From Betaproteobacteria bacterium RIFCSPLOWO2_02_FULL_66_14 (GTDB lineage Bacteria > Pseudomonadota > Gammaproteobacteria > Burkholderiales > SG8-39), in the NCBI GenBank assembly GCA_001770475.1, contig MERB01000002.1, positions 37,008-88,029 of the forward strand: a stretch of 51,022 nucleotides of DNA, in the 5' to 3' direction. Made by a program: the position numbers and the translations under genes. Below the pieces are notes generated by a model, which was not told the origin of the DNA, made no database searches, and saw nothing but the letters and a program-made list of their open reading frames with translations. Shown piece after piece: positions 1 to 51,022 of this stretch; within the stretch, counting starts at the first letter, position 1, and every line of letters starts with the position of its first letter.

Positions 1-1
1 C

Positions 2-214
2 GGGAAGGCCGAGGTTTCGCGCGACCTGAACGAGGTACGCGCGCTCGAGGCGGCGCTGCTTCGCTTGGGCGACGGCAGTTATGGCCGGTGCAGCGACTGC
101 GGCGGCGACATCGGTCTCGCGCGCCTGCAAGTCACCCCCGTTGCAGCGCGCTGCATCGACTGCCAGACCCGGCACGAAAAGACCCATGATTACCCGGGAG
201 AGCCACGCCTTTAG
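2..214 (+). CDS. DksA/TraR family C4-type zinc-finger protein, 5'-truncated by the window edge
   Basis: Frame 2 is open from the window start to TAG 212-214. The translation ...YGRCSDCGGDIGLARLQVTPVAARCIDCQTRHEK carries CxxC-N17-CxxC. It is absent from the ORF track because no start codon lies in the window. Confidence 0.7.
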   Translation, partial: GKAEVSRDLNEVRALEAALLRLGDGSYGRCSDCGGDIGLARLQVTPVAARCIDCQTRHEKTHDYPGEPRL

Positions 215-285
215 CGTCCAGGTCGACGTGTCGAGAGGTTTCCTCGGCGCCAAGCGTCGATGGTTGGGGCTGTGGGGAAGGCAGC

Positions 286-522
286 GTGACTTCGAAGTAC
301 GTTTCCAGCCTCAATACGGATCCAAACGGGGTGATTTCGGTCACCTTGCGTGGCATCAGCGGCGCCGTGGATGGAAAGATCGTCACGATGGCGCCGATGA
401 TCGACGCGACAAACCAGGCGACGGCTTCCAATCTCGGAGGGCCGCTGTACGGCTGGCGATGCGGCGGCACCGGGACGACCGTATCGGCGGACATGCTGCC
501 GAGTTCGTGCAGAGGCAATTGA
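286..522 (+). pseudogene. Type IV pilin C-terminal fragment; the N-terminal leader and hydrophobic alpha-helix are missing
   Basis: The 78 aa TSKYVSSLNTDPNGVISVTL...GKIVTMAP...WRCGGTGTTVSADMLPSSCRGN resemble the pilin beta-sheet and the C-terminal disulfide loop (C...C, with LPSSCR at the end). In no frame does the upstream sequence encode an FTLIELMIVVAI-type N-terminus. Confidence 0.55.
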
Positions 523-593
523 AGTGCGACCCGTTCCCTGACCGGGGAAATTGGGATCGCAACGGATTCAGACCGGCATCGCTGCCATTGGAG

Positions 594-876
594 TGGCTCC
601 CCGACCAGGGCTCGAACCTGGGACCTGCGGATTACAGGTACCCCAAGGTTTCCCCTGGGCCTGGACTTTCTCTTGGCCGACCCGCGCAATCGCGGGGACG
701 GTCCGGCGTGTAAAGTCTCTGCACTTGCCCGGTGGCTTGGCCACCTGCTAGCTCAGGATTGCCCTAGACCGCAAGGTCCTTAGGTTTCCCTGACTTAGCG
801 CCGTTTTCACCACCACGTTTCCATGGCGGGCTGCCTACTTGACAGTCCGTCGCTCTACCAACTGAGCTATCGGGGA
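594..876 (-). tRNA. tRNA-Asn(GUU) interrupted by a group I intron; exon 1 is 876..842, exon 2 is 634..594, CCA is encoded
   Basis: The joined exons give the 76-nt sequence TCCCCGATAGCTCAGTTGGTAGAGCGACGGACTGT+TAATCCGCAGGTCCCAGGTTCGAGCCCTGGTCGGGGAGCCA. This folds as a full cloverleaf with anticodon loop CUGUUAA and discriminator G. It is colinear with E. coli tRNA-Asn. There is one A27:C43 mismatch. Confidence 0.85.
635..841 (-). mobile_element. Group I intron, 207 nt, similar in size and motifs to the Azoarcus tRNA-Ile intron, inserted between anticodon nt 35 and 36
   Basis: Helices drawn by hand: P1 is exon CUGU paired to intron GCAG, with a U-G wobble at the 5' splice site. P2 is CCGCCAUG-GAAA-CGUGGUGG; P3 is CGGCG/CGCCG; P4 is GCUA/UAGC; P5 is UCAGG/CCUGA; P6 is GGUGG-CCAAG-CCACC; P7 is GACUUU/AAAGUC; P8 is CCCGCG-AUUG-CGCGGG; P9 is CCCAGGG-GAAA-CCUUGGG. 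The intron ends in G. Motifs GAAACCUAAG and AGAGACU also occur in the Azoarcus ribozyme. Confidence 0.8.
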
Positions 877-1299
877 TCGGATTTCATACTGCCGTGCCCA
901 TCGAATTCCCTTCACCTGCCGGTTCGCGGGCCGCGTCAGTCGCAACTTCGCCTCCCTTACGAGAGGCAAGTTGGCGAGCGGGATTATATAGGTGCAACCG
1001 TTGTCCGGGCAAAAGATGCCGAAGGCGTCCACCTCGCCACGGTAATCCCGGCGTTTGCCGCCACGATGGTACTGGGACGAGGCGACGGGGAACACGACGG
1101 CCACGTTTCTAATTCGCCCGGTCTTGCACTGCACACGCGAAAATACGCCGCCTTCTTCGACGACAGGGTCGTAGCGCGCGTTGTCTCCGAACGGCAGCAT
1201 CACCTTGACGCCGCGCTCGAGCAACGCAGCCATGATCTGAGACTGGGAAACATCCCCGACCCATTTGCTGTTGTTGCGATTCCGGTTGGAAGTGCGCAT
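835..1299 (-). CDS. Small PD-(D/E)XK endonuclease, similar to the intron homing endonuclease I-Ssp6803I, free-standing
   Basis: The track ORF is 835..1308 and an ATG lies at 1299. The segments GDVSQSQIMAALLERGVKVMLPFGDNARYDPVVEEGGVFSRVQCKTG and DAFGIFCPDNGCTYIIP...LRLTRPANRQVKGIRWARQYEI match my recollection of this family. The last 14 codons and the TAG at 835-837 overlap tRNA exon 1 and the first intron nucleotides. Confidence 0.6.
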   Translation of the reverse strand: MRTSNRNRNNSKWVGDVSQSQIMAALLERGVKVMLPFGDNARYDPVVEEGGVFSRVQCKTGRIRNVAVVFPVASSQYHRGGKRRDYRGEVDAFGIFCPDNGCTYIIPLANLPLVREAKLRLTRPANRQVKGIRWARQYEIRSPIAQLVERRTVK

Positions 1300-1323
1300 C
1301 AGGAGCAAGGTGTGAAGACAGCT

Positions 1324-2544
1324 TCAGGACCTGATCACCTTCGCGATCGCCTCGCTGACGTAATCGACGTTGCCGCGGTTCAGTGCCGCGACGCAGATGC
1401 GGCCGCTGTCGATTGCGTAGATGGAAGACTCCTCGCGCAGCCGAGCAACCTGATCCCTGGTCAATCCGGAATACGAAAACATTCCTCTTTGGCGGAGGAT
1501 GAACGCGAAATCCGCATCCGGCGCCCGCCGCTGGATGCCCTCGAGCAGCGCCTGGCGCATGGCCTTGATGCGTTCACGCATCGCGGCGAGTTCCTGCTCC
1601 CACAGCGCGCGAAGTTCCGGCGTCGAAAGCACCGTCGCGACGATCTGCCCCCCCAGCGTCGGCGGATTCGAGTAATTGGCGCGGATCGTCCGTTTCAGCT
1701 GGCTGAGCACGCGCGCCGATTCCTCGCTGCCGGTAGTGACGACGCTCAACGCTCCGACCCGCTCTCCATACAGCGAGAACGACTTGGAATACGAACTGGA
1801 CACGAAAAGCGGCGAATACTCCGTGGAAAAGAGCCGTACCGGGACGCCGTCGGCATCGATGCCGTCGCCGAATCCCTGGTAGGCGATGTCGAGAAACGGA
1901 ATGAGCGCCCGCTCGCGCACGGCTTGCAGCACCTGCCGCCATTGATCCGCCGTGAGATCGGCGCCCGTGGGATTGTGGCAGCAGGCATGCAGCACGACGA
2001 TCGCGCCGGCGGGCATCGACTGCAGGCCCTTCAGCATGGCGCCGAATTCGACCCCCCTGGTGGCCGCATCGTAATAGGGGTAGCTCTCGACCGTGAACCC
2101 CGCGCTCTCGAAGAGCGCGCGGTGGTTTTCCCAGCTCGGATCGCTGATCCAGACCTTCGCCTCGGGCGCCATGCGCCGGAGAAAATCGGCACCGATCTTC
2201 AGACCGCCCGTTCCGCCGAGCGCCTGCACGGTCACCACCCGCCCGTCGCGGACCGCCGTCGATTCCGCGCCGAACAGCAATTGCATCACGGCGCGGTCGT
2301 ACGCCTGCAATCCGTCGATCGGCAGGTAGGCGTGCGGCGCGCCCCTGGCGAGGTGCGCCTGCTCGGCGCGGCGCACGCATTCGAGCAGCGGCACTTTGCC
2401 GTTCTCGTCGTAATAAACGCCGACGCCGAGATTGACCTTGCGCGGGTTCGCGTCGGCGTTGAACGCCTCGGTGACACCGAGAATCGGATCCTTCGGTGCC
2501 ATCGGAACGGAGGCGAGCGGGGAGGGCGGCTGCGGCTGGTTCAT
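1324..2544 (-). CDS. Aspartate/aromatic amino acid aminotransferase (class I, AspC/TyrB type)
   Basis: The N-terminus reads [41 protein letters not shown]-lysine motif [14 protein letters not shown] is present. Length is 406 aa; an alternative start lies at 2502. Confidence 0.9.
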
Positions 2545-2582
2545 CGTGTAGACTCAATCGTTTCTTCGCTGCGATTCTACCC

Positions 2583-4613
2583 GTGCTCGCCGCGTCTCCC
2601 CAAAATCCGTTCCGGCTGCACCAGCCGTTTCCGCCCGCCGGAGATCAACCCGAGGCGATCGCGAAGCTCGCGGGCGGAATCGAGGACGGGCTCTCGTTCC
2701 AGACGCTGCTGGGAGTGACCGGTTCGGGCAAGACCTACACGCTCGCGAACGTGATCGCGCGCCTGGGGCGCCCGGCGCTGGTGCTCGCGCCGAACAAGAC
2801 GCTCGCGGCGCAGCTCTACGCCGAGTTCCGCGGGTTCTTTCCGCAGAACGCGGTCGAATATTTCGTCTCCTACTACGACTACTACCAGCCCGAGGCCTAC
2901 GTCCCGGCTCGCGACCTGTACATCGAAAAGGACAGCTCGATCAACGAGCACATCGAGCAGATGCGCCTGTCGGCGACCAAGTCGCTCATGGAGCGGCGCG
3001 ACGTGGTGATCGTGGCGACGGTGTCGGCGATCTACGGCATCGGCGATCCCTCCGAATACCACGGCATGATCCTGCATCTGCGCCAGGGCGAACGGCTCGC
3101 CCGGCGCGAGCTGATCGCGCGACTGGTCGCGATGCAGTACGAGCGCAACGACCTGGATTTCCGCCGCGGCACGTTTCGGGTCCGCGGCGAGGTGATCGAC
3201 GTATTTCCGGCGGAGCACGCCGAGCACGCCGTGCGCATCACGCTGTTCGACGACGAGATCGAGCAGTTGCAGATGTTCGACCCGCTCACCGGACGGGTGC
3301 TGCATCCGATCGTGCGCTTCACGGTGTACCCCTCGAGCCACTACGTGACGCCGCGCGAGACGACATTGCGGGCGATCGAGGCGATCAAGGCCGAGCTGCG
3401 CGAGCGCATCGAGTTCTTCCAGCGGGAGGGCAAGCTGGTGGAGGCGCAGCGCATCGAGCAACGCACGCGCTTCGACCTGGAAATGCTCGCCGAACTGGGG
3501 TTCTGCAAGGGCATCGAAAACTACTCGCGCCACCTGTCGGGCCGAAAGCCGGGCGAGCCGCCGCCGACGCTGGTCGATTACCTGGCGCCGGACGCGCTCA
3601 TGATCATCGACGAGAGCCACGTCACCATCGGGCAGCTGGGCGGCATGTTCCGCGGCGACCGGTCGCGCAAGGAAAACCTGGTCGACTACGGCTTTCGCCT
3701 GCCTTCGGCGCTGGACAACCGGCCGCTGCGGTTCGACGAGTTCGAATGCATGCTGCGCCAGACGGTGTTCGTTTCGGCGACGCCCGCGGATTACGAGCTG
3801 AAACGCTCGGCGCAGGTGGTCGAGCAGGTGGTACGTCCGACTGGACTCGTCGACCCGCAGGTGACGGTCAAGCCCGCGGCGACCCAGGTCGACGACCTGA
3901 TGTCGGAGATCGCGCTGCGCGTGAAATTGAACGAGCGGGTGCTCGTGACCACGCTCACCAAGCGGATGGCCGAGGAACTGACCGAGTACCTGGCCGAGCA
4001 CGGGGTGCGGGTTCGCTACCTGCACTCCGAGATCGATACCGTGGAGCGCGTGGAAATCATCCGCGACCTGAGGCTCGGGGAATTCGACGTCCTGGTCGGG
4101 ATCAACCTGTTGCGCGAGGGTCTGGATCTGCCGGAGGTGTCATTGGTGGCGATCCTCGACGCGGACAAGGAAGGGTTCCTGCGTTCGGCGCGCTCGCTCA
4201 TCCAGACCATGGGCCGCGCCGCGCGTCACCTGAGCGGCAGCGCGATCCTGTACGCGGACGTGGTCACCGACTCGATGCGGCGCGCGATCGACGAGACCGG
4301 GCGACGCCGCGCGAAACAGGTCGCCTACAACGCCGCGAACGCGATTACGCCGACCGGTGTCACCAAGCGGATCAAGGACCTGATCGACGGCGTGTACGAC
4401 GCCGGGCAGGCGAGCGCCGACCGGCGTGCAGCGCAGGACGTGGCGCGCTATGAGACGATGAGCGAGCGGCAGGTCGCGCGCGAACTGCGGCAACTCGAGA
4501 AGCAGATGCTCGAAAGCGCGCGCAACCTGGAATTCGAGAAGGCGGCGCAGATGCGTGACCGCCTCGCCGAGCTCAAGAAACGCGTCTTCGGCGTCGCTCT
4601 GGCGTCGGACTAG
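2583..4613 (+). CDS. uvrB: Excinuclease ABC subunit B
   Basis: [28 protein letters not shown] (Walker A), a helicase core and a C-terminal UVR domain ([14 protein letters not shown]) are present. The start is placed at the in-frame GTG 2583, because the longer track ORF would overlap the divergent gene. Confidence 0.93.
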
Positions 4614-4666
4614 CGTGCTGGGTCACAAGTTCGGATACGAATATTCCGCGTGTTGTCCGATCTCGT

Positions 4667-4699
4667 GATTCCCCGCGCCGCTCGCCGTCGCGGGGAATC
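4667..4699. terminator. Inverted repeat (11-bp stem) in the uvrB/rne convergent spacer
   Basis: GATTCCCCGCG-N11-CGCGGGGAATC. No U-tract follows on either strand. Confidence 0.3.
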
Positions 4700-4763
4700 A
4701 TGAGACACCGAAGCGGTCGTCGGACACGAACCTGGCCCACCGCGCACCGCCGTCGTTGCCCTG

Positions 4764-4800
4764 TCTCGGGACTTCGGCAATACCGGCCGAAGTCCCGAGA
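4764..4800. repeat. Perfect 15-bp-stem palindrome, REP-like
   Basis: TCTCGGGACTTCGGC-N7-GCCGAAGTCCCGAGA. It shares a GACTTCG/CGAAGTC core with the hairpins at 14904 and 32876. Confidence 0.4.
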
Positions 4801-4849
4801 TCGAAGAAAACCATCACGGAATTCGGACCCGGCACACCAGCGCTCTGCT

Positions 4850-4872
4850 CCGGGCGCGCGCCGCGCGCCCGG
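4850..4872 (-). terminator. GC-rich hairpin immediately 3' of the rne stop codon
   Basis: CCGGGCGCGC-GCC-GCGCGCCCGG lies 3 nt beyond the rne stop (4876-4878). No U-tract follows. Confidence 0.3.
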
Positions 4873-4875
4873 GGA

Positions 4876-7602
4876 TTACTTGTGCGTTTCGATCTGGACC
4901 AGCGCCTCGTCTGCGGACGGTTTCGGGCGCTCCCTGCGCGGGCGTCCAAGGTGCACCGGTTCTTCCTCGACGACGGCCGCCTGCGTGGTCCCTACGCGAG
5001 TCTCGATGATTTGCAGGCCCGCGCTTGCGACGTAGGCCTTCGGGTCAAAGCGCTTCGTCGTATCGGCGTGCGCGGTTTCGACCACCACTGACGCGATCGC
5101 GGGCTCCGGCTCGAGTACGGGCGAGGGCGCCGGAACCGTCTCCGGCGCGGTCGCCGCCATCTCTTCCGCAACTGCTGGCGGCGGCGCGATCAACGAGGCA
5201 ATGAAGGGTGCAGCGGGCTCTTCCCGTGGCTCGGCAGCCGCAACCGGCTCGACCTGAGGGGCGGGCGCCGCAACGGGTACCGGTGCCTCAACGTTGGGCG
5301 CCAACTGATCGATGAGTTCGGCCTGGACCGGCGAACTCGGCACTGCGGACATGGCCTCCTCTGGCATCAATTCCGTCTGCATCGGCAGACCTGGCGAGGC
5401 GGTCGCTGCAACACCTTCCGGTTTCGCGCCCGGATCCCGGCCGCGATCCCGATGACGGTTGCGCCCACGGCGTCCGCGGCGCTGCCCATCGCCTTCCGCC
5501 TGCGCCTGCACGGAAGCATCGCCCCGGACTTCAGGGCGCGGCGGAGTCGCCGCGGGTTGCGGCGACTGCGGACGCGGCGGACGTTGATCCGGACGACGGT
5601 CTCCGGCCGGTCTCGGTTGTCCGCCCTGGCCTTGAGCCCCCTGCCTTTGGGGCTGGTCGCGACGGTCCGTGCGATCCTGGCCTGCGGGGCGATCCGGTCG
5701 GCCCCGATGCGATTCATGCTGTCGATCGCGCGGTCGCCGGTCATGCCGGTCGCGCTGCGATGACCGCGAACGATCCGCGGGTCGAGAAACCGGGGTTGCG
5801 ACTGCCGACGGCTGGTTGGACGCCGCAGCCGATTTCGCGGGTACCTCGGACTTGAACCAGCCAAGGATCCGGCTGATCAGTCCGCCAGGCGCCGCTTCCG
5901 CGACCGGTTGCGGTAACGGCACCGGTTGCGCCGGCGCGATGGCGCGCGCTTCCTGCACCACCGGGGCCGGCTGCGCGGGAGTGATGCCCTTTACCGCGGC
6001 TTCCTGCCGCTCGCGGCGCTGATCACCGGCTTCTCCGACGGGTGCGGTTTCCTCGGGCCGTTCGACCAGTTCATAGCTCGCCGGCACGTGCTCCATCCGG
6101 TTCAGTTCGTCGTGCTTCAGTCGCTGGACCTTGTAATGCGGCGTCTCGAGATGCGAGTTCGGTACGAGCACCACGTTCACTTTCAGGCGTGCTTCCAGGC
6201 TCTGGATTTCGCTGCGTTTTTCGTTCAGCAGGAACGACGCGACGTCGACGGGCACCTGCGCGTGCACCGCGCCGGTGTTGTCCTTCATTGCCTCCTCCTG
6301 CAGGATGCGCAGGACGTGCAGCGCCGTGGATTCGGTGCCGCGGATGAATCCGGTACCGCCGCAGCGCGGGCAACTCGTGTGCGCAGTCTCCTCGAGCGAC
6401 GGCCGAAGCCGCTGCCGCGACAGCTCGAGCAGGCCGAAGCGGGAGATCTTGCCCGTCTGCACCCGCGCGCGGTCGAAGCGCAGTGCCTCGCGAAGCCGGT
6501 TCTCTACATCGCGCTGGTTGCGCGGCGATTCCATGTCGATGAAGTCGATCACGATCAGTCCGCCGAGGTCGCGCAACCGCAACTGGCGCGCGATTTCGTC
6601 AGCCGCCTCGAGGTTGGTGCGAAGCGCGGTTTCCTCGATGTCGCTGCCGCGGGTCGATCGCGCCGAGTTGACGTCGATCGCTACCATGGCCTCGGTGTGA
6701 TCGATGACGACCGCGCCGCCGGAAGGCAGGTTGACGTGCCGCGCGTAGGCACTTTCGATCTGGTGCTCGATCTGGAAGCGCGAGAACAGCGGCACGTCGT
6801 CGCGGTACAGCTTGACCTTGTTGACCGTAGCCGGCATCACCGTCTGCATGAACGCGCGCGCCTGGTCGTAGATGTCCTGCGTGTCGATCAGGATCTCGCC
6901 GATGTCGGGCTGCAGGTAATCGCGGATGGCGCGGATCACCAGGCTCGATTCGAGGTAGATGAGGAACGGACGCGGAACATAGCGGCCGTCGGCCCCCGGG
7001 GTTCGGTCGGCCGCAGCGCCTTCGATCGCCTGCCACAACTGCATCAGGTAGCCGAGGTCCCACTGCAGTTCCTCCAGCGTCCGCCCGATCGCGGCGGTGC
7101 GCGCGATCACGCTCATGCCCTCGGGGACCTGCAGCTGCTCGACGGTGTCGCGCAGTTCGTTGCGCTCGTCGCCCTCGATGCGGCGTGAAACCCCGCCGCC
7201 GCGAGGGTTGTTCGGCATCAGGACGAGATGGCGGCCGGCGAGGCTGATGAACGTGGTGAGGGCAGCGCCCTTGTTGCCGCGTTCGTCCTTCTCCACCTGG
7301 ACGATCAGTTCCTGGCCTTCGCGGAGCGCGTCCTGGATGCGCGCGCGCCCGGGGTCGGTGTCGGTGCGGAAGTAGCTGCGCGCCACCTCCTTGAACGGCA
7401 GGAACCCGTGCCGCTCCTCGCCGTAATCGACGAATGCGGCTTCGAGACTTGGCTCGATGCGGGTGATGATGCCTCGGTAGATGTTGCCTTTGCGTTGTTC
7501 CCTGGATGCCGATTCGATGTCGAGGTCGACGAGCTTTTGCCCTTCGACGATGGCGACGCGCAGTTCTTCCTGTTGCGTCGCGTTGAAAAGCATGCGCTTC
7601 AC
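4876..7602 (-). CDS. rne: Ribonuclease E
   Basis: The N-terminus [30 protein letters not shown] is nearly colinear with E. coli Rne. A long Arg/Pro-rich C-terminal scaffold follows. The start codon is GTG. Confidence 0.96.
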
Positions 7603-7609
7603 TGCTTGT

Positions 7610-7629
7610 TCTCCTGCGCGCGCAGGAGA
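7610..7629 (-). promoter_or_regulatory. 20-nt perfect palindrome in the rne leader that contains the Shine-Dalgarno sequence
   Basis: UCUCCUGCGCGCGCAGGAGA; the AGGAGA lies 7 nt upstream of the GTG start and can pair with the UCUCCU arm. Confidence 0.45.
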
Positions 7630-7873
7630 CCCTGTATGCGGTCGGTCAGTGCTCTCCCAATGGCTGATTGGTCAACAAGAAAGCCGCCAGTCTCTACGCG
7701 CGGATGACTACAGTAAGATCGCTACTTGCGGTGAGCGAGATTAACCACTGCTTCTGGCCCGGCCCTTGCCGGACAGGAGGCGGGTGGCAGGTTCCGGCGC
7801 GGGGCTTTCGCACACCGCGTCTTGGGGTTCCTGGGCCTCGCGACTCGAAGCAGACCGCCGGATCATACGCATA

Positions 7874-8812
7874 ATGAAAGAGTTACGCAACGCGAGCCTG
7901 CTCGAAGTCGACGCCGAAAGCGCGGCGCAGCGAGTCGACAATTTCCTGCTGCGGCATCTGAAGGGCGTGCCGAAGAGCCACGTTTACCGCGTACTTCGCA
8001 GCGGCCAGGTGCGCGTCAACAGCGGCCGCGTGAAACCGGATTACCGTCTCAAGGCGGGCGATCGCGTGCGCCTGCCGCCGTTGCGGCTTCCGGCGCCGTC
8101 GCAGCGTCCGGCCGCCCGCCCGCTGGCGCTGCCGGTCGTGTTCGAGGACGCGGCGCTGCTCGTCATCGACAAACCCTCGGGGGTCGCGGTGCACGGCGGC
8201 AGCGGCGTGAGTTTCGGCGTGATCGAATCGCTGCGGGTGTCGCGGCCGCAGGCGAAGTTCCTCGAACTCGCGCACCGTCTCGACCGCGACACGTCCGGCC
8301 TGCTGGTGATCGCGAAAAGGCGCAGCGCGCTGGTCGAGCTGCACCGCATGCTGCGCGAGGGCGAAATGGAAAAGACCTACGTCGCGGCCGTGCGCGGGCG
8401 CTGGCGCGGGGGTGCGCGCGATCTGGACCAGCCGCTGCACAAGCACGTGACGGCGGGCGGTGAGCGGCGGGTGAGCGTGCACGACGACGGAATGCGCGCG
8501 CTCACCCGGGTGCGGCCGCTTGCCGTGTCCGAACGCTTCAGCCTGCTCGAAGTGAGGCTGCTCACTGGAAGGACGCATCAGATTCGCGTTCACCTGGCGC
8601 ACGCGGGGCATCCCGTGATCGGCGACGACAAGTACGGGGACTTCGAGCTGAACCGCACGCTCGCCAAGGAAAAAGGCGCCCGCCTCATGCTGCATGCGCA
8701 TCAACTCGCGTTCGCGCACCCGGTGACGAAGTCGCGCGTCGCGCTCGAAGCGCCCTGGCCGGACCCGCTGCGTTCGTTTTTCGATCGAGTCACTCCGTCG
8801 CATGCGCGCTGA
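7874..8812 (+). CDS. rluC: 23S rRNA pseudouridine synthase, RluC type
   Basis: It has an S4-like N-terminus (RVDNFLLRHLKGVPKSHVYRVLRSGQVRVN) and the RluA-family motif HRLDRDTSGLLV. It is divergent from rne, as in E. coli. The ATG is at 7874. Confidence 0.9.
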   Translation: MKELRNASLLEVDAESAAQRVDNFLLRHLKGVPKSHVYRVLRSGQVRVNSGRVKPDYRLKAGDRVRLPPLRLPAPSQRPAARPLALPVVFEDAALLVIDKPSGVAVHGGSGVSFGVIESLRVSRPQAKFLELAHRLDRDTSGLLVIAKRRSALVELHRMLREGEMEKTYVAAVRGRWRGGARDLDQPLHKHVTAGGERRVSVHDDGMRALTRVRPLAVSERFSLLEVRLLTGRTHQIRVHLAHAGHPVIGDDKYGDFELNRTLAKEKGARLMLHAHQLAFAHPVTKSRVALEAPWPDPLRSFFDRVTPSHAR

Positions 8813-9464
8813 GCGCCGGTACGCCCTGATCGTTTTCGACTGGGACGGCACCCTGATCGATTCGGCCGCCACGATCGTGGACTGCATTCAATCCGCGGCC
8901 AGGGATCTCGGCTTGCCGGTTCCCGAGCGTGAGCGCGCGAGCCACGTGATCGGACTGGGGCTGAAGGACGCCTTGCACCACGCGGTGCCTTCGCTGAAGC
9001 CGGATCGCTATCCGGAGTTCGCCGAGCGTTACCGCGATCACTTCGTCGCTCGCGAAGACGCAATGCGGCTGTTTCCCGGAGTGCGCGAAATGCTCGAGCG
9101 GCTTTCACGGCGCGGACACCGGCTCGCAATCGCGACCGGCAAGACCCGGCGCGGACTCGATCGGGCGATTCTGGCGAGCGGGCTGGCAAGCCATTTCTCC
9201 GCCTCGCGCTGTGGGGACGAAACCCGTTCCAAGCCGAATCCGGCGATGTTGATCGAACTGATGCGGGAACTCGCGACCGGCGCGCCGCACAGCCTGATGA
9301 TCGGCGATACGACGCACGATCTCCAAATGGCGTACAACGCCGGCGTCGACGCGCTCGCCGTCACCTATGGCGCGCACCCGGCGGCGGTGTTGCAGGCGCT
9401 TGCACCGCAACGGTGTGTGGCGAGCGTGAGCGAGCTGGAACGATGGCTGGACGCGAACGCCTGA
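8802..9464 (+). CDS. HAD-superfamily hydrolase (phosphoglycolate phosphatase-like)
   Basis: LIVFDWDGTLIDS (the DxDGT motif), a TGK motif and a later GDTTHD motif are present. Confidence 0.85.
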   Translation: MRAERRYALIVFDWDGTLIDSAATIVDCIQSAARDLGLPVPERERASHVIGLGLKDALHHAVPSLKPDRYPEFAERYRDHFVAREDAMRLFPGVREMLERLSRRGHRLAIATGKTRRGLDRAILASGLASHFSASRCGDETRSKPNPAMLIELMRELATGAPHSLMIGDTTHDLQMAYNAGVDALAVTYGAHPAAVLQALAPQRCVASVSELERWLDANA

Positions 9465-9799
9465 TCTGCGCGTCGGGCGCGCTGGCCGAATCCGGCCGCG
9501 CCGTCCGGTTCGAAATCGAGTACTTTGGCGCCCGCGCGCCGGCTTTCGTGGTCCGGTACCGCCGCGAGGTCCACGGCTACCTCAATCGCTGCGGCCACAC
9601 GCCGATGGAACTCGACTGGCGCGAGGGCGAAGTGTTCGATTTCGAGGGCCGCAATTTGATATGCTCGACACACGGCGCGGCGTACGCGCCGGACAGCGGC
9701 CGCTGCCTTGGCGGGCCGTGCAAAGGAACCCCGCTGCTGCGGCTGCAGGTCGCGGAACGCGACGGCAACGTGTACTACCTAGGATACGACGATGGCTGA
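9443..9799 (+). CDS. Rieske (2Fe-2S) domain protein
   Basis: CGH...CSTHG (CxH...CxxH) ligand pattern. The start is taken at MAGRERL. Confidence 0.8.
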   Translation: MAGRERLICASGALAESGRAVRFEIEYFGARAPAFVVRYRREVHGYLNRCGHTPMELDWREGEVFDFEGRNLICSTHGAAYAPDSGRCLGGPCKGTPLLRLQVAERDGNVYYLGYDDG

Positions 9800-10733
9800 C
9801 AGCGGCGAACGGTGGGAACGCGAAGTGCTCGAGAAACTCGCCACGGCGGCGCTGAAGGAGCAACGTCGGGCGCGCGCCTGGGGGATCTTCTTCAAGCTTT
9901 TGACCTTCGCCTACGTCACGGTGATCATCCTGTTCGCGGTCGACTGGAAACAGTACGGCGAGAGCAGGGGCCGCCACACCGCGCTGGTCGAGATCAACGG
10001 ACTGATTGCGCCCGGGACCGACGCGAGCGCGGAAAAGGTGACCAGCGCGCTCAACGCGGCGTTCAAGGACAAGAATACGCAGGGCGTAGTCCTGCGCGTC
10101 AATTCACCCGGCGGCAGCCCGGTGCAGGCGCAGACGATCTTCGAGGAGACGCGCCGCCTGCGCCGCCTGCATCCGGGAATCCCCCTGTACGCCGTGGTCG
10201 AGGATCTGTGCGCCTCGGGCGGCTATTACGCCGCGGTCGGGGCGGACCGGATTTTCGTCAGCCGCTCGAGCATCGTCGGCTCGATCGGAGTGCGCATGGA
10301 CGGGTTCGGCGTGACCGGGCTGATGGAAAAGCTCGGCATCGAGCGCCGGCTGCTCACCTCTGGCGACAACAAGGCCATGCTCGATCCGTTCCTTCCGATG
10401 GAGGAGAAGCACCGGGAATACGCGCTCGCGCTCATGCACGACATCCACGAGCAGTTCATTGCCGCCGTGCGCGAAGGCCGCGGCAAGCGACTGAAGGAAA
10501 CTCCGGACACGTTTTCCGGCCTGATCTGGAGCGGTGCGCGCAGCGTCGAACTCGGACTGGCGGATGCCTTCGGCAGCCTCGATCACGTCGCGCGTGAAGT
10601 CATCAAGGCCGAGGACATCGTGGATTACACGCAGAAGGAGAACCTGGCGGAGAAATTCGCGCGGCGAATCGGTGCGAGCGTCACCGCGGGAGTCATGGAC
10701 GTGCTGACACGCCTGCCGCTCAATTTGCGCTGA
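9792..10733 (+). CDS. sppA: Signal peptide peptidase SppA, 36K type (S49 peptidase)
   Basis: An N-terminal transmembrane segment is followed by VVLRVNSPGGS and ASGGYY motifs. Confidence 0.88.
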   Translation: MADSGERWEREVLEKLATAALKEQRRARAWGIFFKLLTFAYVTVIILFAVDWKQYGESRGRHTALVEINGLIAPGTDASAEKVTSALNAAFKDKNTQGVVLRVNSPGGSPVQAQTIFEETRRLRRLHPGIPLYAVVEDLCASGGYYAAVGADRIFVSRSSIVGSIGVRMDGFGVTGLMEKLGIERRLLTSGDNKAMLDPFLPMEEKHREYALALMHDIHEQFIAAVREGRGKRLKETPDTFSGLIWSGARSVELGLADAFGSLDHVAREVIKAEDIVDYTQKENLAEKFARRIGASVTAGVMDVLTRLPLNLR

Positions 10734-11460
10734 GCGGGTGAGTCCCGGCGGTTCGCGACACCGCGGCCTGCATCAGGAATACCGCAGGATGTCCGCCGAA
10801 ATCGGCAGGTAAGCGGCGCCACTGCGCGACGCTATGCGTCGCGACCCATTCCTGCGGCATCGTCAGCGCACTGGCGATCGAGATCAGTGTCCCGGGCCTG
10901 CAGGCGTCGAGGAGCGCCGCGAACAGCGCCTCGTTGCGGTAGGGCGTTTCGATGAAGATCTGAGTTTCGCGCTCTGCGCGCGAGCGCGCCTCCAGCTCGC
11001 GGATTCGCCGCAGGCGCTCGGACTTCGCGCGCGGCAGGTAGCCGCAGAACGCGAACCGCTGGCCTTCGAGTCCCGAGGCCATCAGCGCAAGCAGGATGGA
11101 CGAAGGGCCGATCAACGGAACGATCCGAAATCCTTCGTCGTGTGCGAGCCTCGCTAGCGCCGCGCCCGGATCGGCGACACCGGGACAGCCGGCGTCGGAG
11201 ACCAGGCCGAGGTCGCGACCCTCGCGAAGCGGCGCAAGCAATGCCGGAACGTCCTCCGTGCGGCTGTGCTCGTCGAGCCGCGAAATGCTCAGTTCGCGTA
11301 TTCCGACGGGCATGCCGAGCGCAGAGAGAAATGCGCGCGCGGTCTTCGGATTCTCGGCGACGAAATCACGCAGCCCGCGAACGATGGTCGCCGCGGAAGC
11401 GGGAAGCGCCTGCGTCGGGTCGCTGCCGATCGGCGAGGCGATGACGTACAGGCGCGGCAC
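10720..11460 (-). CDS. SAM-dependent methyltransferase, tetrapyrrole-methylase (RsmI-like) fold
   Basis: LYVIASPIG...ENPKTARAFL...SDAGCPGVADPG pattern. Confidence 0.7.
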   Translation of the reverse strand: MPRLYVIASPIGSDPTQALPASAATIVRGLRDFVAENPKTARAFLSALGMPVGIRELSISRLDEHSRTEDVPALLAPLREGRDLGLVSDAGCPGVADPGAALARLAHDEGFRIVPLIGPSSILLALMASGLEGQRFAFCGYLPRAKSERLRRIRELEARSRAERETQIFIETPYRNEALFAALLDACRPGTLISIASALTMPQEWVATHSVAQWRRLPADFGGHPAVFLMQAAVSRTAGTHPLSAN

Positions 11461-12053
11461 TAGGCGATGACCGGCAACCCGGCTTCAGCGAGCAACTCGG
11501 TGAGCGCGATCAGAGGCAGGCCGATGAGCGAGGTCGGGTCGTCGGTCCGAATGCGCGCGAGCAGGGCGATGCCGAGACCTTCCGCTTTGGCGCTCGCGGA
11601 ACAGTCGAACGGCCGTTCGCGATCGACGTAGGTCTCGATCTGACGGCGGCTCAGGTCCCTGAACTCGACGCGGCAGGGCACGACTCGCGACCGCAACTCG
11701 CCGCTCGCAGCGTCCAGCACGCTGACCGCGGTATCGAAATCGACGGTCTTGCCCTTGAGAAATTCCAGTTGTGCGATCGCGTTCTCGCGGTTTCCCGGCT
11801 TGCCGATCTGTCGTCCCTCGCAGGAAGCCGCCTGATCCGAGCCGATGATCAGCGCACTGCCGAACAGCGGCGCGACCGCCCTTGCCTTGAGCACGGAAAG
11901 GCGCAACGCGAGGGCTGCGGGACGCTCGCCGGGTTCGGCCGATTCGGGAACGCCGGGCGCCGCGCAGACGAACTCCAGCCCCAGGCGCGCGAGCAGTTCG
12001 CGCCGATACCTGGAGGTCGATGCCAGTACGATCTCGCGTCGCTGTTCCATCAC
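11460..12053 (-). CDS. Maf-like nucleoside triphosphate pyrophosphatase (YceF type)
   Basis: IVLASTSRYRRELLARLGL and GSDQ motifs are present. It is divergent from yceD-rpmF-plsX, as in E. coli. Confidence 0.88.
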   Translation of the reverse strand: MMEQRREIVLASTSRYRRELLARLGLEFVCAAPGVPESAEPGERPAALALRLSVLKARAVAPLFGSALIIGSDQAASCEGRQIGKPGNRENAIAQLEFLKGKTVDFDTAVSVLDAASGELRSRVVPCRVEFRDLSRRQIETYVDRERPFDCSASAKAEGLGIALLARIRTDDPTSLIGLPLIALTELLAEAGLPVIA

Positions 12054-12097
12054 TTTGTTTTGACGAGCTTTTTCCTCGATGATATCATCCGCGCCCC

Positions 12098-12592
12098 ATG
12101 CCGCATCCGCCGGTGATCGACGGCTTCGAGTTTGCGCGTTGCAACTCGAGGTTGGCGGGCAGCAGACGCGGGGACAGTCTGCCGCGGCTGCGCGAGTGCC
12201 TGTACGCGCCCGACGGAACCGTCGATTTCGAAATCGAAGGGGTTCCGGAGATGCAAGGACGCCCGGCGCTGCGCCTGCAGGTCAGTGCGAAATTGGCGCT
12301 GCAGTGCCAGCGGTGCCTGGGGCGAGTGGATGTCGAGTTAAGCTCCAAGGCGGTGCTGCTGTTGTACGACGACGAGGCGGAACTCGCAGCCCATCGTGTG
12401 GAGGTGGAGGGACCAGAGCACGTCCTTGCCGGGCGCGAAATGCAGGTGCTGGATCTGGTCGAGGACGAAGTGCTGCTCGCGATTCCTCAGGCGCCGCGGC
12501 ACGGGCAGTGCAGGACGCATGACGGCGACGCGCGGGGCGCGCCGCAACGGCCGTTCGCCGGGCTTCGGGCCCTGATGGGCGGGAAACGCTGA
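12098..12592 (+). CDS. yceD: YceD family protein (DUF177)
   Basis: Its position is immediately upstream of rpmF-plsX. It contains a LQCQRCL zinc-ribbon-like motif. Confidence 0.85.
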   Translation: MPHPPVIDGFEFARCNSRLAGSRRGDSLPRLRECLYAPDGTVDFEIEGVPEMQGRPALRLQVSAKLALQCQRCLGRVDVELSSKAVLLLYDDEAELAAHRVEVEGPEHVLAGREMQVLDLVEDEVLLAIPQAPRHGQCRTHDGDARGAPQRPFAGLRALMGGKR

Positions 12593-12638
12593 ACCAACGT
12601 GGGCGCGAGCCCCGACTGAGATTTGACTGGAGACGACC

Positions 12639-12818
12639 ATGGCCGTACCGCAGAATCGCAAGACCCCCTCGAAGCGCGGAATGCACCGCTCGCATGACGC
12701 CCTCGGCAACCCGCCAACCGCAATCGAACCGACGACGGGCGAGACGCACCTGCGCCATCACGTCAGCCCGACCGGGTTCTATCGCGGCAAGAAAGTCACC
12801 CGAGGCAAGGACGAGTAA
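12639..12818 (+). CDS. rpmF: 50S ribosomal protein L32
   Basis: [22 protein letters not shown]..., 59 aa, stop TAA at 12816-12818. It falls below the ORF-track size cutoff. Confidence 0.95.
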
Positions 12819-12865
12819 CTCCGGAGCTCAGTGGCGCCGCGACGACCGCGGCGGCACGCCGGCGC

Positions 12866-13906
12866 ATGAAAATCACGGTCGCGGTGGATTGCATGGGGGG
12901 TGACCATGGCCCGGGCGTCACCGTGCCCGCAGTGCTCGAATTTCTGCACGAGCGCGCCGAGGTGAGCTGCGTTCTGGTCGGCCTGGAGGACGTGATCCGC
13001 GCTGAACTGCGCGCACGAGGCGCGGCGACCGGCCCGCGCCTGCACCTGCACCCGGCGAGCGAGGTGGTGGGGATGAGCGAAGCGCCCGCTCAGGCGCTGC
13101 GCTACAAGAAGGATTCGTCGATGCGCGTGGCGGTCAATCTGGTGCGTAGCGGCGAAGCGCACGCCTGCGTGAGCGCGGGAAACACCGGCGCCCTGATGGC
13201 GATCTCGCGGTTCGTCCTGAAGACGCTGCCCGGCATCGACCGGCCCGCCATTGCGAGCGTGCTTCCGAACATGAATGGCGGATTCACCTACGTGCTCGAT
13301 CTGGGCGCCAACGTCGATTGCACGCCGGAGCAGCTGATGCAGTTCGGCATCATGGGCGCGATGCTGGTCTCGGCGATCGAGCACAAGGAGCGTCCGGTGG
13401 TCGGTCTGCTCAATATCGGCGTCGAGGACATCAAAGGCAACGACACCGTAAAGCAGGCTGCCGACCTGCTGCGCGGGAGCGGCCTGAATTTCCACGGCAA
13501 CGTCGAAGGCGACGACATCTACAAAGGCACGACCGACGTGGTGGTGTGCGACGGCTTCGTCGGCAATTCCGTGCTCAAGGCCTCCGAAGGCGTGGCCAAG
13601 ATGATCGTCGCGCACCTGCGTCAGGAGTTTTCCCGAAACCCCTGGCGCAGATTCGTGGCGCTGCTCGCGCGGCCGGTGCTGCGCTCGCTGCGCTCGCGAA
13701 TGGACCCCGGTCGCTACAACGGCGCGAGCCTGCTCGGTCTGCGCGGAATCGTCGTCAAGAGCCACGGGTCGGCGGATGCGTATGCGTTCGGCCAGGCGTT
13801 GCGTCGCGGTGAGGAACAGGTGCTCAACGACGTCGTGCGCCGCATCACGCAGCGCATGGCGGAACTTCGGCCGGCACCCGGGATTGCGCGGAGCGCCACT
13901 GCATGA
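12866..13906 (+). CDS. plsX: Phosphate acyltransferase PlsX
   Basis: [16 protein letters not shown] is the canonical PlsX N-terminus. Confidence 0.96.
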
Positions 13907-14862
13907 CCTACGCGCGCATCGTCGCCACCGGCAGCTACCTTCCGCCGAGGGTCGTGAAGAACGAGGAGTTCGCGGCGCGTCTCGACACCAGCGACGAATG
14001 GATACGCGAGCGCACCGGAATTCGCGAACGTCGCATCGCGGATCCGTCGCAGGCATCGAGCGACCTCGCGCTCGAAGCGAGCCGCGCGGCGCTCGCCGCG
14101 GCCCAGCTGCAGCCCTCGGATCTCGACCTGATCATCGTGGCGACCTCGACGCCGGACTACGTATTTCCCAGCACGGCCTGCCTGCTGCAGGCGAAGCTCG
14201 GGGCGGGCCGGTGCGCGGCCTTCGACGTGCAGGCCGTCTGCAGCGGCTTCGTCTATGGACTGGCGACCGCGGACGGGTTCATCCGGGGCGGCAATGCCAA
14301 GCGCGCGCTCGTGGTCGGAGCCGAGGTGTTTTCCCGCATCATGGACTGGAACGACCGTTCCACCTGCGTGCTGTTCGGCGATGGCGCCGGGGCGGTCGTG
14401 CTGGCCGCCGACTCGGCGCCCGGAATCCACGCCTCGGTGCTGCGCGCCGACGGCAATTACGCAGGCGCGCTGTCGGTGCCGGGAAACATCTGCGGCGGAC
14501 GCATCGTCGGTTCGCCCTACCTGCAGATGCAGGGGAACCAGGTCTTCAAGGTTGCCGTCAAGGTGCTCGACGAAGTGGCGCGCGAGACGCTGGCCGCGGC
14601 AAAGCTTCGTGTGGAGGACATCGATTGGCTGATTCCGCATCAGGCCAACGTTCGCATCCTCGAAGCGACCGCAAGAAAACTCGGGCTGCCGCTCGAGCGC
14701 CTGGTGGTGACGGTCGATCATCACGGCAACACTTCGGCGGCATCGGTCCCGCTGGCGCTCGACGAACAGGTTCGCGCGGGGCGCATCCGCGCCGGCCACC
14801 GGGTGATGCTGCAGGGCGTCGGCGGCGGATTCACCTGGGGCGCGGTACTGGCGACGATGTAG
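13903..14862 (+). CDS. fabH: 3-oxoacyl-ACP synthase III
   Basis: [15 protein letters not shown], an active-site AVCSGF motif and HQANVRIL are present. Confidence 0.96.
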
Positions 14863-14903
14863 AGACATGGATTGCGTCCGCGAAAGTTTTGCTTTTCATC
14901 GAT

Positions 14904-14937
14904 CTCCCGACTTCGCGCCACGGCGCGAAGTCGGGAG
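14904..14937. repeat. Perfect 16-bp inverted repeat between fabH and fabD
   Basis: CTCCCGACTTCGCGCC-AC-GGCGCGAAGTCGGGAG. Confidence 0.5.
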
Positions 14938-14964
14938 ACCCGGATCGCCGGCAAGGAACGCTGC

Positions 14965-15900
14965 ATGAAACTGGCAATGGTTTTCCCTGGACAGGGATCG
15001 CAGGCCGTAGGCATGCTCAAGGCCTACGGTGGGGCGCCGGCGGTGGAATCCGTCCGCGCAGTAGCGGCGCAGGCGCTGGGCGAGGAATTCCTCCACCTGC
15101 TCGACGAAGGCCCCGCGGACCAGCTCAATCTCACCGTCAACACTCAGCCCGCGATGCTCACCGCAGGGGTTGCCGCGTATCGCGCCTGGGTCGCGCTCGG
15201 CGGTGCGGAACCTGAAATCGTCGCCGGCCACAGCCTGGGTGAGTACAGCGCGCTGGTTGCCGCCGGGGCGCTGGACCTGCAGCAGGCGCTGCCGCTGGTG
15301 CGGTTTCGTGCCCTATGCATGCAGCAGGCGGTGCCCGAAGGCGTCGGCGCGATGGCGGCAGTATTGAATCTCGATGACGAAGCCGTCCGGGCGGCTTGCG
15401 CCGAGGCGTCGCAGGGCGAAATCGTCCAGGCGGTCAATTTCAATGCGCCGGGACAGGTCGTGATTGCGGGGCACAAGGCTGCCGTGGCGCGCGCCATCGA
15501 CGCCTGCAAGGCGAAGGGCGCCAAGCGGGCGCTGCCGCTGCCGGTGAGCGCACCGTTTCATTCAGCGTTGATGCGCCCGGCCGCCGAGCGGTTGGCCGGC
15601 TATCTCGAAACGGTCGGGATTTCGCCGCCCCGGGTAGCGCTGGTGAACAATGTCGACGTGCGCGTCGAGCGTGAGCCCGCCCGGATCAAGGACGCGTTGG
15701 TGCGGCAGGCCGCATCTCCGGTTCGCTGGGCGGATACGGTCCGGTTTCTCGCGCAGCAGGGCGTCACGCACGTGCTCGAATGCGGTCCTGGAAAGGTGCT
15801 CACGGGACTGGTCAAGCGCATCGACGGCAGCCTGCAGGCGATGGCCTTGACCGACGCCGCATCCGTCGAGCAGGCGCTCGCTGCGACGAGGGGGAATTGA
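14965..15900 (+). CDS. fabD: Malonyl-CoA:ACP transacylase
   Basis: MKLAMVFPGQGSQAVGM and GHSLGEYSAL are present. The ATG is at 14965. Confidence 0.95.
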   Translation: MKLAMVFPGQGSQAVGMLKAYGGAPAVESVRAVAAQALGEEFLHLLDEGPADQLNLTVNTQPAMLTAGVAAYRAWVALGGAEPEIVAGHSLGEYSALVAAGALDLQQALPLVRFRALCMQQAVPEGVGAMAAVLNLDDEAVRAACAEASQGEIVQAVNFNAPGQVVIAGHKAAVARAIDACKAKGAKRALPLPVSAPFHSALMRPAAERLAGYLETVGISPPRVALVNNVDVRVEREPARIKDALVRQAASPVRWADTVRFLAQQGVTHVLECGPGKVLTGLVKRIDGSLQAMALTDAASVEQALAATRGN

Positions 15901-15902
15901 AC

Positions 15903-16634
15903 ATGCTGCAGGGAAAGGTCGCGCTGGTCACCGGGGCGTCGCGCGGCATCGGCCGTGCAATCGCGACGCGACTGGCGCGTGACGGCGCAAGGGTGGTCGG
16001 CACCGCGACCGGGGCAGCGGGCCTGGAGGCAATCTCGCAGGCGCTGGGTGCGGACGGTGCGGGCAGGATTCTCGACGTGCGCGACGCCGCCCAGTGCGAC
16101 CAGGTGGTGCAGGAGGTGCAGCGCGAGTTCGGCGACGTCCTCATTCTCGTCAACAACGCGGCGGTGGTGCGCGACAACCTCGCGCTCCGAATGAAGGATG
16201 CGGAGTGGGACGAGGTGATGGACACCAACCTGCGCGCCGTGTTCCGCCTGTCGCGCGCGGTGATGCGCGGCATGATGAAGGCGCGCTGGGGGCGGATCGT
16301 CAACATTACTTCGGTGGTGGGCGCGGTCGGAAACGCGGGCCAGGCGAACTATGCGGCCGCCAAGGCCGGCGTGGCTGGCATGACGCGTTCGCTCGCGCGC
16401 GAACTCGGCAGCCGCAACGTCACCGTGAACTGCGTTGCACCCGGATTCATCGACACCGACATGACACGCGCGCTCAGCGAGATTCAGCGCAACGCGCTGC
16501 TTTCGCAAATCCCGCTGGGACGTCTGGGCAGCGCCGAGGAGGTCGCGGCCGCCGTCGCTTACCTTGCCTCCCCGGCCGCGGGTTACGTGACGGGCAGCGT
16601 GCTGCACGTCAACGGCGGGATGCACATGACCTGA
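15903..16634 (+). CDS. fabG: 3-oxoacyl-ACP reductase
   Basis: VALVTGASRGIGRAIA and YAAAKAG (the YxxxK motif) are present. Confidence 0.95.
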   Translation: MLQGKVALVTGASRGIGRAIATRLARDGARVVGTATGAAGLEAISQALGADGAGRILDVRDAAQCDQVVQEVQREFGDVLILVNNAAVVRDNLALRMKDAEWDEVMDTNLRAVFRLSRAVMRGMMKARWGRIVNITSVVGAVGNAGQANYAAAKAGVAGMTRSLARELGSRNVTVNCVAPGFIDTDMTRALSEIQRNALLSQIPLGRLGSAEEVAAAVAYLASPAAGYVTGSVLHVNGGMHMT

Positions 16635-16696
16635 TTCCGGTAAAATGACGGGCCGCGTCGATTCCGATCGAGGCCCAGACAGGGAAGGAGAGCAGG

Positions 16697-16936
16697 ATGG
16701 AAAACGTTGAACAGCGCGTCAAGAAGATCGTCGCCGAGCAACTCGGCGTGAACGAGGCCGAGATCAAGAACGAATCGTCGTTCGTAGACGACCTTGGCGC
16801 GGATTCGCTCGACACCGTCGAGCTGGTCATGGCGCTCGAAGAGGAATTCGAGACCGAGATCCCGGACGAGGAGGCAGAGAAAATCACGACGGTGCAGCAG
16901 GCCATCGACTACGTGAAGTCGCACGCCAAGTCCTGA
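16697..16936 (+). CDS. acpP: Acyl carrier protein
   Basis: [20 protein letters not shown] contains the phosphopantetheine-attachment serine. Confidence 0.97.
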
Positions 16937-16950
16937 GCACGACGATCACG

Positions 16951-18189
16951 GTGCAGCGTCGACGAGTCGTCGTCACCGGGCTCGGCATCATCAGCCCGGT
17001 GGGCAACACGGTTGCCGAAGCCTGGGCCGGCATCCTGGCGGGAAAATCGGGGATCACTCAGGTCACGCGGTTCGACGCCTCCCGCCTGTCGAGCAGGATC
17101 GCCGGTGAGGTCAAGGACTTCGACATCGCCCAGTACGTCTCGCCCAAGGAAGCGCGGCGCATGGACACGTTCATCCACTACGGGATGGCGGCCGGGCTGC
17201 AGGCGTGGCGCGATGCGCAGATCAAGGCGACGCCCGAAAATGCCGAGCGCCTGGGAATCAATTTCGGCTCCGGAATCGGCGGACTGCCGCTGATCGAGGC
17301 GACGCACGACGAGCTGCGCAAGAACGGTCCGCGGCGGATCTCGCCTTTTTTCATTCCGGGCACGATCATCAACATGATCGCCGGAAATCTGTCCATCCTG
17401 CTCGGCACCAAAGGTCCGAATCTGGCCATGGTGACCGCCTGCACGACCTCGACGAATTGCCTTGGGGAGGCAGCGAAATCGATCCGGCTCGGGGAGGTCG
17501 ACGTGATGCTCGCCGGCGGCGCAGAGGCGACCGTGACGGAACTCGCCATGGGAGGGTTCGCATCGGCGCGCGCGCTTTCGACCCGCAACGACGACCCGGC
17601 CGGGGCGAGCCGGCCGTGGGACCGCGATCGCGACGGGTTCGTCCTCGGCGAAGGGGCGGGCGCCATGGTTCTCGAGGAGTACGAACACGCAAAGGCCCGG
17701 GGCGCAAAGATCTATTGCGAACTGGTGGGGTACGGAGTCTCCGCGGATGCCTATCACATGACTGCGCCAAGCGAGGACGGCGACGGCGCGTACCGCTGCA
17801 TGCGCAATGCCCTGCGGGACGCGGGCCTCGAGGCTTCGAGCGTGGATTACGTCAACGCGCACGGCACCTCGACTCCGTTGGGCGACGTCGCCGAGACGAT
17901 GGCGGTCAAGCGCGTGATGGGCGAGCACGCGTCGAAAGTTGCGGTCAATTCGACCAAATCGATGACCGGCCACCTCCTGGGCGCCGCCGGGGGCATCGAG
18001 GCGGTGTTCAGCGCGCTTGCGATCCGCGACCAGATCTCGCCGCCGACCATCAATCTGCAGAATCCGGATCCGCAGTGCGATCTCGACTACGTGCCAAACG
18101 CGGCGCGCCGGATGCCGATCCGGGTTGCGATGTCGAATTCCTTCGGATTCGGTGGCACCAACGGCACCCTGGTATTTTCGGGACTCTGA
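16951..18189 (+). CDS. fabF: 3-oxoacyl-ACP synthase II
   Basis: [23 protein letters not shown] and [14 protein letters not shown] are present. Confidence 0.96.
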
Positions 18190-18209
18190 GCGGCCCGTCG
18201 ATCCTCCGG

Positions 18210-18635
18210 CTGGAACTTCACCCGTCCCCGGCGTTGGCCGTGGCGATTCTTTGCCTACATGCGTGCATGGCGTTTGGACTTTGGCTCCTCGTTTCGGGTT
18301 TCATAGGATGGACGCTGGCCGCCCTCGCCATGGCACTCGGCGCGGCGAGCGCCGCCGACCGCGCGTTGCTCTGGGGTCGGCGGGCGCCGCGACGAATCGA
18401 GATCCGAAGCGACGGCAGCGCCTGCGTCATGACGGCGGACGGGACGGTGTTGTCGGCGGATCGGGGCGCGCAACGCGCTGGTCGGTGGTGGGCCATCGTG
18501 CAGCTCGCATCGCGCCGGAGGCGTCACCTGCTGATCACGGCCGGCATGCTGACGGGCGAGGATCTGCGCCGCCTGCGGCTGTGGGTGCTGTGGGGCCGCC
18601 ATGGCGCGGGCGAAGTGTCGGCGCCCGGTGGCTAG
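18210..18635 (+). CDS. YgfX/CptA-like inner-membrane protein; the start codon is uncertain
   Basis: This is the tail of track ORF 17205..18635. Two transmembrane segments (ALAVAILCLHACMAFGLWLL, GWTLAALAMALGAA) are followed by WWAIVQL...HLLITAGMLTGEDLRRLRLWVLW, which parallels E. coli YgfX. Only CTG, TTG or GTG starts are available between 18186 and 18240. Confidence 0.5.
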   Translation: MELHPSPALAVAILCLHACMAFGLWLLVSGFIGWTLAALAMALGAASAADRALLWGRRAPRRIEIRSDGSACVMTADGTVLSADRGAQRAGRWWAIVQLASRRRRHLLITAGMLTGEDLRRLRLWVLWGRHGAGEVSAPGG

Positions 18636-18657
18636 GCTCCGCACGGGTCATGCCGGC

Positions 18658-18684
18658 GAACTATTTCCATGGACGACTGTCTGT
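18658..18684 (+). promoter_or_regulatory. Sigma-E (AlgU/RpoE)-type promoter upstream of rpoE
   Basis: GAACTA-N16-TCTGT compared with the consensus GAACTT-N16/17-TCTGA. It lies about 70 nt upstream of the rpoE start. Confidence 0.5.
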
Positions 18685-18753
18685 GCAGGGTAGGCGCAGC
18701 AACCCGGCATCGGGTGCGTCTTCGGGCGGGCGGTCTGACGCGGGACCGGGCCC

Positions 18754-19353
18754 GTGAACGCGCGCGATGCCGACCGTGAACTGGTTGCCCGAGCCCAGCG
18801 CGGCGACCAGCAGGCTTTCGGCTTGCTTGTCGAGAAGTATGAGCGCAAGCTCGCGCGGCTGCTGCAGCGGCTGATCCGCGATCCCGCCGAGGTCGAGGAC
18901 GTCGCTCAGGAGGCGTTCATCCGGGCCTATCGCGCGCTGCCCTCGTTTCGAGGCGACAGCGCGTTTTACACGTGGCTGTATCGAATCGGCGTGAACACCG
19001 CCAAGAACCATCTGATCGCGATGGGCCGGCGGGTGCCGACCACGACCGAGATCGATGCCGACTCGGCGGAGAACTACGGCGACGGCGATCTGCTGCGCGA
19101 CATCAACACGCCGGAGCGCCTGTTGATGTCCAAGGAGATCGGGGAAACGGTGAATGCTGCGATCGACGGATTGCCGGAGGAGTTGCGGCAGGCGATCCAG
19201 TTGCGCGAGCTCGACGGCATGAGCTACGAGGAGATCGCGACGATCATGGAGTGTCCGATCGGCACCGTGCGATCGAGGATTTTCCGGGCCCGCGAAGCAA
19301 TTGCACTGAAGCTTCGTCCGCTGCTGGGAACGGGCAAAGACCAGAGGTGGTGA
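18754..19353 (+). CDS. rpoE: RNA polymerase sigma-E factor
   Basis: LVARAQRGDQQAFGLLVEKYERKL...DVAQEAFIRAYRAL, followed by an anti-sigma gene and rseB. Confidence 0.95.
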   Translation: MNARDADRELVARAQRGDQQAFGLLVEKYERKLARLLQRLIRDPAEVEDVAQEAFIRAYRALPSFRGDSAFYTWLYRIGVNTAKNHLIAMGRRVPTTTEIDADSAENYGDGDLLRDINTPERLLMSKEIGETVNAAIDGLPEELRQAIQLRELDGMSYEEIATIMECPIGTVRSRIFRAREAIALKLRPLLGTGKDQRW

Positions 19354-19880
19354 TGAAACAGAAGATATCCGAGTTGGTCGACGGCGAACTCGAGGGCCGC
19401 GAGGCGGACGCTGCGCTGACGGCAGCTCGCGACAAGGACGAAGCTCGCGAAGCCTGGCGCACCTATCATCTGATCAGCGATGCCATGCGCGAAACGCAGC
19501 TGCTTTCGCCGGGATTCGCCGCCCGCGTCTCGGCGCGCATCGCGCAGGAACCGGTGGTGCTCGCGCCCGCGCCGCGGCTCGAATCGACGCGGATGCGCTC
19601 GTTTGGCCAGCGTGTCGCCGCAGGAATTGCCGCGGTCGCGATGGTCGGAGGCCTTTGGTGGGGATGGGCAGTCGAACCGACGTCGCAGGGACCGTCGCCC
19701 CAGGCGAAATCACGGGGAACGGCTGCCGTCGTCCAGGCTGAGCCTGCGCGCGTGGCCCCCCCGGCGGAAGCGCACGACTATCTGCTGGCGCACCAGCGCT
19801 ATTCGCCGCGCAATTCGCTCCAGGGCATGGCGACCTACGTCCGCACGGTGTCGGCGGACGGCGGGGCGCGCAAGCCGTGA
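19353..19880 (+). CDS. rseA: Anti-sigma-E factor (RseA/MucA type)
   Basis: MKQKISELVDGELEG...WRTYHLISDAM. Its ATG overlaps the rpoE TGA (ATGA). Confidence 0.85.
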   Translation: MKQKISELVDGELEGREADAALTAARDKDEAREAWRTYHLISDAMRETQLLSPGFAARVSARIAQEPVVLAPAPRLESTRMRSFGQRVAAGIAAVAMVGGLWWGWAVEPTSQGPSPQAKSRGTAAVVQAEPARVAPPAEAHDYLLAHQRYSPRNSLQGMATYVRTVSADGGARKP

Positions 19881-20830
19881 GGGTTCTCGTCCTGCTGCTT
19901 GCGCTGGCGGCAGGACTGGCGCAGGCGCAAAGCCCGCTCGAAGCGCTGACGCTGCTGCGCAGGATGCAGCAGGCGACCGAAAAGCTCTCCTACACCGGCA
20001 CCTTCGTCTACCAGCAGGGCGAGCGCAACGAGACCTCGCGAATCACGCACCTCGCGGACGCGGCGGGCGGGGTCGATCGACTCGAGGTGCTCGACGGTCT
20101 GCCACGCGAAATCGTGCGCACCCGCGACAGCATTCGCTGCTACCTTCCGGAAAGCCACGTGGTCAAGGTCGAGCGGCGGACCGACGCCCGCGTGTTTCCT
20201 TCGCTGCTGCCGGAGGACCTGCGGGTACTGGCGCAGCACTACGTGATTTCGCTCGACGGGCGGAGTCGCGTCGCCGGCCTGGACTGCGACGGGGTGCTGC
20301 TTGCACCGCGCGACGAGTTGCGCTACGGCCAGCGATTCTGCGCCGACGCGAAAACGGGCATGCTTCTGAAGGCGCGCGTCCAGGACGCGCAGGGACGGAT
20401 GATCGAGCAGTTCACCTTCCTCCAGATCTCGATCGGCAAGGTTGGGCGCGACAAGGTGAAACCCAGTCATGCCGCGCGTGGCTGGAGGGTCGAGGAGACC
20501 TCGGCATTGCCGGCCGATCTTGCGGCAGCCGGATGGGACATCAGCAGCGATCTTCCTGGATTCCGCAAGGTTGCCGAAGTGCGGCGCAGGCTGCGCGAAT
20601 CCGGGAGCGTGGGACAGGTCGTGTATTCCGACGGTCTCGCCGCGGTCTCGGTGTTCGTCGAGCCTCTGGCGGGACGTACCGAGCCGGTGCGCCCGGGATT
20701 ATCGAACCTGGGCGCGATCAACATCATGACGCGCGAGGTGGCGGAGCATCTCGTGACGGTTGTCGGTGAAACCCCGGCCACGAGCGTGCAGCGTATTGCC
20801 AATCGCGTCACTTTCAAGATTCCGCAGTGA
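19877..20830 (+). CDS. rseB: Sigma-E regulatory protein RseB/MucB
   Basis: A signal peptide is present, along with LSYTGTFVYQQGERNETSRITH. Confidence 0.88.
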   Translation: MRVLVLLLALAAGLAQAQSPLEALTLLRRMQQATEKLSYTGTFVYQQGERNETSRITHLADAAGGVDRLEVLDGLPREIVRTRDSIRCYLPESHVVKVERRTDARVFPSLLPEDLRVLAQHYVISLDGRSRVAGLDCDGVLLAPRDELRYGQRFCADAKTGMLLKARVQDAQGRMIEQFTFLQISIGKVGRDKVKPSHAARGWRVEETSALPADLAAAGWDISSDLPGFRKVAEVRRRLRESGSVGQVVYSDGLAAVSVFVEPLAGRTEPVRPGLSNLGAINIMTREVAEHLVTVVGETPATSVQRIANRVTFKIPQ

Positions 20831-20853
20831 ATCGCAACAAGGAGAATCCAAGC

Positions 20854-22281
20854 ATGTACTGGTTGAGAGTTCTCGCCGCAGCGGCGGCGCTGTCGGCAGG
20901 CACGATGGGGTATGCGCAGACGAGGGACCTTCCGGATTTCACGCGGCTGGTCGAAGACCAGGGCGCGGCAGTGGTCAACGTCAGCACGACCCAGGCGGTG
21001 CGACGCTCCGCGCTGCCCCAGTTTCCGGGAATCGAGGACGAGGAAGTGCTCGAGTTCTTCCGTCGCTTCATCCCGCGACAGCAGCCGAGCCCGAGCCCGG
21101 GGCCGCGCGCCGAGCCGCGATCCCTCGGTTCGGGATTCGTCATCAGCCAGGACGGCTACATCCTCACCAACGCGCATGTGGTCGAAGGCGCGGAGGAAAT
21201 CAACGTACGGCTGACGGACAAGCGCGAGTTCAAGGCAAAGGTCATCGGCAGCGACCGGCGGACCGACGTGGCCCTGATCAAGATCGAGGCGACGGGCCTT
21301 CCGGTGGTGCGCTTTGGCGACCCCGTCAAGCTGAAGGTCGGAGAGTGGGTGGTCGCGATCGGATCGCCATTCGGATTCGAGAACTCGGTTACCGCCGGCA
21401 TCGTTTCGGCCAAGGGGCGTTCGCTGCCGCAGGAGAATTTCGTGCCTTTCATTCAGACCGACGTCGCGATCAACCCCGGGAATTCCGGCGGTCCGCTGTT
21501 CAACATGAAAGGCGAGGTCGTCGGCATCAACTCACAGATCTACAGCCGCACGGGCGGATTCATGGGGCTGTCGTTCGCCATCCCGATTGACGTCGCGCTC
21601 GACGTGCAGAACCAGCTGCGCGACAAGGGCCGCGTTTCGCGCGGCCGCATCGGCGTCGTGATCCAGGAAGTGACGCGGGACATTGCGACCTCGTTCGGGC
21701 TCGATCGGCCCCGAGGGGCGCTGGTCAATACCGTAGAGAAGGGTGGTCCTGCCGACAAGGCCGGATTCGAGGCGACCGACATCGTCACCCGGTTCGACGG
21801 CAAGGCGGTCGAATCTTCGAGCGACCTGCCGCGGATCGTCGGCGCGACCCGCCCGGGGAGCCAGGTCCCGGTCGAGGTCTGGCGCAAGGGTACGCCGCGT
21901 ACGTTCACCGTGACGGTGGGCGAACTCAAGGAAGATCGCGTCGCGTCGCGGGACCTGCCGCGCGGGGCGAAGCCCCCGGAACTGGCGGCCAATCGCCTCG
22001 GCATCGTGGTGGGCGAGCTGTCTGCCGAACAGAAGAAGGAAACCTCTCTCAGCCACGGCGTGGTCGTCGTCGAGGTCAAGCCGGAGGCGCGGATCGACGT
22101 TCGGAAAGGCGACGTTCTCCTGACCATGGTGCACAAGGGCCAGCACACGGAACTGAAGTCCGTGGAGCAGCTCACCAAGCTGCTGAACGGTCTGGACAAG
22201 AGCGCGGTCCTCACCTTCCAGGTGCGGCGCGGCGAGAGCACCGCCTTCGTCACGGTCACCGGATTGGGAGAAAAGGGCTGA
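20854..22281 (+). CDS. degP: Periplasmic serine endoprotease, DegP/DegQ/MucD family
   Basis: It has a signal peptide, the catalytic-triad context TNAHVV...DVALIK...GNSGGPL and two PDZ-like regions. The ATG at 20854 is preceded by AAGGAGA. Confidence 0.93.
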   Translation: MYWLRVLAAAAALSAGTMGYAQTRDLPDFTRLVEDQGAAVVNVSTTQAVRRSALPQFPGIEDEEVLEFFRRFIPRQQPSPSPGPRAEPRSLGSGFVISQDGYILTNAHVVEGAEEINVRLTDKREFKAKVIGSDRRTDVALIKIEATGLPVVRFGDPVKLKVGEWVVAIGSPFGFENSVTAGIVSAKGRSLPQENFVPFIQTDVAINPGNSGGPLFNMKGEVVGINSQIYSRTGGFMGLSFAIPIDVALDVQNQLRDKGRVSRGRIGVVIQEVTRDIATSFGLDRPRGALVNTVEKGGPADKAGFEATDIVTRFDGKAVESSSDLPRIVGATRPGSQVPVEVWRKGTPRTFTVTVGELKEDRVASRDLPRGAKPPELAANRLGIVVGELSAEQKKETSLSHGVVVVEVKPEARIDVRKGDVLLTMVHKGQHTELKSVEQLTKLLNGLDKSAVLTFQVRRGESTAFVTVTGLGEKG

Positions 22282-22318
22282 AACGCGGCGGCGTGCGGTA
22301 GAATGCACGCTTTCGCAG

Positions 22319-22345
22319 AAAAGGGTGCCGCAGGCACCCTTTTTT
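22319..22345 (+). terminator. Intrinsic terminator after degP, ending 4 nt before the lepA ATG
   Basis: AAAAGGGTGCC-GCA-GGCACCCTTTTTT. Confidence 0.65.
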
Positions 22346-22349
22346 GATT

Positions 22350-24142
<1,793 letters not shown>

Positions 24143-24146
<4 letters not shown>

Positions 24147-24931
24147 GCTTCGCGCTGTTCCTGCTGATCCTGCTGGTGGTGACCGGCGCGGTGTGGGGGC
24201 TCGAAACGGGCCGGCTGGCGCGGCGGCGCGAGGCCGGATCGAAACAGCCCTGGTGGGTCGAGTACTCGGTCAGCTTCTTTCCGGTCATCCTGATCGTGTT
24301 CCTGCTGAGATCGTTCCTGGTCGAGCCGTTCAAGATTCCTTCCGGGTCCATGATCCCGACCCTGCTGGTGGGCGATTTCATCCTGGTCAACAAGTACGTC
24401 TACGGAATCCGGATTCCGGTCTGGAACCGCAAGGTGATCGAAGTGGCGCGCCCGGAGCGCGGCGACGTGATGGTGTTTCGTTACCCGCCCGACCCGTCGC
24501 TCGATTACATCAAGCGGGTAGTGGGACTGCCGGGGGACCGGATCGAGTACCGGGGAACCCGCCTCGCGATCAACGGCGAACCGGTTCCGGTGCGCCGGAT
24601 CGACGACTACCTGTTCAAGGAGCGCATGCAGTTTTCCGACCGCTACATCGAGAAGCTCGGCGCGGTCGAGCACCAAATCCTGGTGGAGGGGGACGCGCCC
24701 CAGGTGAGCTCGCCCGGCCGCGTGTTCCCGTTCGCCGCGAATTGCCACTACAATGTCGACGGCCTGAGTTGCACCGTGCCGCCGGGCCATTACTTCGTCA
24801 TGGGCGATAACCGGGACAATTCGAGCGACAGCCGGGTCTGGGGGTTCGTGCCGGACGAAAACATCGTCGGCAAGGCTTTCCTGATCTGGCTCAATTTCAA
24901 CGAACTCGGGCGCTTCGGCTCGTTCAGGTGA
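24143..24931 (+). CDS. lepB: Signal peptidase I
   Basis: [22 protein letters not shown] (catalytic Ser), [10 protein letters not shown] and [11 protein letters not shown] are present. The ATG overlaps the lepA stop. Confidence 0.95.
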
Positions 24932-24954
24932 CGCGGCGCCTCGGAGAATTCGAC

Positions 24955-25320
24955 ATGCAAGATCGCCAGCGTGGCATCACGATCACCGGGCTGATCATCG
25001 GCGCAATTCTGCTCGTCATCGTCGCCTTGCTCGCGATGAAGGTGGTGCCGCCTTACATGGAATATTTCAACGCAAAAAAACTAATCACGCAGATCGCGAA
25101 CGAGGGCAAGTCTTCGGTCGGCGAAGTCCGCCAGGCCTGGGATCTCAAATCCTCGATCGACAACGTGACGGTGATCAAGTCTTCCGACCTGGAGGTGACG
25201 AAAGAAGGTGGCGAGGTCGTGATTTCGTTCTCCTACCGCAACGAAATCCCGTTGTTCGGAAACGCCGGCATCTACCTGGATTTCGCGGCCAATTCCAAGG
25301 GCAGGGAAAGGGCTCCCTGA
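24955..25320 (+). CDS. DUF4845-like small membrane-anchored protein
   Basis: A transmembrane segment [19 protein letters not shown] is present. It lies between lepB and rnc. The ATG follows GGAGAA. Confidence 0.7.
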
Positions 25321-25327
25321 CCGACAC

Positions 25328-25999
25328 TTGGCCCGCTTCCCGGTCCTCGAGCGGCGCATCGGCCACCGCTTTGCCGACGCCTCGCTGCTCGAACAGTCAC
25401 TGACCCACCGCAGTTTCGGCTCGCCGCACAACGAGCGCCTGGAATTCCTCGGCGACGGAGTGCTTGGCTGCGCCATCGCCGAGGATCTCTGCGCCCGGTT
25501 TCCGCGGCTCGACGAAGGTTCTCTGTCGCGTCTTCGCGCCACCCTGGTTCGCGAAGCGACGCTCGCGCAGGTCGCGCGCGGAATCGATCTTTCGGAGTTC
25601 CTGCGCCTGGGGGAGGGCGAGATCGCCAGCGGCGGGGTGGCTCGTCCGTCGATCCTCGCGGACGCGCTGGAAGCGCTCTACGGCGCGGTGTTTCTCGACG
25701 CGGGATTCGAGGCCGCGCGGCGCGTGATCCGGCAGACGTTCGGCGCGCGGCTCGAGGGCGTCGACGAGCGCGCCCCAACCAAGGATGCCAAGACGCGCCT
25801 GCAGGAATACCTGCAGGGACGCCGCATGAATCTTCCCCGCTATTCGGTCACGGCGACCCACGGCGCGGCACACCGGCAGACGTTCGACGTCGAGTGTGCG
25901 GTCGATGAACTGGGGTTCGTGGCGCGGGGCACGGGCGCGTCCCGGCGCTCGGCCGAACAGAAGGCGGCCGAAGCAATGCTGCTGCAGCTGCCGGCATGA
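25328..25999 (+). CDS. rnc: Ribonuclease III
   Basis: [23 protein letters not shown] and a C-terminal dsRBD are present. The start codon is TTG. Confidence 0.95.
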
Positions 26000-26880
26000 G
26001 CGCGTTCCGCTGCGGCACGGTGGCGTTCGCCGGACGCCCGAACACCGGCAAATCCAGCCTCCTCAATCGGCTGCTGGGACAGAAGCTCGCGATCGTCTCT
26101 TCGAAAGCCCAGACCACCCGCCACCGCCTCACCGGAATCCTCACGACCGGGGATTGCCAGTACGTTTTCATCGACCTGCCCGGCTACCAGACGCGCCATT
26201 CGGGCGCGCTCAATCGCGCGCTGAATCGGACCGCCAGCGAAGGTGCGCGCGACGCCGACGTCACGCTGTTCGTTCTCGAGGCGCCGCGCTACACGCCGGC
26301 GGACGCGGAAGCGCTCGCCTGCATTCCGCCATCGCAACCGACGGTCGCAGCGGTGAACAAGATCGACCTCGTCAGGCGCAAGTCCGACCTGCTGCCGTTC
26401 ATCGACCGCCTGCAGGGTGAGCGCGCGTTCGCCGCGATCGTTCCGGTTTCCGCGCGCAGCGGGCGGAACCTGCCGGAGCTGATGAGGGTCCTGCGCGAAC
26501 GCCTGCCAGAAGGCCCGCCGGCCTATCCTGACGATCAGTTCACCGACCGCGACGAGCGCTTTCTCGCCGCCGAAATCCTGCGCGAGAAACTGTTTCGCGC
26601 GCTCGGCCAGGAACTGCCGTACCGCTGCGAAGCGGTGATCGACATTTTCAAACAGGAGCCACGCCTGCGGCGCATCGAGGCGACCATCTGGGTCGAGCGC
26701 GCCAGCCAGAAGGCGATCGTGATCGGAAAGGGCGGCGAGACGCTGAAGCGGATTTCCTCGGCGGCCCGACGCGACATGGAGCGCCTGTACGGCGGGCCCG
26801 TCTATCTCGGCACCTGGGTCAAGGTGAAAAGCGACTGGACCGACAATGCGCGCGCCCTGCGGCAGCTGGGGTACGCGTGA
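25996..26880 (+). CDS. era: GTPase Era
   Basis: [20 protein letters not shown] and a KH domain are present. Confidence 0.95.
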
Positions 26881-27596
26881 CGCGCCGCCGGATCCTGCAG
26901 GATCCCGGGTACGTGTTGCACAGCTACGCGTACAAAGAGAGCAGCCTGATCGTCGAAATGTTCACCCGGCAGTCCGGGCGCGTTGGACTGCTTGCGCGCG
27001 GCGCGCGGCGCGCGCGCTCGTCCTTGCGCGGCACCTTGCTTGCGTTTCACCCGCTGCGCGTGTCCTGGAGCGGGTCCGGCGAATTGGGCACGCTATCCTC
27101 CGTGGAATGGATCGGCGGTCAGACTTCGCTCTCCGGCATCGGCGTGATGTGCGGGTTCTACCTGAACGAGCTGCTGCTGCGTCTTCTGCCGCGCGAAGAC
27201 CCTCACGAGGCGCTGTTTGCCGCGTACTCCGGCGCGCTCACGCAACTGGCTTCCGGAACCGGACATGCGGCGGCACTGCGCAGTTTCGAGCGGCGCCTGC
27301 TGGTCGAACTCGGGTATGCTCCGCCGCTTGAGCGCGACGCCGCGACCGGAGGACCGGTCGTCCCGGAGCGGCGCTACGAATACGATCCGGACCGGGGCCC
27401 GGTCGCGGCGAACGGCGGCGAAGCGGACGCCCGCACCGTGCTCGGCCAGACGCTGCTCGACATGGCGCGCGACGACTACACGCGCGAGGCGACGCGCGAC
27501 GAAGCCCGCCAACTGCTTCGCAGCCTGATCGCGCGCCGGCTCGGAGGACAGGCCTTGCACACGCGCACGGTGCTCTCGGAACTCCAGGACCTATGA
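26877..27596 (+). CDS. recO: DNA repair protein RecO
   Basis: GYVLHSYAYKESSLIVEMFT, plus era-recO-pdxJ synteny. Confidence 0.9.
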   Translation: MTRRRILQDPGYVLHSYAYKESSLIVEMFTRQSGRVGLLARGARRARSSLRGTLLAFHPLRVSWSGSGELGTLSSVEWIGGQTSLSGIGVMCGFYLNELLLRLLPREDPHEALFAAYSGALTQLASGTGHAAALRSFERRLLVELGYAPPLERDAATGGPVVPERRYEYDPDRGPVAANGGEADARTVLGQTLLDMARDDYTREATRDEARQLLRSLIARRLGGQALHTRTVLSELQDL

Positions 27597-28351
27597 TCGA
27601 ACTGGGCGTCAACGTCGATCACGTCGCCACGATCCGGCAGGCGCGCCGGACCTATGAGCCGGACCCGGTGTGGGCCGCGATGGAGGCGCAACTCGGCGGC
27701 GCCGATGGCATCACGGTGCACTTGCGGGAGGACCGCAGGCACATCCAGGACGAGGACGTCGGGCGCCTGCGCGAACTCGCGCAGATCAGACTCAACCTGG
27801 AAATGGCGGCGACCGACGAAATGGTCGCCATCGCCTGCCGCGTCCGGCCCGAGATGGCGATGCTGGTGCCCGAAGGGCGCCACGAGATCACGACCGAAGG
27901 CGGGCTCGACGTCGCAGCCCAAGAGCCACGGCTGCGCCTGCAGGTGGCCCGGCTTGCCGACGCCGGAATCACGGTGTCCGTGTTCATCGACGCAGAGCTG
28001 CGCCAGATCGAAGCCGCGCAACGGATCGGCGCTGCCGTATGCGAAGTACACACGGGTCCGTACGCGCATGCGTTTCACGCCGCCGGGCGAGACCCCGGCA
28101 CGGAGGCGGTCGCGGTGGAGATCGAACGGATCTCGCGCGCGGGCGAGACGATTCAGGCGCTCGGGATGCGCTTCAATGCCGGTCACGCCCTGAATTACTT
28201 CAACGTCCAGCCGGTGGCAAGGCTTTCGGGAGTGCGCGCGCTGCACATCGGGCATGCCATCGTCAGCCGCGCAGTGTTCGTCGGCCTGCGCGAAGCGGTC
28301 CGGGAAATGAAGCGGCTCATGCTCGAGGCCGCGGGATCGACCGCGGCATGA
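27593..28351 (+). CDS. pdxJ: Pyridoxine 5'-phosphate synthase
   Basis: LGVNVDHVATIRQAR and HLREDRRHI are present. Confidence 0.95.
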   Translation: MIELGVNVDHVATIRQARRTYEPDPVWAAMEAQLGGADGITVHLREDRRHIQDEDVGRLRELAQIRLNLEMAATDEMVAIACRVRPEMAMLVPEGRHEITTEGGLDVAAQEPRLRLQVARLADAGITVSVFIDAELRQIEAAQRIGAAVCEVHTGPYAHAFHAAGRDPGTEAVAVEIERISRAGETIQALGMRFNAGHALNYFNVQPVARLSGVRALHIGHAIVSRAVFVGLREAVREMKRLMLEAAGSTAA

Positions 28352-28370
28352 AGGTTTCGCGTCCGCGCGG

Positions 28371-28766
28371 ATGATCTACGGCATCGGCACCGACCTGATC
28401 GAGATCCAGCGCATCGAACGCGTGCTGGCGCGTTTCGGCGAGCGTTTCGCGCGACGCATCCTGTGCGACCCGGAACTCGCGCGGTTTCGCGGGCACCGCC
28501 GGCCGGTCGCCTACCTGGCGAAACGGTTCGCTGCCAAAGAGGCGTTCACGAAGGCGCTTGGCACCGGAATTCACGCACCCGCCAACTGGCATGGCGTGTG
28601 GGTCAGCAACCTGCGTTCCGGCAAGCCGGTGCTCGAGTTCTCGCCGCAGCTCAGGGCGCTGCTCGAATCCCGCGGCATCCACCGGTCACACGTTTCGCTC
28701 ACCGACGAACGCGAAATTGCCGGCGCGACCGTCATCCTCGAAACCGGCCCCGCGGTGGCACCGTGA
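28371..28766 (+). CDS. acpS: Holo-ACP synthase
   Basis: MIYGIGTDLIEIQRIE and AAKEAFTKALG are present. Confidence 0.93.
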   Translation: MIYGIGTDLIEIQRIERVLARFGERFARRILCDPELARFRGHRRPVAYLAKRFAAKEAFTKALGTGIHAPANWHGVWVSNLRSGKPVLEFSPQLRALLESRGIHRSHVSLTDEREIAGATVILETGPAVAP

Positions 28767-29782
28767 GGAAACGCCTGCCGCTGGGGCCTGCGATGCTCGA
28801 TCCGGTCGGTCCGGAGCTCACCGACGACGATCGCCGCAGGCTGCAGCACCCGGCGAGCGGCGGAGCCATCCTGTTCGCACGAAATTACGTGAATCCCGCA
28901 CAGCTTTGCGCGCTGACCTCGGAAATCCGCTCGCTGCGCGCGCCGGAACTCATCGTCTGCGTCGATCACGAAGGCGGACGCGTGCAGCGTTTCCGCGAGG
29001 GCTTCACTGCGATTCCTTCGATGCGCCGCCTGGGCGTGCAATGGGACCGCGATCGCGACGCCGCACGCAAGGCGGCGCGCGCCGTCGGCGTCGTGATCGC
29101 GTCCGAGCTGGGCGCGCACGGGGTCGATTTCAGCTTTGCGCCGGTGCTCGACCTCGACTACGGATCGAGTTCGGTGATCGGAGAGCGAGCGCTGCATTTC
29201 GACCCGCTTGCGGTCGGGGCGCTGGCGAGCGAACTCATTCGCGGGCTCGCGGAGTGCGGCGTGCAGGCGGTGGGCAAGCATTTTCCCGGCCACGGTTTTG
29301 CGGCGCTCGATTCGCACGTCGCGCTGCCGCGCGACGAGCGGTCCGTGGCGGAGATCGTGAACAAGGACCTGCCGCCCTACCGCGCAGCGATCGCGGCGGG
29401 ACTGGGCGGCGTGATGCCCGCGCACGTGATCTACCCGCAGGCCGACGCGGAACCTGCCGGGTATTCGACGTACTGGCTGCAACGCGTGCTGCGCGAAAGC
29501 CTCGGATTCAGGGGTTTGATCTTCAGCGACGACCTGTCGATGGAAGGTGCCGGAACGGCGGGCGGAATCGCCGAGCGGGCGGCTGCGGCGCTCGGTGCCG
29601 GCTGCGACATGGTGCTGCTCTGCGGGGACCCGGAAGGTCAGGACCGACTGCTCGAGTCACTCGGACGCACCGCACTCGCTTCACCTGCCGGACTGGAACC
29701 GATGCGCCGAAAAGGACAACGCGACTACCGCAAGAGCGTCGCCTATCGCGAGGCGCTTGCGACGCTGGCCCTGCTCGAGTGA
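28763..29782 (+). CDS. nagZ: Beta-N-acetylhexosaminidase NagZ
   Basis: LGPAMLDPVGPELTDDDRRRLQHPASGGAILFARNY, VDHEGGRVQRF and KHFPGHG are present. The GTG at 28763 overlaps the acpS stop. Confidence 0.9.
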   Translation: MRKRLPLGPAMLDPVGPELTDDDRRRLQHPASGGAILFARNYVNPAQLCALTSEIRSLRAPELIVCVDHEGGRVQRFREGFTAIPSMRRLGVQWDRDRDAARKAARAVGVVIASELGAHGVDFSFAPVLDLDYGSSSVIGERALHFDPLAVGALASELIRGLAECGVQAVGKHFPGHGFAALDSHVALPRDERSVAEIVNKDLPPYRAAIAAGLGGVMPAHVIYPQADAEPAGYSTYWLQRVLRESLGFRGLIFSDDLSMEGAGTAGGIAERAAAALGAGCDMVLLCGDPEGQDRLLESLGRTALASPAGLEPMRRKGQRDYRKSVAYREALATLALLE

Positions 29783-29801
29783 GCCGACGGCGCGGATGCC
29801 G

Positions 29802-30368
29802 TCAGGCGCGTTCCATGTAACTGCCGTCGTTGGTGCTGACCTTGATGCGCTCGCCCTGATCGATGAACGGCGGGACCTGGACGATCAGTCCGGTGTCGGT
29901 CGTTGCGGGTTTGAACATGTTGGTCGCGGTCGCATTCCGGATGCCGGGCTCGGTTTCGGTGACCGTGAGCACCACCGAAGCCGGCAGTTCGAGCCCGATC
30001 GCGCGGCCGTCGTAGAAGTTGACCTGCACGTCCGTGTTGGGCAGCAGGTAGCCCGTCTGTCCCTCGAGGAATTCCGTCGACAGCGACAGCTGCTCGTAAT
30101 TCTGCTTGTCCATGAAGACGTAGGATTCGCCGTCCTGGTAGAGATACTCCATGTCGCGCGTGTCGACGAATGCGCGCTCGACCTTGTCCTCGGTGCGGAA
30201 ACGCTGGTTGGTCTTGGTGCCGGCCTCGATGTCCTTCATCTCCACCTGCATGAAGGCGCCGCCGCGGCCGCCCACGTGTACGTGGTAGCACTTGATCACG
30301 CGCCAGACGCGCTTGTCCCACTCGAGCAGATTGCCGACGCGGATTTCGACTGCGGAAACTTTAGACAT
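29802..30368 (-). CDS. efp: Elongation factor P, with an Arg-tipped GGRGG loop
   Basis: It has the three-domain EF-P pattern. The loop reads HVHVGGRGGAFMQVEMK and the C-terminus reads VQVPPFIDQGERIKVSTNDGSYMERA. Confidence 0.9.
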   Translation of the reverse strand: MSKVSAVEIRVGNLLEWDKRVWRVIKCYHVHVGGRGGAFMQVEMKDIEAGTKTNQRFRTEDKVERAFVDTRDMEYLYQDGESYVFMDKQNYEQLSLSTEFLEGQTGYLLPNTDVQVNFYDGRAIGLELPASVVLTVTETEPGIRNATATNMFKPATTDTGLIVQVPPFIDQGERIKVSTNDGSYMERA

Positions 30369-30421
30369 GACTGCCAGCTTTCCGGGAAGGGGGCGAATTC
30401 TACACGATTTATAATTCCGGA

Positions 30422-32197
30422 ATGACGTTCGAGGTCAAATCCTTCGTCGCCGGACTGCCCGAGTTTCCCGGCGTTTACCGGATGCTCGGCGAGGAGGGCG
30501 ATGTGCTGTATGTCGGCAAGGCGAAGGACCTGAAGAAGCGCGTCGGATCGTACTTCACGCGCGGCGCGCAGAGCGCGCGCATCGCGATGATGCTGACTCA
30601 GGTGGCGTCGATCGAAGTGACCGTGGCGCGCTCCGAAGACGAGGCGCTGCTGCTCGAGAACAATCTCATCAAGAGCCTGGCGCCGAGATACAACATCCTG
30701 TTCCGCGACGACAAGTCCTATCCCTACCTGATGCTGACGGAGCACCGTTTCCCCAGGCTGGGATTTCATCGCGGCGCCCGCGAACGCGGCCGGCGGTACT
30801 TCGGACCGTTTCCGCACGCGCATGCGGTTCGCGAGAGCATCCAGCTGCTGCAGCGGGTGTTTCAGCTCCGCACCTGCGAGGATTCGGTGTTCGATCACCG
30901 TTCGCGGCCCTGCCTTCTGCACCAGATCCACCGCTGCAGCGCTCCCTGCACCGGCCAGATCGATGCCGAGCGCTATGCGGAGGACGTCAGGAGTGCGACG
31001 CTCTTTCTCGAGGGCCGTGAGGACGACGTGAACGACCGCCTCAATCGCCGCATGAACGCCTCGGCGGCCGAACTGCGTTTCGAAGACGCTGCGATCGTGC
31101 GCGACCAGATTCGAGCGCTCTCGCGCGTGCAGGCGCGACAGTACGTCGAATCGAAACGCGGCATCGACGCGGATGTCGTCGCCTGCACGATCGAATCGGG
31201 CATTGCCTGCGTCAACCTCGTCATGATTCGCGGCGGCAGGCATGTCGGCGACCGCAGTTTCTTTCCCGCAAACGCAGACTCGGCCACGCCCTCCGAAGTG
31301 CTGACGGCGTTCCTGGAGCAGCATTACGTCGAGCACCCGGCGCCGCGCCTCGTGCTCGCTGCGGATGCCGCCAAGGTCTCAGTCGCGGGCGCCGAAGTGC
31401 TGACGCCGGTGCACGGCGAGCGTGCAATGTGGCTCGAGATGGCTCGCAGGAATGCGGCGCTCGCGCTGTTGCAACGCGGTCGCGAGCGCCTGGCACAGGA
31501 GGCGCGCCTGATGGCGCTACGCGAGGCCTTGGGCCTGCCGGAAGCCGCGCAGCGGATCGAGTGCTTCGACATCAGCCACACGATGGGCGAGGCCGCGGTG
31601 GCTTCCTGCGTCGTCTACGACCGGCAAGGGCTGCAGAACCGCGAGTACCGGCGCTTCAATATCGGCGGCATCGAACCCGGCGACGATTACGCCGCGATGC
31701 GTCAGGTGCTCTCGCGGCGCTACGGGCGCGCAGTGGCGGGGGAGGGGCGGTTGCCGGATCTGATTCTGGTCGACGGCGGCAAGGGACAGGCCGGCGCAGC
31801 CGCCGCGGCGCTCGCTGAACTTGGCCTCAGCGACGTGGCCGTCGTGGGCGTCGCCAAGGGACCCGCCCGCAAGCCGGGGCAGGAAACGCTCGTGATCGAA
31901 TCCGGGGAACGCACGCTGCACCTGCCGCCGGAACACCCGGGGCTGCACCTCGTCCAGCAGATCCGCGACGAGGCGCATCGATTCGCCATCGCCGGTCACC
32001 GCGCGCGCCGCGGCAGAACGCGCACGGCGTCGGTGCTCACGGAAATTCCCGGGGTCGGCCCGCGTCGCCGCCAGAGGCTGCTCGCCCATTTCGGCGGCCT
32101 GCGCGGCGTGCAATCGGCCGCGGTCGACGAAATCGCGAAGATCGGCGGCATGAGCAGGACGCTGGCCGAGAAAATCTACCGCCACCTGCACGCCTGA
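30422..32197 (+). CDS. uvrC: Excinuclease ABC subunit C
   Basis: A GIY-YIG N-terminus (PGVYRMLGEEGDVLYVGKAKDLKKR), a UVR domain and a C-terminal HhH are present. Confidence 0.95.
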   Translation: MTFEVKSFVAGLPEFPGVYRMLGEEGDVLYVGKAKDLKKRVGSYFTRGAQSARIAMMLTQVASIEVTVARSEDEALLLENNLIKSLAPRYNILFRDDKSYPYLMLTEHRFPRLGFHRGARERGRRYFGPFPHAHAVRESIQLLQRVFQLRTCEDSVFDHRSRPCLLHQIHRCSAPCTGQIDAERYAEDVRSATLFLEGREDDVNDRLNRRMNASAAELRFEDAAIVRDQIRALSRVQARQYVESKRGIDADVVACTIESGIACVNLVMIRGGRHVGDRSFFPANADSATPSEVLTAFLEQHYVEHPAPRLVLAADAAKVSVAGAEVLTPVHGERAMWLEMARRNAALALLQRGRERLAQEARLMALREALGLPEAAQRIECFDISHTMGEAAVASCVVYDRQGLQNREYRRFNIGGIEPGDDYAAMRQVLSRRYGRAVAGEGRLPDLILVDGGKGQAGAAAAALAELGLSDVAVVGVAKGPARKPGQETLVIESGERTLHLPPEHPGLHLVQQIRDEAHRFAIAGHRARRGRTRTASVLTEIPGVGPRRRQRLLAHFGGLRGVQSAAVDEIAKIGGMSRTLAEKIYRHLHA

Positions 32198-32198
32198 G

Positions 32199-32765
32199 AT
32201 GCCGCTCAACATACCGAACCTCGTGACCTGCCTGCGGATCCTGCTGATTCCGCTGATCGTCGGCCTGTTCTACCTTCCCGACGAGTGGCTGTCGATGGGG
32301 GAACGAAACGTCGCGGCGACGGTAGCCTTCGTCATCGCCGCGCTGACCGATTGGCTCGACGGCTACCTGGCGCGCGCGCTGAACCAGATGTCGGCGTTCG
32401 GCGCGTTCCTCGATCCGGTGGCCGACAAGCTGATGATCGCCGCCTCGCTCATCGTGCTGCTGCAGCTCGGGCGCGTCGACGCGGTCGTCGCCCTGATCAT
32501 CATCGGTCGCGAAATCGCGATCTCCGCGCTGCGCGAATGGATGGCGCAGGTCGGGCAAGCCAAGAGCGTCGCGGTGGCGTTCGTCGGCAAGGTCAAGACC
32601 ACGATGCAGATGATCGCGATCCCGCTGCTGCTGTTTCACGACGATCTGTTGGAGGTGATTCCTTGCCAGTGGCTCGGCACCATACTGATCAACGTCGCCG
32701 CCGTTCTGACGGTGATTTCCATGCTGTACTACCTGCGGCGCGCGCTGCCCCATGCCTCGCCATGA
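32199..32765 (+). CDS. pgsA: CDP-diacylglycerol--glycerol-3-phosphate 3-phosphatidyltransferase
   Basis: NIPNLVTCLRILLIPL and DWLDGYLAR...GAFLDPVADK are present. Confidence 0.94.
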   Translation: MPLNIPNLVTCLRILLIPLIVGLFYLPDEWLSMGERNVAATVAFVIAALTDWLDGYLARALNQMSAFGAFLDPVADKLMIAASLIVLLQLGRVDAVVALIIIGREIAISALREWMAQVGQAKSVAVAFVGKVKTTMQMIAIPLLLFHDDLLEVIPCQWLGTILINVAAVLTVISMLYYLRRALPHASP

Positions 32766-32789
32766 GGTATAATCCGCGCCGCTGCGCCT

Positions 32790-32865
32790 GCGGGAATAGC
32801 TCAGTTGGTAGAGCGCAACCTTGCCAAGGTTGAGGTCGCGAGTTCGAGACTCGTTTCCCGCTCCA
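32790..32865 (+). tRNA. tRNA-Gly(GCC)
   Basis: GCGGGAATAGCTCAGTTGGTAGAGCGCAACCTTGCCAAGGTTGAGGTCGCGAGTTCGAGACTCGTTTCCCGCTCCA folds as a cloverleaf. The order pgsA-Gly-Cys-Leu matches E. coli. Confidence 0.95.
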
Positions 32866-32875
32866 ATCAATTCAA

Positions 32876-32902
32876 GGGAAGTCGGGGCGACTTCCCTTTT
32901 TG
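32876..32902 (+). terminator. Intrinsic terminator-like hairpin between tRNA-Gly and tRNA-Cys
   Basis: GGGAAGTC-GGGGC-GACTTCCC followed by TTTTTG. Confidence 0.6.
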
Positions 32903-32921
32903 TTCTTCGTCAGCCGTCACG

Positions 32922-32995
32922 GGCGGGATGGCAGAGTGGTCATGCAGCGGCCTGCAAAGCCGTGGACGCCGGTTCGATTCCGACTCCCGCCTCCA
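32922..32995 (+). tRNA. tRNA-Cys(GCA)
   Basis: GGCGGGATGGCAGAGTGGTCATGCAGCGGCCTGCAAAGCCGTGGACGCCGGTTCGATTCCGACTCCCGCCTCCA, 74 nt, with one mismatch in the T stem. Confidence 0.88.
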
Positions 32996-33019
32996 GATTG
33001 TTCTGTGCCTGTCGCGCCC

Positions 33020-33106
33020 GCCCGGGTGGCGAAACTGGTAGACGCAGGGGACTTAAAATCCCCAGGCCGCAAGGCCGTGCCGGTTCGAGTCCGGCCCTGG
33101 GCACCA
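33020..33106 (+). tRNA. tRNA-Leu(UAA)
   Basis: GCCCGGGTGGCGAAACTGGTAGACGCAGGGGACTTAAAATCCCC..., with a long variable arm, 87 nt, ending GGGCACCA. Confidence 0.93.
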
Positions 33107-33140
33107 ACCCGAAGTCAGTTCTGCACCGGAAAGGCGATCG

Positions 33141-33827
33141 ATGAGAGTCCTGCTTGCAGCGATGGCATTCCTGATGGTTCACGGCGCCTGGGCGGCAGGC
33201 AACCCGGCGGCGCCGCCGCAATCTTCTTTCAAGGGCGAGGTGCTCGAAGTGAAGGACGTCGACGCCTATACCTACCTGCGCCTGAAGACGCGCGAGGGCG
33301 AACTCTGGGCTGCAGTGACCCGGGCGCAAGTCAAACCGGGCGCCGAGGTCACGATCGAGAACGCGACGGTGATGAGCAACTTCGAGAGCAAGGCACTCAA
33401 GCGGAAGTTCGACCGGATCGTTTTCGGCAGTCTGGGCGCAAGCACTGCCGCGGGTCAGGGCACGGTCCATGGAAGCCCGGCCAAGGCTTCCGACGCCGCG
33501 AACGTCAAGGTCGCCAGGGCCGCGGGGCCCGATGGACGCACCGTGGCCGAGATTTTCGGGAAGAAGGGCGCGCTCAAGGACAAGGCGGTCGTCGTTCGCG
33601 GCAAGGTCGTGAAGGTGACCCAGAACGTCATGGGCAAGAATTGGGTGCACCTGCGGGACGGCACCGGTTCCTCCGCGGACCAGACGAACGATCTCCTCGT
33701 GACGACCAGGGAGCAGGCCCAGGTCGGCGACGTGATCGTCGCCAAGGGTGTCTTGCGTACCGAGGTCGATCTGGGGTCGGGATACAAGTATGCCGTGCTG
33801 GTCGACGGGGCGACGCTGCAGAAGTAG
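33141..33827 (+). CDS. Secreted protein of unknown function with two OB-fold-like repeats
   Basis: It has the signal peptide MRVLLAAMAFLMVHGAWA. Two related segments start GEVLEVKDV... and GKVVKVTQNV.... Confidence 0.6.
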   Translation: MRVLLAAMAFLMVHGAWAAGNPAAPPQSSFKGEVLEVKDVDAYTYLRLKTREGELWAAVTRAQVKPGAEVTIENATVMSNFESKALKRKFDRIVFGSLGASTAAGQGTVHGSPAKASDAANVKVARAAGPDGRTVAEIFGKKGALKDKAVVVRGKVVKVTQNVMGKNWVHLRDGTGSSADQTNDLLVTTREQAQVGDVIVAKGVLRTEVDLGSGYKYAVLVDGATLQK

Positions 33828-33928
33828 TCGCGCGCCGGTCGGCGCTGTTCCGCGGGATCGAAAACGCGGCCGGCCGCGCAAAGCACTGCTATAGTCGCGT
33901 CGCCGCCGCCTGCGGTTCGTGATTCGAC

Positions 33929-34747
33929 GTGAGACGCCAGAAAAAGACGCATTCGGAACCGCGTGTCGAGCGCGCCGGCAGGTGGTTGCACGACGCGCAC
34001 CTTCGGCGCGAGCGGTTCGCGCCGCTGCCCGAAGAACTCGCCGCACGCTCGGTCGACGACGCCTACGCGATCCAGGCCGAGTTCGTCGGGCTGCGGGCTG
34101 CAGAGCGCGGCGCCGTTGTCGGTTACAAAATTGCGCTGACCACCGCCGCGATGCGATCGATGGCCGGCATGCACGACCCGGTCGCCGGCGATCTGCTGGA
34201 AAAGAGCCTCCGCCGCGGGCCAGCCCGCGTCGCCTCTGCCGACTACCTCCGGCTGCTGGTCGAATTCGAACTGGCCGTGGAACTGGGCGAGGACCTGCCG
34301 GCTGTCCACGCGCCCTATGACCGCGAGCAGGTCGCGAAAGCGGTGTCCGCGGTCATGCCCGCGCTCGAACTCATCGATGACCGCAATGCCGACCTGGACG
34401 TCCTGCGCGCGCATCCGTTGATGCTGATCGCGGACAACGCCTGGAACGAGGGCGCGGTGCTCGGCGCCCCGGTGCGCGACTGGCAGCGTTTCGATCTTGC
34501 CGCGACGCGCGGCGTCGCGAGCATCGACGGCAAGCCGGTCGGCGAGGGCGTGGGCTCCGACGTGATGGGGCATCCGCTCGATGCCGTCGCCTGGCTCGCC
34601 AACAATCTCGCCGCGCGCGGTCTCGGGCTGTGGCGGAGCGATATCGTGATCACCGGCAGCATCGTGACCTCGAAACAGCCGCGCCCGGGCGATCAGATCC
34701 GCTTCGACGCGGGCAAGTTCGGCGCCGTCGAACTGACCGTCGACTGA
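33929..34747 (+). CDS. 2-keto-4-pentenoate hydratase family protein (FAH fold)
   Basis: AYAIQAEFVGLRAAERGAVVGYKIALT and a C-terminal ITGSIV motif are present. The start is GTG and is uncertain. Confidence 0.7.
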   Translation: MRRQKKTHSEPRVERAGRWLHDAHLRRERFAPLPEELAARSVDDAYAIQAEFVGLRAAERGAVVGYKIALTTAAMRSMAGMHDPVAGDLLEKSLRRGPARVASADYLRLLVEFELAVELGEDLPAVHAPYDREQVAKAVSAVMPALELIDDRNADLDVLRAHPLMLIADNAWNEGAVLGAPVRDWQRFDLAATRGVASIDGKPVGEGVGSDVMGHPLDAVAWLANNLAARGLGLWRSDIVITGSIVTSKQPRPGDQIRFDAGKFGAVELTVD

Positions 34748-34753
34748 GACACG

Positions 34754-35497
34754 TCAGAGACCGCGCTTCTTAAGGAATCCGAGCAGGGCCGCGTTGAACG
34801 CATCGGGCTGGTCCATGGGGCCGAGATGGCCGCAACCGTCGAGCTGGACCCAGTTCGCGCCCGGAATTTCTCGCGCCATGCGCTGCATCACCCCGGGCGG
34901 CGACACCGTGTCGTCGCTTCCCGCCACGAGCAGCGTCGGAACCGTGATGTGCTGCAGGCTCGCACGGCGATCGAAGGTCGGCAGCATCGCGATCGCCTTG
35001 CGATAGGTCTCCGGCGGCACCAGCGCCATCACGCGCTCGGCGTGGGCCGCGCCGGCGGCGCCGGAGCGCGAGCCGCGCATGGTCGGCATGATGCGCGCGG
35101 CGATTTCAGCCATCGATTCGCCCGCGTCCAGCGGGCGGGTCCGATCGGCGACGAACTCGCGCGCAAAAGTTGCGTCGGCGCCGCCGAACGCTGCGCTGGT
35201 GAAGCACAGCGCCAATCCCTTGACGAGCGCGGGATGGCGAATCCAGGTTTCCTGCGCGACGAATCCACCCATGCTGTGACCGACCAGCACCACGGGGCCG
35301 TCCTCGAGCGAGACGATGAGGCGCGCGAGTGCCGCAGCGATGCTCTCGAAGTCGTAAGGATCGACGGTCGCGCTATGGCCGTAGCCGGGCTGGTCCCAGG
35401 CGTGCGCGCCGAAACCGTGCCCCGCGAAAAACGGCAGCTGGTCGTCCCAACTGTGATGCCCGCCGCCGACACCGTGGAGAAAGACGAGCGAGGTCAA
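34754..35497 (-). CDS. Alpha/beta hydrolase
   Basis: LVFLHGVGGGHHSW and the nucleophile elbow GHSMGG are present, along with a C-terminal GCGHL motif. The start is placed at TTG 35497; the longer track ORF would overlap the divergent gene. Confidence 0.75.
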   Translation of the reverse strand: MTSLVFLHGVGGGHHSWDDQLPFFAGHGFGAHAWDQPGYGHSATVDPYDFESIAAALARLIVSLEDGPVVLVGHSMGGFVAQETWIRHPALVKGLALCFTSAAFGGADATFAREFVADRTRPLDAGESMAEIAARIMPTMRGSRSGAAGAAHAERVMALVPPETYRKAIAMLPTFDRRASLQHITVPTLLVAGSDDTVSPPGVMQRMAREIPGANWVQLDGCGHLGPMDQPDAFNAALLGFLKKRGL

Positions 35498-35527
35498 CCG
35501 GAATCGATCGGCTAGAATGAAGACGCG

Positions 35528-35977
35528 ATGATTGTATTTGACCTCGTTTGCGCGGGCGGCCATCGTTTCGAAGGCTGGTTCGCTTCGGCGCAGGATTTCG
35601 TCTCGCAGGGCGAGCGCGGCCTGCTGAGCTGCCCGAACTGCGGCGTGGGGCAGGTCGAGCGCCTGCCCTCGGCGACGCGCTTCAATTCCGGCGCCGTGGA
35701 ATGCGCGCCGGTCGCGGCGCCGGCGCAACCCGCCGCGCAGAACAGGGACCCGATGGCGATCGCGCAGATCCTTTACGCGCGGCTGGTGGACGAGATGCTG
35801 ACGAAGTCGGAGGACGTCGGCGACGCGTTCCCGCAGGAAGCGCGGAAGATCCATTACGCGGAGGCGCCGTCGCGGGCGATCCGCGGTCAGGCTTCGGCGG
35901 AGGAGCACGCCCAGCTGGTCGACGAAGGCATTTCGGTGGTGCGCATTCCCATGCCGCCGCGGGATTCGTTCAGCTAG
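35528..35977 (+). CDS. DUF1178-like zinc-ribbon protein
   Basis: MIVFDLVCAGGHRFEGWFASAQDF...LSCPNCG. Confidence 0.7.
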   Translation: MIVFDLVCAGGHRFEGWFASAQDFVSQGERGLLSCPNCGVGQVERLPSATRFNSGAVECAPVAAPAQPAAQNRDPMAIAQILYARLVDEMLTKSEDVGDAFPQEARKIHYAEAPSRAIRGQASAEEHAQLVDEGISVVRIPMPPRDSFS

Positions 35978-36072
35978 TTCAGGCGCTCGACCTTTGGACC
36001 ACGGCTTAATGGCTAGAATGTGTATTATGTCAAATTATATCCAGTACCCCTCAGCCGTGGATTGAACGGCGC

Positions 36073-36723
36073 CTACTTCACCGCCCCCGCCCGCCTCAGA
36101 AGCGCCGCCACCTCGTCTTGCTTGCGCTCGATCGCGATGCCGAGCGCGGTTTCCCCGTCCGCCCCCTGAATCGTGAAATCCGCGTCGGCGCGTAAAAGCG
36201 CCTGAACCGCATCAAGCTTGCCTCCACGCGCCGCCAGCATCAGCGAGGTATACCGGTTCGGTGCCAGAGCGTTGATCTCCGCGCCACGGGAGAGCAAGGC
36301 CTGCAGGACCTCGGTCTGCCCATTGAAGGCGGCGTAGTGCAGCGGCGCCCACCCGCCGTGGTTCAGTTCGGCGCCGCTCGCCAGCAGGAGATTGACTACT
36401 TCCAGCTTGCCCCCCAGCGCGGCCATCATCAGTGCGCTGTCGCCTTGGGGACTGCGTGCCCTGACGTTGGCCTTCCGCCGGATCAGGGTGCGGGCCATCT
36501 CCACGTCGCCGGCGCCTGCCGCCAGCATGATCAGGCTGTACCCCGACGGATCGGCCGTGTCGGGATCCAATCCGCGGTCCAGCAGCGCCTCGGTCGCTTT
36601 CGTGTCCCCGGACTCGACCGCACGCAGAATCTCCTGGTAAGACTGCCCTCTGGACGACAGAGGCAACAGCAACAATACAATTAGGACAATAAGATATGAT
36701 GCTTTAGTGAAGTTATACATCAA
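36073..36723 (-). CDS. Secreted ankyrin-repeat protein
   Basis: A signal peptide (YLIVLIVLLLLPLSSRG) is followed by about 5 ankyrin repeats (G.S.LM.AA..G..E.V..LL..GA..N). Its start abuts the holB stop. Confidence 0.85.
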   Translation of the reverse strand: MMYNFTKASYLIVLIVLLLLPLSSRGQSYQEILRAVESGDTKATEALLDRGLDPDTADPSGYSLIMLAAGAGDVEMARTLIRRKANVRARSPQGDSALMMAALGGKLEVVNLLLASGAELNHGGWAPLHYAAFNGQTEVLQALLSRGAEINALAPNRYTSLMLAARGGKLDAVQALLRADADFTIQGADGETALGIAIERKQDEVAALLRRAGAVK

Positions 36724-39348
<2,625 letters not shown>

Positions 39349-39376
39349 GGCGAATCGGTAAAATGCGCAGTTTACG

Positions 39377-40279
39377 ATGGACGACGAGCCCAGGGTTCTC
39401 GCGGCGGCACTGACTGATTACGGCACCATTGCCGTTTCGGGCGCCGATGCGCGCGCATTTCTGCACGCCCAGTTGACGAACGACATCTCGGGTCAGACGG
39501 CGCAGCAAGCCCGCCGCGCCGGCTGGTGTTCGCCGAAAGGTCGGCTGCTCGCGAGTTTCCTCGTCGTGCCGCGCGGCGAGGAATTCCTGCTGCAGGTCGC
39601 GCGCGATCTGGTGCCGGTGGTGCTGAAGCGGCTGCGCATGTTCGTGCTGCGCTCGCAGGTGGCGCTGACCGACGCCAGCGACGACTGGTCCCAATACGGC
39701 GTCTGGGGCGCCGGGGCCGCGCACGCGCTCGATGCGCTGGGCGTGTCCGCAGCGCAAGCGGATCTCGAAGTGAATTCCTCGGGCGAACTGATCGCGGTTC
39801 GAATTGCCCCGGCGCACCACCTGCTGCTGGCCGGTGGCGCGCAGCGCGCACGCATCGCTGCGGCGCTGCCGGCGGGCGACGCATCGGACTGGGCGCTCGA
39901 AGAAATCCGCGCCGGGTTGCCGCGCGTCGTCCTCGCCACGCAGGATCTGTTCCTGCCGCAGATGGTGAATCTCGAATTGATCGGTGGCGTCGATTTTCAC
40001 AAGGGCTGCTACCCGGGGCAGGAAATCGTGGCGCGCACGCAGTACCGGGGGCAGCTCAAGCGTCGCATGGTGAGACTGCGCTCGCCGCAGCCGTTGCAGC
40101 CCGGGCAGGACCTCTACGCCGACGACGGTTCCGGCCAGCCGAGCGGAACCGTGGTCAATGCTGCCGGCAGCGAGGCGCTCGCCGTTCTCGCAATCGCCAC
40201 GCTGGAGGCCGATGCCGCGGTGCGCGCTGAGCCCGGCGGCGCGGTGCTCGAGATTCTTCCTCCGACCCGCTCCGGGTGA
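39377..40279 (+). CDS. ygfZ: Folate-binding protein YgfZ (Fe-S cluster repair / tRNA modification)
   Basis: GADARAFLHAQLTNDI and KGCYPGQEIVARTQYRG are present. Confidence 0.88.
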   Translation: MDDEPRVLAAALTDYGTIAVSGADARAFLHAQLTNDISGQTAQQARRAGWCSPKGRLLASFLVVPRGEEFLLQVARDLVPVVLKRLRMFVLRSQVALTDASDDWSQYGVWGAGAAHALDALGVSAAQADLEVNSSGELIAVRIAPAHHLLLAGGAQRARIAAALPAGDASDWALEEIRAGLPRVVLATQDLFLPQMVNLELIGGVDFHKGCYPGQEIVARTQYRGQLKRRMVRLRSPQPLQPGQDLYADDGSGQPSGTVVNAAGSEALAVLAIATLEADAAVRAEPGGAVLEILPPTRSG

Positions 40280-40533
40280 CGCACTTCTACGTCTATTACC
40301 GGATCGATCCGGCGCGCGTGGACGCAACGCGCGGCGCCGTCGAGGAAATTTTCGCGGCGATCGAACGCGGCACCGGGGTGCGCGGTCGCTGGATGCGCCG
40401 GCGCGACGATCCGGGGACCTTCATGGAGGTTTACGAAAACGTAGCGGACGAAGGCGCATTCGAGAACGCGCTCGCGCGCGCAACGGCGCAGTTCGGCGTC
40501 GAACGCAGCACTGAGCGCTTCGTATGTGCCTGA
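40276..40533 (+). CDS. DUF4936-like small protein
   Basis: FYVYYRIDPARVDA...WMRRRDDPGTFMEVYE pattern. Confidence 0.6.
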   Translation: MTHFYVYYRIDPARVDATRGAVEEIFAAIERGTGVRGRWMRRRDDPGTFMEVYENVADEGAFENALARATAQFGVERSTERFVCA

Positions 40534-41216
40534 TCCTGGTCGCCTGGCGAACCGACGCGAAGAATTCTTTCGTGGTCGCAGCGAACCGCGACGAGATCCA
40601 CGCGCGCGCGAGCGCGGCGGCTGCGTTCTGGAACGACGATCGCCAGGTGCTCGCCGGTCGCGACCTCGAAGCGGGCGGAACCTGGCTCGGCATCACCCGC
40701 AGTGGACGGTTTGCCGCCGTCACCAACGTTCGCGGCGGACAGGACCCGAACGCCCGCGAATCGCGTGGGCTGCTGACGAAGCAGTTTCTGCAGAGCACGG
40801 TCGCGCCGCGTGATTATGTCGAAGCCATCGCAGCGCGTGGCGCGGTGCATAGCGGTTACAACCTGCTCGTCGCCGACGCGGACGAGCTGTGGTGGCACTC
40901 GAACCGCAACGGCGCGCCGCGGCGGCTGGAAGCCGGCGTCTATGGCCTGGGCAACGAATCGCTCGACAGCGGCGACGTCGCCGCGGCGAAGCGGCGGTTT
41001 TCCGAGGCCCTTTCGCCTGCGCCGGCGACCGAAGCGCTGCATACCGCGCTCGCCCCGTCGCGCATCGTCAACGGCGCATACGGAACGCGCTGCTCCAGTA
41101 CGCTCGTCGCCACCGCCGGCCGCCTGCGGTTCTCGGAAAGATCGTTCGACGCCCTGGGCGCGGAACTCGCGACCGTCCACTTTGATTTCACCCTCGCCGT
41201 GGGGGGCGTGAGTTAG
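40524..41216 (+). CDS. NRDE family protein (TANGO2-like)
   Basis: MCLILVAWR...VVAANRDE contains the literal NRDE motif. Confidence 0.8.
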   Translation: MCLILVAWRTDAKNSFVVAANRDEIHARASAAAAFWNDDRQVLAGRDLEAGGTWLGITRSGRFAAVTNVRGGQDPNARESRGLLTKQFLQSTVAPRDYVEAIAARGAVHSGYNLLVADADELWWHSNRNGAPRRLEAGVYGLGNESLDSGDVAAAKRRFSEALSPAPATEALHTALAPSRIVNGAYGTRCSSTLVATAGRLRFSERSFDALGAELATVHFDFTLAVGGVS

Positions 41217-41373
41217 CGCGGCCTACGCGATGCTGCGGAAATCACGACCCGGGCGCGAATTTGGGGTTCCCATGATCTGCCGGGTTGGCGCGGTACTGCT
41301 GCGCCAACTCGGCAGACCGATGAACGTCAAAACCGCTCCAGCGGCCGAAACGCGAACATCCTTGTCCGCCTAG

Positions 41374-41793
41374 TCAGAGCTTCCGCCGCATCATTTGGTG
41401 CGGAATCTCCGCATCGAGATAGATTTCGCCCTCTGCGACGAAACCATGCCGGCGATAGAACTCGAGCGCGTGCGTCTGCGCCGAAAGCACAACTTCGAGA
41501 TCCCCGCGTTCGCGCGCGGCGACCACGAGGCGCTCGAGGATCTCGCCGCCGACGCCCTGCCCGCGCCAGGCCTTCAATACCGCCATGCGGCCGATGTGTC
41601 CGTCGGGCAGAAGTCGCCCGGTGCCCACCGCGGCCGCATCGCCGTCGCGAGCGAGCGCATGCACGCATTGCGGATCGAATTCGTCCAGTTCCATCGCCAG
41701 CGGAACGCGCTGCTCCTCGACGAACACCTCGTAGCGGATGCGCGTCGCCGCTTCGCGCACGTCGTTCCAGGCCCCGAGCGATATTCGGATCAT
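41374..41793 (-). CDS. GNAT family N-acetyltransferase
   Basis: RMAVLKAWRGQGVGGEILERLV (acetyl-CoA motif A) and FYRRHGF are present. Only the last 139 aa of the 799-aa track ORF are taken as real. Confidence 0.85.
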   Translation of the reverse strand: MIRISLGAWNDVREAATRIRYEVFVEEQRVPLAMELDEFDPQCVHALARDGDAAAVGTGRLLPDGHIGRMAVLKAWRGQGVGGEILERLVVAARERGDLEVVLSAQTHALEFYRRHGFVAEGEIYLDAEIPHQMMRRKL

Positions 41794-41817
41794 GGCGCAA
41801 AAGTATAATCGCCGGTC

Positions 41818-43788
41818 ATGAGAAGCCTCTGGAGCGACGCCGAGGCCGCGGGGTATCGCGGCCCGCTCGGGCCGCGCGTCTACACTTCGCGCCTGCTCGG
41901 CCGCGAGAAATCGCTCGTGCTGCACGGCGGCGGCAATACGTCGGTCAAGCTTCACGAGGCGAATCTGTTCGGCGAAACCCGCGAAGTGCTGTACGTCAAG
42001 GGCAGCGGCTGGGATCTGGAGACGATCGAAGCCGGGGGATTTGCGCCGGTGCAACTCGATTACGTGCGGCGCCTGGCGGAACTGCCGTTGCTCAGCGACG
42101 CGCAGATGGTAAGCGAACTCGCGACGCATACCCTGCGCACCGACGCGCCCGCGGCGTCGGTCGAGACGCTGCTGCACGCGATCCTGCCGCAGGCCTACGT
42201 CGATCACACACACGCGGACGCCCTGCTTTCGGTGAGCAACGCGCCGAACGGCGAGGAACGGGTGCGCGAGATTTATGCCGACCGCGTCGTGATCGTCCCG
42301 TACGTCATGCCGGGATTCGATCTCGCGGCGCGCTGCGCCCGCGAGCTTGCGCAGCAGGCGGGCGCACGGACGATCGGCATGGTGCTCATGCGGCACGGCC
42401 TGTTTTCGTTCGGCGCAAGTGCGCGCGAGTCGTACGAGCGCATGATCGAACTGGTGAGCCTGGCCGAACGTTACCTCGACTCGAAGGGCGCGTGGCGGCT
42501 GCCGTCGGCCGAACCGCCGCAGCCCGAAGTCCAGCGAACCGAACTCGCTGCGCTGCGCAAGGCGATCAGCGATTGCGCCGGCGCGCCGATGATCCTGCGC
42601 AACAACCGCTCCGGGAGATTCCTCGGATTCGCGCAACGCGCCGACCTCGAGCGGGTGTCGCAGCGCGGTCCGGCGACTCCGGATCACGTCATCCGCACCA
42701 AGGCGACGCCCATGCTGGGGCGGGATGCCGCCGGCTTTGCGCGCCGCTACCGCGAGTATTTCGAGCGCAACGCGCCGTTCGCCCGCGAACCGAAGTCCAT
42801 GCTCGACCCGGCGCCCCGCATGGTGCTCGATCCCGCGCTCGGTTTCGCAGCGGTCGGTCGAAGCGCGAAGGATGCCCGCATCGTCGAGGATCTCTACGAC
42901 CACACCATCGACGTGGTGCTGCGCGCCGAGGCGCTCGGCGGCTGGAGCGCGGTCTCCGAGCGCGACCTGTTCGACGTCGAATACTGGGACCTCGAGCAGG
43001 CGAAACTGAAGCGCGCCGGTGCGCCGCCCGCGTTCGCCGGCGAGGTGGCGATCGTCACCGGCGCGGCCTCGGGCATCGGGCGGGCGTGCGTCGAATCGTT
43101 TTTTGGTCGCGGCGCGGCGGTGGTCGCGCTCGATCGCGATCCAGCCATCGGCACGATCTGGAAACGACCCGATGTGCTCGCGATGACCTGCGACCTGACG
43201 GATATGGAACGCACCGAGGCGGCCCTCGATCTCGCGGTTCGCGAGTTCGGCGGCGCCGACATGCTCGTTCTCAATGCAGGTGTATTTCCCGCGTCCGCGC
43301 CGCTCGAGAGCACGACGCTCGAAGCCTGGCGCAGCGCGATGAGCGTCAACGTGGACGCCAACCTGCGCCTCCTCCAGTCGTGCCATCCTCTGCTCAAACT
43401 CGCGCCGCGCGGCGGGCGCGTCGTCGTGATCGGTTCGCGCAACGTCGCGGCGCCCGGGCGCGGGGCGGCGGCCTACTCCGCATCGAAAGCTGCGCTGAAC
43501 CAGCTCGCGCGAATCGCGGCGCTCGAGTGGGCGAGGGACGCGATCCGGGTCAATTCGATTCATCCCGACGCCGTGTACGACACGGGCCTGTGGACGCCGG
43601 AGCTGCTCGAAGCGCGAGCGATGGCCTACGGACTGAGCGTCGAGCAGTACAAGCAGCGCAATCTCCTTCGAACCGAGGTGGCTTCGCGCGACGTCGCCGA
43701 ACTGGCGGCCGAGCTGTGCGGGCCGTTGTTCGCAAAGTGCACAGGCGTGCAGGTTCCGTTGGACGGCGGCCACGAAGGACTCGTCTGA
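41818..43788 (+). CDS. Bifunctional class II aldolase / short-chain dehydrogenase fusion (YuxG/RhaEW-like)
   Basis: The N-terminal half carries HGGGNTSVK...YVKGSGWDL...VDHTHAD. The C-terminal half carries [18 protein letters not shown] and YSASKAAL (SDR motifs). Confidence 0.88.
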
Positions 43789-43789
43789 A

Positions 43790-44752
43790 ATGAAGATCGA
43801 GCCGCTTCGGTGGCGAGGCGATGCGCTCGAGTTGCTCGACCAGCGCCGGCTTCCCGAGCAGATGGTTTACCTGCGCTGCGCGAGCGCGGAGGCGGTGGCT
43901 GCGGCGATCCGCGACATGGTGGTGCGCGGCGCGCCCGCGATCGGATGCGCGGCGGCGTTCGGCGTCGTTCTCGGCCGCGGTGCGGAATCCGCGTACGAGG
44001 CGCTTGCGAAAAGCCGCCCCACTGCGGTCAACCTGTTCTGGGCGCTGGAGCGGATGCGCGGCGCGCGCGATCTCGAAGCCGAGGCGATTGCCCTCCTCGC
44101 CGAAGACATCGCCACCAATCGCGCCATCGGCGCGCACGGCGCGGCGCTGATTCCGGAGGGCGCGCGAATCCTCACGCACTGCAATGCGGGCGCGCTTGCG
44201 ACCGCCGGATACGGCACCGCGCTGGGCGTGGTTCGCGCCGCGCACGAGGCCGGTCGGCGAATCTCGGTGATCGCGAGCGAGACGCGACCCTACCTGCAGG
44301 GTGCGCGGCTCACGACCTGGGAACTGCAGCAGGAGAACATTCCCGCGACGCTCATCACCGACGGCATGGCCGGCCACCTCATGAGCCGCGGCGAGATCGA
44401 CCTCGTGATCGTGGGCGCAGACCGGATCGCGGCCAACGGCGACGTCGCAAACAAGATCGGCACCTACACGCTCGCGGTTCTCGCGCGCCGGCACGAGTTG
44501 CCCTTCTACGTTGCCGCGCCGGTGTCCACCTTCGATCCGAACATTCCCGACGGCTCGTTGATCCCGATCGAGGAGCGACACGCCGAGGAAGTGACCGGCT
44601 TTCGCGGAGCACGCTGGGCGCCACCCGGAATCGCGGTGCGCAATCCCGCGTTCGACGTCACACCGGCGGAACTCGTCTCGGCGATCGTCTGCGAGAAGGG
44701 GATCGTGCCACGACCCGACGCGGCCGGGCTGCGCGCGCTGCTGCGGTCCTGA
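43790..44752 (+). CDS. mtnA: S-methyl-5-thioribose-1-phosphate isomerase
   Basis: [37 protein letters not shown] and [18 protein letters not shown] are present. Confidence 0.9.
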
Positions 44753-44777
44753 GCTCGAACGGCAAACCGCCCCGGAG

Positions 44778-44815
44778 TTGCCGGACGCTCGTCCAATGCG
44801 TACACTATAGGTGTA
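44778..44815 (+). promoter_or_regulatory. Candidate promoter and operator of the toxin-antitoxin pair
   Basis: TTGCCG-N17-TACACT, with the -10 element embedded in the inverted repeat TACAC-TATAG-GTGTA. GGAG lies 7 nt before the ATG at 44833. Confidence 0.45.
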
Positions 44816-44832
44816 TACATTGGAGATCTCGA

Positions 44833-45066
44833 ATGGATGTCGGTACCCGAGAACTGCGCGAGCGCCTCAGCGACCTGCTCGATCGCGTCGCGCGCGGCGA
44901 GAAAATCGTGGTGCGCCGGCGCGGCCGTCCCGCCGCCGTGCTGGTTCCGGTGGAGCATCGCGGCCGCGGGCTACCCAGCCTCGCGGAATTCCGCGCCCGC
45001 CTGCGACTGCGCGGCCGTCCGATGAGTGCCGAAGTCATTGCCGCACGCGAGGACGAGCGCGCCTGA
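44833..45066 (+). CDS. Type II antitoxin, Phd/YefM-like
   Basis: MDVGTRELRERLSDLLDRVARGEKIVVRRRGRPAAVLVPVE. It is 77 aa and lies directly upstream of a PIN-domain ORF. Confidence 0.85.
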   Translation: MDVGTRELRERLSDLLDRVARGEKIVVRRRGRPAAVLVPVEHRGRGLPSLAEFRARLRLRGRPMSAEVIAAREDERA

Positions 45067-45491
45067 ATCAATACCTCGACACCTCGGTACTCGCACCCTA
45101 TTACGTTCCGGAACCGCTCAGCGAGCGGGTCGAGCGCCTGCTGATGCGCGCGCCACAACTCGTGATCTCGGCGCTCGTAGAAGTCGAATTTGCGTCCGCC
45201 CTCGGACGCCGCGTACGCGTCGGTGATTTGAACGCTGCCTCCGCTCGGGCCGCGCTGACCCAATTCCACGCCCATCAATCCGAAGGGTTCTACCGCCTGA
45301 TTCCGATCGAGCGCTCGCACTTCGATCGCGCGCGGCGCTGGATCGAAACTCTGAGAACGCCGCTGCGCACGCTCGACGCGCTGCATCTCGCGTTGGCGGC
45401 CGATAGCGGCAGCGTCTTGATCACGGCCGACGTCCGGCTTGCGCGCGCCGCGAGCAGCCTTCGGGTCCGTCGGCGCCTGTTGCGCGCCTGA
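45063..45491 (+). CDS. vapC: Type II toxin VapC (PIN-domain ribonuclease)
   Basis: NQYLDTSVL..., VEVEF, LDALHLALA and LITAD supply the conserved acidic positions. The only available start is CTG 45063, which overlaps the antitoxin TGA. Confidence 0.78.
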   Translation: MNQYLDTSVLAPYYVPEPLSERVERLLMRAPQLVISALVEVEFASALGRRVRVGDLNAASARAALTQFHAHQSEGFYRLIPIERSHFDRARRWIETLRTPLRTLDALHLALAADSGSVLITADVRLARAASSLRVRRRLLRA

Positions 45492-45504
45492 CCTGCCGGA
45501 CCGG

Positions 45505-46436
<932 letters not shown>

Positions 46437-47195
46437 TCAGCGCACGCCACGCCGGAACCGATAGCCCTTGTAGGTCATCACCATGCCGTCGGGCGTGATC
46501 TGCTCGAGCTTGAGGTCCGGTGACACCGAGCCGCCCTCACGCAGCAGGAGATCGTTGATTCCGACGAGGCGCTCCTTGGGAACGGGCGAGTAGGCATGGA
46601 CCGTGATCTGCAGTTTCGGGATTTCCACCTGAACCTCGACGGGCAGGTCCGAAAATCTCACGATCGGTTGCTCGGGCGGTGCTTTGCCGGGACGGGAATC
46701 GGCCGTCCCACCGGCAGGCGATTTCGCGGGTGACTTGGGTGCCGGCGCTACGGTTTCGCGCGAACTTCTGCTGGGTCGTGCCTTGACCACGGCTTCAACC
46801 TCAGCGCCGGCCTCTGTCTTTTCGACCGGTTTCGCGACTGGCGCCGGCGCAACCGCAGCCCGAGAGGCAGGCGGAGGTTTCTGCACCGGCGCGGCCGGTT
46901 GCTGCACCCCATCGGCGGGTGCTGCAGCCACGACCGGAGCAGATGAGGGGGTGCTTGCGGGAGGCGCGGCGAGCGGCGCCGATGCCGGCGCAGGTGCGTG
47001 CCGCGCACTTTTCCAGGGCTGCAGCGATCCGATCAGGACCCCTGCGACGAGCAAAGCGCCGCCGAGCATCCAATAGGACATCGATTTTCGCCGTGGCGGC
47101 GCAAGCGTCGCTGCTTGCGGAGTCAGCAGGGTCGGCGTCGCTCCGCGGCGCCGCTGCTCGTCGGACTTCCGGAGTGCATCGAGGATGTAGGACAT
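46437..47195 (-). CDS. gspB: Type II secretion accessory protein GspB/ExeB-like
   Basis: It has the N-terminus MSYILDALRKSDEQRR, a transmembrane segment, an Ala/Pro-rich linker and a C-terminal DLKLEQITPDGMVMTYKGYRF. It follows exeA. Confidence 0.75.
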   Translation of the reverse strand: MSYILDALRKSDEQRRRGATPTLLTPQAATLAPPRRKSMSYWMLGGALLVAGVLIGSLQPWKSARHAPAPASAPLAAPPASTPSSAPVVAAAPADGVQQPAAPVQKPPPASRAAVAPAPVAKPVEKTEAGAEVEAVVKARPSRSSRETVAPAPKSPAKSPAGGTADSRPGKAPPEQPIVRFSDLPVEVQVEIPKLQITVHAYSPVPKERLVGINDLLLREGGSVSPDLKLEQITPDGMVMTYKGYRFRRGVR

Positions 47196-47200
47196 CCCCC

Positions 47201-48835
47201 CTACTCCCCGGGTCCGCGCAGCAGCCTGGGCGCTGAAGAATCGTTCACGCCGCTCAGCCGCATCAGCGTCTGCGGTCCCACGATCCCGTCGGGAATCAGT
47301 CCTTTCGAAAACTGGAACTGCCTCACTTGCTTTTCCATCGCGTCGTCGAATCCGGTTCCCGTAGCGGGAACGGCCTGCCTGCCCTGCCAGACTGCAAGCT
47401 GCCCGGCCAGCCAGGCCACGGCGGGTCCGGTCTGACCGGGCTTGATGCTCTCGCGCGCCTCCGGCGGCGCGCGCCACAGCGCGGTGAAATGTCCCGACCA
47501 TTGGGCGGCGAGCGCGGCAAGCGCGACCGGGCGCGCCTCGCCGCCAAGATCGAGCGTCGCCGACCGTGCGTCGAGCTGCAACAGCGTCGCGAAGAATTCC
47601 TGTCCGTCGGCAGCGCGCAGCGCGAGGATCGCGGGCCGGTTCATCTCGCGCAATTCGTCCATTCCGCCGCGAGCGCTACGGCAGCGCAGGCCGAGGGTTT
47701 CCGCCTGCCGGCAGAGGTCCCCGCCTTCGTAGTTTGCGCCCCAGGCCTTCAGCAGCGCCGCTTGCGCGAGCGCACGGCTGCGGGCGCGCGGTTCGCGCTC
47801 CGGCCACTCGATCGCCTGTGCCAGGCTGGGCACGGGCTTGTCCTGCTGCAGATTCTTCGACGAGTTCGAGGGCGCGGACGTGGCTGCGGATTTCGCGCCC
47901 GCGGCAGGCGCGGACTTCGAGATCTCTCGCAGATCCTGCTGATAGACCGCGACGGCCATCGCACCGCCTGCGACCAGCACCAGAACGGCGATCAACGCCT
48001 GGCGCATCCGAGGCGTCGGGCTCGCTTTCCTGCCGAACACTTCGCTCGCCGCCGTGTCGAGCGTCGCGCGATCGACTCGCTCCTTGCCTTGCACGTAAGC
48101 GCCGAGCAGAGCCCGATCGCACAGCACGTTGATTACGCGCGGAACGCCCTTGCTCAGGCGGTACAGCCGTCCCATGACCGAATCGGGAAACAGTTGCCGT
48201 TCCGCACCCGCAACCTGGAGGCGATGCCGCACGTACGCGGCGACGTCGGGCCGGCTCAACGGGCCGAGGTGATAACGCGCGACGATTCGCTGCGCCAGCT
48301 GTCGCATCGACGGACGCTCGAGCATCGCCAGGAGTTCGGGCTGTCCGAGCAGGATGATCTGAAGCAGCTTGCGCTGGTTGGTCTCCAGATTGGTGAGCAG
48401 GCGCATCTGCTCCAGCACTTCGGCCGAAAGATTCTGCGCCTCGTCGATGATCAGCACGGTGTGCCGGCCGCGCGAATTCGCGTCGAGCAGGTGCGCGTTG
48501 ATGCAGTCCACGAACACCTTGATGCTGGTCGTGCCCGGCGGGCACGCAATGCCGAGTTCAGCGCAGACGGTCTGGAGCAGTTCCTCGACCGTCAGCTTCG
48601 GATTGAAGACGTAGGCGACGTCGCAGGTCGCGGGAACCTGCTCCAGCAGGCAGCGGCAGACCGTGGTCTTGCCCGCACCGACCTCTCCGGTCAGCAGGAC
48701 GAATCCGCCGTCGCCGTTGACGCCGTAGAGCAGGTGCGCGAGCGCTTCCTGGTGACTGCGCGTCATGTACAGGTAACGCGGATCCGGCGCGATCGAGAAC
48801 GGCGCCTCGGCAAAACCGAAATAGCTCAGGTACAT
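47201..48835 (-). CDS. exeA: ExeA/GspA-like AAA ATPase with a C-terminal peptidoglycan-binding domain
   Basis: MYLSYFGFAEAPFSIAPDPRYLY, GEVGAGKTT (Walker A), IIDEAQ and a C-terminal QFQFSKGLIPDGIVGPQTLMRL are present. Confidence 0.85.
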   Translation of the reverse strand: MYLSYFGFAEAPFSIAPDPRYLYMTRSHQEALAHLLYGVNGDGGFVLLTGEVGAGKTTVCRCLLEQVPATCDVAYVFNPKLTVEELLQTVCAELGIACPPGTTSIKVFVDCINAHLLDANSRGRHTVLIIDEAQNLSAEVLEQMRLLTNLETNQRKLLQIILLGQPELLAMLERPSMRQLAQRIVARYHLGPLSRPDVAAYVRHRLQVAGAERQLFPDSVMGRLYRLSKGVPRVINVLCDRALLGAYVQGKERVDRATLDTAASEVFGRKASPTPRMRQALIAVLVLVAGGAMAVAVYQQDLREISKSAPAAGAKSAATSAPSNSSKNLQQDKPVPSLAQAIEWPEREPRARSRALAQAALLKAWGANYEGGDLCRQAETLGLRCRSARGGMDELREMNRPAILALRAADGQEFFATLLQLDARSATLDLGGEARPVALAALAAQWSGHFTALWRAPPEARESIKPGQTGPAVAWLAGQLAVWQGRQAVPATGTGFDDAMEKQVRQFQFSKGLIPDGIVGPQTLMRLSGVNDSSAPRLLRGPGE

Positions 48836-49256
48836 GGACGACTGCAGTCGATCGGCCGCGAGGCAGTCATTATAGGAGCCGGGTCTGCAAGGCCATCCCG
48901 GCGGGCGCAGGAATCACGCCGAAAGCCCTTGAGTTCCCCGCCAGGATGAGGACCGGCCCGCGACGTCGCGCAGCGTATCCAGGGTCCGACGTATCCAAAG
49001 TCAAATGAACCCCTGCCCAGCATCCGTTAATGTGGACTGCATTTGACCTACCTCAAGCGACCTGCAGTCCGGCCTTTGTATGTTCTGCACAGTCCTTTAT
49101 GTTCCATTCAAGTCAAAGCGTTCGGAGCGGAGGCCAAAGTGCAGAGAGAGGGTAGTGCTTGAGCACCCGTGGCTTCCCGGCTGGCCTTGTCGTCGATGGC
49201 GCGATCTCGTTCCTGGTTGCGCCGAACCCACTGATCATTCCTACGGAAAAATAACG

Positions 49257-51022
49257 ATGAAATCCACTCTGGTTCGTGCGGGTCTCGTGGCGTTGATGGT
49301 TGGCGCAATCGCGGGTTGCGGTGGTGGTGGGGGTGGGGGAGGAGCGCCGGCACCGGCGCCAGCGCCAGCGCCAGCGCCAGCACCGGCTGCTCCGGCCGTC
49401 GCTCCGGCGCCGGCTCCGACGGGCACCGCGCCGATCAACGTCGGGACGCTCTCGGCAGACCAGTTCGCGGCGCTCGCGCCGCAGGTTGCGGTCGGCGGAG
49501 CGCTCGTCGCAAGCCCGCCGCAGATCAGTTTCTCGCTGGCTGACGCCAACGGCAACCCGATCATCGGGTTTGGCGGCAAAAGCACTCGAGCCACGGATCC
49601 GAACGGCTACCGTTACAACAACGTGTCGTTCGCGATTGCCAAGCTGATCCCGGGAACGGCAACGACCGGTGCGGGCTCCACGCGCAGCCGCTGGGTCAGC
49701 TACATGGTCGTTACCACGACCAAGGACGCGACGACCGGAGCGCTCACGCAGACCCCGGGCCGTCCAGGCACCGAGAGCATCGGTGAGCTGGTGGACAACG
49801 GCAACGGCACGTACGTCTACAAGTTCTATCGCGACATCTCGGAGGTCGCGCAACTGGTCGCCGATGCGACCACGACCTCGACCAAGGCGGATCTCGGCGA
49901 TCTGGCCTACGACGCGAACGCGGTGCACCGCATGACGATCCAGATTTCTGGCAACGCGCCGGGCACCAGCACCAACACGCCGACCGGGGCGGATTCGGGC
50001 GTCACGGGCGTTCCGATGAAGAACCCCGTCAACGTCGTGTTTGACTTCATTCCCGCAACCGGCAAGGCGGTGGCAGCCGGCGACCCGTCGCGCGACGTCG
50101 TGGCGACGGCGAACTGCAACGAATGCCACAACAAGCTGAACGCGCTCGGCTTCCACGGCAGCGCCCGCTACGAAACCAAGTACTGCGTGGTCTGCCACAC
50201 CGAGCAGCGCAAGTTCGGCCGCGCCAACTCCACGTCGACGGTCGACGCGACGACGAAAGAGGTCAAGCTGAGTGGCTCGACCTACCGTCTGGGCGCAGGA
50301 ACGGCCACCGATTCGCTCAGCAACGGCGACACCGGAGGTGAGGCACTCGGCAATTTCCCGAACTATATCCACAAGATCCACAACGGGTTTTCGCTGAGCA
50401 AGACCGGCTACAACTATGCCAACGTCAAGTTCAACGAGATCGGCTTCTCGATTCTCGAAGAAGGCCAGAGGGCGTGCGCCAAGTGCCACAAGAACTCGGC
50501 TCAGGCCGAGAACTGGAACGCGCTGCCGAGCAAGCTCGCCTGCGGTGCGTGCCATGACGGTATCAACTTCACGACCGGAAAGGGTACGACGCTTGCCAAT
50601 GCGGCCGCAGCCGTAAGCGTGGGCGACGTGATCGCGCAGGGCAATCACCTGGGAGGCGCGATCGAGAATGAAGCGGCCTGCGCCATCTGCCATACGTCGA
50701 GTGCGATCAAGACGGTGCACCAGTTGGTGAACAAGACCACGCACAACCCGACCATCGAGGCGGGCTTGGTGCACTTCACCTACGACATCGCCTCGGCGAC
50801 CGTCGATGCGGCCAACGCCCTGACGGTAAAGTTCAGGATCCTGGCTGCGACGGCTCCCTCGACGACCGCGGCGCCCGTCACGTTCAACACGAGCGGAACG
50901 ACGCTGCTGACTGGTTTCACGGGTGGACCGAGCTTCCTGCTCCCCTACGCCATGACGCAGGACGGCGTCACCAACCCGGCCGACTGGAACAACTTGGGCC
51001 GGGCCAACGGACAGCCGCAAAG
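49257..51022 (+). CDS. MtrC/OmcA-like multiheme c-type cytochrome lipoprotein, 3'-truncated by the window edge
   Basis: The frame is open from ATG 49257 to the window end. The lipobox is LMVGAIAGC, followed by a Gly8 run and an (AP)n linker. A heme-free N-terminal domain of about 290 aa comes next. Five in-frame CxxCH motifs follow: CNECH at 50115, CVVCH at 50184, CAKCH at 50475, CGACH at 50541 and CAICH at 50679. A second heme-free segment follows those. The ORF is not in the track because no stop lies in the window. Confidence 0.85.
   Translation, partial: MKSTLVRAGLVALMVGAIAGCGGGGGGGGAPAPAPAPAPAPAPAAPAVAPAPAPTGTAPINVGTLSADQFAALAPQVAVGGALVASPPQISFSLADANGNPIIGFGGKSTRATDPNGYRYNNVSFAIAKLIPGTATTGAGSTRSRWVSYMVVTTTKDATTGALTQTPGRPGTESIGELVDNGNGTYVYKFYRDISEVAQLVADATTTSTKADLGDLAYDANAVHRMTIQISGNAPGTSTNTPTGADSGVTGVPMKNPVNVVFDFIPATGKAVAAGDPSRDVVATANCNECHNKLNALGFHGSARYETKYCVVCHTEQRKFGRANSTSTVDATTKEVKLSGSTYRLGAGTATDSLSNGDTGGEALGNFPNYIHKIHNGFSLSKTGYNYANVKFNEIGFSILEEGQRACAKCHKNSAQAENWNALPSKLACGACHDGINFTTGKGTTLANAAAAVSVGDVIAQGNHLGGAIENEAACAICHTSSAIKTVHQLVNKTTHNPTIEAGLVHFTYDIASATVDAANALTVKFRILAATAPSTTAAPVTFNTSGTTLLTGFTGGPSFLLPYAMTQDGVTNPADWNNLGRANGQPQ
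49356..49379 (+). repeat. Perfect (GCGCCA)x4 hexanucleotide repeat inside the cytochrome linker
   Basis: Read directly from the sequence. It is embedded in a longer imperfect Ala-Pro coding tract, 49344-49418. Confidence 0.8.

Follow-up and report, generated by a model that had tools for sequence, protein, structure and literature searches.

A group I intron of the Asn.4Ug class in a bacterial tRNA-Asn(GUU) gene and an upstream gene for a putative PD-(D/E)XK homing endonuclease

The window analysed here is the whole 51,022-nt stretch of contig MERB01000002.1 from Betaproteobacteria bacterium RIFCSPLOWO2_02_FULL_66_14, and the features located by coordinates below lie on its minus strand. It carries a tRNA-Asn(GUU) gene in two pieces. 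Exon 1 (positions 842-876, 35 nt) provides tRNA positions 1-35, ends with CUGU and reads UCCCCGAUAGCUCAGUUGGUAGAGCGACGGACUGU; exon 2 (594-634, 41 nt) provides positions 36-76, starts with UAAUCC, ends with GCCA and reads UAAUCCGCAGGUCCCAGGUUCGAGCCCUGGUCGGGGAGCCA, with G as the discriminator and an encoded CCA. The exons are separated by a 207-nt intron with no open reading frame (635-841), in which the window coordinate equals 842 minus the intron position. When joined, they form a 76-nt tRNA-Asn(GTT) with a normal cloverleaf, as determined with ARAGORN, and in a BLAST search of 5,426 E. coli genomes they hit annotated tRNA-Asn genes, with 83% identity across 91% of the query. An earlier sequence-only reading of this DNA had proposed the two exons, their product and its likeness to E. 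coli tRNA-Asn, and on these points it was borne out.

Two related metagenomic contigs (L212 and L213) carry an uninterrupted tRNA-Asn gene at the syntenic locus, and the joined exons match both in 76 of 76 positions. Because of this identity, both junctions are fixed to the base, and the insertion lies between nt 35 and 36, where the earlier reading had put it. A survey for intron-less alleles, which that reading had proposed, turned up intact tRNA-Asn in L212, L213, L214 and L215. The unspliced gene was called in the window neither by ARAGORN with default settings nor by Rfam at its gathering threshold, and no further tRNA-Asn gene was found within the window, the source being a MAG. An ARAGORN intron search on the unspliced region returned a tRNA-Asp(gtc) with a 189-nt intron and a malformed arm, a call overruled by the junctions taken from the intact alleles.

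We assigned the structural elements of the intron from the Rfam alignment and by inspection. P1 (845-841/835-831) pairs exon CUGU and intron C1 with G7-G11 (CUGU-C with GGCAG) and places a U-1.G8 wobble at the 5′ splice site. It is followed by P2 (829-822/817-810), an 8-bp helix with a GAAA loop, by P3 (803-799/708-704, CGGCG/CGCCG) and by P4 (793-788/758-753, UCAGGG/UCCUGA), and then by P5 (784-782/764-762) and P5a (779-775/770-766). P6 (752-750/725-723) and P6a (745-740/736-731) lead to P7 (717-712/669-664, GACUUU/AAAGUC) and P8 (703-691/686-675). The 3′ part consists of P9.0 (662-660/638-636, AGG/CCU), the 7-bp P9 with its GAAA loop (659-653/648-642) and the omega-G (G207, position 635), the last intron nucleotide, which directly precedes UAAUCC. 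The P1 wobble, the GAAA loops on P2 and P9, the helices P3, P7 and P8 and the terminal G had all been described in the sequence-only reading and were all found in place. P10 is weak and not conserved.

Two of its helices did not hold. The pairing GCUA/UAGC, put forward as P4, is fully paired in only 2 of 14 homologs and so represents no conserved helix, its bases belonging to J3/4 and the start of P6; the pairing UCAGG/CCUGA, labelled P5, is the true P4. The minimum free energy (MFE) fold of the intron alone, with a z-score of -3.1, recovers P2, P4-P5a, P6a, P7, P8, P9.0 and P9, and it also draws the spurious GCUA/UAGC helix because the P3/P7 pseudoknot cannot form in it.

Covariation in three alignments supports a full group I core, including the P3/P7 pseudoknot, in agreement with what had been folded by hand, with 90-96% of the cells paired. 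In the MAFFT core alignment of 14 introns from the same tRNA site (A2), 94.4% of the cells were paired, compared to 77% for shuffled sequences and 31-51% when the partners were slid, and compensatory changes occurred in 15 of 28 core pairs, including all five of P3 and one of P7. The model-based alignment of 69 introns (A3) gave 89.9%, with 74% for shuffled and 32-49% for slid partners, and compensatory changes in 20 of the 28 core pairs. For the full-length alignment of the five distinct introns of the window's own lineage (A4: the window, L211, L216, L094 and L183) the values were 96.4%, 88% and 30-51%, respectively, with compensatory changes in 16 of 55 pairs, distributed over P2, P3, P4, P5a, P6, P8, P9.0 and P9; the U-1.G8 wobble was invariant in all five. 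As the window intron and its close relatives in L211 and L216 differ by compensatory changes in P2, P5a, P8 and P9, the fold is under selection.

The Rfam model Intron_gpI (RF00028), to which the earlier reading had pointed, aligned end to end (model positions 1-253) to 852->642 with an E-value of 2.8e-9 in a 601-nt search. The match expected there was obtained over the full model, yet its score of 41.7 bits stays under the curated gathering score of 50. The Rfam seed sequences include no bacterial one, and cut-offs of 18-20 bits have been used (Williams 2020, bioRxiv 10.1101/2020.01.27.920355). A covariance model of bacterial tRNA introns (R1, 14 seeds) scored 125.6 bits on the window intron and 116-127 bits on L211 and L216, two relatives outside its seed set. 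These results confirm that a group I intron, of the small type known from bacterial tRNA genes, interrupts the tRNA-Asn(GUU) gene between nt 35 and 36.

Both host and site have been described before and are common. Williams (2020) extended the four classical classes of bacterial tRNA introns, which are marked IC3 in the intron database, to 21, and the seed alignment of that work holds Pam37.Asn.4Ug alongside Lys.4Ug, Tyr.4Ug and Asp.4Ug (bioRxiv 10.1101/2020.01.27.920355). We also scanned one genome per GTDB species for a P7 3′ strand followed by omega-G and a tRNA-Asn-like 3′ exon. Within the at least 120 matches listed from these species-representative genomes, at least 74 further tRNA-Asn(GUU) genes are split at exactly the same point. 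Among the matches listed, these 74 introns are 184-723 nt long, all with U-1 and omega-G, and lie within 29 different anticodon-stem sequences; the carriers listed include Patescibacteria, Omnitrophota, Nitrospirota, Cyanobacteria, Planctomycetota, Proteobacteria, Elusimicrobia and others. The window intron is thus a member of the described Asn.4Ug class, and the novelty of an Asn host and of a 35/36 insertion, implied in the sequence-only reading, falls away. A literature search for group I introns and tRNA-Asn returned organelle papers only. Introns of 520-720 nt in tRNA-Asn were seen to encode an HNH-like open reading frame of about 100 aa, with a Pfam HNH score just under the cut-off. Since standard tools overlook the split gene, genomes like the source genome seem to be without tRNA-Asn at this locus, and the same annotation gap probably affects many other species with this class of intron.

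Compared to Pam37.Asn.4Ug, the window intron shares the host tRNA-Asn(GUU), the 35/36 insertion point, U at -1 and G at omega, but lacks the extra P2.1 hairpin and the hairpin between P7 and P3′ found in Pam37; the two represent different intron lineages at the same site, that of the window being designated type A below. The introns of Azoarcus tRNA-Ile(CAU) and cyanobacterial tRNA-Leu(UAA), both of subgroup IC3, are likewise small (about 200-250 nt), free of open reading frames and located in a bacterial anticodon loop, and the core motifs GAAACCUAAG, AAUCCUGAGC, GYAGAGACU and AGUCC are common to them and the window intron. They reside, however, in other tRNAs and at loop positions 36/37 and 34/35, and their P7 is GACUA/UAGUC, whereas that of the window is GACUUU/AAAGUC. 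The resemblance to the Azoarcus tRNA-Ile intron that had been noticed earlier, in GAAACCUAAG and AGAGACU, is real, as both motifs occur in the Aol6.Ile2.5Ug row of the Williams seed alignment; the likeness of the window intron to subgroup IC3 is one of motifs only, shared with the Azoarcus and cyanobacterial introns.

Not within the intron but immediately upstream of exon 1, which it overlaps, lies a free-standing gene (835-1308) that had escaped the sequence-only reading. Its product has 157 aa if translation starts from TTG at 1308; the gene call begins with ATG at 1299 and gives 154 aa. The gene corresponds in GenBank to OGA19552.1, 'hypothetical protein A3I63_06260'. The product matches Pfam PF11645 (PDDEXK_5) with an E-value of 4.3e-33 and 114.7 bits against a cut-off of 26.1, the domain extending over 1272-883; NCBIfam gave no family for it. 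We found 111 homologs, some of them named by NCBI 'group I intron-associated PD-(D/E)XK endonuclease'. The protein matched PDB entry 2OST (I-Ssp6803I) by sequence with an E-value of 6e-4, and 2OST was also the best PDB match of its AlphaFold model (pLDDT 82.7), with a Foldseek E-value of 2e-9 and a TM-score of 0.66-0.69. Residues D47, Q60 and K62, which are putatively catalytic given what is generally known of the PD-(D/E)XK fold, are invariant in 25 relatives and align with the D, Q and K of 2OST. The two proteins therefore share the Pfam family, the fold and the D...QxK residues, and both go with a group I intron in a tRNA anticodon loop; they differ in that sequence identity is about 20% and that the window gene lies upstream of exon 1, whereas I-Ssp6803I is reportedly encoded inside the Synechocystis tRNA-fMet intron. 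The target bound by the I-Ssp6803I tetramer is a 23-bp pseudo-palindrome (PMC3384342).

The endonuclease gene is under purifying selection, with dN/dS of 0.03-0.18 in all pairs (0.038/0.263 for the least saturated one). In its relatives the stop codon abuts tRNA position +1 (ATTTGA followed directly by TCCCCG). In the window this stop is mutated to ATCCGA, and the reading frame continues across exon 1 into the intron, ending with TAG at 837-835 (intron nt 5-7). The window protein also deviates at P48 and V69, where at least 90% of relatives share the consensus residue. Judged from the lost stop and these two departures, the copy in the window may be impaired.

The endonuclease gene starts 15 nt after the stop of the preceding aminotransferase gene. 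Inside its reading frame, 136-106 nt upstream of tRNA +1, a consensus scan located one promoter-like site (983-1012, TTGCCC-18-TATAAT), with 0.1 expected. The site is present in 10 of the 14 close-clade loci examined (at least 63% identity), and its consensus match is suggestive of a candidate promoter for the tRNA in intron-filled alleles. The site depends on the Ile codon ATA, which is expected to be rare in a GC-rich genome. In the empty alleles, TTGCCG-17-TAGAAT is found just upstream of the tRNA.

We compared eight alleles of the uvrB-aminotransferase-tRNA-Asn locus, anchored on the neighbouring aminotransferase gene. Four of them (the window, L211, L216 and L003) hold both the endonuclease gene and the intron, and four (L212, L213, L214 and L215) lack the endonuclease gene and carry an uninterrupted tRNA-Asn; mixed states were not observed among the eight. 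At this locus the endonuclease gene and the intron are thus present or absent as one unit, and the usual end of the endonuclease reading frame lies 35 bp from the intron insertion site. The association extends beyond the syntenic alleles. Among 80 metagenomic loci with relatives of the endonuclease, all 14 in which it is 63-97% identical to that of the window have an intron-split tRNA-Asn 3-58 nt downstream, as do L144 and L183, which makes 16 metagenomic loci in total; at the remaining loci of the 80 no intron core was found.

The introns at these loci are of three types. Type A comprises those of the window, L211, L216, L094 and L183; type B, with an extra hairpin between P7 and P3′, those of L132-L142 and L144; and type C, Azoarcus-like and with a large P1 loop, that of L003. 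The window endonuclease shares 65-73% identity with its counterparts next to type B and type C introns, but 45-47% with the enzymes of L183 and L094, whose neighbouring introns are of type A. Endonuclease relatedness hence does not track intron type, and close relatives of the enzyme accompany three intron lineages at the same site.

More distant relatives, at 40-52% identity, are located 0-23 nt upstream of uninterrupted tRNA-Asn, tRNA-Thr, tRNA-Lys and tRNA-Ala genes, and phage relatives sit inside tRNA arrays. As these distant relatives stand beside intact tRNA genes, the family needs no adjacent intron, and its target may be elsewhere than in the anticodon loop. In one phage relative (L289) the endonuclease is encoded within an intron, as worked out by eye; of the phage loci, a generic finder for split tRNAs could resolve L273 alone. 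In the searchable literature we found no account of PF11645/PDDEXK_5 or of free-standing endonucleases arranged in this way at bacterial tRNA genes, and the Williams (2020) preprint does not discuss flanking endonuclease genes. The position of the endonuclease gene in a tRNA leader, together with its co-presence with the intron, may therefore be new.

Taken together, we consider an Asn.4Ug-class group I intron in tRNA-Asn, accompanied by an upstream free-standing endonuclease gene of the I-Ssp6803I family, to be the best overall explanation of the locus, with a probability of about 0.8. Judging from the fold, the pre-tRNA would form P1-P9 with the P3/P7 pseudoknot, and an exogenous guanosine would attack after U35, the partner in the P1 U.G wobble. 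The terminal G207 would next take the G site, and ligation of the exons would yield a normal 76-nt tRNA-Asn. By analogy with the Anabaena intron, for which such a role has been reported, according to a title cited in PMC3984707, the anticodon stem probably contributes to keeping the two exons together.

As to mobility, we lean slightly towards an enzyme that cuts the uninterrupted tRNA-Asn at the anticodon arm, with repair from a filled allele co-converting the endonuclease gene and the intron. With nt 35 at its centre, the anticodon arm forms a natural pseudo-palindrome, which would suit an enzyme of the I-Ssp6803I type. Empty tRNA-Asn alleles would be cut within this arm, and repair from the filled allele would copy both elements, separated as they are by only 35 bp. 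The intron would interrupt the target and make its carrier immune, and splicing would keep the tRNA functional.

Such co-conversion could also occur if the two parts shared no site. An endonuclease residing in the tRNA leader may have its target elsewhere, possibly at the 5′ boundary of the tRNA gene, where the insertion of the endonuclease gene would itself split the target, and the intron would then be a passenger carried along only by its 35-bp closeness. The relatives at 40-52% identity that abut uninterrupted tRNA genes with no intron core nearby, and the phage relatives in tRNA arrays, fit this possibility, and the T4 enzyme MobE sets a precedent, as it nicks away from the nrdB intron insertion site and still mobilises the intron (PMC2790892). 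What such an arrangement leaves unexplained is why three intron lineages occupy exactly position 35/36 beside a single endonuclease clade and why every endonuclease of the close clade has an intron next to it; moreover, the sole characterised member of the family targets a tRNA anticodon region. We regard it as rather unlikely, though it is the strongest of the alternatives.

It is improbable that the endonuclease-like protein is a domesticated one, retained not for mobility but for another function, such as that of a splicing helper (maturase) or of a host or defence nuclease. The long-term purifying selection on the gene would be unusual for a purely selfish homing gene, and the fold resembles the nuclease domain of SPARDA defence systems. 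On the other hand, the PADLOC match was to a 'homing endonuclease' model only (E-value 4e-4), no partner genes of defence systems were found nearby, and presence in some close relatives but absence from others is the hallmark of a mobile element; we also know of no PD-(D/E)XK maturase. Less probable still, to the point of being very hard to credit, is that the locus is a decayed relic which has lost splicing, this tRNA-Asn copy being dead and another one serving translation. The Rfam score below gathering, the upstream reading frame that runs into the tRNA gene and the origin of the sequence from a MAG, which leaves room for other tRNA-Asn genes, would agree with decay, but the exons are identical in 76 of 76 positions to intact alleles, the helices of close relatives differ almost only by compensatory changes, and the four endonuclease-less relatives hold a tRNA-Asn gene at the same locus. 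A defence-nuclease reading and a pseudogene reading were both rated unlikely.

The preferred reading, an intron and a free-standing endonuclease gene moving together, has a counterpart in the collaborative or trans homing of phages, in which a free-standing endonuclease and an intron without an open reading frame share one site (PMC3984707, PMC2790892). As in cyanophage psbA and T4 mobE/nrdB, a free-standing endonuclease gene is close enough to a group I intron without an endonuclease of its own for the two to be co-converted, and in both settings the two parts are inherited together (PMC3984707, PMC2790892). The phage systems differ in that they involve phage protein-coding genes and other endonuclease families, whereas the window locus combines a bacterial chromosome, a tRNA gene and a PD-(D/E)XK enzyme. 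We give even odds to the full form of this proposal, in which an active enzyme would cut tRNA-Asn at 35/36, the intron devoid of an open reading frame would confer immunity, and the locus would represent the first collaborative homing at a tRNA gene of a bacterial chromosome.

If the proposal is true, natural empty sites would exist together with three intron lineages exchanged under one endonuclease clade. The PDDEXK_5 clade would constitute an undescribed endonuclease class of bacterial tRNA leaders and phage tRNA arrays, and it would span the free-standing and intron-encoded states predicted by the 'endonuclease invades intron' model. To our knowledge, most work on how mobile group I introns are put together from an RNA part and an endonuclease part has concerned a few phage systems. 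The locus offers a natural series at one tRNA gene, composed of empty alleles, filled alleles, three interchangeable intron lineages and a phage intron-encoded relative, and this series would make the question of how such introns are assembled testable, provided that the target of the endonuclease is the intron insertion site.

Relatives of the window endonuclease that share 26–52% identity with it adjoined a tRNA gene at 70 of the 80 metagenomic loci and at 49 of the 80 viral loci, as determined for samples taken from metagenomes (L143–L210) and viral contigs (L217–L296). The reading frames of these relatives often end 0–23 nt ahead of an intact tRNA gene (Asn, Thr, Lys, Ala and others). The viral copies are embedded in dense tRNA arrays, and their most frequent downstream neighbour is tRNA-Asn(GUU).

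In relatives a stop codon abuts tRNA position +1; this stop is lost from the window endonuclease ORF, where ATTTGA has become ATCCGA. As a result of this change the predicted frame reads through (835–883, minus strand), crosses tRNA exon 1 and terminates at intron nt 5–7, which read TAG. The read-through tail 'SPIAQLVERRTV' is common to the window endonuclease and at least one further lineage (relative P0002), and the P0103 endonuclease apparently carries it as well. The window protein also departs from its family at P48 and V69, two sites at which 90% or more of the relatives agree. Within the same ORF, on the minus strand, lies a promoter-like sequence, TTGCCC-18-TATAAT (983–1012), which uses the Ile codon ATA and recurs in 10 of the 14 close relatives examined. 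The empty alleles L212 and L213, with an intact tRNA-Asn and no endonuclease gene, have TTGCCG-17-TAGAAT instead, immediately upstream of the tRNA.

In a Burkholderiaceae MAG (L094; DTUPRO3, JAJTYR010000007), only a partial endonuclease match covering profile positions 50–135 lies upstream of the split tRNA-Asn, and the type A intron downstream of it looks intact; this locus may represent a decaying endonuclease gene next to a retained intron. The type C intron of L003 bears an insertion of about 40 nt in its P1 loop (4459–4510), which has its own hairpin and separates the 5′ splice site from the internal guide sequence.

Long introns of 519–723 nt occupy the tRNA-Asn 35/36 site in L022, L026, L030, L043, L051, L056, L060, L062, L064, L066, L087, L096, L100 and L101. 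They contain an ORF of approximately 100–135 AA with a CxxCGY...FHH...CANCH motif, for which the Pfam HNH scores (17.5–20.9 bits) fall slightly below the cut-off of 21.4. The HNH-like motif of these ORFs indicates that in other phyla the tRNA-Asn 35/36 site is served by a second endonuclease family, as predicted from sequence.

Split tRNA-Asn genes with group I introns of bacterial type were also seen in two MAGs labelled 'Candidatus Pacearchaeota archaeon' (L019 and L023), the former having the top model score among all introns (131.8 bits). For such archaeal-labelled contigs Williams 2020 (bioRxiv 10.1101/2020.01.27.920355) suspected a bacterial origin and mis-binning.

In the window itself, tRNA-Leu(UAA), a classical intron host, is intron-free (33020–33106, plus strand). 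The split tRNA-Asn is followed directly downstream by a 78-AA ORF encoded on the opposite (plus) strand (286–522), which matches a type IV pilin in the C-terminal part of the pilin only.

Related introns interrupt tRNA-Lys(UUU) and tRNA-Lys(CUU) genes in L014 and L115 at a position equivalent to the tRNA-Asn site. The former (7133–7430 of NZ_JAKFGM010000001; 102 bits with the R1 covariance model) belongs to Sphingomonas cremea G124, and because this strain is a cultured isolate, a direct splicing test of its tRNA-Lys intron is feasible. Intron cores lie close to the endonuclease gene in the viral contigs L273, L276 and L278. On a further phage contig, L289 (IMGVR_UViG_2799112923_000002, 1135–1880), a tRNA-Lys(UUU) gene contains a group I intron that encloses a PDDEXK_5 ORF, and this ORF starts just past the 5′ splice site; the PDDEXK_5 family is therefore both intron-encoded and free-standing.

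Follow-up and report, generated by a model that had tools for sequence, protein, structure and literature searches.

A free-standing gene for a putative homing endonuclease of the I-Ssp6803I family (PF11645, PD-(D/E)XK) adjoins an intron-bearing tRNA-Asn gene in the 51,022-nt stretch of DNA analysed here (the window). We propose, with a probability of roughly 0.6 for the gene assignment and the pairing jointly, that this nuclease and the ORF-less tRNA intron are partners in collaborative, or trans, homing. The enzyme would cut tRNA-Asn loci that lack the cassette; if it behaves like I-Ssp6803I, its target would be the palindromic DNA of the anticodon arm, which the intron interrupts. Repair of the double-strand break would then carry the nuclease gene, usually along with the closely linked intron, over to the cut allele, and the carrier's own intron-split allele would probably be no substrate.

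The ORF listed for the earlier note occupies positions 835..1308 of the minus strand (157 aa, from TTG 1308 to TAG 837..835). As that note had claimed, the gene lies outside the intron and on the tRNA strand: the ORF is 5' of exon 1, and both are on the minus strand. The I- prefix of intron-encoded enzymes does not apply, since the ORF is 5' of exon 1 and the 207-nt intron holds none. The proposed likeness to I-Ssp6803I was confirmed by the profile and structure comparisons suggested at the time. Against PF11645 (PDDEXK_5, Pfam; cut-off 26.1 bits) the ORF scored 114.7 bits, with E=4.3e-33, over ORF residues 13-142 and 135 of the 138 profile positions; phmmer matched it to I-Ssp6803I (PDB 2OST) with E=5.7e-4; and 2OST chains took Foldseek ranks 1-4 for its AF2 model (pLDDT 82.9; E=3.7e-8, TM 0.59-0.70). 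The model predicts a restriction-endonuclease-like fold, as in 2OST. A scan of the ORF against NCBIfam gave no match. Relatives of the nuclease are 140 aa long and end in ...YEI*, and the start codon is likely ATG 1299 rather than TTG 1308, because this start yields a 140-aa protein like theirs. The canonical PF11645 coding region would accordingly extend from ATG 1299 to the Ile codon at 882..880 (880..1299, minus strand).

Catalytic-type residues were assigned by inference from family alignments and are, in the 140-aa numbering, D16 (GD motif), Q19 (the Glu equivalent), D44, Q57 and K59. The last three make up the Asp...Gln-x-Lys core, whose D, Q and K columns are invariant in 138 family members apart from one K-to-R, and which I-Ssp6803I relatives also keep. 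The N-terminal helix Glu is absent from the window protein, which reads GDVSQSQ with Gln at the aligned position. The PDB chain of I-Ssp6803I reads GDIAQQ, and the family helix Glu is nevertheless real because 13 natural I-Ssp6803I relatives read GDIAEQ; alignment with these sequences confirms the pairing of Gln with the catalytic Glu that had first been made by eye. The further suggestion that the enzyme is degenerate on this account was rejected. Gln is the commonest residue at the Glu position in the tRNA-Asn clades (10/16), Asp or Glu is present at the GD position, an acidic residue occupies the GD position and/or the Glu position in 135/138 family members, and intact nuclease copies are under strong purifying selection (median dN/dS 0.076, 212 pairs). 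Gln is therefore no evidence of decay, being clade-wide under purifying selection and compensated by an acid. We infer that the nuclease may be active with the GD-position carboxylate alone.

The tRNA-Asn(GUU) gene runs from 876 to 594 on the minus strand and is interrupted after U35 by a 207-nt intron. Exon 1, as read from the sequence, covers 842..876 (35 nt, ending at U35), the intron, of a kind that we call type A and without an ORF, 635..841, and exon 2 594..634 (41 nt), with an encoded CCA at 596..594. ARAGORN made no call on the unspliced gene in the window and recognised a canonical 76-nt tRNA-Asn(gtt) in the joined exons. Rfam RF00028 matches 852..642 (minus strand) with 41.7 bits (E=1.4e-8), below the gathering score of 50; in relatives, type B introns score 58-67 bits and type A introns 32-50 bits. 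Compensatory double changes occur in 28 of the 76 consensus pairs among 11 type A sequences. At the U.G 5' splice site the terminal U of exon 1 pairs with the G of GGCAGCC, and the last intron nucleotide is G. By these sequence features the element is a group I intron and is predicted to be self-splicing. The two divergent intron types occupy one tRNA-Asn site, and no second or intron-less tRNA-Asn was found within the 51-kb window or in 709 kb of related loci.

Comparison with related loci was partly in line with the collaborative homing proposed earlier. The intron is confined to the betaproteobacterial tRNA-Asn clades, and there it is present at the same site in 17/17 species-level loci; the arrangement in the window, where 35 bp separate the nuclease end from the intron site, is common to these 17 loci. 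The nuclease gene is found at three positions upstream of the tRNA (0, 11-17 and 50-56 nt), and clade 1 has two different left flanks, as would befit a mobile gene. The co-occurrence fits a pairing, and could result partly from linkage over 35 bp and shared ancestry. What fits less well is immunity conferred by the intron. The nuclease and intron trees are discordant: identity of the window nuclease to those of L001/L006/L007/L009 is 69-73%, yet the introns of these loci are only 46-48% identical to the window intron, and the window intron is 66-69% identical to introns whose nucleases are only 46-48% identical to the window's. Such discordance counts against the pairing because the nuclease should not home into intron-bearing alleles if these are immune. 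Moreover, many relatives adjoin intron-less tRNA genes (Thr, Lys, Ala, Gly and Asn, in bacteria and phages) without apparent self-damage, so the intron is not generally needed for immunity.

The nuclease gene also comes and goes beside the intron. Among 106 intron-bearing tRNA-Asn loci it is intact in 56, truncated in 17, absent in 26 and undetermined in 7, and many of the nuclease-less loci retain 3' relics such as TATGAAATTTGA. When set against introns of intact loci, those beside an absent or truncated gene are 79-100% identical, and 27 of the 33 comparisons give 94-100%. Presence and absence of the cassette was demonstrated in relatives rather than in the window itself: L026 and L115 differ by 487 bp, with flanks 97% identical and introns 100% identical. 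Integration of a genomic island at the tRNA was rejected as an explanation, since the indel consists of the 0.49-kb nuclease cassette and nothing else.

In the family at large, relatives checked for their context were not scattered over unrelated loci: in 78/80 bacterial loci a tRNA gene lies at most ~165 nt from the nuclease gene, and in 78/80 phage loci within 300 nt, although the latter figure is partly trivial inside dense tRNA arrays. Nuclease clades in the family tree follow tRNA identity. Phage and Beggiatoaceae nuclease genes adjoin intron-less tRNA-Asn, synteny beside tRNA-Thr is stable in Gaiellaceae and Thermoleophilia, and several clades have nuclease stop codons placed exactly against the tRNA 5' or 3' end. 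Additionally, intron-encoded PF11645 members occur in phage tRNA genes (L237, L239). The phage tRNA-Asn anticodon arms beside homologues, compared for a shared target, were too diverse to inform. An apparent general rule, relevant to understanding the evolution of tRNA loci, is that PF11645 genes adjoin tRNA genes in bacteria and phages; neither this rule nor the arrangement in the window was found described in the literature searched.

These patterns bear on an alternative that we regard as unlikely but take seriously, namely that nuclease and intron are independent co-residents. The nuclease would then target the junction at which its gene is inserted, or some other stretch of the tRNA gene or leader; the intron would be irrelevant to immunity, and it would hitch-hike by co-conversion or have been present by descent. 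The discordant trees, the gene present or absent beside 100%-identical introns, the many relatives at intron-less tRNAs and the stop codons that exactly abut tRNA ends all favour such independence. However, the betaproteobacterial tRNA-Asn-linked genes have the intron in 17/17 cases despite at least three insertion positions and two intron types, and the DNA that clade-2 nuclease genes occupy, upstream of the tRNA promoter, is not conserved and would be a poor homing target. Also against it, the characterised member of the family, I-Ssp6803I, reportedly makes its cut in the anticodon arm, where the intron inserts (Bonocora and Shub 2001).

The low dN/dS raises a different question, since it is low for a purely selfish gene and counts against the homing reading. 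It would suit a domesticated protein that the host keeps not for homing but for a role at the tRNA or intron (aiding splicing, regulating by DNA binding or guarding the tRNA locus), and so would the stable synteny beside tRNA-Thr and the loss of the helix Glu, which is kept in 53/60 phage members and replaced by Gln or Thr in most bacterial chromosomal clades. We nevertheless consider domestication improbable. The gene is truncated or absent beside the intact introns of 17 and 26 of the 106 loci, respectively, and is therefore dispensable for splicing; near-identical genomes differ in its presence; D, Q and K are still invariant; and the window copy is without its stop codon. The third possibility, a nuclease gene once inside the intron like I-Ssp6803I and later moved to the 5' flank, as the earlier note had also suggested, is very improbable even though the family is shared with that intron-encoded enzyme and has intron-encoded members in phage tRNA genes: the betaproteobacterial clades group in the family tree with free-standing tRNA-adjacent genes (the nearest is phage L201), their nearest outgroups being free-standing phage genes beside intron-less tRNA-Asn, and not with the intron-encoded cyanobacterial and phage clades, to which they are only ~24-30% identical, and no ORF or remnant fits in the ~80 complete introns examined (206-246 nt).

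The proposed collaborative homing of a free-standing nuclease with a tRNA intron has partial counterparts among known systems. I-Ssp6803I, from the tRNA-fMet intron of Synechocystis PCC 6803, has the Pfam family, the fold and Asp...Gln-x-Lys in common with the window nuclease, and in both systems the host is a tRNA gene interrupted in its anticodon loop by a group I intron. The window gene differs in lying in the tRNA 5' leader and not within the intron, and its product differs in having Gln for the helix Glu, with a carboxylate at the GD position only, and a shorter C-terminal region; the proteins are only ~24% identical, and activity and target are predicted for the window nuclease. In phages, collaborative or trans homing is known for F-CphI with the psbA intron of cyanophage S-PM2 and for T4 mobE with the I-TevIII-defective nrdB intron (PMC3984707, PMC2790892, PMC6083498). 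There, too, a free-standing nuclease gene adjoins a gene with an ORF-less or nuclease-defective group I intron, and the nuclease is expected to cut where the intron inserts or close by, so that both elements travel together, which in our case is a prediction. Those systems are phage-borne, reside at protein-coding genes and use Endo VII-like or HNH nucleases, whereas the window system is on a bacterial chromosome, at a tRNA gene, with a PD-(D/E)XK nuclease, a distance to the intron site of only 35 bp and discordant nuclease and intron trees. T4 SegB is a free-standing homing endonuclease of the GIY-YIG type, encoded among the clustered tRNA genes of T4, and it promotes the inheritance of that region (PMC2330249); as a free-standing gene among tRNA genes it parallels the phage PF11645 genes in tRNA arrays, but it belongs to another nuclease superfamily, has no intron and is known from phage only. 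The window intron itself resembles the IC3-type introns of bacterial tRNAs, such as that of Azoarcus pre-tRNA-Ile, in being small (~205 nt in those), in having no ORF and in interrupting a betaproteobacterial tRNA at its anticodon loop. By eye the core motifs look alike, and covariation backs the structure in the window; the host differs, being tRNA-Asn(GUU) with insertion after U35, and two divergent types occur at its site. No description of group I introns in tRNA-Asn was found in the searchable literature.

To our knowledge, I-Ssp6803I is the only characterised PF11645 member, and it represents a finished product inside a tRNA intron. In the usual account of how mobile group I introns originate, a free-standing nuclease and an ORF-less intron converge on one site and the nuclease gene then invades the intron. 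The converged-but-separate stage has been documented in two phage systems only, both at protein-coding genes (PMC3984707), and such a configuration is now seen in bacterial chromosomes at a tRNA gene. We offer tentatively, as a wider reading that may well not hold in full, that PF11645 comprises tRNA-specialised homing endonucleases in which all stages of this proposed pathway are present: free-standing beside intron-less tRNAs (in many bacteria and phages), free-standing beside an ORF-less intron (the window and ~100 related loci) and inside an intron (I-Ssp6803I, L237/L239). If so, the tRNA-Asn system would be the first case of collaborative homing on bacterial chromosomes and a "pre-invasion" stage within the same family as the "post-invasion" I-Ssp6803I. 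As part of the same tentative reading, the tRNA 5' leader would serve as the nuclease mRNA, whose 3' end RNase P would set right after the stop codon. Among the ~100 natural loci, nuclease genes in the intact, truncated and lost state are all found next to near-identical introns. Questions of cleavage specificity, of intron immunity, of nuclease-intron co-conversion and of how tRNA processing affects nuclease expression and vice versa become directly testable in this system.

The left flank of the nuclease gene is a class I/II aminotransferase gene (1324..2544, minus strand; PF00155, E=1e-81), whose stop codon precedes the nuclease ATG by 24 nt. The same flank recurs in L001, L004, L093, L095, L101, L104, L111, L133, L143 and L168, and also in Zeimonas L026. 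A sigma-70-like promoter, TTGCCC-N18-TATAAT, lies within the nuclease ORF at 983..1012 (minus strand), ~105 nt upstream of tRNA +1, and is a candidate tRNA promoter. The motif TTTTGCC..TATATAAT is present in 10/10 copies downstream of the aminotransferase gene, whereas TTCTGCC stands in its place in most nuclease copies that possess an upstream promoter of their own. The nuclease may be expressed from the tRNA precursor, or via read-through from the upstream aminotransferase gene. Apparent "-10 boxes" before nuclease-less tRNAs (L110, L117) were rejected, as they turned out to be the aminotransferase stop region.

In most relatives the nuclease stop codon forms the final three nucleotides ahead of the RNase P site: most clade-1 loci have TGA at the equivalent of 877..879, and three have TAA, abutting tRNA +1. 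In the window the ancestral TGA is replaced by CGA at 877..879 (minus strand). As the earlier note had observed, the frame then crosses all 35 nt of exon 1 and stops in the P1 loop; it yields the tail SPIAQLVERRTVK (835..876, minus strand, from exon 1 and intron nucleotides 1-7) before TAG 837..835, which is intron nucleotides 5-7. The earlier placing of the domain end ...ARQYEI stands as to the YEI terminus, and needs correction as to exact abutment on the tRNA: the conserved domain ends at the Ile codon 882..880, one codon short of the tRNA, and the CGA codon intervenes. The identical tail is found in P0002-P0004 and P0103. CGA in place of the stop is restricted to the window and L101 and to L001/L003/L143, and the stop loss arose independently in the window lineage and in the latter group. 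Because most relatives stop at TGA or TAA abutting tRNA +1, the read-through into exon 1 is the product of a point change and not a designed feature. An RNase P-processed transcript of the window copy would be without a stop codon.

Two further changes at conserved columns, L45P, which adjoins the catalytic D44, and G66V, are specific to the window and found in neither case in its near-twin L101; these radical substitutions have arisen since the split from this 99.6%-identical relative. The window sequence deviates at 8 conserved columns, the highest number, compared with 0-7 in the other 30 sequences. Between the window and L101, nonsynonymous to synonymous changes number 3:1 in the nuclease gene and 2:5 in the aminotransferase gene, too few for significance. 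Taken together, the stop loss, L45P and G66V suggest that this nuclease copy is beginning to decay; with its stop lost and its frame entering exon 1 and the P1 loop, it would stand at the decay stage of the homing cycle. For annotation, proteins with the C-terminus "SPIAQLVERR..." are read-through artefacts.

The tRNA-Asn(GUU) gene of the window is split on the minus strand into exon 1 (TCCCCGATAGCTCAGTTGGTAGAGCGACGGACTGT, 35 nt, 876..842), an intron of 207 nt (841..635) and exon 2 (TAATCCGCAGG...GGGGAGCCA, 634..594). ARAGORN made no call on the unspliced sequence, and the joined exons gave a canonical 76-nt tRNA-Asn(GUU). The Rfam group I model matched 852..642 (41.7 bits, E=1.4e-8), which is below its gathering score of 50. 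In P1, the terminal U of exon 1 pairs with the G of GGCAGCC, and the last base of the intron is G. Moreover, compensatory two-sided changes preserve 28 of 76 consensus pairs across 11 related introns of the same type (type A). The tRNA begins three nucleotides past the Ile codon of the nuclease frame, and a UAG lies at intron nucleotides 5-7 in the P1 loop, so the earlier note described the locus correctly.

The nuclease gene follows an aminotransferase gene (PF00155, 1324..2544) on the same minus strand, its ATG at 1299 lying 24 nt past the aminotransferase end. Its 140-codon frame runs from this ATG to ...ARQYEI at 880; the mechanical ORF listing gives 157 aa, from TTG 1308 to the TAG at 837..835. 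The protein matched PF11645 (PDDEXK_5) in Pfam (E=4.3e-33) and the I-Ssp6803I structure 2OST in a sequence search of the PDB (E=5.7e-4). In a Foldseek search, an AlphaFold model built with 43 homologues as input (pLDDT 82.9) matched the four 2OST chains best (E=3.7e-8, TM 0.59-0.70), followed by SPARDA DREN domains and archaeal Hjc resolvases. These matches confirm the proposed I-Ssp6803I-like family; the protein is a PF11645 member, yet not an intron-encoded enzyme. Just 3' of the tRNA, a 78-aa ORF (286..522, plus strand) matches type IV pilin (PF00114, E=6e-6) over the C-terminal part alone, at positions 48-108 of 108; the ORF represents a truncated pilin gene or cassette with no N-terminal half.

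Association with tRNA genes extends across the family. Scanning a single genome per species yielded 307 relatives, of which the best 80 were inspected. In 78 of these 80, a tRNA gene is no further than about 165 nt from the nuclease gene; the exceptions are L016, with its nearest tRNA 754 nt off, and L069. By our estimate, such proximity is expected by chance in roughly 1-2% of cases at typical tRNA densities. For relatives on viral contigs, a tRNA is no more than 300 nt away in 78 of 80 cases, which is partly trivial in dense phage tRNA arrays, and proximity is also seen at loci with a single tRNA; the nearest viral relatives have an intron-less tRNA-Asn at 3-18 nt. Homologues are therefore clearly not scattered over loci unrelated to tRNAs. 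The partner tRNA varies by nuclease clade: intron-bearing tRNA-Asn in Betaproteobacteria (nuclease gene 0-56 nt upstream, same strand), tRNA-Thr(UGU) in Gaiellaceae/Thermoleophilia (about 50-105 nt from the nuclease gene start), tRNA-Lys(UUU) in Chloroflexota (convergent, the tRNA 3' end abutting the nuclease stop), convergent tRNA-Ala(GGC) in Planctomycetota, adjacent tRNA-Thr(GGU) in Vulcanimicrobiota and adjacent intron-less tRNA-Asn in Beggiatoaceae. In the Gaiellaceae/Thermoleophilia loci (L013, L020-L025, L028-L031, L036-L038, L041 and others), the tRNA-Thr(UGU) is intron-less and is called on different strands in different genomes at a nearly constant distance; a conserved convergent gene (reverse-strand peptide ...DTKTIDNALQRVKRKI...) terminates just 3'. 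Several MAGs whose contigs look betaproteobacterial are labelled Streptomycetaceae or Enterobacteriaceae, probably through errors in binning.

A group I intron occupies the same position in all 17 genome loci with the nuclease gene before a betaproteobacterial tRNA-Asn. These introns (206-246 nt) fall into two types with only about 50% identity between them, and type B introns score 58-67 bits, above the Rfam threshold. In the converse direction, we searched metagenomes with exon 1 of tRNA-Asn joined to the guide sequence of the intron and pooled the counts with the genome loci. At intron-bearing tRNA-Asn loci, the nuclease was intact in 56, 5'-deleted or internally deleted in 17, absent in 26 and undetermined in 7. 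Many of the loci without a gene retain its last 10-30 nt (e.g. ...TATGAAATTTGA|tRNA), and introns at gene-less or truncated loci are 94-100% identical to those at intact loci in 27 of 33 comparisons (range 79-100%). Zeimonas arvi L026 (3898-4384) and its metagenomic relative L115 (1484-1488) differ solely by a 487-bp nuclease-bearing cassette, with flanks 97% and introns 100% identical. A (GGCTGC)n repeat forms the start of the cassette, which is bordered on each side by a 5-bp GCTGC direct repeat; this may represent microhomology through which the cassette was gained or lost. Such frequent deletion beside retained introns implies that the protein is dispensable for splicing. Where the gene is intact, purifying selection on it is strong (median dN/dS 0.076), and this constraint together with frequent deletion is what a homing cycle predicts.

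The nuclease and intron trees are discordant. The window nuclease shares 69-73% identity with its counterparts in L001, L006, L007 and L009; the introns there belong to the other type (46-48% identical to the window intron). The window intron resembles (66-69%) introns whose paired nucleases reach only 46-48% identity, and the mismatch recurs in L008. Such easy re-pairing with resident introns would be unexpected if intron-bearing alleles were uncuttable and counts against a simple intron-immunity story, as do the relatives beside intron-less tRNAs, which evidently escape self-cleavage by some other route. That nuclease and intron are merely linked, without functional partnership, carries substantial weight. 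However, the nuclease abuts the tRNA-Asn or lies upstream of it by 11-17 nt or by 50-56 nt, in the latter case on the far side of the tRNA promoter, and it either has its own TTGACC-N17-TAATAT promoter and leader or directly follows the aminotransferase gene; the intron is present in every one of these positions and contexts. This constancy favours a functional link, and for this reason we rank collaborative or trans homing first, in which a free-standing nuclease and an ORF-less intron would move together. Such a system would resemble the pairs known for collaborative or trans homing in cyanophage S-PM2 and phage T4 (PMC3984707, PMC2790892) and, in its tRNA setting, T4 SegB (PMC2330249). In the searched literature, neither group I introns in tRNA-Asn nor the tRNA adjacency of free-standing PF11645 genes turned out to be described, which does not prove novelty.

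In own-promoter loci, the order is promoter, ~55-nt leader, nuclease ORF, TGA, intron-bearing tRNA and terminator, so the nuclease mRNA would double as the tRNA 5' leader. Aminotransferase-context copies, including the window, leave no space for an upstream promoter. All ten (the window, L001, L004, L095, L101, L104, L111, L133, L143 and L168) carry TTTTGCC-N18-TATATAAT within the nuclease ORF (window 1012..983, minus strand); in each of them, synonymous codons (TTT-TGC ... TAT-ATA-ATT) give rise to TTGCCC-N18-TATAAT, and the corresponding site in own-promoter copies is mostly TTCTGCC. This suggests a candidate tRNA promoter built by synonymous codon choice; possibly, the ten copies share the motif through common ancestry.

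The frame does enter exon 1, as the earlier note held, through loss of a stop codon rather than as a designed arrangement. Most of the 111 homologues from the protein search are exactly 140 aa and end in ...YEI. At the DNA level, the codon abutting tRNA +1 in related loci is TGA in most clade-1 copies (the betaproteobacterial nuclease clade that includes the window) and TAA in L095, L133 and L168, which points to an ancestral stop codon whose final base would be tRNA position -1. CGA at this site is confined to the window and its near-twin L101 and, as an independent occurrence, to L001/L003/L143; the window's T-to-C change lengthens the frame by 14 codons. The resulting 'SPIAQLVERRTV' C-terminal tail, present in the window protein, P0002-P0004 and P0103, is translated exon 1. 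The proposed conflict with RNase P, which would leave a processed transcript stop-less, is reasonable, but it describes a defect and not a design. Gene-caller versions of 154-213 aa with 'SPIAQLVERRTV...' tails (P0001-P0004, P0103, L019) are annotation artefacts of such copies, their tails derived from tRNA exon 1 and intron.

The suspicion that the enzyme is degenerate stands on other grounds than those first given. The window Gln was aligned correctly to the helix Glu, which is part of GDIAEQ in 13 natural relatives of I-Ssp6803I (69-93% identical). The crystallised chain reads GDIAQQ and is probably an E-to-Q mutant; the Glu of the natural relatives thus matters. In the tRNA-Asn clades, Gln is the commonest residue here (10/16). 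Across 138 family members, the core-motif Asp, Gln and Lys are invariant apart from a single K-to-R, and 135 have a carboxylate at the GD position (66), the Glu position (31) or both (38), suggesting that the catalytic carboxylate may have shifted by one helical turn, as is common in the PD-(D/E)XK superfamily (PMC3384342). Therefore, the window Gln is no sign of decay. The copy nevertheless looks damaged: besides the lost stop, it has the most conserved-column deviations among 31 clade-1 sequences. It is 99.63% identical to L101 over 7.6 kb, and three of the four differences within the nuclease gene, too few for statistics, are non-synonymous, including L45P, adjoining the catalytic Asp, and G66V.

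In several phage tRNA genes (L214-L216, L221, L222, L224-L228, L230, L234, L240, L241, L246), an insertion of 458-488 nt splits the anticodon loop and consists nearly wholly of a PF11645 ORF (e.g. L216:2929-3486). Only ~60-90 nt is non-coding, not enough to hold a group I core, and an Rfam scan of L214-L216 and L226 gave no group I match at E<=0.01. Across the junctions, the two ends of an insertion could base-pair with each other (L216: CTTG|TTAG with CTAAC|AAAT), and these loci may be either spliced or disrupted tRNA genes. According to a 2014 review, every phage intron then known lay in a protein-coding gene. The phage tRNA arrays L239 and L237 contain bona fide group I introns (L239:302-509, a 66-bit Rfam match), and a 597-nt group-I-like intron in a phage tRNA-Lys(UUU) overlaps a PF11645 ORF (L239:2890-3570; L237).

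Follow-up and report, generated by a model that had tools for sequence, protein, structure and literature searches.

The 3′ end of the window (the whole 51,022-nucleotide stretch of DNA that was analysed) raises two questions: which of its strands is coding, and what the encoded protein does. The earlier note had proposed, from the letters alone, that an unlisted plus-strand frame opening at ATG 49257 and running to the window end is a real gene lying opposite a 635-aa antisense ORF, and that its product is a surface-exposed multiheme cytochrome. The features discussed below are collected in Table 1.

The plus strand is the coding strand

Translation showed that the plus strand is free of stops over 588 codons. 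The GC content of this frame by codon position is 0.58/0.55/0.83, and a third-position value (GC3) of 0.83 is typical of the real genes in the window (0.82-0.90). Comparison with the sister strain L021 gave 88 nucleotide differences, 62 of them at codon position 3 of the plus frame; 61 are synonymous and 27 non-synonymous in that frame, whereas read in the antisense frame 14 are synonymous and 74 change the amino acid. The strain comparison shows that purifying selection acts on the plus frame. Together, the open frame, its GC3 and the pattern of substitution bear out the proposal of a real gene, which is missing from the ORF list because the ORF lister skips frames still open where the source sequence stops.

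Among the GTDB species representatives the best match was only 51% identical and gave no extension of the contig. The remainder of the gene was obtained from a metagenome scaffold (L019), found through an identical copy of the GspA protein encoded next door. L019 comes from ENA ERZ28563641, and the sister strain L021 from JGI Ga0080064. This scaffold is 99.98-100% identical to positions 37201-51022 of the window and extends 7.8 kb beyond it. The full-length protein has 918 aa, of which the N-terminal part, about 64%, is encoded inside the window; L021 carries an uninterrupted 916-aa version. The C-terminal 330 residues and all of the partner genes described below are known from these near-identical metagenome scaffolds and lie outside the window.

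Two other readings of the plus and minus frames were weighed. The length of the antisense frame and its lack of stops speak for it; however, a Pfam search of its 635-aa product gave no match, its GC3 is 0.58 and its arginine content 20%, and the strain differences are mainly non-synonymous in it. A decayed pseudogene on the plus strand is contradicted by two further assemblies, in which the frame is unbroken for 916-918 codons and all 10 heme motifs are kept. Both readings were rejected as having a negligible probability, and the antisense frame is treated here as a shadow frame.

Table 1. Features of the window end and of the adjoining divergent genes
Feature	Position	Strand	Remark
GspB/ExeB-like type II secretion assembly factor	46437..47195	-	Pfam T2SSB; NCBIfam T2SS_GspB sub-threshold; gene call from L019
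GspA/ExeA-like type II secretion accessory factor, divergent	47201..48835	-	Pfam AAA_22, AAA_16, PG_binding_1
Putative FNR/CRP-type box TTGACCTACCTCAA	49043..49056	+	214 nt upstream of ATG
-10-like TATGTT	49079-49084	+	29.5 nt from box centre
635-aa antisense 'ORF'	49113..51020	-	Shadow frame of high-GC DNA, no gene
OmcA/MtrC-family decaheme lipoprotein gene, 5′ part (588 of 918 codons)	49257..51022	+	'Long' betaproteobacterial paralogue; continues past window end
Lipoprotein signal peptide MKSTLVRAGLVALMVGAIAGC	49257..49319	+	Lipobox IAGC; Cys21 is the predicted acylated residue; Gly at +2
Gly8 and (Ala-Pro)n low-complexity tether, lipid anchor to domain I	49320..49421	+	Length varies by strain
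Domain I, heme-free beta-sandwich/barrel, residues ~56-275	49422..50081	+	AF2 model, superposition
Domain II, pentaheme	50082..50726	+	PF22113 on residues 279-489, 68 bits
CxxCH motif 1, CNECH	50115-50129	+
CxxCH motif 2, CVVCH	50184-50198	+
CxxCH motif 3, CAKCH	50475-50489	+
CxxCH motif 4, CGACH	50541-50555	+
CxxCH motif 5, CAICH	50679-50693	+
Start of domain III, second heme-free beta domain	50727..51022	+	Cut by window end; rest seen in L019, L021

Domain architecture and heme motifs

The predicted signal peptide reads MKSTLVRAGLVALMVGAIAG-C21, with a cysteine at the lipobox position. The N-terminus is conserved among homologues, and Cys21 is nearly invariant (alignment A1). Both the lipoprotein signal AIAGC (nt 49305-49319) and the glycine/(Ala-Pro) linker described in the earlier note were found at the expected place. 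In L021 the tether is one AP unit shorter, and L019 has a gap of 10 N directly after the AP repeat, in place of the coding stretch for residues 48-65. The next claim, that of a heme-free domain of about 290 aa, held as to the absence of hemes but not as to size: about 55 aa of that length are signal peptide and linker, and the folded domain I has about 220 aa. In the AF2 model domain I is beta-rich, with a pLDDT of mostly 75-97, and can be superposed on its counterpart in Shewanella MtrC/OmcA; Pfam MtrC-MtrF_N and OmcA-like_N match it weakly.

All five in-frame CxxCH motifs were located, followed by a heme-free tail (residues 480-588 of the fragment), just as had been claimed. Shuffling of the 588 residues gave a mean of 0.004 CxxCH and a maximum of 1. 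An extra loop of about 60-90 aa separates hemes 2 and 3 in domain II, and the model places beta strands of domain III at residues 505-516 and 522-532. The 11 cysteines of the fragment comprise one in the lipobox and 10 in heme motifs. Ten CxxCH had been expected in the extended ORF, and the 918-aa protein from L019 contains exactly 10, in a 5+5 layout that PF22113 matches twice; the C-terminal five lie at residues 664, 690, 801, 857 and 900 (continuation on L019 and L021). Its 21 cysteines are the lipobox cysteine and 20 heme cysteines.

Across 38-47 homologues the heme motifs and distal histidines are invariant. Within domain II, all five CxxCH and His300, His372, His375 and His488 are invariant in 38 homologues and His464 is nearly so. 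The number of histidines outside the CxxCH motifs of domain II fits one distal histidine per heme; the AF2 models are heme-free, and bis-histidine ligation is a prediction from the residue pattern. A CX8C disulfide in domain III reportedly gates flavin binding in Shewanella MtrC/OmcA, in work ascribed to Edwards et al. 2015. Such a disulfide is impossible in the 918-aa protein, since no cysteine is spare.

Family assignment

Search of the fragment against the NCBIfam model TIGR03507 ('OmcA/MtrC family decaheme c-type cytochrome') gave 247.9 bits (cut-off 209.3). The full-length protein scored 383.9 bits and covered the model end to end (positions 4-672 of 672), so that the profile search suggested in the earlier note returned the expected family for both. 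Homologues number 411 at E<1e-10, and the closest database protein (P0001) is 78% identical; judged by its sequence, the window protein is a new one from an uncultured lineage.

Two AF2 models were compared with the PDB by Foldseek, one of the window fragment (pLDDT 66.6) and one of full-length P0001 (pLDDT 75.6) as a 78%-identical stand-in. At E <= 0.001 the fragment had 10 matches and P0001 had 12, all of them Shewanella MtrC, OmcA, UndA or MtrF; the best E values were 2.6e-15 for the fragment and 1.2e-25 for P0001 (TM-score on target 0.57-0.66), and the next unrelated match had E > 8e-3. The four-domain layout (I beta, II pentaheme, III beta, IV pentaheme) is visible in the fragment and P0001 models, in agreement with the proposed Shewanella-type order of domain I, pentaheme domain II and domain III. 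Membership of the 918-aa protein in the OmcA/MtrC family and its architecture are regarded as practically certain. A betaproteobacterial background had also been proposed, and the nearest named UvrB homologues, which are 85-90% identical, come from Betaproteobacteria/Burkholderiales MAGs.

The gene heads an mtrCAB cluster but is not its core mtrC

On L019 the gene order is the 918-aa omcA-like gene, a ComEA-like helix-hairpin-helix (HhH) gene, mtrC (747 aa), mtrA and mtrB, followed by a convergent gspF; the same cluster is intact in L021. The core MtrC scores 505 bits, above the curated cut-off. The MtrA/DmsE-family decaheme (316 aa) matches TIGR03508 with 297.5 bits (cut-off 192.2) and the MtrB/PioB porin (694 aa) matches TIGR03509 with 493.4 bits (cut-off 240). 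The mtrA-like and mtrB-like genes that the earlier note had advised looking for downstream are thus present just past the window end. The HhH protein carries a Sec signal peptide together with a DNA-binding motif of the ComEA type. No gene for an inner-membrane quinol dehydrogenase of the CymA/MtoC type was found in the window or among the called genes of L019, and a search of the 49 kb upstream gave no other multiheme gene.

The window protein is about 28-31% identical to the 747-aa MtrC next to mtrA (28% by BLASTP). Its spacing between hemes 2 and 3 is 97 aa, compared with 64 in this neighbour, and that between hemes 7 and 8 is 111 compared with 75. Its gene does not lie directly upstream of mtrA, and the protein does not group with the mtrA-adjacent MtrCs; the neighbour-joining tree places it within a long, HhH-associated clade. 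Since a separate 747-aa MtrC adjoins mtrA and the tree position is in the long clade, the protein was filed as an accessory OmcA-like paralogue. The OmcA-like N-terminal domain model PF22112 gave 16.9 bits, below its cut-off of 27. The protein is OmcA-like in role only and is not an OmcA orthologue. The long betaproteobacterial MtrC paralogues have about 860-980 aa and typically an HhH gene next to them: an HhH gene directly follows 19 of 30 long paralogues and none of the eight core mtrC genes.

Comparison with known systems

The OmcA and MtrC of Shewanella oneidensis (PDB 4LMH, 4LM8) and the MtrC of S. baltica (6QYC) match the same TIGR03507 profile, and like the window protein they are lipoproteins with ten CxxCH in a 5+5 layout, a similar four-domain fold (Foldseek E 1e-25 to 1e-19) and linkage to an MtrA decaheme, an MtrB porin and type II secretion. 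In contrast to them, the window protein has 918 aa and so exceeds their length by about 190-250 aa, owing to the tether and to larger heme 2-3 and 7-8 loops. It also differs in lacking the domain III disulfide, in its sub-threshold OmcA-like_N match and in having an HhH gene next to it. Its identity to the solved Shewanella proteins is 14-20%; given this value and the ~28-31% to its own core MtrC, docking onto MtrAB/MtrC is not assured.

Betaproteobacterial MtrC of the Group 4 type with an HhH gene behind it has already been described (Baker et al. 2022, mBio, PMC8805035). The arrangement on L019 is that of Group 4, with a betaproteobacterial host, a duplicated mtrC beside mtrAB and HhH directly downstream, except that here gspAB and gspF enclose the cluster. 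Earlier literature thus already covers the family, the type of cluster and the HhH neighbour, and standard pipelines would name the protein correctly.

A further comparison is offered by Georgfuchsia toluolica G5G6, which has three long MtrC homologues (895, 923 and 926 aa) sharing 40-45% identity with the window protein. All three fall into its long paralogue clade, have interleaved HhH genes and adjoining gspB-gspA, and are located between gspG-N and gspBA (locus L101). The G. toluolica copies form a tandem array of three that lies downstream of gspG-N, some 15 genes away from mtrCAB, whereas here a single copy lies directly upstream of mtrCAB. For cells reducing Fe(III), GTOL_11402, 11403 and 11405 were reported to rank with the most abundant proteins (PMC9290046); the L101 genes were equated with these three by gene order, not by locus tags.

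Upstream region and regulation

The scan of the 5′ region for a sigma-70 consensus promoter and a terminator found neither, and an Rfam scan of 48800-49300 gave no match. The distance between the centre of the putative FNR/CRP-type box and TATGTT corresponds to class II activator geometry. Transcription is predicted to begin near position 49091. Such a box, conserved in position, was found upstream of the homologous gene in all seven other loci checked. It is the sole long invariant island of the intergenic alignment A2, and its background rate is 0.47 per kb. Genes for Crp/Fnr regulators adjoin homologues in two loci (L002 and L014). Low oxygen probably turns on expression through an FNR/CRP-family activator at the predicted box.

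Proposed function and direction of electron flow

The best explanation overall is that the gene encodes an outer-membrane OmcA/MtrC-family decaheme acting in extracellular electron transfer, and this is considered very likely. The TIGR03507 match, the 10 hemes and the linked mtrA and mtrB partners agree with the role suggested in the earlier note. By analogy with characterized systems, we are highly confident that the 918-aa protein would be the surface-exposed component of an Mtr conduit. Following the Shewanella paradigm and the cultured relative, the protein would be exported by Sec, with its hemes attached in the periplasm; Cys21 would be acylated, and a type II secretion system would move the protein to the outer face of the outer membrane, where the Gly/(Ala-Pro) tether may suspend it at the cell surface. 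Electrons would be received from the MtrA-MtrB-MtrC porin-cytochrome conduit and passed along a staggered-cross chain of ten bis-His c-type hemes to insoluble Fe(III)/Mn(IV) oxides, electrodes or soluble shuttles. The protein would then serve as an accessory terminal reductase, as OmcA does. The gene marks this uncultured betaproteobacterium as equipped for extracellular electron transfer in Fe/Mn cycling or electrode interaction, and the complete cluster is recoverable, which helps genome annotation and ecological reading.

The net direction of transfer is probably, but by no means securely, reductive, with electrons moving outward. The MtrB on L019 bears an N-terminal W-x-C-x-x-C-x-F-E motif, conserved in nine of the ten MtrB homologues fetched. 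PMC12175506, citing Wee et al. 2014, states that the first cysteine of this motif in S. oneidensis MtrB is needed for Fe(III) reduction; by analogy the motif may favour Fe(III) reduction here, and it was weighted lightly. Betaproteobacterial Mtr clusters are also present in implicated Mn(II)/Fe(II) oxidisers such as Ramlibacter lithotrophicus (PMC8805035). The same Mtr machine could run in reverse and draw electrons into the cell from Fe(II), Mn(II) or a cathode, in a lithotrophic, oxidative mode. Group 4 of Baker et al. 2022 (PMC8805035) holds most of the betaproteobacterial clusters, including that of R. lithotrophicus, which expresses mtrCAB on Mn(II), and it also has Burkholderiales that deposit Mn and Fe oxides. 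MAGs of Ramlibacter, Rubrivivax or Leptothrix are the source of many of the homologues found here, and a low-oxygen FNR-type promoter would also fit microaerobic or nitrate-dependent metal oxidation. Against oxidative operation stand the CXXC motif of MtrB, which is tied to Fe(III) reduction in Shewanella, and the absence of an mtoD or cyc2-type gene beside the cluster in L019. Reversed flow is accordingly seen as possible but rather unlikely.

Association with type II secretion genes

The mtr cluster is flanked by gspA and gspB on one side and by gspF on the other, and linkage of mtr and type II secretion genes recurs in five relatives (L033, L027, L029, L083 and L101). Text searches of Baker et al. 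2022 (PMC8805035) did not return the term 'type II secretion'. Only two observations go beyond routine annotation: long MtrC/HhH genes are repeatedly embedded in type II secretion loci, and the FNR/CRP-type box is conserved. We tentatively put forward, as an unlikely reading, that the long MtrC paralogue, the ComEA-like HhH gene and the flanking gspAB and gspDEF/gspG-N form a distinct conserved betaproteobacterial module. If so, a dedicated secretion system would export long tethered decahemes, and the secreted HhH protein would anchor or organise these, for instance on DNA or matrix outside the cell. The cell surface would thereby be made conductive in a way that differs from the MtrC/OmcA arrangement of Shewanella.

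A long paralogue might also act without docking to MtrCAB, being released or deposited in the matrix by dedicated type II secretion and working with the HhH protein as a separate extracellular module, for instance as a shuttle or as cytochromes fixed to DNA or matrix outside the cell. The preference of HhH genes for long paralogues over core mtrC, the Sec signal and DNA-binding motif of the HhH protein, the embedding of the G. toluolica long paralogues in a secretion operon and the arrays of long paralogue and HhH genes on four contigs without adjacent mtrAB (L002, L004, L006 and L015) point this way. The lipobox is retained, however, so that membrane anchoring is expected, and here the gene stands first in the mtrCAB cluster. 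Action apart from MtrCAB is considered quite improbable. A surface-anchored decaheme linked to the Mtr conduit is the reading retained.

A separate idea, that the mtr cluster had entered as an island between gspF and gspA genes that were once neighbours, was found to be unsupported. For 22 GspA loci the upstream flank is at least 5 kb long, and in 19 of them that flank lacks both mtr genes and gspF. The secretion genes appear to accompany the mtr genes rather than to have been at the site beforehand. The GC content of the cluster is 0.654, compared with 0.675 in the flank, and does not mark the mtr cluster as foreign.

The cytochrome gene lies on the plus strand

The earlier note had proposed that an MtrC/OmcA-like multiheme lipoprotein is encoded on the plus strand, open from ATG 49257 to the window end, beneath a 635-aa antisense ORF. 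The frame (49257-51022) contains 588 codons without a stop and leaves the window at its end; it had gone unlisted because the ORF lister leaves out frames running off the source. The AIAGC lipoprotein signal, the Gly8/(Ala-Pro)n linker and the five in-frame CxxCH motifs read in that note were all present in the translation, with a heme-free region between linker and motifs and a second heme-free segment after them. Residue shuffling gave a mean of 0.004 CxxCH by chance, and all 11 Cys of the fragment lie in the lipobox or heme motifs. The GC3 of the frame was 0.83, compared with 0.82-0.90 for uvrB, plsX, fabH and gspA of the same window, showing that it has the codon-position GC signature of this genome's real genes. 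The coding strand was tested directly against the contig of a sister strain (L021). Of the 88 differences in the cytochrome gene, 62 fall at plus-frame third positions, and 61 are synonymous and 27 not in the plus frame, whereas the corresponding counts in the antisense frame are 14 and 74.

The antisense ORF (49113-51020) was rejected as a gene candidate; its GC3 is 0.58, its Arg content 20%, and it has no Pfam match.

Features of the cytochrome locus. Positions are those of the window unless L019, the near-identical scaffold extending past it, is named.
Feature	Position	Strand	Remark
gspB	46437-47195	minus	upstream, divergent from cytochrome gene
GspA/ExeA-like gene	47201-48835	minus	upstream, divergent from cytochrome gene
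FNR/CRP-type box TTGACCTACCTCAA	49043-49056	plus	214 nt upstream of ATG
-10-like TATGTT	49079-49084	plus	29.5 nt from box centre, class II activator geometry
Conserved patch TCGATGGCGCGATCTCGTTC	49193-49212		about 45-65 nt upstream of ATG
Lipoprotein signal MKSTLVRAGLVALMVGAIAGC	begins at ATG 49257	plus	canonical, lipobox IAGC
Gly8 + (Ala-Pro)n stretch	directly after lipobox	plus
Five CxxCH motifs	50115, 50184, 50475, 50541, 50679	plus	residues 287, 310, 407, 429, 475
HHH_3 (ComEA-like) protein, 121 aa	L019 6382-6747, about 1.1 kb past window end	minus (L019)	Sec signal peptide; directly after cytochrome gene
Lipoprotein MtrC, 747 aa	L019, after HhH gene		TIGR03507, 505 bits
MtrA/DmsE-family decaheme, 316 aa	L019, after 747-aa MtrC		TIGR03508, 297.5 bits
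MtrB/PioB porin, 694 aa	L019, after MtrA gene		TIGR03509, 493.4 bits
gspF	L019 1-819, after MtrB gene		convergent

The full-length protein is a decaheme member of the OmcA/MtrC family

The window fragment matched NCBIfam TIGR03507 ("OmcA/MtrC family decaheme c-type cytochrome") at 247.9 bits (cut-off 209.3) over model positions 4-368 of 672, and Pfam PF22113 (MtrC/MtrF domains II/IV) at 68 bits. For an AlphaFold model of the fragment (mean pLDDT 66.6; domain I mostly 75-97), the matches at E 2.6e-15 to 1e-9 were exclusively MtrC, OmcA and UndA of Shewanella; the next one had E 8.6e-3. Profile and fold thus bear out the proposed family. A database search returned 411 homologues at E<1e-10, nearly all of 860-980 aa and many carrying the OmcA/MtrC family name from NCBI or JGI, from Betaproteobacteria/Burkholderiales MAGs (Ramlibacter, Rubrivivax, Leptothrix, Sterolibacterium) and Georgfuchsia toluolica. 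In an alignment of 38 homologues, the five heme motifs and His300, His372, His375 and His488 were invariant and His464 nearly so. The closest homologue (P0001; 78% identical, 910 aa, 10 CxxCH) gave a full-length model (pLDDT 75.6) whose matches to OmcA, MtrC, UndA and MtrF span the whole of those proteins (E 1.2e-25 to 6e-19; TM-score on target 0.54-0.66).

The GspA-like protein encoded next door, searched by its exact sequence, led to L019 (ENA ERZ28563641, 27.2 kb), a scaffold that matches window 37201-51022 at 99.98-100% identity and runs 7.8 kb further. A 10-N gap in L019 replaces the stretch coding for residues 48-65, just after the AP repeat, and is filled by the window. The joined sequence encodes a 918-aa protein with 21 Cys and exactly ten CxxCH, the number the earlier note had expected, which matches TIGR03507 end to end (383.9 bits). 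The mtrA-like decaheme and mtrB-like porin genes sought downstream both occur on L019, so that ten heme motifs, family profile and partner genes all came out in favour of the original reading. The family, to which this protein adds a member, is well known, and clusters of this type have been described before.

The L021 contig comes from another sample, has no gaps and shares 98.2% nucleotide identity; its allele of the gene is intact, encodes 916 aa and is shorter by one AP unit. The (Ala-Pro)n region (49344-49451) appears unstable or hard to assemble, given the gap in L019 and the 916 versus 918 aa. The cytochrome gene differs between the strains by 88 positions in 1.76 kb (about 5%), compared with 1.8% for the whole 11.5-kb aligned region (49257-51022 set against 39545-49256), a pattern consistent with more rapid change in a protein exposed at the surface.

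The protein is a long paralogue distinct from the core MtrC

The 918-aa protein shares 28% identity (BLASTP) with the co-encoded 747-aa MtrC, and a neighbour-joining tree placed it within a clade of long paralogues, apart from the mtrA-adjacent core MtrCs. Among the loci fetched, which are partly redundant, an HhH gene directly follows 19 of 30 long forms and none of eight core forms, and mtrA directly follows the core form in 7/8. Baker et al. 2022 (PMC8805035) had already reported this pattern, with a conserved HhH gene after mtrC copies of the betaproteobacterial Group 4 type. G. toluolica, which is in culture and reduces Fe(III), has three such long forms (895, 923 and 926 aa; 40-45% identity to the window protein), interleaved with HhH genes and located between gspG-N and gspB-gspA.

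Compared with the Shewanella proteins, the window protein is about 190-250 aa longer and has an HhH partner; the additional residues lie in the tether, in an enlarged N-terminal region and in extended loops between hemes 2-3 and 7-8. Shewanella MtrC and OmcA possess a redox-switch disulfide in domain III. Outside the lipobox and heme motifs the 918-aa protein has no spare Cys, versus three in its 747-aa core MtrC neighbour; a disulfide of the Shewanella type is therefore impossible in the long paralogue.

Linkage to type II secretion and proposed role

The mtr cluster is flanked by gspAB (46437-48835) on one side and gspF on the other. Mtr genes linked with gspAB and gspDEF are seen again in L033, L027, L029 and L083 and in G. 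toluolica: L033 (8-3162) reads gspD-E-F, mtrB-A-C, gspAB, and in the G. toluolica locus L101 (1-9654, 20527-22688) gspEDC and gspG-N precede three long MtrC genes and two HhH genes, with gspBA coming last. Of 22 other GspA loci whose flanks were long enough, 19 lack this linkage. Two points alone reach a little further than routine annotation: the association with secretion-system and HhH genes, and the FNR/CRP-type box.

By homology, the protein would be exported by Sec, receive its hemes in the periplasm, be acylated at Cys21 and be moved by the type II secretion system to the cell surface, where the flexible Gly/(Ala-Pro) tether would keep it. Electrons would then enter the ten-heme chain from the MtrAB-MtrC conduit and be handed on to minerals, electrodes or shuttles, so that the protein, like OmcA, would most likely act as an accessory terminal reductase. 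The sequence does not fix the direction of flow. [quoted passage not shown] In S. oneidensis MtrB, the first Cys of the equivalent CXXC is required for Fe(III) reduction (PMC12175506). Against reduction, Group 4 clusters occur also in presumed Mn/Fe oxidisers (PMC8805035).

Upstream region and genomic context

The FNR/CRP-type box agrees with the consensus TTGAT-N4-ATCAA at 8/10 positions and is the sole long invariant island of the intergenic alignment. The seven other loci checked each have a box with no more than two mismatches ahead of the homologous gene, in most cases 150-230 nt from it, and Crp/Fnr-family regulator genes adjoin the homologues in L002 and L014. A promoter scan found no sigma-70 consensus promoter upstream of the cytochrome gene. 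We infer that the gene may be regulated through this box. The second conserved patch is without an Rfam match.

The rest of the window carries ordinary core-chromosome genes (tyrB, uvrB, rne, rluC, sppA, plsX-fabH-fabD, degP and others); across the 49 kb preceding the cytochrome gene there is no second multiheme gene. The source is an uncultured betaproteobacterium, as presumed earlier; the closest named UvrB homologues, at 85-90% identity, belong to MAGs of Betaproteobacteria or Burkholderiales. Going by the gene calls and Pfam marks of the identical scaffold L019, the window also carries a PhdYeFM antitoxin/PIN-domain toxin pair (44833-45066 and 45144-45491, plus strand), with an IF-2B-family gene (43790-44752) on one side and, on the other, a gene for a YkuD L,D-transpeptidase (about 45505-45981, minus strand).
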